Part shown: positions 1 through 32,000 of the stretch, piece after piece
Position numbering within the stretch: the stretch's first letter is position 1
How the letters are laid out: each line of letters begins with the position of its first letter
Origin: an uncultured archaeon
GTDB lineage: Archaea > Iainarchaeota > Iainarchaeia > Iainarchaeales > DATDZZ01
DNA length: 32,000 nt
NCBI GenBank assembly: GCA_964373795.1
Contig: CAYJVY010000003.1
Span: 68,798 to 100,797, forward strand
Direction: 5' to 3'
Notes under the pieces: model-generated
The model's database searches: none
What the model was told of the DNA's origin: nothing
What the model saw: the letters and a program-made list of their open reading frames with translations, nothing else
Position numbers and translations under genes: made by a program

Positions 1-58
1 TTTCCAAAAATTGAGTTTTCAATAATAAAATGCATTTAAATCTTTTTAATTGAATTGC

Positions 59-135
59 TTCGCACGTCGAGCGCGAACCGTTCGGCTGGTTAGGCCAATG
101 CCAACACTGGTATTCAGATCAGTCGGATGTGGTGG
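59..135 (-). repeat. GC-rich intergenic island, degenerate member of the mosaic repeat family (copy E; strand is relative to copy A)
   Basis: G+C-rich stretch abutting the sppA stop codon (136-138) in AT-rich surroundings. It contains the hairpin CGCAC-GTCGA-GCGCG (61-75, one mismatch). Its loop GTCGA and stem pattern match the hairpin at 25441-25455. Similarity to other copies is weak outside that module. Confidence 0.5.
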
Positions 136-1104
136 CTAGCTTTGAATTCCTTTTAATTGGCTTTCTTCTTTAAAGGAGGTGCGAAATCCTTTTCCAAATG
201 CATATCCTAGTTCTGAAAATAATTGATTGAAACTAAATTCTTTTTCACTGTAATTAACTATTTCAGGAGATTCAATGCCTGCAAGTTCTGTTGCCCTATT
301 AATTGCTGTTTGCTTGTTTCCAAGAAAATCAATTAATCCGTGTTCTTTTGCTTGTTTTCCTGATAAAATTCTTCCATCAGTTATTTCATCAAAGGAAGGC
401 TTTAATCTTTCTCCGCGGAATTTTTTAATGTCTCCTTTAAAGTTTTCATAGGCTTGTCTTAAAATATCTTGAAAGATTTTTTCTTCTTCTGCAGTTAAGT
501 CTTTGAAAGGTGAGCCAATTGCTTTGAATTTTCCTTCCTTAAGAATTGTTACTTTTACTCCGTGTTTTTCAAGTAATTCTTTTAAATTAATTAATTCAGT
601 TATTACTCCAATTGATCCAGTTAAAGAATCTTCATCTGCCACGATTTCATCTGATGCAGCTGCAATATAGTAACCTCCTGATGCTCCGATGTCTGAAATA
701 AATGCTACTATTGGTTTGTTTACGTCTCTTATTTCTTGAACTATTTGCTTTGTTGCAATAACTCCTCCTCCAGGGGAATTAATTTCTAAAACAATTGCGC
801 CAACACTTGAATCCGCATTTGCATCTTTAATGTTTTGAATAACTCTTTCAACGCTTAAAGTTGACTCTAAATTGCTTTCCTCTAATGAAATCACTCCTTT
901 AACTGGAATTACAGCTATTTTGTATGGCTTGAATAAATTAAAAGAATTTTTTTGAGAGCTTGCTCCTAAGCCGGCTAAAACAATTACGCTAACAACAATC
1001 AACACAATTAATACTATAGCTCCTATTACTGCAATTGGAACAATTAATGGAATATTTAATTTGTTTTCTTTTTTGTGAAACATTTTAATCAGTTGAATAA
1101 TCAT
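136..1104 (-). CDS. sppA: Signal peptide peptidase SppA (36K type, ClpP/crotonase-like serine peptidase)
   Basis: 322-aa ORF with an N-terminal TM helix, then SppA-like motifs NSPGGG and SDIGASGGYYIA (Ser nucleophile region) and GKFKAIGSPF (Lys region). Confidence 0.85.
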   Translation of the reverse strand: MIIQLIKMFHKKENKLNIPLIVPIAVIGAIVLIVLIVVSVIVLAGLGASSQKNSFNLFKPYKIAVIPVKGVISLEESNLESTLSVERVIQNIKDANADSSVGAIVLEINSPGGGVIATKQIVQEIRDVNKPIVAFISDIGASGGYYIAAASDEIVADEDSLTGSIGVITELINLKELLEKHGVKVTILKEGKFKAIGSPFKDLTAEEEKIFQDILRQAYENFKGDIKKFRGERLKPSFDEITDGRILSGKQAKEHGLIDFLGNKQTAINRATELAGIESPEIVNYSEKEFSFNQLFSELGYAFGKGFRTSFKEESQLKGIQS

Positions 1105-1159
1105 TTTTAAGACTAATTATTTATAAATTGTTTAAAAGAAATGCTTTTAATTTTAGGTA

Positions 1160-1678
1160 GTGGGTTTTTTGATTAATTTTTTGATTTTAGCGTTATATAT
1201 TATTCCAATGTATGCAGCAAATCCTTCTGCAATGTTTTTTGGAGGAAAAACTCCTTTAGATTTGAACAAGAAGTTTTTTGATGGCAAACCTTTTTTTGGA
1301 AAAGGTAAAACCTTTAAAGGAACTTTTTTTGGAATTCTTGCAGGAATTATTGCAACTCTTTTATTGAATCAAGTAATGATTTTTTATTCAATTAGTTTTC
1401 CAGCCAATTATTTATATTTTGGAGTTTTAGCTTCAATTGGCGCGATTTTAGGAGACATTGTCGGAAGCTTTATTAAGCGAAGACTTGGAATAGAATCTGG
1501 AAAAGAGTCCCCAATATTGGATCAATTGGATTTTGTTATAGGAGGAATGATTTTGGCTTTCCCTATTTATGTTCCTGAATTAATTGAAATAATTATTTTA
1601 ATTATTGCTACTTTAATCTTTCATAGACTGGCAAACTTTGTTGCATTTAAATTGAAGTTAAAAAAAGTTCCTTACTGA
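1160..1678 (+). CDS. carS: CDP-archaeol synthase (CDP-2,3-bis-O-geranylgeranyl-sn-glycerol synthase, DUF46 family)
   Basis: 172-aa polytopic membrane ORF with a GTG start. It is collinear with archaeal CarS: NPSAMFFGGKTPLD, GKGKTFKGT, GDIVGSFIKRRLG, PILDQLDF and a C-terminal KLKKVPY. Confidence 0.85.
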   Translation: MGFLINFLILALYIIPMYAANPSAMFFGGKTPLDLNKKFFDGKPFFGKGKTFKGTFFGILAGIIATLLLNQVMIFYSISFPANYLYFGVLASIGAILGDIVGSFIKRRLGIESGKESPILDQLDFVIGGMILAFPIYVPELIEIIILIIATLIFHRLANFVAFKLKLKKVPY

Positions 1679-1683
1679 GTTTC

Positions 1684-2181
1684 ATGGAATTAAAAAATTT
1701 TTTGGAAAAAAAGTCAATTGTTTTTTTACTAAAGTTTTTCATAATTTTTTTCTTTCTTCAATGGCTTATTTTTTTTCTAGATATTTCTTTTATTCAGAAA
1801 TGGGTTGCATTAATTGAAGGAAAATTTCTTGGCTTGCCAGTTCAAGGAATACTTGTTTTTGTTGGTCAACAGCCTTTCGAGATTAGCGTTAATTGCACTG
1901 GATTGATTTCTGCTGGAATTTTGGCTTCAATAATTTTTTCCTTGAAAAAGCCTGGCATTAAGTTAAAGCTTGCAACTTTTTTTTTGGGAGGAATTGCATT
2001 GTTTTTTGCAAACCTTGTAAGAGTTTACTTTGTATTAGTTTTTGCTCAAATATTTTCTGTTCAAGCAGCGGAATTAGTTCACATTATTAGTTGGTTTGCA
2101 ATGTCTGTTTTAATTTTGTTGTTGTGGTATTATTCTTCAAAAGTTTTTACTGGAATTAAAAGTTTTGAAGGATTCTTGTAG
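1684..2181 (+). CDS. Short archaeosortase/exosortase-family membrane protein
   Basis: 165-aa polytopic ORF 5 nt downstream of carS. It has the ordered Cys/Arg/His signature of the exosortase-archaeosortase core: VNCTGLIS, then ANLVRVYF about 40 aa later, then LVHIISWF about 30 aa later. It is much shorter than ArtA-type enzymes. Confidence 0.55.
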   Translation: MELKNFLEKKSIVFLLKFFIIFFFLQWLIFFLDISFIQKWVALIEGKFLGLPVQGILVFVGQQPFEISVNCTGLISAGILASIIFSLKKPGIKLKLATFFLGGIALFFANLVRVYFVLVFAQIFSVQAAELVHIISWFAMSVLILLLWYYSSKVFTGIKSFEGFL

Positions 2182-2200
2182 ATAAAAATATTTATTTGAT

Positions 2201-3841
2201 TTAGTTTTTCTTTAAAACTGTTTTCATGATTTCAGAAAATGCTGGGCGAGCAATTGTTACTGCAAGAATTGCTCCGGAAATTGTTACAATTGCAAATCCA
2301 ACTAGTTTTCCTAATCCTACTCCAAATAAAATTATTGGAAGCATTGTTGCAATAACAGTGACTGTTGCAACAATTATTATGAAGAAAGCTTTTTTTGCTC
2401 TTTCAATTAAAGTGTATTCTCCTGCTATTTCTCCCCCTCTAAGTAATTCATCTGTTATTAATATTTGATGGTCAACTCCTGTTCCAACTACTGCTAGGAT
2501 TCCTGCAACAGATCCCAAGTCTAGATTCCAATTAATTAGTGAAGCAAATCCTAGAATCATTATTACTTCACTTATTCCAGTTAAAATAATTGGAATTGCA
2601 AGTTTTAATATTCTGTATCTAATGAATAAAACTAATGCTACTACTAGAATTGCAAGTGCTCCAATAAATATTGCACTGCTAAGTGATTCTTTTCCAAATG
2701 TTGGAGAAATTGATTCTTTTGAAATATCCTCTACTCCTATTGGAAGGCTTCCGGTTTCTAATACAACTCTTAAGCCTTCTAATTCTTTTCTAGAACTTTC
2801 AGCAGTAGCAGAAAATCCTCTAATAACTAAAGAAGAGTTAACTTGAGAATCTTCAACTCTTGCAATAAATGGTTGATTGCCTGTAATATCTGGATTTAAA
2901 GAAATAATATTTCTTGCGCCTGTGGCAGTCCAAATCCAGGGCTGTGGAGGAATTTCTTTAACTTCTTTTACAATGAATCCAATTTCTTTTAATTTTTCTT
3001 TAATGCTTGAACTAACGCCTGAATGAATTAATGCGTATTTGTTTTCTTTTTTTGCCTCACTTAATTCTTGTACTTGTTGAAGACTTAGATTCGCGTCTAC
3101 AAGGAATTCTTTTACTCCTGAATTTAATAATAATTCTTCAATTCGTGTTTGAGGAGGAATTCCTTCAGAGTCAATTCCTGTAAACAATTCGTTTTTGTTT
3201 TTTTCAAAAACTGTTCTAGGAATAATTAAAACACTTTTTTTTGGCTTGTCAATAAAGAAATATGTTTCACTGCAATTAAATGCGTTTCCAGAAGAAGGAT
3301 CCAATCCAGTTAAAGTGCATTTATGAAATATTTCTTTTGAAAACTTTTTAGCTCCGTCTTCAGTTAAAGTGAAAGGTAGAATCCAAACAAATTGATTTCC
3401 TTGAGGAGCAAATCCATATCCTTTTTGAGGGTCTCCTATTACTCTGAAAATATCTTCTCCTTCTAAAATTTTTTTTCCTTCAAGCATTACTTCAAATTTC
3501 CCTTGCGATAAAATTAGTGTTTTAAGGCTTTCAACTGTTTGAGGATCTGTTTCAGCTATTTGAGCTTGAATAAATTCAAATCCTTGGGTTTCATTTCCAA
3601 TTGTGGTTACTCTTGCATCTTTTAATCCAGTCCAATCCAATCTTTTTTGAATAGTGTTTTGAATTTGATTTGCTAGTTCCACGTCTTTTATTGGCTCAGA
3701 TAATTGAATTAAGAAAAGCGTTCCTCCAGAGAAATCAATTCCAAAACTAATTCCTTTAAAGAAAATTAATCCTAAAGCAATTAATACGACTGCAACCCAT
3801 ACAATGATTTTCCAATTCTTTGCAATTTTTTCAAAATTCAT
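2201..3841 (-). CDS. secD: Protein-export membrane protein SecD
   Basis: 546 aa: N-terminal TM, a large extracytoplasmic domain, and a C-terminal 5-TM bundle with the SecD-like motif VGTGVDHQILITDE. The start overlaps the secF stop by 4 nt (ATGA), as in archaeal secF-secD operons. Confidence 0.85.
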   Translation of the reverse strand: MNFEKIAKNWKIIVWVAVVLIALGLIFFKGISFGIDFSGGTLFLIQLSEPIKDVELANQIQNTIQKRLDWTGLKDARVTTIGNETQGFEFIQAQIAETDPQTVESLKTLILSQGKFEVMLEGKKILEGEDIFRVIGDPQKGYGFAPQGNQFVWILPFTLTEDGAKKFSKEIFHKCTLTGLDPSSGNAFNCSETYFFIDKPKKSVLIIPRTVFEKNKNELFTGIDSEGIPPQTRIEELLLNSGVKEFLVDANLSLQQVQELSEAKKENKYALIHSGVSSSIKEKLKEIGFIVKEVKEIPPQPWIWTATGARNIISLNPDITGNQPFIARVEDSQVNSSLVIRGFSATAESSRKELEGLRVVLETGSLPIGVEDISKESISPTFGKESLSSAIFIGALAILVVALVLFIRYRILKLAIPIILTGISEVIMILGFASLINWNLDLGSVAGILAVVGTGVDHQILITDELLRGGEIAGEYTLIERAKKAFFIIIVATVTVIATMLPIILFGVGLGKLVGFAIVTISGAILAVTIARPAFSEIMKTVLKKN

Positions 3842-4884
3842 TTGATTCCCTTTTTTTCAGTATAGTAAAGTAATATTGGGGCATTCATTAACCATGTTGA
3901 AATAATGTCTGCAAATAATCCGAATAAAATAACTATTGCTATTTCAAAAATAAAATTAATTTGATTTAAGTAACTTATTACAACCATTACAGTAATTGCT
4001 GCAATAGTTGTAAGAGTCATTGTTAAACCTGTTTTCATTGCATCAAATGCTCTTTCTCTTGCATCCTTTTCATGCCTTTTTAATACTCTGTCAGTTAACA
4101 ATATATCTGTATCAACTGAGTAACCTATTAGCATTAACAATGCGGTTATAGTGCTTAAACCTAGAGGGATTTTGAATACACTCATTAATCCAAGCGCTCC
4201 AAGAATATCAAATGCTGCTGCTCCAATTACTGCTGCACTTGGAATAAATTCTCTAAAGAAAAAGAAAATACTTATTACAACTAAAACAAATCCAATTAAT
4301 GCTACTTTAAGAGCTGACTCCCAGAAAACCGATCCAAAAGTTGGAGGAACATCATCTACAGTAAAACTAATTTTTTCATTTGAATTAATTGTTGAAAGAA
4401 TTGTTTTCTCCAAACTTAATTGAAGTGCTTGCTTTGAATTCAAAAAAGCTTTATTAGTGAAGGCAAATAATTCTTCTGCATTAAGTCCTTCTTCTGGAAC
4501 ATCTGAATAAAAATTTTTAATTTGCTCTAAAACTTTTTTTGAATAATTTTTTGATTCCTCAGGATTTGAATTCAATAACTCTTTTGCTTTCCCTAAATTG
4601 TTTTTTGCTTGTTCTAAGGTTTTGTTTTGAGCATAAGAAATAATTAATCCCTTACCTGTTTTAAGTACCTCTAAATCCTTTAAATTAAAATTTTTTTCCA
4701 AAGAAGACTTAATTAGTTCTGCATTTGTTTGCTCGGGAATTCCTCTAACAGTAATAGTTGTTCCGCCAATTAAGTCTTTTCCTTTCTCTATTCCAGGGGA
4801 AACAAATATAAAAAATAAAAATATAATTGCAAGCATCAAAGTAATTATTGGGAAAAACTTGTAATTGAATTTAAATATGTTCAT
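3838..4884 (-). CDS. secF: Protein-export membrane protein SecF
   Basis: 348 aa: N-terminal TM, an extracytoplasmic domain, and a C-terminal TM bundle with the SecF signature IGYSVDTDILLTDR. It lies upstream of secD and is translationally coupled to it. Confidence 0.85.
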   Translation of the reverse strand: MNIFKFNYKFFPIITLMLAIIFLFFIFVSPGIEKGKDLIGGTTITVRGIPEQTNAELIKSSLEKNFNLKDLEVLKTGKGLIISYAQNKTLEQAKNNLGKAKELLNSNPEESKNYSKKVLEQIKNFYSDVPEEGLNAEELFAFTNKAFLNSKQALQLSLEKTILSTINSNEKISFTVDDVPPTFGSVFWESALKVALIGFVLVVISIFFFFREFIPSAAVIGAAAFDILGALGLMSVFKIPLGLSTITALLMLIGYSVDTDILLTDRVLKRHEKDARERAFDAMKTGLTMTLTTIAAITVMVVISYLNQINFIFEIAIVILFGLFADIISTWLMNAPILLYYTEKKGIK

Positions 4885-4975
4885 TTTATTTCACAAAATT
4901 AAGTAAATTGTTTTAATTGAATATTATATTAACTTGTTGTTAATTGAATTAATAAGAAAAGCATTTTAAAGATTT

Positions 4976-6007
4976 GTGGGGAATGAAATGCAATTAAATT
5001 ATATTTTTAAAGCCAATGATTTACTTGATAACGCGTTTAGAAAAGCAAGAAAAGAATCCTCTAATTTAAAGAAAGTGCCTTTTAAAGTTCAAAACTTTAA
5101 AGTAATTAATGCAAAAACTGCGGAAAAAATTAAAATTGAAACAGCAGGAAATTATTTAATTGACAGATTAAATGAATTAGTTAAAGGCACTGTAAACTTT
5201 GAAGAATTACATCCATTTTATAGAGAAATATTAGAGGTAACAATCGATGTAATTGCTTTAAAGAAAGCTCTTTCACAGTTTAATAAAGTAGTAAAAATAA
5301 TTAAAAAAATTAAAAGAGAATCCATTAAAAAACTTCATCAAATAAAAACTGAAAAAGAGCTTAGAAGGTTTTCAGAAATAACTAACCAGTTTTATGGCCG
5401 AGCATCATCTTTAATTAAAAGCCTTGACTCAAGCATTGAAGTTATAATTGATTGTAGAACAAAATTAATCGAGTTTCCAAAAATTAAGTTTGATTTGCCT
5501 TCAATTATTTTATCAGGCTTTCCTAATACGGGCAAGACAACTATTTTGAAAAGGTTAACTGGAGCAAAAGCAGAAATAAACGTTTATCCTTTTACAACTA
5601 AGTCATTAAAGCTAGGGTATTATGTTTTTCACTATCTAGAGATTCAAGTAATTGATACTCCTGGATTGTTGGATAGGCCTTTAGATAAAAGAAACAATAT
5701 TGAAAAAAAAGCCTTAACTGCATTAAAGCATTTAGGAAACTTAATAGTATTCATTGCTGATCCGACAGAAGAATGTGGGTATGAAATTGAAGAACAATTT
5801 AATTTATTTCAAGAAGTGAAAAAAGAGTTTCAATCTCCTTTAATTTTAGTTTTCAATAAAATGGATTTAGCAAAAAGCGAACAACTAGAAAAAGCAAGAA
5901 ACTTGTTTAATGAAAAATTTATTGAAACAGGAGAAGGAATTCAAGACAATTTGAGTGAAGAAATTTATAATAAATTAAAAACCTCGATTAGTTTACAGGC
6001 AAAATAA
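4976..6007 (+). CDS. NOG1-family GTP-binding protein (ribosome-biogenesis type GTPase)
   Basis: 343 aa with a NOG1 N-terminal region (ELHPFYREIL) followed by G1 GFPNTGKTT, G3 DTPGLLDRP and G4 NKMD. The track start is GTG at 4976. An in-frame ATG at 4988 preceded by GGGG is an alternative start. Confidence 0.8.
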   Translation: MGNEMQLNYIFKANDLLDNAFRKARKESSNLKKVPFKVQNFKVINAKTAEKIKIETAGNYLIDRLNELVKGTVNFEELHPFYREILEVTIDVIALKKALSQFNKVVKIIKKIKRESIKKLHQIKTEKELRRFSEITNQFYGRASSLIKSLDSSIEVIIDCRTKLIEFPKIKFDLPSIILSGFPNTGKTTILKRLTGAKAEINVYPFTTKSLKLGYYVFHYLEIQVIDTPGLLDRPLDKRNNIEKKALTALKHLGNLIVFIADPTEECGYEIEEQFNLFQEVKKEFQSPLILVFNKMDLAKSEQLEKARNLFNEKFIETGEGIQDNLSEEIYNKLKTSISLQAK

Positions 6008-6042
6008 TTTCTAATTTAAGGATTTCCTTTCAATAATTATTT

Positions 6043-8208
6043 ATGAATGTAGAAGAAATTGTATTAAAATGCAATTCATTTAACGAATTTAATGAAATGC
6101 AGAAAACTGCTTTGCAAAAAGGTTTGTTTGAAAAATCAATGATTGTTTCAAGTCCAACTGCTTCAGGGAAAACAGTTTTAGCAGAATTAACTGCTTTGAA
6201 TTCAATTTTAAACAATAAAGCAAAGGTTGTCTACACTTGTCCTTTGAAGGCTTTAGCTTCAGAGCATTTCACTGACTTTAAAAAAAAATATTCAAAGAAT
6301 TTAAAGATTAAAACAATTATTTCTACTGGAGACTTTGATTCTAGTTCAAGTCATTTAAGTAAATTTGATTTAATTTTTTCAACTTATGAAAAAATTGAGT
6401 CATTAATTAGACATAAATCTTCTTGGCTTTCAAGCATTGGGTTATTAATTGTGGATGAAATTCATGAAATTGATTCAGATAGAGGGCCAACTTTGGAAAT
6501 GCTTGTAACAAAGCTTAGATTAATGAATCCTTCAATGAGGGTTTTAGGTTTAAGTGCCACTATTCCAAATGCAAAAGAATTAAGTGAATGGCTTCAAGCA
6601 ACTTTAATTGAATCAAATTACAGGCCAATTCCTTTAAGTGAAGGAGTTTACTTTAATCAAGAAATAAAGTATTCAAAAAAAAATGAGTTAGTGGAAAAAG
6701 AAAAAGATTCTTTGAATGAATTAATTTTAAATACATTGAAGAAAGAAAAACAAGCACTAGTTTTTTGTAATTCAAGGAAACGCGCAGAAACAGTTGCTAG
6801 AAAAATTTCTCATTTAATTAAAAAACAATTAAATGAAAAACAATTAATTGAATTAAAAAATGAAGCTGAAAAAGTTTTAAATGCATTAGAACAACCTACA
6901 GAGCAATGTAAGAATTTATTTCAATTAATTGAACAAGGAATTGCTTTTCATCATGCAGGTTTAATGCAGGAACAAAGAACAATAATTGAAGAACTATTCA
7001 AGCAAGGAAAATTATTAGCTCTAACTTCTACTCCTACTTTAGCAGCCGGAGTTAATATTCCAGCTAACACAGTAATTATTCCGACAATTTATAGATATGG
7101 AAGATTTGGAATGGAGCCAATAACTGTTCGCGAATTCAAGCAAATGAGTGGAAGAGCTGGCAGGCCAAAATATGATGTTGAAGGAAGAACAATTTTGATT
7201 GCAAAAAATGAAATAGAACAAGAAGAATTAATGCATTCATATGTGAATGGAAAAATTGAAGAAATTACTTCAAAGCTTTCAATTGAACCAATTCTTAGAA
7301 CTCATTTGCTTTCATTAATTGCTTCAAACTTTGTTTTTGACTTGAATTCAATGGAGCAATTCTTTTCTAAAACATTTTATGCAAAACAATTCAAGGATTT
7401 AGCTCATTTGTTTTACAAATTAAATGATGTATTAAAGGAATTAATTGAAATGGATTTTATTCAAACAACTGAAAAAGGATTTAATGCAACAGTTTTAGGG
7501 CAAAGAGTTGCAGAACTATATTTAGATCCAATTACAGCTTTTAATTTAATTCAAGCACTTAAAAATAATAAAATTGGAAAAGAATTAAGCTATTTAATGC
7601 TTTTAAGTGATTCATTTGAGTTATATCCTTTTCCAAGCATTCCAAAATCACGAGAAGGAATTCTTTGGGCTGAATTAAGTGAAGCAAAAAAAGAATTATT
7701 TTTTGATTTAGATAGAAAAATGTTTGAAGACAACTCTATTTTGAATAAATTTTTTTTCTCTCAAATTTTAATGCAATGGTTAAATGAAGTTTCAGAAGAA
7801 AACTTGTTAAAAGAATTCAAAATCCAGCCAGGAATTTTGCGTTCAAAACTAGAAATAATTGACTGGCTGTTGTATTCATCAATTGAATTGGAAAAACTTT
7901 TAGAGCAATCAACTCACTTCAAGCCATTAACTGATTTAAGGCTTAGAGTGAAATACGGAATTAAATCTGAACTACTTTCATTAGTTCAACTTAAAAATAT
8001 TGGAAGAGTTAGGGCAAGGCTTTTATTCAAAAACCATTTGCGAACAATTAGCGATTTAAAGAAAACAGATTTAAATAATTTAAGCAGGATTTTAGGGCCA
8101 AAAATTGCTTTAAATGTAAAACATCAATTAGGCCAAGAAAAAGAAATAAATGAGAAAGAAATTCAAGTAAAACAAGTTGAAGGGCAATCAACTTTGGATG
8201 GGTTTTAA
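6043..8208 (+). CDS. hel308: Hel308/Ski2-like ATP-dependent DNA helicase
   Basis: 721 aa with Walker A SPTASGKT, DEIH box, SAT motif and motif VI QMSGRAGR. It also has winged-helix and ratchet regions and a C-terminal helix-hairpin-helix domain (LKNIGRVRARLL). Confidence 0.9.
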   Translation: MNVEEIVLKCNSFNEFNEMQKTALQKGLFEKSMIVSSPTASGKTVLAELTALNSILNNKAKVVYTCPLKALASEHFTDFKKKYSKNLKIKTIISTGDFDSSSSHLSKFDLIFSTYEKIESLIRHKSSWLSSIGLLIVDEIHEIDSDRGPTLEMLVTKLRLMNPSMRVLGLSATIPNAKELSEWLQATLIESNYRPIPLSEGVYFNQEIKYSKKNELVEKEKDSLNELILNTLKKEKQALVFCNSRKRAETVARKISHLIKKQLNEKQLIELKNEAEKVLNALEQPTEQCKNLFQLIEQGIAFHHAGLMQEQRTIIEELFKQGKLLALTSTPTLAAGVNIPANTVIIPTIYRYGRFGMEPITVREFKQMSGRAGRPKYDVEGRTILIAKNEIEQEELMHSYVNGKIEEITSKLSIEPILRTHLLSLIASNFVFDLNSMEQFFSKTFYAKQFKDLAHLFYKLNDVLKELIEMDFIQTTEKGFNATVLGQRVAELYLDPITAFNLIQALKNNKIGKELSYLMLLSDSFELYPFPSIPKSREGILWAELSEAKKELFFDLDRKMFEDNSILNKFFFSQILMQWLNEVSEENLLKEFKIQPGILRSKLEIIDWLLYSSIELEKLLEQSTHFKPLTDLRLRVKYGIKSELLSLVQLKNIGRVRARLLFKNHLRTISDLKKTDLNNLSRILGPKIALNVKHQLGQEKEINEKEIQVKQVEGQSTLDGF

Positions 8209-9411
8209 TTATTTGTTTACTTCTTTTTCAATTACTTCTCTAATTTTTTTTGCATCTAAATCCAATTTAATGAAACGTGTTTGTCCTTTATATCCTTGTC
8301 CAGAATTAGTTGTAACAATTAATCCATACATTTCTAATTCACTAACATATTGCCTATACCATCTAGAACTTATGGGATTTTCTTGATATCTTTTTGCAAG
8401 AGAAGAATATTCATTGAACACTTCTCCTGAAAAAACTAATTCTTTTTCTTCTTCCCCAGTTATTTTAGTTAAACCGCTTGAACGCATGCTTACATTGGCA
8501 ATTGCAAGTAAAACTAATTGTTCTTGAGTTGGAAGAGTTGAAATCATGTTAAAAATAATTTCTTCTTCAACTTTTTGCTTTGCTTCTAGTACTTGGACTT
8601 CCGAAACTTTTTGCAAAGAATTATTATCTGCTTGTTCTCCTGCTCTAAGTAAAAGCATTACTCCTGTCCTAGCATCTCCAGATTCTTTTGCTGCAATTGC
8701 TGCAGCTAAATTTATTGCTGGTTGTTCAACAGTGTTTTCCTTAAATGCTAGTTTAACTCTTTGTTTTAGTATTTCAGTTAATTCTTCTGCATTATATGGA
8801 GGAAAAACCATTTCATGTTCGCATAAACTGCTTTTAGTTCTAGGATCTAATCTGTCTTTAAACATTAAATTATTTGATACTCCTACAATTGAAATGCTTC
8901 CCTTTCCTATTTCATCGTTTGCTCTTGTAAGAGAATAAATTAATTCATCTAAATCCTTTACCTTGTCTATTTCATCTAAAACAATTATTACATCTCTTTC
9001 TGTTTCCTTCACAAATTCAATTAATTTTTCTAAAACAAATCCAGAACTATATCCTAAAAAGTTTTTATTAGGATAAAACTCGTTAACACATTTCAATAAA
9101 GCCCTGTATTTAGATGAATGGTTTCTGCAATTAACATAACAAGTTTTTATGTTAACCTTATTTTTTTCAGCAAATTCATTTAATTGCGATAAAACAAATT
9201 TAGTTACACTTGTTTTACCAGTTCCTGTTTTACCATATAGAAAAAGATTATTAGGTTTTTTTCTATTTAACACAGTTCCAAGAACTGAAGTAATTTCTTT
9301 TATTTGATTTTCTCTAAAAGGAAGTTCATTTGGAATGTAATGAGGCATTATTAAATTTCTGTCCTTAAAGACTGTTGGTTTTTCTAATTCGGCCTGAAAA
9401 ATATTTTCCAT
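8209..9411 (-). CDS. cdc6: Orc1/Cdc6 replication initiator (AAA+ with C-terminal winged helix)
   Basis: 400 aa with the conserved N-terminal FRENQ region, Walker A GKTGTGKT, Walker B VLDEID, sensor regions and a C-terminal winged-helix region. Its stop codon directly abuts the hel308 stop codon (8206-8208 / 8209-8211). Confidence 0.9.
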   Translation of the reverse strand: MENIFQAELEKPTVFKDRNLIMPHYIPNELPFRENQIKEITSVLGTVLNRKKPNNLFLYGKTGTGKTSVTKFVLSQLNEFAEKNKVNIKTCYVNCRNHSSKYRALLKCVNEFYPNKNFLGYSSGFVLEKLIEFVKETERDVIIVLDEIDKVKDLDELIYSLTRANDEIGKGSISIVGVSNNLMFKDRLDPRTKSSLCEHEMVFPPYNAEELTEILKQRVKLAFKENTVEQPAINLAAAIAAKESGDARTGVMLLLRAGEQADNNSLQKVSEVQVLEAKQKVEEEIIFNMISTLPTQEQLVLLAIANVSMRSSGLTKITGEEEKELVFSGEVFNEYSSLAKRYQENPISSRWYRQYVSELEMYGLIVTTNSGQGYKGQTRFIKLDLDAKKIREVIEKEVNK

Positions 9412-9480
9412 TAAAAAATTCTTAAAAGAACTAATTTAAATCATTACTAATCTATTTTTTATTCTACATAATTACTTTTG

Positions 9481-12400
9481 TTAGATATTTCTTGGAATTT
9501 TTTTTTGCTCTACTTTTTCTTCTTTTTTTCTTGAATAAAATTTTATTCCTATAATTAAAACAATTAAAATTACTAAAGGGTATAATGCAAGAGGGATTTG
9601 CAAATTTTTCGCATTCTTATTCAAAGAAAGAAGTGAGGTGCCTGCATTTGCATACTTTAATGCATCTAAATATTTTTTTTCTTCCAAGTTTTTTTGAGCT
9701 TCTTCAATTATTTTTTTTGCATCTTCTTTTGGATTTTCTTTTAATAAAAACTCTGCTTGCTTAACTTTACCTATTGCACTATTCTTAATCGAATCTTTTT
9801 TACTTTCTAATTGGCTTTTAATTTCTTGAAGTCTTTTAATTGAATTTTCAATTTCTTTAGCATCTTTTTCATTTGAAGCTATTTCTAAAAATTTGTTTTC
9901 ATTAAAAAGTGATTCAATTTCATTTAACTTGTTAGTATTTATTTTGTTAATGATTTCTTTTGATTCTCTTTTAAAGTAGCTTAATTCTTGCTTGCTTAAA
10001 GGAATATATTTTGCCAATTCATTTAATTCATCTTTACTTAAACCATCGAAAAGATCTTCAAATTCCTGAATTAAGTTTTCAATTTGCCTATTACTTATTA
10101 ATTCATTTAACTGTCTTGCGTTTAAAATAATTTTTTCAGATTTAGATTTTAATTCATTTTTTAAATGATTTTCTAAATTTATTTTTTCTTTTGAAAGCGA
10201 ATTCAATAATTCATTTGCTTCAAAATATTTTTCTTCATTAAACTTGGTTAAAATTTCTTCTTTCATTGAATTAATTTTTTTTTCTTCATTGCTTGGAGGG
10301 TTTTCAAGTTTTGAATTGTTTATTTTTTCAAAAATAGTGTTTAATTCATTTGTTGTGAAAAGATATTTTGCCATTAATTCTTTTTTTATTTTTGGGAAAG
10401 ACTTACTTTGCATTAAACTTTGGATTTCTAAAAGTATTTTCTTTTCTTCAAGAATTTTTTGGTTTAATTCATTTTCTAAAGCTGAGTTAAATTTTTCTTT
10501 TAATTCGTTTAAGTATTGCTTTAATTCAATTGTTTTATCCTTCATATTAGTTTTTTCTAATTCATTTAATTCTTTTTCTAAATAATTAATTTGTTCTAAT
10601 GCTTCTTTTTTTAATGAATTAATTTCAATTAAGCTTTTTTCATAATCTGTATTTTTTTTTGAAAGGTCATTTATCTTTGATTTTAGTTTTTCAAGTTTTG
10701 AGATTTTTTCTTTATTATCTTGAATTTGCATTAACTTATTTAGTTCTTTTAATTCATTTAATGCCTGTTCTTTTACCTCTTTAAAGTCCGATAAAATTAG
10801 TAAATTAACTTCCATTTCAATTTCTTTCTCAACTTTTTCAATTAATTTATCTAAATTTTCAATTTTTTTATATAGTGTTAGAGTTATTTCTTCCTCTTTA
10901 TTCAAGTTATTTAAATTGAATTCAATTTTGTTTGTTGTTTGATTTAATTTAATACTTTTTCCGCTTTCGTTAAATAGCTCTACTGTGATTAGAGTTTCAT
11001 TTAAATTGAATTGATTTAATGAAATAACTGTGTTTTCAATATTTAATGGTAAATTGTTTTTGATCTTTATTTCTTGAACTATTTCAAATTCTTTTTCATT
11101 TAATTTAATAATTTCTTCTTGGGGTAATGACACTTTTATTGGGTTTAATATATAATAGTAAATTGAAATTATTTGATTATCTTTTGGTTTTTCAATTAAA
11201 AAACTTATTTCATTTTCTTTTAACCCGAACGGAATTTTTTTGTTTTCAGAATAAATACTTACTTCATTAAGTAAATCGATTGGTTGAATTAACTCTGTTG
11301 AAACAACTGCTTTTTCTATTTCTCTTAATAGATTTATTTTAATTTCTTTTAAGATTAGCGCTTTTTTTTCACTTGCATTTAAAACAATTGTTTTGATTTC
11401 TGAAACATTTATCTCATTAAATTCTTTCACTGTTAACTCTGTTTGATTTAAGGGCAATTCGTTTAATGTAACCTCAATTTTATTGTTTGAAATGCTGGTT
11501 TTAATTATATTTTGAGTTTTACTTACAATTTCTGTTTCATTTACTTTATTTAATGGAATTGAAATATTTATTTCTTCATTTATCTGTTCATTAAAAGGGT
11601 TTTTTACAACATATTTTGTTAAGACTTCAATTTTTTTATCAGTTTTAAATAACTCGTTTGATAAACTTTGTATTTCTATATTTTCTTCTAAAAATATTTT
11701 TAGTTCTTGAATTAATTCAATTCTTATTTCATTAAATAGTTTAAGTAACTTATTTTTTATTTCAAGTTTGTTTTTAATAATTTCTTCAACTTCATTGCTT
11801 GAAAATAATTCATTGAAATAATTTATTTGAGTTTTAAATTTTAATGCTTTTGAAGTTGAAAGTGTTCCAAGTAATTCTAAATAATGGTTTGTTTTTTTAA
11901 GCAAGTCTTTTAATTCACTTAAATCAAAACTTGAATATGCATAAAACGTAATGTCCTTTTTCAGTTCAATACAATAATTTTTTCCATTAAAATATTCTTT
12001 ATTTTTTTGAATTAATTTTAAGTTATTCAATCTTTCAAAAAATATGTTTTTTATTTCAGGATTTTTTAATAATTCGTTAACTTCATTTAAGCATTTTTCA
12101 AATCCTTCTTTTTCGTTTACTTCAAATTCTGTGAATTGATTTATAGCTTTTTTGAAGAGTTTAAAATCTTCTACTATTGGTTTGCATTGAATTAATTTTT
12201 CTTTTTCAGTTTTCGTTTCATTGAATTTAATTATTTTGCTTGTTAATTTGTTTTTTAATTCAATTACTTCTATTCGGTCAATTTTTTCTTTATTTATTTC
12301 ATTACGGATAAAGTTAGCTCTTGAATTGCATAAATCAATTAATTCATCTGTTAATTCATTTGAGTAAAAAAGAGTTTTATCATTTAATAACTTTAATTCA

Positions 12401-13623
12401 CTGTTAATGTTTTTTAATTCAATTACTTTTTTTCCATTTGAAATATTGTTGAAATAATTCTTGTTTAACAATTTGTTTAACTGTTTTTTTAATTCGTCCA
12501 ATTTTTCAAAATTGTTTTGCTTAAATTGATTTATTTCATTCAACTCAAATTTTTGTGTTTGAATTTCTTTTCCTTCCTGCAATAACGAGATTAGTGAAGA
12601 AATGAATTCTTCATTAAAGCTTTGATAACTATTTGAATCTAATGCATTTAATTGTGTTTGAATTGATTCAATTAAGAACTTGTTTTCATTAATTAACTCA
12701 TTTGTTTTTTCTTTTAAATTTTTCTTATTTTTAGCAATTGTTTTAATTAAATCAATAAATTTTTCAGTAGCGGAATTACTTGGAGAGGCTAATGAATCAA
12801 ATAAACTGAAAAATTCTGATGGATTTGCTTTTCCTAGTAAAATGTTTCCTTGAACTGTTTTATCTAAAAAATTAATTTTATGTACTAATGCAAAAGCTGA
12901 GTTTTTAATTATTGCAGCAAAAGGATTATTCTTTAATAGAATTGAAAAAATTGTGTTATCTATTTCCGCGAACACGTCAATTAAAGTGAATTCTTTTACA
13001 GTTCTAGTTGAATCAATTGCTTGAATTAATTTATTTAATTCATTTGATTTGAAAAAATATAATCCAACAAATGTTTTAGAATTTTTATTTCCATTGAATA
13101 AATCATTTAAATTATTAATTAAGTCTAAATAAGAGTCAAAAATTGGTTCTTCTTTTATTAAATTAATTTCCTGTAATTCAAGTTCTTGAATCTCTAAAAC
13201 AATTATTTCTAATGCAATTAAATTTAATTTATTTAATTCTTCAATTGCTTTATTTAAATATGAAATTGATTCGTTTGCATGAAAGGAAAGATTTGAAACA
13301 AATCTTTGGTTGCATTCTTTGTTTATTTCGTTTAAACTTGTTCTAATCTTGTTAAAATAAAACCAAGAAAATGCCAAAGAATTTTTATACAAACCAATTT
13401 TTTGATTTAATGCTAAGGAAAACTCGCTTAAATCATTTTCAGGCAATAATTCATTAACCTTATTAAAACAGGCTTCTTTTGATTCACAAAAAGGAATGGA
13501 TGTTGAAGGAAAAGAAGTTAAACTCAAACAAACTCTTCTCTGAGAAATACTTAACTCATTTACTGGATCAATGCAGCCAATCAAGAAAAGAAAAGACAGA
13601 AATAAAAAAATCTTTAGCTTCAT
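9481..13623 (-). CDS. Giant (1380 aa) coiled-coil surface protein with an N-terminal lipobox-like signal peptide and a C-terminal TM anchor; function unknown
   Basis: Uninterrupted 4.1-kb ORF. The N-terminus MKLKIFLFLSFLFLIGC resembles a lipoprotein signal (LIGC). Long K/E/N/L/I-rich heptad-like stretches flank a beta-strand-like central part (about aa 670-930). The C-terminus has a hydrophobic helix LALYPLVILIVLIIGIKFY followed by a basic tail. Confidence 0.8.
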   Translation of the reverse strand: MKLKIFLFLSFLFLIGCIDPVNELSISQRRVCLSLTSFPSTSIPFCESKEACFNKVNELLPENDLSEFSLALNQKIGLYKNSLAFSWFYFNKIRTSLNEINKECNQRFVSNLSFHANESISYLNKAIEELNKLNLIALEIIVLEIQELELQEINLIKEEPIFDSYLDLINNLNDLFNGNKNSKTFVGLYFFKSNELNKLIQAIDSTRTVKEFTLIDVFAEIDNTIFSILLKNNPFAAIIKNSAFALVHKINFLDKTVQGNILLGKANPSEFFSLFDSLASPSNSATEKFIDLIKTIAKNKKNLKEKTNELINENKFLIESIQTQLNALDSNSYQSFNEEFISSLISLLQEGKEIQTQKFELNEINQFKQNNFEKLDELKKQLNKLLNKNYFNNISNGKKVIELKNINSELKLLNDKTLFYSNELTDELIDLCNSRANFIRNEINKEKIDRIEVIELKNKLTSKIIKFNETKTEKEKLIQCKPIVEDFKLFKKAINQFTEFEVNEKEGFEKCLNEVNELLKNPEIKNIFFERLNNLKLIQKNKEYFNGKNYCIELKKDITFYAYSSFDLSELKDLLKKTNHYLELLGTLSTSKALKFKTQINYFNELFSSNEVEEIIKNKLEIKNKLLKLFNEIRIELIQELKIFLEENIEIQSLSNELFKTDKKIEVLTKYVVKNPFNEQINEEINISIPLNKVNETEIVSKTQNIIKTSISNNKIEVTLNELPLNQTELTVKEFNEINVSEIKTIVLNASEKKALILKEIKINLLREIEKAVVSTELIQPIDLLNEVSIYSENKKIPFGLKENEISFLIEKPKDNQIISIYYYILNPIKVSLPQEEIIKLNEKEFEIVQEIKIKNNLPLNIENTVISLNQFNLNETLITVELFNESGKSIKLNQTTNKIEFNLNNLNKEEEITLTLYKKIENLDKLIEKVEKEIEMEVNLLILSDFKEVKEQALNELKELNKLMQIQDNKEKISKLEKLKSKINDLSKKNTDYEKSLIEINSLKKEALEQINYLEKELNELEKTNMKDKTIELKQYLNELKEKFNSALENELNQKILEEKKILLEIQSLMQSKSFPKIKKELMAKYLFTTNELNTIFEKINNSKLENPPSNEEKKINSMKEEILTKFNEEKYFEANELLNSLSKEKINLENHLKNELKSKSEKIILNARQLNELISNRQIENLIQEFEDLFDGLSKDELNELAKYIPLSKQELSYFKRESKEIINKINTNKLNEIESLFNENKFLEIASNEKDAKEIENSIKRLQEIKSQLESKKDSIKNSAIGKVKQAEFLLKENPKEDAKKIIEEAQKNLEEKKYLDALKYANAGTSLLSLNKNAKNLQIPLALYPLVILIVLIIGIKFYSRKKEEKVEQKKIPRNI

Positions 13624-13782
13624 AGAAAAAAAGTCAAAGCACGCATTTAAAATAAATTCTTTAAATTCGTTTTTTAACGAACAACTAGTTTTTAAATAAG
13701 GCCTTATAAATTATTTTTGCACATAATTCTTGAAAAACTTCATCGAAAATCATATTAATTAATTTGATTTAATGTTTATCAA

Positions 13783-14313
13783 ATGAAGAGATTATTTTTT
13801 TTATTTTCCTTGATTTTAATTTTGCCTGTGTTTTTTGCACAGCCTATAGAAGATCTTGTAGAAATTAATTCAATGAAGCTAAGCATTGCAGGAAAAGAAT
13901 CAAATGTTTTTGATTTACAGAATGCTTCAAATATTAAAGTAGAACTACAAATTGAAAGTAAAAGTATTGCTTCAAATGGCAATATTTCGTTAAACTTGAT
14001 TTCTTTGGATTCAAAAAATTCTAATGCAATTGGAAGCATTCCCTACAGCTTAGCTGTTAAAGGAAGCACTGGAGACAAAAAAGATATTAACATGCAAATT
14101 AATTTAAGTTCTTTTTCTCAAGGAAGTTATGAATTAAGAGCAGAAATAACTCCTTCTCCACTAGTTGCAGAAGATAAATCAAACAATGTTTTAAGTAAAT
14201 CAATTACTTTAACTAAGTCGAGCAAACCAATTTCAATAAGCGAATTTGACATGCTTTTGCTTCCCTTTATTGCATTAATTTCTCTTGCATTAATTTTTCA
14301 AAATTCACGTTAA
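13783..14313 (+). CDS. Small secreted protein, CARDB-like beta domain, C-terminal TM anchor
   Basis: 176 aa with signal peptide MKRLFFLFSLILILPVFFAQP. The single beta-rich domain ends in an AEDKSNNVLSKSITL pattern reminiscent of CARDB domains. The C-terminal tail is SEFDMLLLPFIALISLALIFQNSR. It is preferred over the antisense ORF 13779-14039. Confidence 0.7.
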   Translation: MKRLFFLFSLILILPVFFAQPIEDLVEINSMKLSIAGKESNVFDLQNASNIKVELQIESKSIASNGNISLNLISLDSKNSNAIGSIPYSLAVKGSTGDKKDINMQINLSSFSQGSYELRAEITPSPLVAEDKSNNVLSKSITLTKSSKPISISEFDMLLLPFIALISLALIFQNSR

Positions 14314-14344
14314 TTTAAAAAACTAATTTAATTAATTCTTTTTT

Positions 14345-14944
14345 ATGCTGTCCTTAGAACAAGGAGAAAAACTAGTTAAAATTGCTAGAAAATCAATAGA
14401 ATTTTTTTCCGTTACTCGAAGAATTGTTACAGATTTAAACGATGAAAAAGAATTCCAAAACCTTTTCCCGGTTTTCATTGCAATAAAAAACCAGCCATCG
14501 AATTCTATTCGAGGAGGAATTGCTTTACTAAATCCATCAATTCCTTTATGGAATGCAGTTATTCAAACAGCAATTAATGCAGCATTTAAGGATCCGCGAT
14601 TTTCAGAAATAAAATCAAACGAATTAAATAAAGTCGTAATTGAAGTAAGCATTTTAACTACTCCTGAAGAACTGCATGGAGATAGAAAAGGTTTTCCAAA
14701 TCAATTAATTGCAGGAATAGATGGCTTGATAATTGAAAAAGGTTCTAAAAAAGTTTTAACCTTGCCAAGTGAAGCACTTGAATTAAATTTGGATTCAAAA
14801 AAATTATTAGAATTGACTTGTAGAAAAGCAAATCTTCTTTCAACTGCTTGGTTTGAATCCAGGACAACTGTTTACAAATTTCAAATGCAAACCTTTAAAG
14901 AAATTCAACCAAAAGGACAAGTAATTGAAGTTACCCAGAACTAA
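14345..14944 (+). CDS. AMMECR1-domain protein
   Basis: 199 aa with AAFKDPRFSEI and VIEVSILTTPEEL blocks typical of AMMECR1. The family signature LRGCIG reads IRGGIA here. The 3' end overlaps the convergent ABC permease gene by 14 nt. Confidence 0.8.
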   Translation: MLSLEQGEKLVKIARKSIEFFSVTRRIVTDLNDEKEFQNLFPVFIAIKNQPSNSIRGGIALLNPSIPLWNAVIQTAINAAFKDPRFSEIKSNELNKVVIEVSILTTPEELHGDRKGFPNQLIAGIDGLIIEKGSKKVLTLPSEALELNLDSKKLLELTCRKANLLSTAWFESRTTVYKFQMQTFKEIQPKGQVIEVTQN

Positions 14945-16901
14945 AAAACATGTTCTTAATAACTGTTGTTGAAAGGAAAAACCCTGACATCATTAAAAGA
15001 GCAATTATTTCAAGCACAGTAAAAATGCTGTAAGAATCCTTAATAAAAATTTCAGTAAACAAATTATTCACTATTGTTAAAGGAAGAATTGAAGTAAACA
15101 ATTTAATTAACGGGGCAATAAAATCTAAAGGAAAAATTATTCCACTTAAAAAAATCATTGGAATAACTAATAACAAAGATCCAAGAATTGCTGTTGACTC
15201 ATTTTTAGTAAAATTAGAAATAAATAACCCTAAAGAAACAAATGTAAGAGCCGCTAAACCAACTCCAATTAATCCAATAAAAATTTTCGTAATAGTAGGA
15301 GTAATCCCAAATCCAATAAAGTCATATCCAAATACTGGAAAAGGTAAATTAATTTTAGTAAAAGCATAAACCAAAATAATTAATGCAATTACAAAAGCAA
15401 TCAATATTTGTCCTAACACTTTTCCAAACACTAATTTTAATTGAGTAGTAGAACTTAACCTCATTCTCAAAAAAGCTCCTTGCTTGTCTTCAGTAATAGC
15501 GGAAAAAGAACTTAAAAGCAAGCAAGTTAAAAGCAATACAATTGACAATACAATTGGAGTTAAAATTCCTAAAACAGTTACATCTTTATACAATAACTGT
15601 TCTTTTACAATTATTGGTTGAGCAATAAATTTTGGATCCCTATCACTTAACTGTTTTAGAATGTTTGAAAAATCCTGAATTAATGTTTTCGAGTCCTGCA
15701 ATCTTAAAGTTAAAGCATCCTTGGAAGTTCTACCATCGCTCACTAAAGCTCTAGTGCTATCAATTGTTTCAGTTAAAGCTCCTGCTTCCTTATTTAAATC
15801 ACTTAAATCGTTTTTAAAAGTATCAATAGTGAATCCTAAAGTTGTTAACCTATTTTTTCCATCCTGAACCCGAATATTTGTGCTAGTTAAAACATTTTGT
15901 AACTCAATTAACTTGTCATCAGCTTGCCTTATTTTGGTTTTCGCATTTCTTAAATCAATTAAAGCTGACTGCACTTTTGCTAAATTCTTATTATTTTCTC
16001 GCTGCAAATCCCTAATAGTGGCTAAAGTATTTGGCTCGTTTTTAAAAGTCTGCTCAGCATTATTTAAAGTATTCCTAATGTCAAGCAAAGTAATTTCAAG
16101 GTCTTCTAAATCAGTAATCGATGAATCAACTTTCCCTTCATAAACAAATAATTCATTTCTAGCATTAGAGGTTTCAGTTTGAAGTTTTTGAACATCGGTT
16201 TCAGTTTTAGTTAAATCCGCTTTAAAATCATTTACAGTTGAATCAACATTTGAAACATTTTGACTTTGAAAATCCAAAATTCTATTAATTTTATCAGCAT
16301 CAATTCTATTAACATTGCTTTCCAATTGATTTAATTTGTCTCCACTTTTATTTAATTCATCTAAATAACCATCAATCTTTCCAACTTCTCCACTTAAATT
16401 TTGATTAACCTGATCAAGTTTTCCAAGCATTAAAGAAATAATTTCCTTAGTAGTGTTAACTTCAATTATTTTAATTACATTCTGAATCTGGCTTTTAATT
16501 ATTTTTGAAGTAGCAAAATTAGAGTTATCCAATAAAACATCAATCTTTATTTGCTCGGCCTTAGTTGCTTTATCGTTAATAACTAATCCAACAAATACAA
16601 ACTGTTTCTTCAAATCATTTTCAACACACTCTCTAGTAGCACATAAAGGCTTTAACACTTCAACTCTAGGATTTTTCTCCAACAAAGAAACAAATTCATT
16701 CACTTGTTCTTGACTTGCGCCTTCAATTTGTTCAGGAACTAAAACCGAAACAGAAACTTTATCCACTCCTTGACTGCTTCCAAAAGCCAATGCAAGAATC
16801 AAAGTAATCAAAATAGGATAAGCAACAATCAACCAAATAGTCATTTTCCTTGTACGAATTAAATCAAATTCCTTTAAAACAATGCTTAAAATTCGCCTCA
16901 T
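14931..16901 (-). CDS. ABC-2 type transporter permease with a large coiled-coil extracytoplasmic insertion (YhgE/Pip-like architecture)
   Basis: 656 aa: one N-terminal TM, about 390 aa of Q/N/D/T/L-rich coiled-coil-like sequence, then a C-terminal 5-TM ABC-2 membrane domain. The start overlaps the ATPase stop by 4 nt (ATGA at 16898-16901). Confidence 0.8.
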   Translation of the reverse strand: MRRILSIVLKEFDLIRTRKMTIWLIVAYPILITLILALAFGSSQGVDKVSVSVLVPEQIEGASQEQVNEFVSLLEKNPRVEVLKPLCATRECVENDLKKQFVFVGLVINDKATKAEQIKIDVLLDNSNFATSKIIKSQIQNVIKIIEVNTTKEIISLMLGKLDQVNQNLSGEVGKIDGYLDELNKSGDKLNQLESNVNRIDADKINRILDFQSQNVSNVDSTVNDFKADLTKTETDVQKLQTETSNARNELFVYEGKVDSSITDLEDLEITLLDIRNTLNNAEQTFKNEPNTLATIRDLQRENNKNLAKVQSALIDLRNAKTKIRQADDKLIELQNVLTSTNIRVQDGKNRLTTLGFTIDTFKNDLSDLNKEAGALTETIDSTRALVSDGRTSKDALTLRLQDSKTLIQDFSNILKQLSDRDPKFIAQPIIVKEQLLYKDVTVLGILTPIVLSIVLLLTCLLLSSFSAITEDKQGAFLRMRLSSTTQLKLVFGKVLGQILIAFVIALIILVYAFTKINLPFPVFGYDFIGFGITPTITKIFIGLIGVGLAALTFVSLGLFISNFTKNESTAILGSLLLVIPMIFLSGIIFPLDFIAPLIKLFTSILPLTIVNNLFTEIFIKDSYSIFTVLEIIALLMMSGFFLSTTVIKNMFFSSG

Positions 16902-17872
16902 GTTTTTTCTCCAGCAGTTTTTTCAAAATCCCTAATCTTCTTTCCAGTCAAATTAATGAATACATCCTCTAATTCTGGTTCACGAATATGAGAAGACTTA
17001 ATTTCATACTTGGATTTTCTAATAAAATCAGTTATCTGAGTAACCTTAGACAAAGAAACCTCTTTCTGAAAAGAAATAATTAATTGATTCCCTAAAATTT
17101 TTCCATCATCAAATCCGACAACTACCTTCAAAGAATCCAAAAGCAATTCATCAAAAGGTTTATCCAAATTCAATATAACAATTTTCTTTCCGCCATATTC
17201 TTGAATTAATTTCTCAGGCGAGCCTTCAACCAAAATCTTTCCCTTGTTCATTATAGCAATTCTATCACACAATTCTTGAGCTTCATCCATGTAATGAGTA
17301 GTTAAAATCATTGACTTTCCATGCTTTTTCAATTCCTTTATTTTATCCCAAAACATTGCTCTAACACTTGGATCTAGTCCAACAGTTGGTTCATCCAAAA
17401 AAATTATTTTCGGATCATGAATCAAAGCCAAACCAATATTAACAAGCCTCTTATACCCTCCAGATAAATGCTCAATTTTTCTTTCCTCAAACTGCTTCAA
17501 ATTCAGCCATTCAAGCAAAAACTCTACTCGTTCAATTAATTTATTATTAGGAATATCATACAACCTGCCAAAAAACAAAAAATTTTGCTTAACAGTAAAC
17601 CCCTGATAACAAGCAATTTCTTGCGGAACAACTCCAATAAATTTATTAAAAAACTTGAAAAAAAATCCAACCTTTTTACCCAAAACATAAATATTCCCAG
17701 AAGAAGGCGAACTCAAACCACAAGCAATTTTAGCCAAAGTAGACTTGCCTGCTCCGTTAGGGCCAAGCAAACCATAAATCTCATTCTCATTTAAATAAAA
17801 ATTAGAACTCTCTAAAGCAACAAACGAGCCAAACTTTTTTGAAACATTTTCAATTCTTAAAACTTCAGTCAT
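16898..17872 (-). CDS. ABC transporter ATP-binding protein (ABC-2/DrrA-like)
   Basis: 324 aa with Walker A GPNGAGKST, signature LSGGYKR, Walker B IIFLDEPT and the H-loop THYMDE. A GGTGA Shine-Dalgarno-like motif lies 4 nt upstream, at the edge of the GC-rich island. Confidence 0.9.
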   Translation of the reverse strand: MTEVLRIENVSKKFGSFVALESSNFYLNENEIYGLLGPNGAGKSTLAKIACGLSSPSSGNIYVLGKKVGFFFKFFNKFIGVVPQEIACYQGFTVKQNFLFFGRLYDIPNNKLIERVEFLLEWLNLKQFEERKIEHLSGGYKRLVNIGLALIHDPKIIFLDEPTVGLDPSVRAMFWDKIKELKKHGKSMILTTHYMDEAQELCDRIAIMNKGKILVEGSPEKLIQEYGGKKIVILNLDKPFDELLLDSLKVVVGFDDGKILGNQLIISFQKEVSLSKVTQITDFIRKSKYEIKSSHIREPELEDVFINLTGKKIRDFEKTAGEKT

Positions 17873-17876
17873 TCTC

Positions 17877-18036
17877 TCACCCGTCGTTCAGCCGTGCAAG
17901 GTTCAGCCCTTGAAGCGCCGTTCAGCCGGCGAGGCTGAGTGCCCACGTGGGCATCGCGCTTGCCGCGCGAGACTACAGCTGAAGGGTCACGTGACCCCTC
18001 GCACTCGACGGGCGTGACCGCGAGCAAGGCTGAACA
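17877..18036 (+). repeat. GC-rich mosaic repeat island, copy A (reference orientation)
   Basis: Hand count gives 102 G+C in 150 nt (68%) for 17881-18030, against 19 in 60 (32%) for 17821-17880. GTTCAGCC occurs three times (17886, 17901, 17920) and its complement GGCTGAAC once (18028). Perfect palindromes are GCCCACGTGGGC (17941-17952) and GGGTCACGTGACCC (17984-17997). There is a hairpin TCGCGC-TTGCC-GCGCGA (17954-17970). A 31-nt block (17943-17973) matches 30739-30769 with 3 mismatches. Confidence 0.8.
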
Positions 18037-18145
18037 CAATGCTTTGCATTGAACAACATTCCAGCTAATTAAATTATTCACGCTAAAAGTGTGAAACAAT
18101 TATGTACTACTTTTACTAAAGCTTATTGTTAACCATGTTTGGAAA

Positions 18146-18394
18146 TTATTTTGAACTACAAGAATCAATTACTTCTTGAGGGCATTTTTTTAAATAACAA
18201 TTTAATTCTTGATGACAAAGATTTAGAGAAATTTCTCTGGCTTTAAGTTTTTCAGGATCCTCTGCTTTAAGCAAAGGAGAAATAAATTGAGTTCCAATAA
18301 TTGTTCCAACAATTAATCCAATTAAAAGAATTGCAATCAAAATCAAATGACTTGACTGAATTGGAAGATCGTTTTCCGCAGTTAATTTACTCAA
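18146..18394 (-). CDS. Small hypothetical membrane protein (1 TM, Cys-rich C-terminus)
   Basis: 82-aa ORF with a TTG start, one clear TM helix (LILIAILLIGLIVGTIIG) and four C-terminal Cys. It is co-directional with taw1 upstream and the ABC operon downstream. I recognise no homology. Confidence 0.4.
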   Translation of the reverse strand: MSKLTAENDLPIQSSHLILIAILLIGLIVGTIIGTQFISPLLKAEDPEKLKAREISLNLCHQELNCYLKKCPQEVIDSCSSK

Positions 18395-18444
18395 TTAAAT
18401 CACTGCAAAAACTAAGTGCAAACCAATTAATTAAATTAATTGTT

Positions 18445-19488
18445 TCAATTTTTTGCAATTGACAGGCTATCAAAATCAATTTTCAAATCCATGTCTTTCA
18501 AATCAGGGCGGACAAGCAGGCAAACCCTTGCAGTCTCAAATTCATCCCTGAAAAAATACCCGCTTTCACTAGCAATTTTTTTCGCAAATTCTCGAACATC
18601 GCCCATGGAAGGCATTTTATCTTCTTCTAATTTCAATCTACTTGGTCCAACCCAAGAATAACCTTTAACTTCAACAAACATTGGATTTCCTCTTTTAATT
18701 ATTGGTCCCCATTCTTTTTCATAAGACATATTTTTTCCTTTAACAGCAGTAACTCGAATAACAGTTCTAGTATTCATTTTAGCCATTACATCCAATGACT
18801 TCATCATTTTCTCCCAAGAATCACTTTCTTGAGGTCTATTTAATTCAATATGCACTTGCTTGTTAGGAGAATCAAAACTCATATACAACTGAGTAGGCAA
18901 AGGAATTTTCTCCAATACCTCTGGTCTAGAACCATTAGTAACTAAAAAAGTAGTAATCCCTTTATCATGATATGCTTGAATTAATTCAGGTAACTGCTTA
19001 TATAAAGTGGGCTCTCCACTCAAAGAAATTGCAACATGCTTAGGAGTATGACTTGCAAGCCATTTCTCTTTATCCACATACTGGCTTCCGCCCAAACCAG
19101 AAAGCTGTTGATTCTGCCTCTCAATTGATTCCTCAACCAATTCACTTACATCGTCTTTATACTCGATTTCGCGATTAGGAATAACTGTCCTCCAACAATA
19201 ATCACAACCATAATTACACACAGCAGTAATAGGAGTCATTTGAATACATTGATGACTTTGAATGCCGTAAAACTTCTGCTTATAACAAGCAGTTCCGCCA
19301 GAAATAGAACTCCTAGTATAATGACAAGTCTTCACAGCTCCTAAAGCTCCAACTCTAGCATATTGCTGTCTTCTCAAAACCTTCTCCAAACCCTTAGGCA
19401 AGGTCTGAGGATCAGGCAAAACCTTTTTAGAATCCGAATTACTCTTATCTGAAATCTGAATTAATTCACTCAATTTCTCACCATTCAA
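18445..19488 (-). CDS. taw1: tRNA 4-demethylwyosine synthase Taw1/TYW1 (radical SAM)
   Basis: 347 aa with the radical-SAM cluster CNYGCDYCW and an upstream Cys cluster (CHYTRSSISGGTACYKQ). It is collinear with archaeal Taw1. The track start is TTG at 19488. An in-frame TTG at 19473 preceded by GGTGAG is an alternative start. Confidence 0.85.
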   Translation of the reverse strand: MNGEKLSELIQISDKSNSDSKKVLPDPQTLPKGLEKVLRRQQYARVGALGAVKTCHYTRSSISGGTACYKQKFYGIQSHQCIQMTPITAVCNYGCDYCWRTVIPNREIEYKDDVSELVEESIERQNQQLSGLGGSQYVDKEKWLASHTPKHVAISLSGEPTLYKQLPELIQAYHDKGITTFLVTNGSRPEVLEKIPLPTQLYMSFDSPNKQVHIELNRPQESDSWEKMMKSLDVMAKMNTRTVIRVTAVKGKNMSYEKEWGPIIKRGNPMFVEVKGYSWVGPSRLKLEEDKMPSMGDVREFAKKIASESGYFFRDEFETARVCLLVRPDLKDMDLKIDFDSLSIAKN

Positions 19489-19542
19489 TCGCCGTCTCGC
19501 GCGGCGTGCGCGAGCAACTATTTGGTCGGCTTCAAAAAGCCT
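19489..19542 (-). repeat. GC-rich repeat island, short copy D (inverted relative to copy A)
   Basis: It begins immediately next to the taw1 start codon. GCCGTCTCGCGCGGC (19491-19505) is the reverse complement of GCCGCGCAAGACGGC (30759-30773) with one mismatch. A 7-bp hairpin is CTCGCGC-GGCGT-GCGCGAG (19496-19514). A second small hairpin is GGCTT-CAAA-AAGCC (19528-19541). Confidence 0.6.
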
Positions 19543-19731
19543 GTTACTCTACTTATACAAATATTTCACTTAAATAAAAATATAAAACTATTCAATTACA
19601 CACAAGCTAAAAAATTTATGTAGAAAAAATATTTTCCAGAAAAATGGAAAACATTGCACGAAAAAACATAATATTTATATATAGGTTACACTTTTATCTA
19701 ATATCAATTTATTTTTTTTATTGGTTAAGGA

Positions 19732-19995
19732 GTGAGAAACGTGTATAAATATACTATAGCAAGACAATTAGCTACAAAAAGAGTTATAACAAATAGAGGA
19801 GATGAAGTAGGAAAACTATTAGACTTAATAGTAAACGAGGTTTCAGGAGAAATAGAAGCACTACTAGTGGAAGTAGACAGAGACAGCAAAGTAGTACGAA
19901 AACCAGGATCAGAAAGAAACATCAGCATTCCATTTTCAGCAGTAACAGCAGTAAGCGATGTCTTCATTGTAGACGAAAGAGAACTACCTCAATGA
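19732..19995 (+). CDS. PRC-barrel domain protein
   Basis: 87 aa. The pattern RGDEVGKLLDLIVNEVSGEIEALLV is typical of PRC-barrel proteins. It has a GTG start preceded by AAGGAG. It is preferred over the antisense ORF 19725-19967. Confidence 0.7.
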   Translation: MRNVYKYTIARQLATKRVITNRGDEVGKLLDLIVNEVSGEIEALLVEVDRDSKVVRKPGSERNISIPFSAVTAVSDVFIVDERELPQ

Positions 19996-20012
19996 CTTTT
20001 TTTAACTAAAAT

Positions 20013-21158
20013 TTATTTTAAATCCAAAAAAAGTTTTTTGTTCTTCCAGTCAATTTTTTTGACTGGATTAACTAAAATAATTCTTTTATCCACAGCCAAA
20101 TCAAACTTATACATAATCTCTTTTTCTGTTAAATTCTTTTCCATTCCTTTTTTAATTCCGTTAATTACTTCTTGTATAAAAGAATAATTTGAGTAAAGCA
20201 ATTCCCCTTTTTTAGTGAACTCTGCTTCTAATGCTTCAAACCTTTTTCTAGCCTGTTCTTGTTCTCTTAAACTGAATTCAAGTTTTTTCAATTCTTTTTC
20301 AAATTTTTCTTGAATTCCTTTTTTCTTATCAATTAAAACCGGTTTAGAATAAATCGAGTCAAGTGCTTCATTTAATTCCTTGAATTCTTTTTCCGACTTA
20401 AATGCCGTTAACTTTATTGGCACTAACACTTCTTTTTTGTCTTGCAATACAATGTTTGGTCGGAATTTTTTTAAATCAATTAAATACAACTCATTTATTT
20501 TTTCTTTTAATGTTTGAACTTGTTTTTCGTTTACTTTTTTTGCCTGCAAATTTTTTTCAATTTTTAATTGCAGTAAAATGTCTTCAACATATATTGGAGC
20601 AATATTTATTTCCTCAATTAAGGCTCGAATTAAATCTTTTTCCGAATTTGCTAAAACCTTTTTTAAGTCCTCTTCATTTAAAGTTAAAGGATTTAAGCCT
20701 CTAGAAGGAGGTAATTCATATTTAACATTCTTTTTCAATTCTCTGTCCTTGAATTTTTCTTTTCTAAATGGAAGCAAAATATTTCCTTCCCTGTCTAATA
20801 AAATTAAGTTTCCTTCTGCAAACAATTCAATTACTAAATTGAGTTCTTGAAATTCAATTAAAATAATTCTTTCAAAAGAGTATTGCTTTATTTCTTCAAT
20901 TTTTTTTCCAATTAAATGTTTTTTTAAAAACAATCCATATCCATGAGGAAAAGCCGGAGCTTCAAACTTGAATTCAGTTAAATAAATTACTGGATTTTTT
21001 TGCAAATTAATAATTAAATCTTTAGAGCCTTTTACAGTTCGCAGTTTGAATTTGAAAACGCTTTCCTCTACTTCTTGAATCTTGTTAATAAATGCCCCTC
21101 TAAGAAGAGGTTTGAGTTCTTCAACCAGGTAAGCCAGAGTTAAATTATTTAATTGCAT
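20013..21158 (-). CDS. NFACT-N domain protein (Rqc2/FbpA-like N-terminal plus coiled-coil region, no NFACT-R part)
   Basis: The sequence from MQLNNLTLAYLVEELKPLLRGAFINKIQE onward is the typical NFACT-N start. It is followed by a K/E-rich coiled coil. The track ORF extends to 21242, which would overlap the divergent CYTH gene. The ATG at 21156-21158 is the more likely start. Confidence 0.7.
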   Translation of the reverse strand: MQLNNLTLAYLVEELKPLLRGAFINKIQEVEESVFKFKLRTVKGSKDLIINLQKNPVIYLTEFKFEAPAFPHGYGLFLKKHLIGKKIEEIKQYSFERIILIEFQELNLVIELFAEGNLILLDREGNILLPFRKEKFKDRELKKNVKYELPPSRGLNPLTLNEEDLKKVLANSEKDLIRALIEEINIAPIYVEDILLQLKIEKNLQAKKVNEKQVQTLKEKINELYLIDLKKFRPNIVLQDKKEVLVPIKLTAFKSEKEFKELNEALDSIYSKPVLIDKKKGIQEKFEKELKKLEFSLREQEQARKRFEALEAEFTKKGELLYSNYSFIQEVINGIKKGMEKNLTEKEIMYKFDLAVDKRIILVNPVKKIDWKNKKLFLDLK

Positions 21159-21210
21159 TAATAAATGGTTTCTGAAAACAAATTTAAAGCCTTTCAATAA
21201 AGAATTTATA

Positions 21211-21762
21211 ATGCCAAAGACATGGAAGGAAACAGAATTCAAATTTCCAGTTCAAAGCTTTACAAGAATTAAAAAACTGCTTAAAAAGCTTAAAGCAAAA
21301 AGACTTGGAAAAGAATTCGAATACAATGAATTATTTGATTTTTCAGACAAACGATTGCGAAAAAAAAAGCAAGTAATAAGACTAAGAAAAGCTGGAAAAA
21401 ATTTTTTAACATTCAAGGGAAAAACAATTCATCACAATACTCTGCGGGTCAGAGAAGAACGCGAACTAGAAATAGAAGACTTCTACATAATGAAGTTTGT
21501 TCTTGAAAAACTCGGCTTAAAAAAATGGTTTGCCTATGAAAAATATAGGGAAACCTTTTACTTGAATGGAGCGGAAATTGTTTTAGATGAACTTCCTTTT
21601 GGCAAATTTATTGAAATAGAAGGCTCTAAAAGCATGGTTTTAAAAATAGCTAAGTCTTTAGAAATGGATTTAAAAACCGCTCTGAAAAATAATTACTTAG
21701 AATTATGGCAACAGATTTGTTTAAAGGAAAAGAAAAAATTTTCAGATTTATTGTTTAAATAA
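21211..21762 (+). CDS. CYTH-domain protein (triphosphate tunnel metalloenzyme / CyaB-like)
   Basis: 183 aa with an N-terminal ExExK signature (ETEFK) and alternating charged beta strands typical of CYTH tunnels. Confidence 0.75.
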   Translation: MPKTWKETEFKFPVQSFTRIKKLLKKLKAKRLGKEFEYNELFDFSDKRLRKKKQVIRLRKAGKNFLTFKGKTIHHNTLRVREERELEIEDFYIMKFVLEKLGLKKWFAYEKYRETFYLNGAEIVLDELPFGKFIEIEGSKSMVLKIAKSLEMDLKTALKNNYLELWQQICLKEKKKFSDLLFK

Positions 21763-21797
21763 TTTTTTTCTAAGACTTGAATTTTTGAAGGGTTTTA

Positions 21798-23030
21798 ATG
21801 GCTTTAGATAAAGTTTCACTTGAAAATGGTTTAAGGGTTTTGCTTGACTTTCAGGAAACTGAAACTGTTTCAGTTTTTTGCCTTGTAAGAGTTGGCTCTG
21901 ATATTGAAGATGCAAAGGTTAGCGGAGTTTCTCATTTTTTGGAACACGTTTTATTTAATGGCCCGGAACATTTAACTAAAAAAGATTTAAGTGAAAGAAT
22001 TGATTCAATTGGAGGAGAAATTAATGCTTTCACTTCAAATAAAATTACTGTTTTCTATGTTAAAGTGTTATCTAAATATTTTGATAAAGCGTTTCAAACA
22101 ATTGAAGACCTTATCTTGAATACTTTTTTTAAAGAACAAGAAATAGAGGATGAAAAAAAAATTATTTTAAGCGAAATAAATCAAACCAAGGATAACCCTG
22201 AAAGAATTATTTTTGATTACTTGCAGGAAGAAATGTTTCCAAACCATCCTTATGGGAAGCACGTAATTGGCACTGAAGAAACAGTTAAAAAAATGACTAA
22301 AAAAGATATTGAAAACCATTTCAAAAAATACTATGTTCCAAACAACATGGTTTTAGGTATTTCAGGAAAATTTGATAAAGAAGAAGTATTAAAAAAAATC
22401 CAGGGAACTTTTGGTAAGAGAGAGAAAACTGATTTACAAGAAGAGTTTTTTCCAATTCCTAAAAAGATTTTGAAACAAAAAATTGAGGAAAGAGATTTAA
22501 ATGCAACTCACTTGGGTTTAGCTTTAAGAGTAATGAACTCTAAATCAAGCGAAGCTTATGCAATGAATTTAATTAATGCAATTTTAGGAGGGGGATTAAG
22601 TTCAAGGCTGTTACAAGAAATTAGAGAAAAAAGAGGTTTAGCTTATACTGTTCACACAGTTTTTGATGTCAACCCCGAATATGGTTTATTTATTATTTAT
22701 GCTGGAATTGAAGAAAAAAATATTGAAACAGTTAAAGAAGTTATTTTCCAAGAATTCAATAAACTTGTAACTGATTTAACTGAAGCAGACTTAATTAAAG
22801 CAAAACAATTCATTGAAGGAAAAACTTTAATGAAAAATGAAGACACAACTGAAAGAACTAAAAACAATTTAGAACTAGATTATTATGGAGAAGATTCAAC
22901 TGAAGAATTTCTTAAAAAAATTAACGCTGTTTCAGTAGAAGAAGTAAAAGAGGTTGCAAAAAAATACCTTCAAACAAAAGAATACTCTTTTGTATTAATC
23001 AAACCAAAATCAAGGCCTTCAAATTATTAG
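21798..23030 (+). CDS. M16-family zinc peptidase (pitrilysin/insulinase-like)
   Basis: 410 aa with the inverted zinc motif HFLEH and a downstream Glu (GGEINAFTS). It has the two-domain M16 layout. Confidence 0.85.
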   Translation: MALDKVSLENGLRVLLDFQETETVSVFCLVRVGSDIEDAKVSGVSHFLEHVLFNGPEHLTKKDLSERIDSIGGEINAFTSNKITVFYVKVLSKYFDKAFQTIEDLILNTFFKEQEIEDEKKIILSEINQTKDNPERIIFDYLQEEMFPNHPYGKHVIGTEETVKKMTKKDIENHFKKYYVPNNMVLGISGKFDKEEVLKKIQGTFGKREKTDLQEEFFPIPKKILKQKIEERDLNATHLGLALRVMNSKSSEAYAMNLINAILGGGLSSRLLQEIREKRGLAYTVHTVFDVNPEYGLFIIYAGIEEKNIETVKEVIFQEFNKLVTDLTEADLIKAKQFIEGKTLMKNEDTTERTKNNLELDYYGEDSTEEFLKKINAVSVEEVKEVAKKYLQTKEYSFVLIKPKSRPSNY

Positions 23031-23043
23031 AGTGTTTTAAAGA

Positions 23044-24039
23044 ATGAATTTAATTAAAGTCTTTAAAGATTTTCTTTCAAAGCATGTAGTGAAAATTCTT
23101 TTCCTAGCAGTGTTTTTTGTTTTACTAGTTAACTCTGCATTAATTGTTTTAGTGTTTGTTGAATTAAATTCTTTCAAGAATTCAACTAATCAAAGTTTTG
23201 AATTAGAAAACCAAAAACTGGATTTTTTGCAAAACAAGTTAACTGATTTAAATCAAGAACAAAAAAATGAATTAACTCAATTAAATTCAAATTTGAATAA
23301 AAGCAAAACAGAGTTAACTAATTTAATTAATTTTAATTCTTCTTCTTTAAAGAAAAACTTGAACGACTTGAATTCAGATTTTAGAAAGTCTGAAACAAAT
23401 TTAACTGAACTAATTACTGAAATCGAGAAACAAAGCAATATTGAATTGGAAAAATTAAGACAAGGAGTTGAAGATGTTTCTTCTCGTAATCCAGATTTTT
23501 CAGCTATCTCTGAAAAAGCAGTTAAATCAGTTGTAACAATTCAAACAAGTAAAGGCCTTGGAAGTGGAGCAATAATTTCTTCTAATGGATTAATTGTAAC
23601 AAATTATCATGTAATTCAAGATTCGAATAGTATTGTTGTTACATTAAATAATGGTTTAAGTCTTCCAGCTGAATTGCAGAAAACTAATGCAGGAAATGAT
23701 TTAGCTTTAATTAAAATTAATAGAAGTGAATTAGCTTTCCTTGAATTAGCTAACTCAAGTGAAGTAAAAGTTGGAGAACAAGTAATTGCTTTAGGAAATC
23801 CTTCAGGTTTAACTGCAACTGTAACTCAAGGAATTGTTTCAGGAACTAACAGGTTTTTAACAGGCATTACAACTGGTTTAATTCAAACAGATGTTCCAAT
23901 TAATCCAGGAAATTCTGGAGGGCCATTAGTTAATGCTCAAGGAAAAATCATTGGAATAAATTCAGCAAAAATAAAAGGAGCGGAATCTTTAGGGTTTGCA
24001 ATTCCTTCAAACAAAGTAATAGACTTAATTAATTCCTAA
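23044..24039 (+). CDS. Membrane-anchored trypsin-like serine protease (HtrA/S1C-like catalytic domain, no PDZ)
   Basis: 331 aa: N-terminal TM, an N/L/K/E-rich coiled-coil spacer, then the catalytic triad contexts TNYHV, NDLALIK and GNSGGPLV. Only about 40 aa follow the Ser motif, so no PDZ domain fits. Confidence 0.85.
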   Translation: MNLIKVFKDFLSKHVVKILFLAVFFVLLVNSALIVLVFVELNSFKNSTNQSFELENQKLDFLQNKLTDLNQEQKNELTQLNSNLNKSKTELTNLINFNSSSLKKNLNDLNSDFRKSETNLTELITEIEKQSNIELEKLRQGVEDVSSRNPDFSAISEKAVKSVVTIQTSKGLGSGAIISSNGLIVTNYHVIQDSNSIVVTLNNGLSLPAELQKTNAGNDLALIKINRSELAFLELANSSEVKVGEQVIALGNPSGLTATVTQGIVSGTNRFLTGITTGLIQTDVPINPGNSGGPLVNAQGKIIGINSAKIKGAESLGFAIPSNKVIDLINS

Positions 24040-24284
24040 TTAAATTAAAACATTTGAATGCTTGTTTGAAGATTAACTTATAGTTAAATTATTTTAGTGT
24101 TTTAAATGAAACTCAAATTTATTGCATTCATTGCAATTCAAGGCAATAAATATTTTGTTGTTCAAGAAAAATAAATCAAAGAAAAATAAATAATTTTCAT
24201 TACTTGAATTCTTTTTTCAAACTGCTAAGATTTAAATATAACCTTGAAATTATGTATTATACATTATTTTTCGGGGTGTATTTT

Positions 24285-24491
24285 ATGGATTATAATATGT
24301 TTGATGAAAGAGAAGCGAAGTTAAGAATTTTAAGAGTTTTTGATAGACACAAAGTAGATCCAAGAACCTATCCACTTGCAGACATGGATCCCTATGTTTT
24401 AACAAGCCTTGGAATTCCAAACAAAGATCAAAAAGTAATTCTTGAAAACATTGAAGTAATTAGAAGCAGAAAACTTCAAAACAAATTCTAA
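24285..24491 (+). CDS. Hypothetical small protein (68 aa)
   Basis: The track ORF starts at 24204, but a TATA-like TTTAAATATA (24231-24240) lies inside that extension. The in-frame ATG at 24285 is preceded by GGGGTG (24273-24278). I recognise no family. Confidence 0.45.
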   Translation: MDYNMFDEREAKLRILRVFDRHKVDPRTYPLADMDPYVLTSLGIPNKDQKVILENIEVIRSRKLQNKF

Positions 24492-24510
24492 AAACTCAAT
24501 TCATTTTACT

Positions 24511-24542
24511 TTTATTTTCTATTTCTTTTTTTTTCTTTTTTT
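24511..24542 (+). terminator. Oligo-T tract (candidate archaeal terminator)
   Basis: T9 (24526-24534) and T7 (24536-24542) runs lie about 35 nt downstream of the stop of the preceding + strand gene. Archaeal RNA polymerase typically terminates at oligo-T. Confidence 0.4.
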
Positions 24543-24559
24543 ACTATGGTTAACTGTTT

Positions 24560-24572
24560 TTCAGCCTTGCTC
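24560..24572 (-). repeat. 13-nt remnant of the GC-rich repeat family (copy F)
   Basis: TTCAGCCTTGCTC is the exact reverse complement of GAGCAAGGCTGAA at 18022-18034, the right edge of copy A. It lies in the intergenic region just upstream of the vapBC-1 promoter. Confidence 0.45.
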
Positions 24573-24580
24573 AGGGAAAA

Positions 24581-24613
24581 ATATTTAAATAGTAAAACAC
24601 TATTATTTTACTA
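24581..24613 (+). promoter_or_regulatory. Candidate TATA box plus inverted-repeat operator of TA module 1
   Basis: A TATA-like ATATTTAAATA (24581-24591) is directly followed by the inverted repeat TAGTAAAA-N8-TTTTACTA (24590-24613). GAGGTGG and the GTG start at 24626 follow. Confidence 0.45.
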
Positions 24614-24625
24614 TGAGGTGGTTTT

Positions 24626-24835
24626 GTGTCTACTCTTACAGTTGAATTCAAAGGCGTTACAGATACTGTTCTAAATGCCTTGATTGAAAAAGGCTATGCA
24701 AAAACTAAGGCAGAAGCTTTAAGATATGCATTAATTCACTTAGGTGAAGAACTTGGATTGGTTGAACATAAGTTTCATGCCAAAACTGAGGAATACGCGT
24801 ATAAGGAAATAAAAGAACGATTTAGAAGGAATTAA
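24626..24835 (+). CDS. Putative antitoxin (small DNA-binding protein, possibly ribbon-helix-helix) paired with a PIN toxin
   Basis: 69 aa with a GTG start after GAGGTGG. A short N-terminal strand is followed by helices (TLTVEF...VLNALIEKGYAKTKAEALRYALIHLG). The stop lies 1 nt before the PIN gene start. The assignment rests mainly on context. Confidence 0.6.
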   Translation: MSTLTVEFKGVTDTVLNALIEKGYAKTKAEALRYALIHLGEELGLVEHKFHAKTEEYAYKEIKERFRRN

Positions 24836-24836
24836 A

Positions 24837-25217
24837 ATGTATATTGATTCAGATATTTTTTTTGCCTTAATTAAATTAAATGATAGGCATGCAGAATTTG
24901 CTAAAACAGTTTTTTCAAGAAATGATAAAAAATACACTTCTGTCTTAACCTTGGTAGAATTGGAGATAATTGTTAAGCGAGAAATAGACAATCATTTAAG
25001 CAAAAATATTTTTGAAAGATTCAAAGAGTTATTTCCAGATGTTGAAATAAAGAACTTAGATGAAAAAACTTTTTCAAAATCTTTAGAGTTAAGAAAAAAA
25101 TATAGTTTGGGTGTATTTGATTCAATTCATGCAGCAGTTGCTTTAAAATACGATAAAAGAATTGCTTCAACTGATCAAAGCTATGTAAAAATAAAAGAAT
25201 TGAAAATCATTAAATAA
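24837..25217 (+). CDS. vapC: PIN-domain ribonuclease toxin (VapC-like)
   Basis: 126 aa with acidic PIN residues in the expected order: YIDSD near the N-terminus, LVELEI, FDSIHAAVA and STDQSY. Confidence 0.8.
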   Translation: MYIDSDIFFALIKLNDRHAEFAKTVFSRNDKKYTSVLTLVELEIIVKREIDNHLSKNIFERFKELFPDVEIKNLDEKTFSKSLELRKKYSLGVFDSIHAAVALKYDKRIASTDQSYVKIKELKIIK

Positions 25218-25367
25218 ATTATTTTTTAATCAATCAATAAAAAATAATTTCCAAAAAAATTTAACCTAAAATTTGCAAGCAAGGAAAGATTGTCAAATGC
25301 CGTGAATCTGACTCATGTTTGTTAAATGCATTATTGATTAATTAGTACAAACCATTGTGCTTGATTA

Positions 25368-25502
25368 GGGAGACTTGTGCTTGCCACGCGTTAGCTCGTA
25401 TTCGTTGGTCGTTCTAGTCACCTCGCCGGCTGCGACGTCTCGTGCGTCGAGCACGGGGGCCGACGTCGGCCTTCAGCCTCGCCGGCTGAACCGCGTTTAC
25501 GA
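25368..25502 (-). repeat. GC-rich mosaic repeat island, copy C (right part inverted relative to copy A)
   Basis: The reverse complement of 25467-25494 reads CGCGGTTCAGCCGGCGAGGCTGAAGGCC. It matches 30712-30738 (CGCGGTTCAGCCCGCGAAGCTGAAGGG) and 17917-17940. Other elements are the perfect 14-bp palindrome GGCCGACGTCGGCC (25458-25471), the hairpin CGTGC-GTCGA-GCACG (25441-25455) and a CCTCGCCGGCTG duplication (25421 and 25477). The left part GTGCTTGCCACGCG...GCTCGTATTCG resembles the right end of copy B in direct orientation, so the island is mosaic. Confidence 0.8.
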
Positions 25503-25618
25503 CAATTGCTTTAAAAACCTTTTTTTCTTCAAGTAATTAAAATTTTGTTGAAAATCAACGGTTTTGAAATGCTGTTTTTAGGAGTTTATAAAAATTTTGA
25601 ATTTTTTGAGGGGGAGCT

Positions 25619-27646
25619 TTGATGGTTTTGCAGTATGTTTTAGTGGCAGGTGTTTTGGGTTTAATGTTTGCTGCTTGGAAGGCAAAAACTGTTTTGAGTT
25701 CAGAAGATGGTTCAAAGAAAATGATGGAAATTTCTTCCTTTATTCGTGAAGGTGCAATGGCTTTTTTGAGAAAGCAATATTCTATTCTGGCAATTTTTGT
25801 TTTAATTGTTGCTGCTTTTTTATATTTTTATCCAGGAATTCATGCAAACACTGCAATTTCTTTTGTTGTCGGAGCATTTACTTCAATTTTTGCAGGTTTT
25901 GTTGGAATGAATATTGCTACTAGAGCAAATGCTAAAACAACTCAAGCTGCAACCAAAGGATTGGCAAAGGCTTTAAATGTAAGTTTTTCTGCAGGATTAG
26001 TAATGGCTTTTTTCACTGCTTCTGCAGGGCTTTTAGGAATTACTGTTATGTACTTGGTTTTTAACGATCCAGGAATTATTTTTGGTTTTTCTTTAGGGGC
26101 ATCATCAGTTGCATTGTTTGCAAGAGTTGGAGGCGGAATTTTCACTAAAGCAGCTGATGTTGGAGCTGATCTGGTTGGAAAAGTTGAAAAACACATTCCT
26201 GAAGACGATCCAAGAAATCCAGCTGTAATTGCAGATAATGTTGGAGACAATGTTGGAGATGTTGCTGGAATGGGAGCAGACTTGTTTGAATCCTATGTTG
26301 GAGCAATTATTTCTGCAATGGCTATTGGTTTACTTGCTTTTACTCAAAACTTGAATTGGTTATTGTTTCCATTAGTTTTATCAGGATATGGAATTATTGC
26401 TTCAATTATTGGAACTTTTTTAGTTCGAGTAAAATCTGACAATGACAATGTGATTAATGCTTTTCAAACAGGTTTAACTGTTTCAAGCATTCTAGTTGTA
26501 ATTGGAGCTTACTTTCTTGCAGGATACTTTTTTTCTGCAAGCAATGCATTAAATGTTACACTTATTATTGCCACTGGATTGCTTTCAGGAATTCTAATTG
26601 GATGGAATACTAATAGATACACTTCTGAACACGAAAAGTATGCTCAATCAATTGCAAATGCAGCGAAATCAGGAGTTGCCACTACTATTTTGCAAGGTTT
26701 TGTTGTTGGATTGAAGAGCACTAGGAATACTTTAATTATTATTGCTGTTTCCATAATCACTGCTTTTTATTTTGGAACTCTTCTTGGAGCAGAAACTTTA
26801 GGAGGAGTTTACGGAATTGCTTTAGCTGGGGTTGCAATGCTTTCAACTCTAGGAATTTCTTTAGCAATTGATGCTTTTGGCCCAGTAGTTGATAACGCTG
26901 GAGGAATTGCTGAAATGTCTGGAATGCCTTCAAAAGTTAGAAGCATTACTGATGGATTGGATGCTGCAGGCAATACTACTGCTGCAATGGGTAAAGGATT
27001 TGCAATTGGGTCAGCTGCATTGACTGCGCTTGCATTGTTTTCAAGTTATACTGCAACAGCAAGGCTTGACGTAATAAACGTAGTTGATGCAAAAATTTTG
27101 ATTGGATTATTTTTAGGGGCAATGCTTCCTTTTTACTTCACTGCTCTTACAACAAATTCTGTTGGACAAGCTGCTTTAAGCATGGTTCAAGAAGTTAGAA
27201 GACAATTCAAAGAAATTAAAGGCTTAATGGAAGGCAAAGCCAAACCCGATTATGCAAAATGTGTTGAAATTTCAACTGAAAGAGCTTTAAAGGAAATGGT
27301 TCTTCCAGGATTGCTTGCAATACTTATTCCAATTTTTATTGGAATGTTGTTTGGCCCTGCAACACTAGGAGGATTACTTGTTGGAGCACTAGTTTCAGGT
27401 GTTTCAGTTGCAGTGTTTTTAAGTAATTCAGGTGGAGCATGGGATAATGCAAAAAAATTTGTAGAAAAAGACAGAAAAGATTCAAAAGAATGGCATGAAA
27501 TTCACGATGCAACAGTTGTAGGAGACACTGTTGGAGATCCATTCAAAGACACTTCAGGCCCTGCATTAAATATTTTAATCAAATTAATGACTATTGTTTC
27601 ATTGGTTTTTCTGCCTTTGTTTTTAAAGCCATTAATAGTGATTTAA
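25619..27646 (+). CDS. hppA: Membrane-bound ion-translocating inorganic pyrophosphatase
   Basis: 675 aa with about 16 TM helices and hallmark motifs GGGIFTKAADVGADLVGKVE, DNVGDNVGD, GNTTAAMGKGFAIGSAAL and VGDTVGDPFKDT. The track start is TTG at 19 nt past 25600 (25619). The ATG at 25622 preceded by GAGGGGGAG is probably the real start. Confidence 0.95.
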   Translation: MMVLQYVLVAGVLGLMFAAWKAKTVLSSEDGSKKMMEISSFIREGAMAFLRKQYSILAIFVLIVAAFLYFYPGIHANTAISFVVGAFTSIFAGFVGMNIATRANAKTTQAATKGLAKALNVSFSAGLVMAFFTASAGLLGITVMYLVFNDPGIIFGFSLGASSVALFARVGGGIFTKAADVGADLVGKVEKHIPEDDPRNPAVIADNVGDNVGDVAGMGADLFESYVGAIISAMAIGLLAFTQNLNWLLFPLVLSGYGIIASIIGTFLVRVKSDNDNVINAFQTGLTVSSILVVIGAYFLAGYFFSASNALNVTLIIATGLLSGILIGWNTNRYTSEHEKYAQSIANAAKSGVATTILQGFVVGLKSTRNTLIIIAVSIITAFYFGTLLGAETLGGVYGIALAGVAMLSTLGISLAIDAFGPVVDNAGGIAEMSGMPSKVRSITDGLDAAGNTTAAMGKGFAIGSAALTALALFSSYTATARLDVINVVDAKILIGLFLGAMLPFYFTALTTNSVGQAALSMVQEVRRQFKEIKGLMEGKAKPDYAKCVEISTERALKEMVLPGLLAILIPIFIGMLFGPATLGGLLVGALVSGVSVAVFLSNSGGAWDNAKKFVEKDRKDSKEWHEIHDATVVGDTVGDPFKDTSGPALNILIKLMTIVSLVFLPLFLKPLIVI

Positions 27647-27652
27647 TTCTGC

Positions 27653-27678
27653 CTTTCTTTCAAAAAAAAGAAAGAAAG
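27653..27678 (+). terminator. Hairpin immediately after the hppA stop (candidate terminator or RNA 3' end structure)
   Basis: CTTTCTTTC (27653-27661), an A8 loop, then GAAAGAAAG (27670-27678) form a 9-bp inverted repeat that starts 7 nt after the hppA stop codon. Confidence 0.35.
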
Positions 27679-27813
27679 CGCAATTTACGGAAAGAAAATA
27701 AAAATATGTTGCCCAAAAAAAGAAAAGTGTAAGCTGCAAATCAAATTGAAAAGAATTTAATTGCTTTTTTGTATTGAGTAAGCCTTTTAAGTATGAATAC
27801 AGTGAGTGATTGA

Positions 27814-28974
27814 ATGAGTGAATTAATTGGCCAAGCCTTACTGCAGTTAGGACTTATTTTGGTTGGTGCAAAGATTGCCGGATATGTTTTTGACAGGTTA
27901 AAGCAACCCAAAGTTTTAGGAGAGCTTTTAGCTGGCTTAATTTTAGGGCCAAGCTTATTCAATTTATTGGATTTACATAATTCAACTATTTTGTTTGTTG
28001 CAGAGCTTGGAATAATAATGCTTTTATTTGAAGCGGGAATTGAGTCAAGTTTGGCTGATTTAATGAAGTCAGGTTTTAATGCCTTTATTGTTGCATGTAT
28101 TGGAGTAACTGCGCCAATTTTATTGTCTTTGCCTTATTTTTTGTCAATTGGATTGGATTTTAACACTGCTTTTTTTATTGGAGCAACTCTTACTGCGACA
28201 AGTGTTGGATTAACTGTAAGGGTTTTAGGTGAAATGAATAAAATAAATTCTCTGGAAGGCAAAATAATTATTGGAGCAGCAGTAATTGATGACGTAATTG
28301 GTTTAGTGATTCTTTCAATTTTGACTGACATGGTGAAAATTGGAAGCATTGATATATTCAATATTGCAAAAGTAGTAGTATTAGCTGTGGTTTTCTTGGT
28401 TGCAATCATACTTCTAGGAAAATTGTTTGAAAAAAGAATTCTAGAACTTGTTGAAAAATTAAAAGTTCAAAGAACCTTTATTGTTACTGCATTTGTTTTT
28501 TCAGTTGTAATGTCATATGTTGCTTCAGGAATTGGTTTGGCTACAATTGTTGGAGCTTTTGCTGCAGGACTTGTATTGGAAAGAGAAGAACACACTCATC
28601 ATATTTTAAAAAATGTTCACGTGTTAACGCAATTGTTTGCACCAGTGTTTTTTGTTATTGCAGGTGCAGGAGTTGTTTTAGGATCTTTATTTGACGTAAA
28701 AATTTTGCCAATTGTAGTAATTGTTTCAATTATTGCAATTAGTGGAAAAATTATTGCAGGAATTGGAGCGTGGAATGTGAAAGCTTCAAAACTTGCAATA
28801 GGCATTGGAATGATTCCTAGAGGAGAAGTAGGATTAATTTTTGCAAGTTTTGGTTTGGCAAACGGTTTAATTAAAGGCGATTTATATTCTGCATTGATTT
28901 TAGTTATAATGATTACAACTTTTATTACTCCTACATTGCTGAAAAATATTTTCGATAAATCTATTCAAAAGTAG
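27814..28974 (+). CDS. Monovalent cation:proton antiporter, CPA2 family (Kef/NapA-like membrane domain, no RCK/KTN domain)
   Basis: 386 aa with 11-13 TM helices. The N-terminal motif LGELLAGLILGPS and the overall Gly/Ala-rich helices are typical of the Na_H_Exchanger fold. Confidence 0.85.
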   Translation: MSELIGQALLQLGLILVGAKIAGYVFDRLKQPKVLGELLAGLILGPSLFNLLDLHNSTILFVAELGIIMLLFEAGIESSLADLMKSGFNAFIVACIGVTAPILLSLPYFLSIGLDFNTAFFIGATLTATSVGLTVRVLGEMNKINSLEGKIIIGAAVIDDVIGLVILSILTDMVKIGSIDIFNIAKVVVLAVVFLVAIILLGKLFEKRILELVEKLKVQRTFIVTAFVFSVVMSYVASGIGLATIVGAFAAGLVLEREEHTHHILKNVHVLTQLFAPVFFVIAGAGVVLGSLFDVKILPIVVIVSIIAISGKIIAGIGAWNVKASKLAIGIGMIPRGEVGLIFASFGLANGLIKGDLYSALILVIMITTFITPTLLKNIFDKSIQK

Positions 28975-29001
28975 TCAGTTTTTCCATTTCAGTAATTTTT
29001 T

Positions 29002-29244
29002 CTAGGTTTCCATTATTATTCTAACTAATTGCTCTAAAGACAATCCATGTTTTTTAGCTGATTCCTTTAAATGCTTTGAAGCATAACCTTGCTTAAGAAA
29101 TTCTTTTTCAAGCAAAGCAATTTCTGAATCAGTTAATTCTTGACTTGTTAAAGCCATTGAATCAGTGAAATCCTCTAAGCCTTGAGATAAAAGTTTTTTC
29201 TTTCCCTCTTGTACAATTTTTTTAACCTGAATTACTTGAGTCAT
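29002..29244 (-). CDS. Hypothetical small helical protein (80 aa)
   Basis: The ORF is co-directional with pyk and immediately downstream of it. The track start at 29292 adds an atypical hydrophobic and Cys-containing extension. The ATG at 29242-29244 (MTQVIQVKK...) is more plausible. I recognise no family. Confidence 0.45.
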   Translation of the reverse strand: MTQVIQVKKIVQEGKKKLLSQGLEDFTDSMALTSQELTDSEIALLEKEFLKQGYASKHLKESAKKHGLSLEQLVRIIMET

Positions 29245-29305
29245 AAAAATATTGCACAATATTGTATTAAAAAAATATTTTTTAGAATTCAAAAACTTGC
29301 TTAAT

Positions 29306-30673
29306 TTAAATCAAGTCTTTTACCTTGTTTACTTGAATTACATTGCTTTTTTGTTCTGTTTGAGATTTAAATCCTGCAACAAAAATTATTTCTTCTTCTT
29401 CAGTTAACATTTTTTTCTTGAAAAGAAATTTAGTTACTTGAATTATTTCTTTTCCAGGAATTGAAGAAAACAAAACAGGTTTTACTCCGAAAACTAGTTC
29501 TAATTGATTTCTTACTTTTAATGAATCAGTTACTGCAATGATTTCCTTGTTTGCCCTAAAACGTGAAATCATTTTCGCTGTATAACCACTTTTAGTTAAA
29601 GCAATGATTTTTTGAATTCCAAGTTTTTCACTTAAATCAAACACTGCTTTAGTTATTCCATCAGAAATGTTTTCACATTTACTTGAATCAACATTTGATT
29701 GAATTTTTTTCTGAGTTTCTAATGCAATTAAATTCATTGTTTGAACTGATTCAACTGGATATTTTCCCACAGCTGATTCTCCTGACAACATTATTGCATC
29801 ACAGCCATCTAAAACAGCATTAGCAATATCACTTGTTTCAGCTCTTGTAGCGCGAGGCTTTTCAATCATGGATTCAAGCATTTCAGTTGCAACAATTACT
29901 GGCTTGCCTTTTTGATTGCATTTCTTAATTAATTGTTTTTGAATTAAAGGCAATTTAAATGCAGGCACTTCCACTCCTAAATCTCCTCTAGCAATCATTA
30001 TTGCATCTGCTTCTTCCAAAATTTCATTAAAATTTTTCAATCCAGTAGAGTTCTCAATTTTCGCAATCAAACCAATTTTTTTTCCAATTATTTTCCGGGC
30101 TTGAATTAAATCTTTTCTCGATTCAGTAAAACTCAGAGAAAGAAATTCAATTTTTTTCTTTAAAGCAAACTTGATTGACTTGAAATCTTTTTTTGAAAAC
30201 AAAGGCAAACCTAAATTAATGCCTGGAAAATTTGCTCCTTTATGGTTTTTAATTTCTCCTGTGCTTAATGCTTTAACTATAACGCTTTGCTTTTTTTTCT
30301 CGATAACGCGAGTTTTAAGCAAGCCATCAGTGAATAAAACCTCTGATCCTTTGAATAGTTTTGAATAAACATTTACAGTGAAAAAGGCATTAAATTTTTT
30401 TGAAAACCCTATTTCAATTAAATCATTTTTCTTTACTTGAATTGAGTTTTTCACGTCAATTCTTACATCTCTTCCCTCAGTGTCAAAAACAATCGGCAAA
30501 TGCGAATTCAATTTTCTAATATTTGAAATAATTAAAGAATATTGTGAAAAATCTCCGTGAGAAGAATTAATTCGCACAGCATTCATTCCATGTAAAAGCA
30601 TTTTTCGCAAAATAGGCAAATTATTTGATGATGGGCCAATAGTTGAAAGAATTTTTACTTTCTTAAAAGACAT
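29306..30673 (-). CDS. pyk: Pyruvate kinase
   Basis: 455 aa, collinear with PK: N-terminal KILSTIGPSS, RINSSHG, IAKIEN, MIARGDLGVE, MLESM and AIMLSGESAVGKYP, plus the C-terminal alpha/beta domain. Confidence 0.9.
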   Translation of the reverse strand: MSFKKVKILSTIGPSSNNLPILRKMLLHGMNAVRINSSHGDFSQYSLIISNIRKLNSHLPIVFDTEGRDVRIDVKNSIQVKKNDLIEIGFSKKFNAFFTVNVYSKLFKGSEVLFTDGLLKTRVIEKKKQSVIVKALSTGEIKNHKGANFPGINLGLPLFSKKDFKSIKFALKKKIEFLSLSFTESRKDLIQARKIIGKKIGLIAKIENSTGLKNFNEILEEADAIMIARGDLGVEVPAFKLPLIQKQLIKKCNQKGKPVIVATEMLESMIEKPRATRAETSDIANAVLDGCDAIMLSGESAVGKYPVESVQTMNLIALETQKKIQSNVDSSKCENISDGITKAVFDLSEKLGIQKIIALTKSGYTAKMISRFRANKEIIAVTDSLKVRNQLELVFGVKPVLFSSIPGKEIIQVTKFLFKKKMLTEEEEIIFVAGFKSQTEQKSNVIQVNKVKDLI

Positions 30674-30707
30674 GCAAGAATAAACGAAAAACTACTTTAA
30701 ATTCATT

Positions 30708-30818
30708 TGCTCGCGGTTCAGCCCGCGAAGCTGAAGGGTCACGTGGGCATTGCGCTTGCCGCGCAAGACGGCAGCTGGAGGCCGACGTGGGCATCGCGCT
30801 TGCTGTATTCGGATACGC
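30708..30818 (+). repeat. GC-rich mosaic repeat island, copy B (same orientation as copy A)
   Basis: There are two tandem units with a 44-nt period: ACGTGGGCAT at 30741 and 30785. Unit 1 (30730-30773) and unit 2 (30774-30805) share GCTG-A/G-AGG...ACGTGGGCAT-T/C-GCGCTTGC. The hairpins are TTCAGC-CCGCGAA-GCTGAA (30717-30735) and TTGCGC-TTGCC-GCGCAA (30750-30766). Confidence 0.8.
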
Positions 30819-30847
30819 TTTTCAACGAAATCTAGTAAACCTTTAAT

Positions 30848-30879
30848 AAGTTATACTTTTTAGTATAACTTTAAATATT
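30848..30879 (+). promoter_or_regulatory. Inverted-repeat operator abutting the TATA-like box of TA module 2
   Basis: AAGTTATAC-TTTTTA-GTATAACTT (30848-30871, 9-bp arms) overlaps a TATA-like TTTAAATATT (30870-30879). This lies about 30 nt upstream of GGTGG and the GTG start at 30909. Confidence 0.5.
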
Positions 30880-30908
30880 GGTTTGTGTTATCTTTTATTG
30901 GTGGTTAA

Positions 30909-31109
30909 GTGGTTCACACCGAGGTAATAGTAAAAAAGTGGGGTAATTCTTTTGGATTAATAATCCCTAGCGAGGTTGCAAAAAGTTTGGCGTTAAAAGA
31001 AGGTAAAAAAATTGATTTAGATTTAACTGCAAAAAAAAAGATCAGCGGCTTTGGATTAGCTAAAGGAGCAAAACCGTTCAAAAGAGAGCATGATGATCGA
31101 GAGTTTTGA
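30909..31109 (+). CDS. vapB: AbrB/SpoVT-fold antitoxin (VapB/MazE-like)
   Basis: 66 aa. VKKWGNSFGLIIPSEVAKSLALKEGKKIDL is a classic SpoVT-AbrB swapped-hairpin motif. It has a GTG start and lies directly upstream of a PIN gene. Confidence 0.8.
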   Translation: MVHTEVIVKKWGNSFGLIIPSEVAKSLALKEGKKIDLDLTAKKKISGFGLAKGAKPFKREHDDREF

Positions 31110-31118
31110 GGAATTAAA

Positions 31119-31502
31119 ATGAAAGTAATTGTTGACAGCTATGCATGGGTTGAGTACTTTCTTTCCTCTGAAAAAGGGGTGAAGGCTAAAAAAATAATTG
31201 AATCAGAAAAGAATGAATTAATTACTCCAAGCATTGTTTTAGCTGAAGTAAAGTTTTGGTCTTTGCAAGAAAAAAAAGAATTTCAAAAATTTTATGAAGT
31301 TATTAGAGCTGATTCTGAGATAATTGAAGTATTTTCAAATGACTGGCTTGAAGCAGCTGAAATAAAGCATGTTAAAAGAAAAACAATTCAAAATATTGGT
31401 TTAGTTGACTGCTTACTTATTGTAAAACAACAAGAATTAAAAACAAAAATTTTAACAGGAGACCAACACTTCAAAACAATTTCAAACACAATATTGCTAT
31501 GA
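31119..31502 (+). CDS. vapC: PIN-domain ribonuclease toxin VapC
   Basis: 127 aa with PIN acidic residues in order: VIVDSYAW, LAEV, LVDCLLI and TGDQHF. A GAGGA Shine-Dalgarno motif lies upstream. Confidence 0.85.
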   Translation: MKVIVDSYAWVEYFLSSEKGVKAKKIIESEKNELITPSIVLAEVKFWSLQEKKEFQKFYEVIRADSEIIEVFSNDWLEAAEIKHVKRKTIQNIGLVDCLLIVKQQELKTKILTGDQHFKTISNTILL

Positions 31503-31569
31503 ACTTAGTTACTTGGATGAAAAAACATTGTTTGCAAAATTTTAAATCTTGTTTGGAAAACATTTTTTT

Positions 31570-32000
31570 ATGATTAAAGTAGTTAAAGGAGATTTGTTCA
31601 AGGCTTTTCCTCAAGTTGACACTATTGGGCATGGCTGTAACTGTTTTGGATTAATGGATGCAGGAATTGCTTTAGAATTCAAGAAACGCTATCCAGAAAA
31701 TTATCAAATATACAAAGATTTGTGTGAAAAAAAAGAATTCATTCCTGGAAGCGTGTTATTCTTTAAATCAAAAAACTCTTTTTTTCCAAATGTATTAAAT
31801 TTAGGCACGCAATTCAATCCAGGCAAGGATGCAAAACTTGAATTAATTGACGATTGTTGTAAAAAAATTTTAATGCATTACAAATTATGGGAAATAAAAA
31901 AACTTGGCTTGCCAAAAATTGGTTGCGGAATAGGTGGCCTTTTATGGCCAGAAGTTGAAAAAGTTTTACGCAAGCACTTTGAAAAATCTGAACTAGAAGT
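31570..32000 (+). CDS. Macro-domain protein (ADP-ribose binding / Poa1p-like phosphatase type), 3'-truncated by the window edge
   Basis: This is my own translation from the ATG at 31570: MIKVVKGDLFKAFPQVDTIGHGCNCFGLMDAGIALEFKKRYPE...LPKIGCGIGGLLWPEV. It matches the macro-domain pattern GDL...H..N..G.M..GIA and IGCGIGG. The frame stays open to the window end, which is why it is absent from the ORF track. Confidence 0.7.
   Translation, partial: MIKVVKGDLFKAFPQVDTIGHGCNCFGLMDAGIALEFKKRYPENYQIYKDLCEKKEFIPGSVLFFKSKNSFFPNVLNLGTQFNPGKDAKLELIDDCCKKILMHYKLWEIKKLGLPKIGCGIGGLLWPEVEKVLRKHFEKSELE

Follow-up and report, generated by a model that had tools for sequence, protein, structure and literature searches.

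Mosaic arrays of GC-rich hairpins between the genes of a DPANN-type archaeon look like an undescribed repeat family

Four sharply GC-rich islands in the 32-kb stretch of archaeal DNA that we analyzed, referred to as a whole as the window, are non-coding arrays in which short GC-rich hairpin modules (15–25 nt) are combined as a mosaic. We put the probability at about 0.55 that these islands are non-autonomous palindromic repeats, similar to bacterial REP/BIME elements or to mitochondrial GC clusters, which would spread at the DNA level and be co-transcribed in the untranslated regions (UTRs) of neighboring genes. A DNA-level repeat is favored because the islands are dispersed, intergenic, mosaic in content, variable in presence, found in any gene context and without a matching RNA family.

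GC-rich islands in an AT-rich window

The window has a G+C content of 29.3%, with ~9% of its length intergenic. By Pfam scans it carries archaeal housekeeping genes, whose products are CDP-archaeol synthase (CarS), SecDF, a NOG1-type GTPase, a Hel308-like helicase, Orc1/Cdc6, TYW1, an H+-pyrophosphatase, pyruvate kinase, an ABC-2 transporter and two VapBC-like pairs. Because the closest protein matches from outside this strain reach only ~50% identity and carry the labels Diapherotrites, Micrarchaeota or Woesearchaeota, the host is a deep-branching archaeon of the DPANN type.

Using a 40-nt sliding window, we found sharp G+C peaks at 50–111, 17870–18048, 19471–19537, 25394–25509 and 30703–30820; one further, weaker peak sits within a gene. 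The preliminary description of this DNA had singled out five stretches, all of which are indeed GC-rich: 59–135 (57%), 17877–18036 (66%), 19489–19542 (61%), 25368–25502 (64%) and 30708–30818 (66%). Its hand counts proved exact (102/150 G+C in 17881–18030 against 19/60 in the flanks), and the islands interrupt no ORF, as it had stated, with every island base falling within the intergenic 9% of the window. Its claim of five related copies stands for four of them, designated I2 (17877–18036), I3 (19486–19517), I4 (25394–25502) and I5 (30708–30818), which have ~65% G+C against 24% in the intergenic DNA outside the five stretches. The remaining one, I1 (50–135, 57% G+C, directly 3′ of an SppA-like gene), showed local alignment similarity to every other island no higher than that of shuffled controls and fold z-scores of −0.7 and −1.2; judged by these alignments, it is not a demonstrable member and we excluded it from the family.

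The relationship among the other islands is clear. I2, I4 and I5 have a common core of ~60 nt and pairwise local alignment scores of 47–81, as compared to shuffled maxima of 22–28, and a 20–21 nt module of I3 is also present in I2 and I5. No two island copies are identical, all having diverged from one another. The previously noted match between 17943–17973 and 30739–30769 was recomputed at the same 28/31 identity, and the block CGC-S-GTTCAGCC-S-GCGA-R-GCTGA-R indeed occurs three times (17916–17939 and 30712–30735 on the plus strand, 25472–25495 on the minus strand), with none expected from shuffles. Within it, the 19-nt block GTTCAGCCSGCGARGCTGA has three copies (17920 and 30716, plus; 25473, minus) and was not seen in any of 100 shuffles. 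The 8-mer GTTCAGCC on its own is present in six copies against 0.35 expected. A 15-nt inverse match between I3 and I5 was correct apart from a register off by one base, whereas the proposed exact 44-nt unit was not borne out: TRF called no 44-nt tandem unit, and the duplication in I5 is partial (~26/31). The 13-mer TTCAGCCTTGCTC (24560–24572, plus strand), located 5′ of a VapBC-like pair, is the exact inverse of the I2 end at 18022–18034 as reported and may be a solo end, with a chance of accidental match roughly estimated at ~0.1. No additional islands were found in the 15 kb of flanks that could be read.

Support from independent assemblies

Logan contigs from three other sequencing runs (ERR3478686, ERR4904390 and ERR4904391) match the window at 99.8–100% identity and served as an independent check of the assembly. 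I1, I3 and I5 are fully spanned by such contigs (I3 by L047; I5 identically by L037 and L038, from two other runs), the edges of I2 at 17873–17925 and 17989–18036 are found in L001 and L047, and the left half of I4, up to 25450, is in L050. Independent support thus covers three islands whole and two in part, and the center of I2 (17926–17988) and the right half of I4 come from the source assembly alone. The independent contigs stop inside I2 and I4, as would be expected of repeats in short-read assembly graphs, and these breaks hint at more copies elsewhere in the genome. The same two segments are all that would point to an assembly artefact or to GC-rich contaminant fragments fused into an AT-rich contig. 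We consider this highly improbable given the spanning contigs from three other runs, the divergence between copies, and the presence of the same modules in an unrelated metagenome-assembled genome (MAG) and in JGI metagenome contigs (see below).

Hairpin modules and array anatomy

Perfect GC-rich hairpins of at least 5 bp are concentrated in the islands, with 14 of the 17 in the window located within I2–I5. Their stems are 5–7 bp and their loops 4–7 nt, with TTCAGC/GCTGAA and ACGT as the kept loops. The largest array, I2, is closed along its whole length by an 8-bp terminal inverted repeat formed between an outer GTTCAGCC (17886–17893) and a terminal GGCTGAAC (18028–18035). Between these ends, all on the plus strand, the hairpin CAAGG-TTCAGC-CCTTG (17897–17912) has the loop of module Y on a wholly different stem and is followed by module Y itself (CGCCG TTCAGC CGGCG A GGCTGA G, 17916–17939), which contains two overlapping, mutually exclusive hairpins. 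Next come the palindromic TGCCC-ACGT-GGGCA (17940–17953), TCGCGC-TTGCC-GCGCGA (17954–17970) and a second palindromic hairpin, GGGTC-ACGT-GACCC (17984–17997), directly preceded by GCTGAAG (17977–17983). Before the terminal GGCTGAAC lies the motif CGCGAGCAA, which also ends I3 and, in inverted form, begins I5.

The other islands combine the same kinds of parts. I4, inverted relative to I2 and I5, contains module Y (25472–25495, minus strand), the palindrome GGCCG-ACGT-CGGCC (25458–25471) and overlapping hairpins at 25433–25455. In I5, module Y (30712–30735) is followed by the first palindrome of this island, a hybrid of a GGGTC-type left arm and a GGGCA-type right arm, and then by a partly duplicated unit of ~44 nt. 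I3 is a single 32-nt module X (CGCCG TCTCGCG CGGCG T GCGCGAG on the plus strand). Modules within one array mostly share orientation, with module X found either way round relative to module Y.

Loops are kept and stems vary. The TTCAGC loop is carried by three stems, CGCCG/CGGCG and CAAGG/CCTTG in I2 and CGCGG/CCGCG in I5, and the ACGT loop likewise by TGCCC/GGGCA, GGGTC/GACCC and GGCCG/CGGCC. In the copies of TCGCGC-TTGCC-GCGCGA found in I4 and I5, two base pairs are changed with compensation on both sides of the stem. Modules Y and X follow a recurring design, a-W-a′-n-W′, in which two overlapping hairpins are unable to coexist; an H-type pseudoknot for such modules is ruled out on geometry, and we read the two hairpins as mutually exclusive because connecting loops of 0–2 nt preclude one. 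Among 51 distinct hairpins in the window and in the second genome described below, 22 flanks contain the complement of the loop compared to ~6 expected, an excess of about threefold.

We compared the predicted folding of each island to that of shuffled sequences. I2 has a z-score of −3.3 on both strands, with none or only one of 200 shuffles folding better, and in its predicted minimum-free-energy fold the 8-bp inverted repeat closes the array and leaves the adjacent Shine-Dalgarno sequence unpaired. For I4 and I5 the z-scores are only weak (−0.5 to −1.8), and in the smaller islands folding shows no significant advantage over composition-matched shuffles.

Conserved loops on covarying stems would also be expected if the modules were functional structured RNA signals, with loops read by an RNA-binding protein or nuclease and kept by selection instead of mobility. 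Such signals might serve in mRNA stabilization, processing or translational control, or might be stand-alone small RNAs. A reiterated structured RNA was also the other candidate of the preliminary description. Four stems for GCTGAA/TTCAGC and three for ACGT in the window agree with this explanation, as do the folding of I2 and the roughly threefold excess of overlapping alternative hairpins, which are a feature of RNA switches. Most island hairpins, however, are perfect palindromes that fold equally well on either strand, array content is mosaic and variable, and wobble pairs (five G·U, or G·T in DNA, against two A·C) are uninformative as a strand call and indicate no strand preference. With the evidence of gene context and of other genomes given below, we regard RNA signals as the main alternative, a possible but rather unlikely explanation.

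Known RNAs, coding potential and enzymes

The islands are not rRNA, tRNA, RNase P or SRP RNA, as the preliminary description had concluded: no Rfam family matched at its gathering threshold, and ARAGORN identified no tRNAs in the window. At a permissive E ≤ 10, the only island match in Rfam 15 was to chrB-a with 24.5 bits against a cut-off of 43.9 bits, which is not credible, and the lack of an Rfam family even at this level also argues against an RNA signal. An origin from tRNAs or split tRNAs was rejected since the TTCAGC loop has 6 nt and no A58; two ‘tRNA-Leu’ calls by ARAGORN in arrays of the second genome have poor cloverleaves with D arms of 2–3 bp and no T-loop. Similarly, a K-turn or K-loop for L7Ae was discarded as the loop does not have the second GA, and a CRISPR array was dismissed because TRF calls no array in any island and the copies of GTTCAGCC are 15 and 19 nt apart, within hairpin loops. 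The ORF across I2 (76 aa) is of odd composition, as described before, matches no Pfam family and is spurious. Pfam scans of the ORFs in the 32-kb window, together with precomputed Pfam matches for 15 kb of flanks, revealed no Y1_Tnp/RAYT protein, transposase, integrase or recombinase.

Gene context and a filled/empty site

The genes next to the islands (ABC transporter, TYW1, H+-pyrophosphatase and pyruvate kinase) are functionally unrelated. I2 runs into the Shine-Dalgarno sequence (GGGTGAG, 17882–17876) of the ABC-transporter ATPase gene (16898–17872, minus strand, with its ATG at 17872). I3 lies between the TYW1 promoter region and the TYW1 Shine-Dalgarno sequence, 3 nt 5′ of the GGTGAG; TYW1 likely starts with the TTG at 19473, since a relative has its ATG at the aligned position. 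I4 is located 119 nt 5′ of the H+-pyrophosphatase ATG (25622), and I5 34 nt 5′ of the pyruvate kinase ATG (30673, minus strand). Because I2 and I3 abut Shine-Dalgarno sequences, both must sit inside 5′ leaders. This position fits an RNA signal, and so does the single orientation of I2, I4 and I5 relative to the downstream gene, which at n = 3 is not significant and leaves I3 ambiguous. A general rule of orientation relative to genes is inconsistent once I3 and the arrays of the second genome are included, and the downstream genes share no common function that such a signal might serve.

The TYW1 locus could be compared with a relative. Its Logan contig (L040, from run ERR14788038, 27% G+C) encodes a TYW1 with 73% identity, and the upstream DNA can be aligned all the way from the AT-rich promoter region and the native hairpin GGCTNTTTGAAGC to the Shine-Dalgarno sequence and start codon. 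At the position of I3, the relative does not have the 32 nt TTGCTCGCGCACGCCGCGCGAGACGGCGATTG, with the flanks conserved. Within the third island, only this 32-nt module belongs to the family, the adjacent GGCTTTTTGAAGCC hairpin belonging to a native leader that is present in the relative too. On this alignment, a single indel, precisely one module long, separates the two sequences. This is a single filled/empty site, for which a deletion in the relative is equally possible. There is no target-site duplication at I3 in the alignment with L040; the left flank ends in AG and the right end does not. For an RNA signal under selection, the absence of I3 from the same site in the relative is unfavorable. 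No relatives above 54% identity were found for the ABC ATPase and pyruvate kinase, hence there are no more empty sites to compare, and relatives at ~50% identity (39–47% G+C) lack comparable islands around the corresponding genes.

The same modules in a second genome

When scanning the 19-mer against one genome per species, we found it in five contigs of the soil archaeon MAG SMAG_U8205 (~34% G+C), aside from single chance occurrences in high-G+C bacteria. The same elements therefore exist in another genome, where modules of 19–27 nt recur: module Y with the same 19–22 nt, and module X in copies with 24/27 identity to that of I3. A metagenome scan added only two JGI contigs that are nearly identical to SMAG_U8205, and viral, plasmid and phage collections gave no matches to the islands.

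The SMAG_U8205 arrays are intergenic, range from 60 to ~350 nt, and contain module Y, module X and at least 10 other hairpin types in varying combinations, including an A-NRGA-T loop kept over nine different stems; module orders differ among I2, I4, I5 and these arrays. They start after AT-rich DNA, and in several of them a direct repeat of 13 nt, CCTGGTGCCTAAC, marks the boundaries, with TTTT following. This repeat is absent from the window. Arrays were found 5′ of the L21e-RpoF operon, 3′ of the topoisomerase VI-A and SerRS genes, directly after tRNA-Ala and between convergent genes, and they may point either way; the loci in the window and in SMAG_U8205 have no gene in common. These arrays bear on an RNA signal in two ways. 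Starting past AT-rich DNA and ending in TTTT, they resemble a transcription unit, and modules of 22–27 nt that are nearly identical across two genomes of different G+C content, together with the nine stems for one loop, would suit selection on RNA. Their occurrence in both orientations and between convergent genes does not.

A further alternative is that the islands are DNA-level sites for protein binding or recombination, such as attC-like or Xer/dif-like sites, origin-recognition boxes or nucleoid-protein arrays. Palindromes with CACGTG or GACGTC cores resemble the sites of dimeric DNA-binding proteins, the GCCTAAC of CCTGGTGCCTAAC matches the RYYYAAC half of attC, the two VapBC-like cassettes of the window adjoin I4, I5 and the 13-nt remnant, and an Orc1/Cdc6 gene is present within the window. 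Several features disagree: the 13-nt repeats are direct rather than inverted like R″/R′ of attC, and the window does not have them; the I2 ends, GTTCAGCC...GGCTGAAC, are in an order opposite to RYYYAAC...GTTRRRY, with GTTRRRY not fitted; the neighbors are mostly housekeeping genes in mixed orientation and not promoterless cassettes; and the islands are at least 8 kb from Orc1/Cdc6 and flank no AT-rich unwinding element. As the search of window and flanks for an integrase or recombinase was also negative, we believe that such sites are an improbable explanation.

How the arrays may have arisen

If the islands are DNA-level palindromic repeats, modules of ~25–32 nt would enter AT-rich intergenic DNA, and arrays would grow and be reshuffled by local duplication and recombination between modules, presumably with the help of a mobilizing enzyme. 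Stem complementarity may be kept by selection for folding or by hairpin-templated correction. With spacers this short, the arrays would be co-transcribed in 5′ or 3′ UTRs, where they may form closed stem-loop domains without covering the ribosome-binding site, with whatever effect on the mRNA this might have. Conserved loops on variable stems and near-identity of 22–27 nt across genomes would fit a selected, protein-recognized signal as well.

Tentatively, and with the odds clearly against it, the modules might serve for recognition in an archaeal system not described so far, in which a dedicated protein reads hairpins with fixed loops (GCUGAA/UUCAGC, ACGU and, in the second genome, A-NRGA-U) and free stems, many of them next to a complement of their loop. 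The candidates would be a transposase or nuclease of a new, hairpin-specific kind, carrying modules from one DPANN lineage to another, or a factor for RNA binding or processing to which they are portable mRNA signals; that modules of 22–27 nt are nearly identical across genomes would then reflect protein specificity.

The genomes of DPANN archaea are small, streamlined and AT-rich. In the window, most of the space in four of the largest spacers is taken up by GC-rich hairpin arrays, which must be costly to maintain against AT-biased mutation. If the arrays are selfish, elements of the REP/GC-cluster type would also colonize reduced archaeal genomes, putting their mover in question with no transposase in sight; if they are selected signals, they would represent a portable RNA or DNA recognition code common to at least two lineages. 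In practice, such arrays break short-read assemblies and yield false ORF and tRNA calls.

Comparison with known repeat systems

REP elements are repetitive extragenic palindromes of bacteria, organized in BIMEs and mobilized by RAYT, a Y1 transposase. They are imperfect palindromes of 20–40 nt in tens to hundreds of copies per genome, with GTAG or CGTC at the hairpin foot, alternating orientation within a cluster and a RAYT gene flanked by repeats. The analogy to REP/BIME made in the preliminary description holds for anatomy and location: the islands are short imperfect stem-loop palindromes, strictly extragenic, GC-richer than their surroundings and clustered into mosaic arrays, and they too would be co-transcribed in UTRs. 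It does not extend to the tetranucleotide at the hairpin foot or to orientation, since GTAG precedes only one I2 hairpin (the homologous positions read GCCG in I5 and CGAC in I4) and the modules of an array mostly point the same way, unlike the alternating REPs of a BIME. Neither a RAYT nor an IS200-type gene was seen in 48 kb, and over the same length there are four arrays in 32 kb and none in the 15-kb flanks. The islands also differ in their many hairpin types with common loops and unlike stems, in the frequency of overlapping alternative hairpins and in their archaeal host. Membership in REP proper is thus not supported, and the resemblance is to the type.

Similar to MITEs, the islands would be non-autonomous and are short and intergenic, with I2 closed by its 8-bp terminal inverted repeat (GTTCAGCC/GGCTGAAC). 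Unlike MITEs, they have a terminal repeat in I2 only, no target-site duplication at I3 and no related autonomous IS in the 48 kb of DNA available, and the copies vary by module content instead of by point divergence from a master copy. GC-island screens for non-coding RNAs (ncRNAs) rest on the GC-rich ncRNA genes of AT-rich archaea, with which the islands share sharp intergenic G+C peaks and a stable predicted structure. In contrast to such genes, they are repeated and mosaic, belong to no Rfam family, have no fixed length or ends and vary at an orthologous site.

The pattern fits the GC clusters of yeast mitochondria even more closely than the REP/BIME type, and related hairpin elements exist in fungal and sponge mitochondria. 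GC clusters such as GC42 are GC-rich hairpins located in intergenic DNA that differ in presence or absence and undergo merger and shuffling (PMC4478555). Both they and the islands are GC-rich palindromic hairpins in a very AT-rich genome and mostly intergenic (PMC4478555), both differ in presence between related genomes (for the islands, at the one site where I3 and L040 were compared), and both form composites by merging and shuffling, as reflected in the hybrid palindrome of I5 and the varied module orders. Stems are constrained in both, and neither encodes a known enzyme. The differences are that the islands are on a cellular archaeal chromosome, with CarS, Orc1/Cdc6 and TYW1, rather than in an organelle, that no AG target-site duplication is seen at the I3 empty site, and that there is no sequence similarity, making this an analogy only. 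In the literature accessible to our search, such elements are not described for DPANN or any other archaea, and a general survey tool has reported intergenic palindromes in archaea, but loosely defined (PMC12306157). Taken together, the islands look like repeats of a familiar kind that form a family not described before.

Assembly breaks and genes around the islands

Logan contigs assembled independently of the source assembly (L001, L047 and L050) stop within two of the related GC-rich intergenic hairpin arrays, I2 (17877-18036) and I4 (25394-25502), at the core that the two islands share. The centres of these islands, at 17926-17988 and 25451-25502, therefore have the source assembly as their sole support, and the position of the contig ends suggests that additional copies, closer in sequence, are present elsewhere in the genome. 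The stretch at 50-135, directly 3' of an SppA-like gene, has 57% G+C and does not detectably resemble members of the hairpin family; on the + strand it is predicted to fold into a single long imperfect hairpin.

In the stretch 19471-19488, at the edge of I3, two TTG codons are candidate starts of TYW1. The mechanical ORF start is the TTG at 19488, within the inserted module. Judging from sequence, the TTG at 19473 is the likelier start, because it aligns with the ATG of TYW1 in a relative lacking the module at this position and is preceded by GGTGAG.

Two VapBC-like toxin-antitoxin pairs directly adjoin islands, one (24626-25217) beside I4 in the region 24560-25502 and the other (30909-31502) beside I5 in the region 30708-31502. 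This proximity may be due to chance, or to insertion hot spots common to the islands and these mobile cassettes. The first pair is preceded by a 13-nt copy of the I2 end (24560-24572). Elsewhere in the window, the Orc1/Cdc6 gene (8209-9411) is adjoined by a highly AT-rich ORF of 1380 aa (9481-13623), which has internal repeats at low identity and no Pfam domain.

Hairpin arrays in a second archaeal genome

In SMAG_U8205, a second archaeal MAG with the same hairpin modules, ARAGORN called a 'tRNA-Leu(taa)' within the arrays of two loci (L003 5731-5810 and L031 3677-3748). With D arms of only 2-3 bp and no T-loop consensus, both were judged to be false positives, caused by the adjacent hairpins. 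Also at L003, a hairpin array directly adjoins the 3' end of the topoisomerase VI subunit A gene (5808-7922), which contains an intein with a LAGLIDADG domain.

At a third locus (L027 6574-7941), two arrays enclose an ORF for a free-standing LAGLIDADG endonuclease (6866-7528) together with a tRNA gene. Both arrays have the 13-nt direct repeat CCTGGTGCCTAAC at their boundaries, which places four copies of it in 1.4 kb. At L027 7562-7675 there is an apparent tRNA-Lys(UUU) gene, for which ARAGORN made no call. Its D arm is separated from its anticodon arm by an insertion of ~40 nt, probably a non-canonically placed intron.

Follow-up and report, generated by a model that had tools for sequence, protein, structure and literature searches.

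Intergenic GC-rich islands in AT-rich archaeal DNA: a probable lineage-specific mosaic palindromic repeat

What kind of element is the short, GC-rich and strongly self-complementary stretch that lies between the start of a pyruvate kinase gene (30673, minus strand) and an AbrB/MazE-PIN gene pair (30909 onward, plus strand) in this archaeal DNA? The sequence-only reading of the same 32,000 nucleotides (the window, i.e., the whole stretch of DNA analyzed in this study) had divided it into three hairpin modules repeating with a 44-nt period, and had argued from substitutions that preserve pairing for selection on a hairpin in single-stranded DNA or RNA. The stretch is a copy of a repeat family, and neither a demonstrated RNA gene nor a switch. 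The family as a whole is probably a lineage-specific, non-coding, GC-rich mosaic palindromic repeat that is dispersed between genes, with its maintenance and spread likely taking place at the level of DNA.

The DNA that surrounds the stretch is very AT-rich, with a GC content of 29.3% over the whole window. Archaeal housekeeping genes encoded in the window include TYW1 (with a radical SAM and a wyosine domain), an H+-pyrophosphatase, pyruvate kinase, NFACT, Orc1/Cdc6, a Hel308-type helicase, a NOG1-like GTPase and SecD/F, together with an ABC-2 transporter and several PIN/AbrB toxin-antitoxin pairs. The closest pyruvate kinase among 5.8 billion proteins shares only 50% identity, with the named best matches coming from Micrarchaeota, Altiarchaeota and Woesearchaeota MAGs, and the closest named VapC homologue is from a Diapherotrites MAG. 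Together these protein relationships suggest that the host is a DPANN-like archaeon that branches deeply and lacks near relatives in the databases. Logan contigs assembled from three runs (ERR3478686, ERR4904390 and ERR4904391) contain identical DNA, and therefore the islands described below are not the artefact of a single assembly; they are the same in the contigs of all three runs wherever these cover them, and the stretch in question is identical in Logan contig L001. Extension of the window by Logan contigs, 5.4 kb to the left and 8.7 kb to the right, gave a total of 46 kb in which further copies and associated genes were sought.

Five intergenic islands of 57–175 nt and 58–65% GC were found in these 46 kb, along with one 14-nt remnant. 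The stretch that raised the question is island B.

51–107: island I0, a module 3 with one mismatch (60–76) and a possible alpha-like hairpin (76–91)
17868–18042: island A, the longest, from the Shine-Dalgarno (SD)-like GGTGA and the ABC ATPase start (17872, minus strand) to GGCTGAAC at 18028–18035
19475–19533: island D, a solo module 3 hairpin (19496–19514)
24559–24572, plus strand: remnant TTTCAGCCTTGCTC, upstream of a VapB-like ORF
25368–25509: island C, in the opposite orientation to A and B
30702–30818: island B, a GC-rich mosaic repeat, 63% GC

Islands A and B are direct repeats of one another over 78 nt, with 81% identity, and island C is an inverted copy that is about 84–86% complementary to both, while module 3 occurs on its own in islands D and I0. 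The remnant corresponds to GAGCAAGGCTGAA at the right end of island A, with 13 of 13 positions identical on the opposite strand. The octamer GTTCAGCC occurs exactly six times, every one of them within the islands; in island A it is found three times at the left and once, inverted, at the right, forming terminal inverted repeats (GTTCAGCCCTTG and CAAGGCTGAAC), and islands B and C carry it at one end only. Perfect 5-bp stems with loops of 4–7 nt number 21 in the islands compared with 2.4 in shuffled sequences (none of 2000 shuffles reached 21), and perfect 12-nt palindromes number 3 compared with 0.17 (one shuffle in 2000 reached 3). The order of the modules differs among A, B, C, D and I0. No additional island was present in the approximately 14 kb of flanking Logan sequence, nor did blastn with a word size of 7 detect further copies over the 46 kb. 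Screening of the islands yielded no convincing ORF and no tRNA or tmRNA, and Rfam 15 gave no match that reached its gathering score, chrB-a coming closest at 24.5 bits against a threshold of 43.9. No flanking direct repeat of the kind left by target-site duplication was evident around the islands, and a scan of the single stretch around island B revealed no intrinsic terminator of bacterial type.

All of the motifs that had been listed in the earlier reading are present at their positions, except that the first module 1 stem, at 17922–17938, is of 6 bp rather than 7, its seventh position being T.G. The module 1 hairpin (TTCAGCC-loop-GGCTGAA) exists in full and collapsed forms.

17922–17938: module 1, island A, TCAGCC-GGCGA-GGCTGA
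17976–17984: collapsed module 1, island A, CAGCTGAAG
25472–25490: module 1, island C, with a degenerate second copy at 25422–25439

The stem sequence of module 1 is identical in all copies, and since it never varies there is no covariation by which its pairing could be supported. It is moreover overlapped, and excluded, by a second hairpin, here named alpha, in which a variable but complementary 5-bp stem surrounds an invariant TTCAGC loop.

76–91: alpha-like, island I0, AACCG-TTCGGC-TGGTT, homology uncertain
17897–17912: alpha, island A, CAAGG-TTCAGC-CCTTG
17916–17931: alpha, island A, CGCCG-TTCAGC-CGGCG
25495–25480, minus strand: alpha, island C, arms CGCGG/CGGCG with one mismatch
30711–30728 (5-bp core 30712–30727): alpha, island B, (T)CGCGG-TTCAGC-CCGCG(A), which excludes module 1 at 30717–30735

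With the I0 copy included (five copies), 96% of cells are paired and four pairs are double-changed, a result that was reached by none of 500 shuffles; without it (four copies), 95% of cells are paired and three pairs are double-changed, with 12 of 500 shuffles as high. These figures carry some selection bias, as the copies were located by screening occurrences of TTC[AG]GC for flanks that pair. The loop of module 1 had appeared to vary because it is in fact the 3' arm of alpha. The energies of the two hairpins are similar under RNA and DNA parameters, with alpha winning in island B, module 1 in island C, and a mixed outcome in island A; in island B, alpha belongs to the minimum-energy fold on both strands with either set of parameters. 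Alpha is the better-supported alternative to the module 1 hairpin.

The second recurring unit is a 14-nt palindrome centered on ACGT (module 2).

17940–17953: A1, TGCCC-ACGT-GGGCA, perfect, 14 nt
17984–17997: A2, GGGTC-ACGT-GACCC, perfect, 14 nt
25458–25471: island C, GGCCG-ACGT-CGGCC, perfect, 14 nt
30736–30749: B1, GGGTC-ACGT-GGGCA, a hybrid with an A2-type left arm and an A1-type right arm, incompletely paired
30780–30793: B2, GGCCG-ACGT-GGGCA, a hybrid with a C-type left arm and an A1-type right arm

The description of three perfect palindromes with different arms was borne out, and both copies in island B are hybrids that combine left arms of A2 or C type with the right arm of A1. Across the five copies 84% of cells are paired and four of the five arm pairs are double-changed (15 of 500 shuffles as high), while the ACGT core and the G/C pair at arm position 2 are invariant in all five. 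Together with the differing module orders, the hybrid arms fit shuffling or recombination among copies, as had been proposed from the hybrids alone.

The third unit, module 3, is a CG-rich stem with a 5-nt loop.

60–76: island I0, one mismatch
17954–17970: A1, TCGCGC-TTGCC-GCGCGA
19496–19514: island D, CTCGCGC-GGCGT-GCGCGAG, with CGTC directly before
25440–25456: island C, inverted
30750–30770: B1, TTGCGC-TTGCC-GCGCAA, then GACG (read as CGTC on the opposite strand)

Over these five copies 96.7% of cells are paired and two pairs are double-changed, with 17 of 500 shuffles as high; slid-partner controls gave 10–70% paired. The double change from C:G to T:A that keeps the pairing between A1 and B1, reported previously, is confirmed at pair 2, and a second compensated change of the same kind is found at pair 4 in island C. 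The imperfections amount to one G.U pair and one mismatch. The first position of the stem is T-A in four of the five copies and the second is C-G in four of the five. The GTCT/AGAC tag that had been noted beside the stem is present, but it forms part of a CGTC head in C, D and B1 (there as the reverse complement), A1 having AGTC instead and I0 lacking the head, in a sample of only five copies.

A 44-nt unit occurs about 1.7 times in island B, with 29 of 44 positions identical between the units and an identity at lag 44 of 0.47, which was reached by 73 of 2000 shuffles.

30772–30804: second 44-nt unit of island B, with collapsed module 1 CAGCTGGAG, palindrome B2, and module 3 truncated in the loop TCGCGCTTGCT
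30805–30816: terminal small hairpin at the right edge of island B, GTAT-TCGG-ATAC, as read from the sequence

The unit is as short as 44 nt because its second module 1 has collapsed to CAGCTGRAG. The word GTATTCG of the terminal hairpin recurs in the left part of island C. Whilst the 44-nt period is clear in island B, it was overstated as a general property, as the units of island A at this spacing share only 15 of 44 positions, in the skeleton GCTGA-N-ACGTG only, and TRF called no tandem array.

These observations are best accommodated by an intergenic mosaic palindromic repeat, a reading that is favored because the units are self-complementary, their arrangements are shuffled, the neighboring genes are unrelated, the two strands fold about equally well, the perfect hairpin copies contain Watson-Crick pairs exclusively, and Rfam holds no match. 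This would be a familiar, probably selfish kind of intergenic element. Each copy would be a concatenation of self-complementary units, namely the GTTCAGCC-bearing hairpin, the 14-nt ACGT palindrome, and the 6–7 bp stem with its 5-nt loop headed by CGTC, and these units may collapse, truncate, duplicate in tandem (as the 44-nt unit in island B), invert, or recombine at the centers of palindromes. Breakpoints at such centers would yield hybrid palindromes. Propagation would occur either through transposition in trans, or through recombination or gene conversion among copies by way of single-stranded DNA hairpins, and the potential to form hairpins could be kept by the needs of the propagating machinery or restored by template switching from arm to arm. 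Any effects on gene expression would be by-products, of leader hairpins beside GGTGA in A and D and of hairpins abutting promoters in B, C and I0.

The covariation figures come from few related copies (four to five) and are suggestive. Template switching between the arms of a DNA palindrome is a mutational process that can likewise produce compensatory changes, and for this reason covariation among four or five related copies is no proof of selection (PMC8794818). Covariation and a conserved loop would be expected equally of a functional RNA or of a hairpin that is recognized by a protein. Counted against the mosaic repeat reading are the small number of islands (five and a remnant in 46 kb), the lack of a transposase or integrase in the same 46 kb, the lack of visible target-site duplications, the restriction of terminal inverted repeats to island A, and the absence of related sequences from the collections searched.

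Several of the islands lie at positions where a structured cis-regulatory or small RNA might be expected, such as a leader stabilizer, an attenuator, or a protein-binding hairpin with a UUCAGC loop. On the minus strand, GGTGAGA is found 5 nt upstream of the starts of both the ABC ATPase (17872) and TYW1 (19488); islands A and D extend up to this SD-like GGTGA, with the hairpin of D about 10 nt upstream of that of TYW1, and because they abut the SD-like sequence they are probably transcribed within 5' leaders. Very stable hairpins are thereby placed ahead of at least two genes. Compensatory changes occur in three stems, and GC-rich islands in an AT-rich genome are typical of structured RNAs. 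The fold of island A is also more stable than those of dinucleotide shuffles (z −3.5 and −3.9) and includes a closing stem, GUUCAGCC..UUG/CAAGGCUGAAC; the better value belongs to the minus-strand RNA, whose structure is well-defined, its centroid and minimum-energy forms being identical.

Other observations do not fit an RNA so readily. Island B folds no better than its shuffles (z −0.85 and −1.27), and one strand of island C (plus) is marginal (z −2.2). Judging by TATA-like boxes, islands B, C and I0 and the remnant appear to precede the likely promoters of pyruvate kinase, the H+-pyrophosphatase, the B3_4 gene and VapB by 10–75 nt, which would leave B, C and I0 outside the predicted transcripts. 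Orientation to the downstream gene is inconsistent, as module 3 of D faces the opposite way to that of A, B and C relative to its gene; in those three islands the GTTCAGCC end does point toward the start of the closest gene, but three out of three is not significant. The downstream genes (ABC ATPase, TYW1, H+-pyrophosphatase, pyruvate kinase and B3_4) are functionally unrelated, copies are truncated and shuffled, and the few wobble-compatible mismatches fall on both strands (3 vs. 1), without the asymmetry that would mark one of them as the transcript. The earlier reading holds in most of its description, and pairing is indeed kept through double changes, but its case for selection at the level of RNA was overstated, such selection not being established, given the symmetry of the strands and the inconsistent orientation. 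An RNA function is unlikely on balance, and retains a modest probability mainly because the covarying stem carries a conserved loop and because A and D probably lie in leaders.

A further alternative is that the islands are the cis elements of an archaeal REP/RAYT-like or IS200/IS605-like system, in the form of domesticated or parasitic single-stranded DNA hairpins. The TTCAGC loop, or the adjacent CGTC, would then serve as a recognition or nick site for an HUH or other nuclease encoded elsewhere, and cutting and rejoining at the ACGT centers would give rise to the hybrids. HUH endonucleases (rolling-circle Rep proteins, the TnpA of IS200/IS605, and RAYT) recognize hairpins that act as origins or nick sites. 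The islands may be likened to such sites in that a variable GC-rich stem presents an invariant loop or adjacent word (TTCAGC or GTTCAGCC). They differ from them in that no HUH gene is nearby and the loop is just 6 nt; a search for transposases and integrases, including Y1 transposases and RAYT, found none within the 46 kb. This alternative is unlikely.

The islands could also be read as arrays of double-stranded protein-binding sites, at which a dimeric regulator or a chromatin protein binds the ACGT palindromes or GTTCAGCC upstream of promoters. The invariance of the ACGT core and of the position-2 G/C pair in five of five palindromes would suit such a site, as would the six exact copies of GTTCAGCC and the apparent location of four of the six sites 10–75 nt upstream of TATA-like boxes. 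The arms of the palindromes, however, vary freely yet complementarily, which indicates that self-pairing is preserved rather than a fixed recognition sequence. A compact genome will also place intergenic DNA near promoters almost by default, and several unrelated hairpins per island exceed what a binding site needs, leaving this explanation with a small chance.

Integron attC-like recombination sites of gene cassettes were considered because toxin-antitoxin pairs adjoin islands B and C, with a VapBC pair (approximately 24627–25217) flanked by the remnant at 24559 and by island C and the AbrB-PIN pair following island B. A length of 117–175 nt and imperfect palindromes do resemble attC, but the core words are reversed (GTT...AAC, not RYYYAAC...GTTRRRY) and mismatched at position 4, neither an integrase nor a co-oriented cassette array is present in the 46 kb, the neighbors are housekeeping genes, and islands are missing where other archaea encode the closest VapC homologues. 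The idea is largely refuted and very improbable. Three other identities were rejected: a CRISPR-like array, as spacers are absent; an archaeal origin box, as the islands do not resemble origin recognition boxes and are 8–20 kb from orc1/cdc6; and a known RNA gene (tRNA, tmRNA or Rfam family), with zero matches.

The mosaic repeat reading raises the matter of how far the family extends. The scan pattern ACGTNNNCNNTCAGCNNNNNNGGCTGAAC matches all three full copies (A, B and C), and its 26 matches in GTDB representative genomes and 50 in JGI metagenomes were all coding or GC-rich chance matches, with none in IMG/VR. Two more scans of IMG/VR returned unrelated isolated hairpins and coding DNA only, blastn of island A against plasmids and phages returned nothing, and a protein search with a translated island ORF, made for spurious ORFs on other copies, gave no candidates. 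Islands were also absent from the loci at which other archaea encode the nearest homologues of pyruvate kinase and VapC (L079, L080 and L210–L214; 39–44% GC). As the public collections searched hold nothing related, the repeat family appears to be undescribed and confined to this lineage.

Three Logan contigs from three different runs terminate inside islands, at 17925, 17989 and 25449. The second of these ends is the center of the A2 palindrome and the third, that of contig L209 from a third run, is the module 3 loop of island C, and a fourth contig ends in Illumina adapter immediately before island C. The coincidence of islands with the ends of short-read contigs is only suggestive, either of extra genomic copies or of poor coverage of GC-rich hairpins.

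The island family is real, well-delimited and apparently undescribed, yet of a known kind, and it is not yet evidence of a new mechanism. It would add an archaeal, possibly DPANN, case to the mosaic palindromic repeats, which include REP/BIME, BOX, Correia, RPE and the mitochondrial GC clusters. As an example it is unusually clear, since units rich in GC are conspicuous in DNA of 29% GC and every copy can readily be delimited, and this contrast makes the islands convenient for studying how repeats spread, and how hairpins are kept up, in a reduced genome.

The GC-cluster, BOX and REP/BIME families are the closest analogues in behavior, but membership in any of them is not established, as the islands share with each only some of its features. 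REPs occur in high copy number and bear at one end a conserved, unpaired GTAG or CGTC tetranucleotide. The CGTC families of REP have stems of 8–9 bp whose positions 1 and 2 are A/T pairs, a loop of 4–5 nt, and a CCA tail (PMC3733652); they have been described in bacteria only, and REP dimers and mosaics are known (PMC3733652; PMC2817692). Like REP, the islands form intergenic mosaics with a GC-rich stem-loop and a 5-nt loop, module 3 at 17–19 nt falling at the short end of the 20–40 bp REP range, and they resemble the CGTC families in a first stem pair of T-A, and may do so in the CGTC at the 5' foot of three of the five module 3 copies (a small number). The stems of module 3 are, on the other hand, of 6–7 bp, the second position is usually C-G, and there is no CCA tail; no RAYT, the cognate gene of GTAG REPs, was found in the 46 kb surveyed, and the units within island B, and A1 relative to B1, are direct rather than alternating head-to-head as in a BIME.

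The BOX elements of Streptococcus pneumoniae have the structure boxA-(boxB)n-boxC, with tandem boxB units of about 45 nt, defined terminal inverted repeats and target-site duplications (PMC3049150). The islands have no sequence relation to BOX, carry inverted termini in island A only, and show no duplications, and BOX elements are not GC islands. The likeness lies in the architecture, as both are modular composites of less than 200 bp, in intergenic or leader positions, that are built of predicted stem-loops and contain an internal module of about 45 nt which may be absent or in tandem.

The GC clusters of yeast mitochondrial DNA offer a further comparison, the GC42 clusters being mobile, as judged from population data, constrained in their stems, and prone to 'merge and shuffle' within AT-rich DNA (PMC4478555). 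The islands differ from these clusters in being hosted by an archaeal chromosome, in having no sequence similarity to them, and in the flanking direct repeats, which are not seen here. In common with the yeast clusters, however, they are short, GC-rich hairpin palindromes that lie between the genes of an AT-rich genome, with constrained stems and composite copies that point to shuffling.

The same short motif, GGTGAGA(G/A)A, lies directly 5' of the start codons of both the ABC ATPase gene and TYW1, two minus-strand genes whose starts adjoin the GC-rich intergenic repeat islands A and D, respectively:

17873-17885, minus strand, leader of the ABC ATPase gene (start codon ATG)
19489-19500, minus strand, leader of TYW1 (start codon TTG)

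This motif is a Shine-Dalgarno-like leader, unlike the arrangement at other genes of the window, which seem to be leaderless and have a TATA-like box ~25-30 nt before their starts. Small hairpins are also found at the edges of two islands, and GTATTCG, a word within the second of these, recurs toward the left of island C (~25398):

19528-19541, hairpin GGCTT-CAAA-AAGCC, edge of island D
30805-30816, hairpin GTAT-TCGG-ATAC, right end of island B

Two minus-strand features are located in the first half of the window:

8209-9411, minus strand, Orc1/Cdc6 gene
9481-13623, minus strand, ORF of 1380 aa

Within the window, the cumulative GC skew is at its minimum around 21000-21250 (~21.2 kb), at a divergent gene pair where genes on the minus strand give way to genes on the plus strand. 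The skew minimum and orientation switch could be the sign of a replication origin region, or could reflect mere gene-strand bias. Islands are present to either side of this minimum. The 1380-aa ORF, for which no Pfam match was found, lies where the window is most AT-rich (18-25% GC) and is full of degenerate internal direct repeats (repeat families D2, D3 and D6-D11); it may encode a large surface protein or a large coiled-coil protein.

A 14-nt remnant of the island repeat family, TTTCAGCCTTGCTC at 24559-24572, corresponds, on the opposite strand, to the right end of island A, and is followed ~20 nt downstream by a TATA-like box together with a VapB-like ORF. The VapBC pair is flanked by this remnant and by island C, which carry the inverted words GTTCAGCC and GGCTGAAC, a bracketing that is absent from homologous VapBC loci in other archaea.

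Island C was also approached or entered by public contigs from individual sequencing runs, the first of which ends just before it:

25343-25363, end of Logan contig ERR3478686_475725 (contig positions 3402-3422)

This contig terminates immediately short of island C in the Illumina adapter AGATCGGAAGAGCACACGTCT, an artefact of the public assembly and not a sequence variant. Compared with the window, the contig from a third run (ERR4904391) has a poly-T tract (24534-24541) whose length is altered by 1 nt, and one substitution within the VapB-like ORF. The first 82 nt of island C are identical in the two, so island C is common to slightly different strains.
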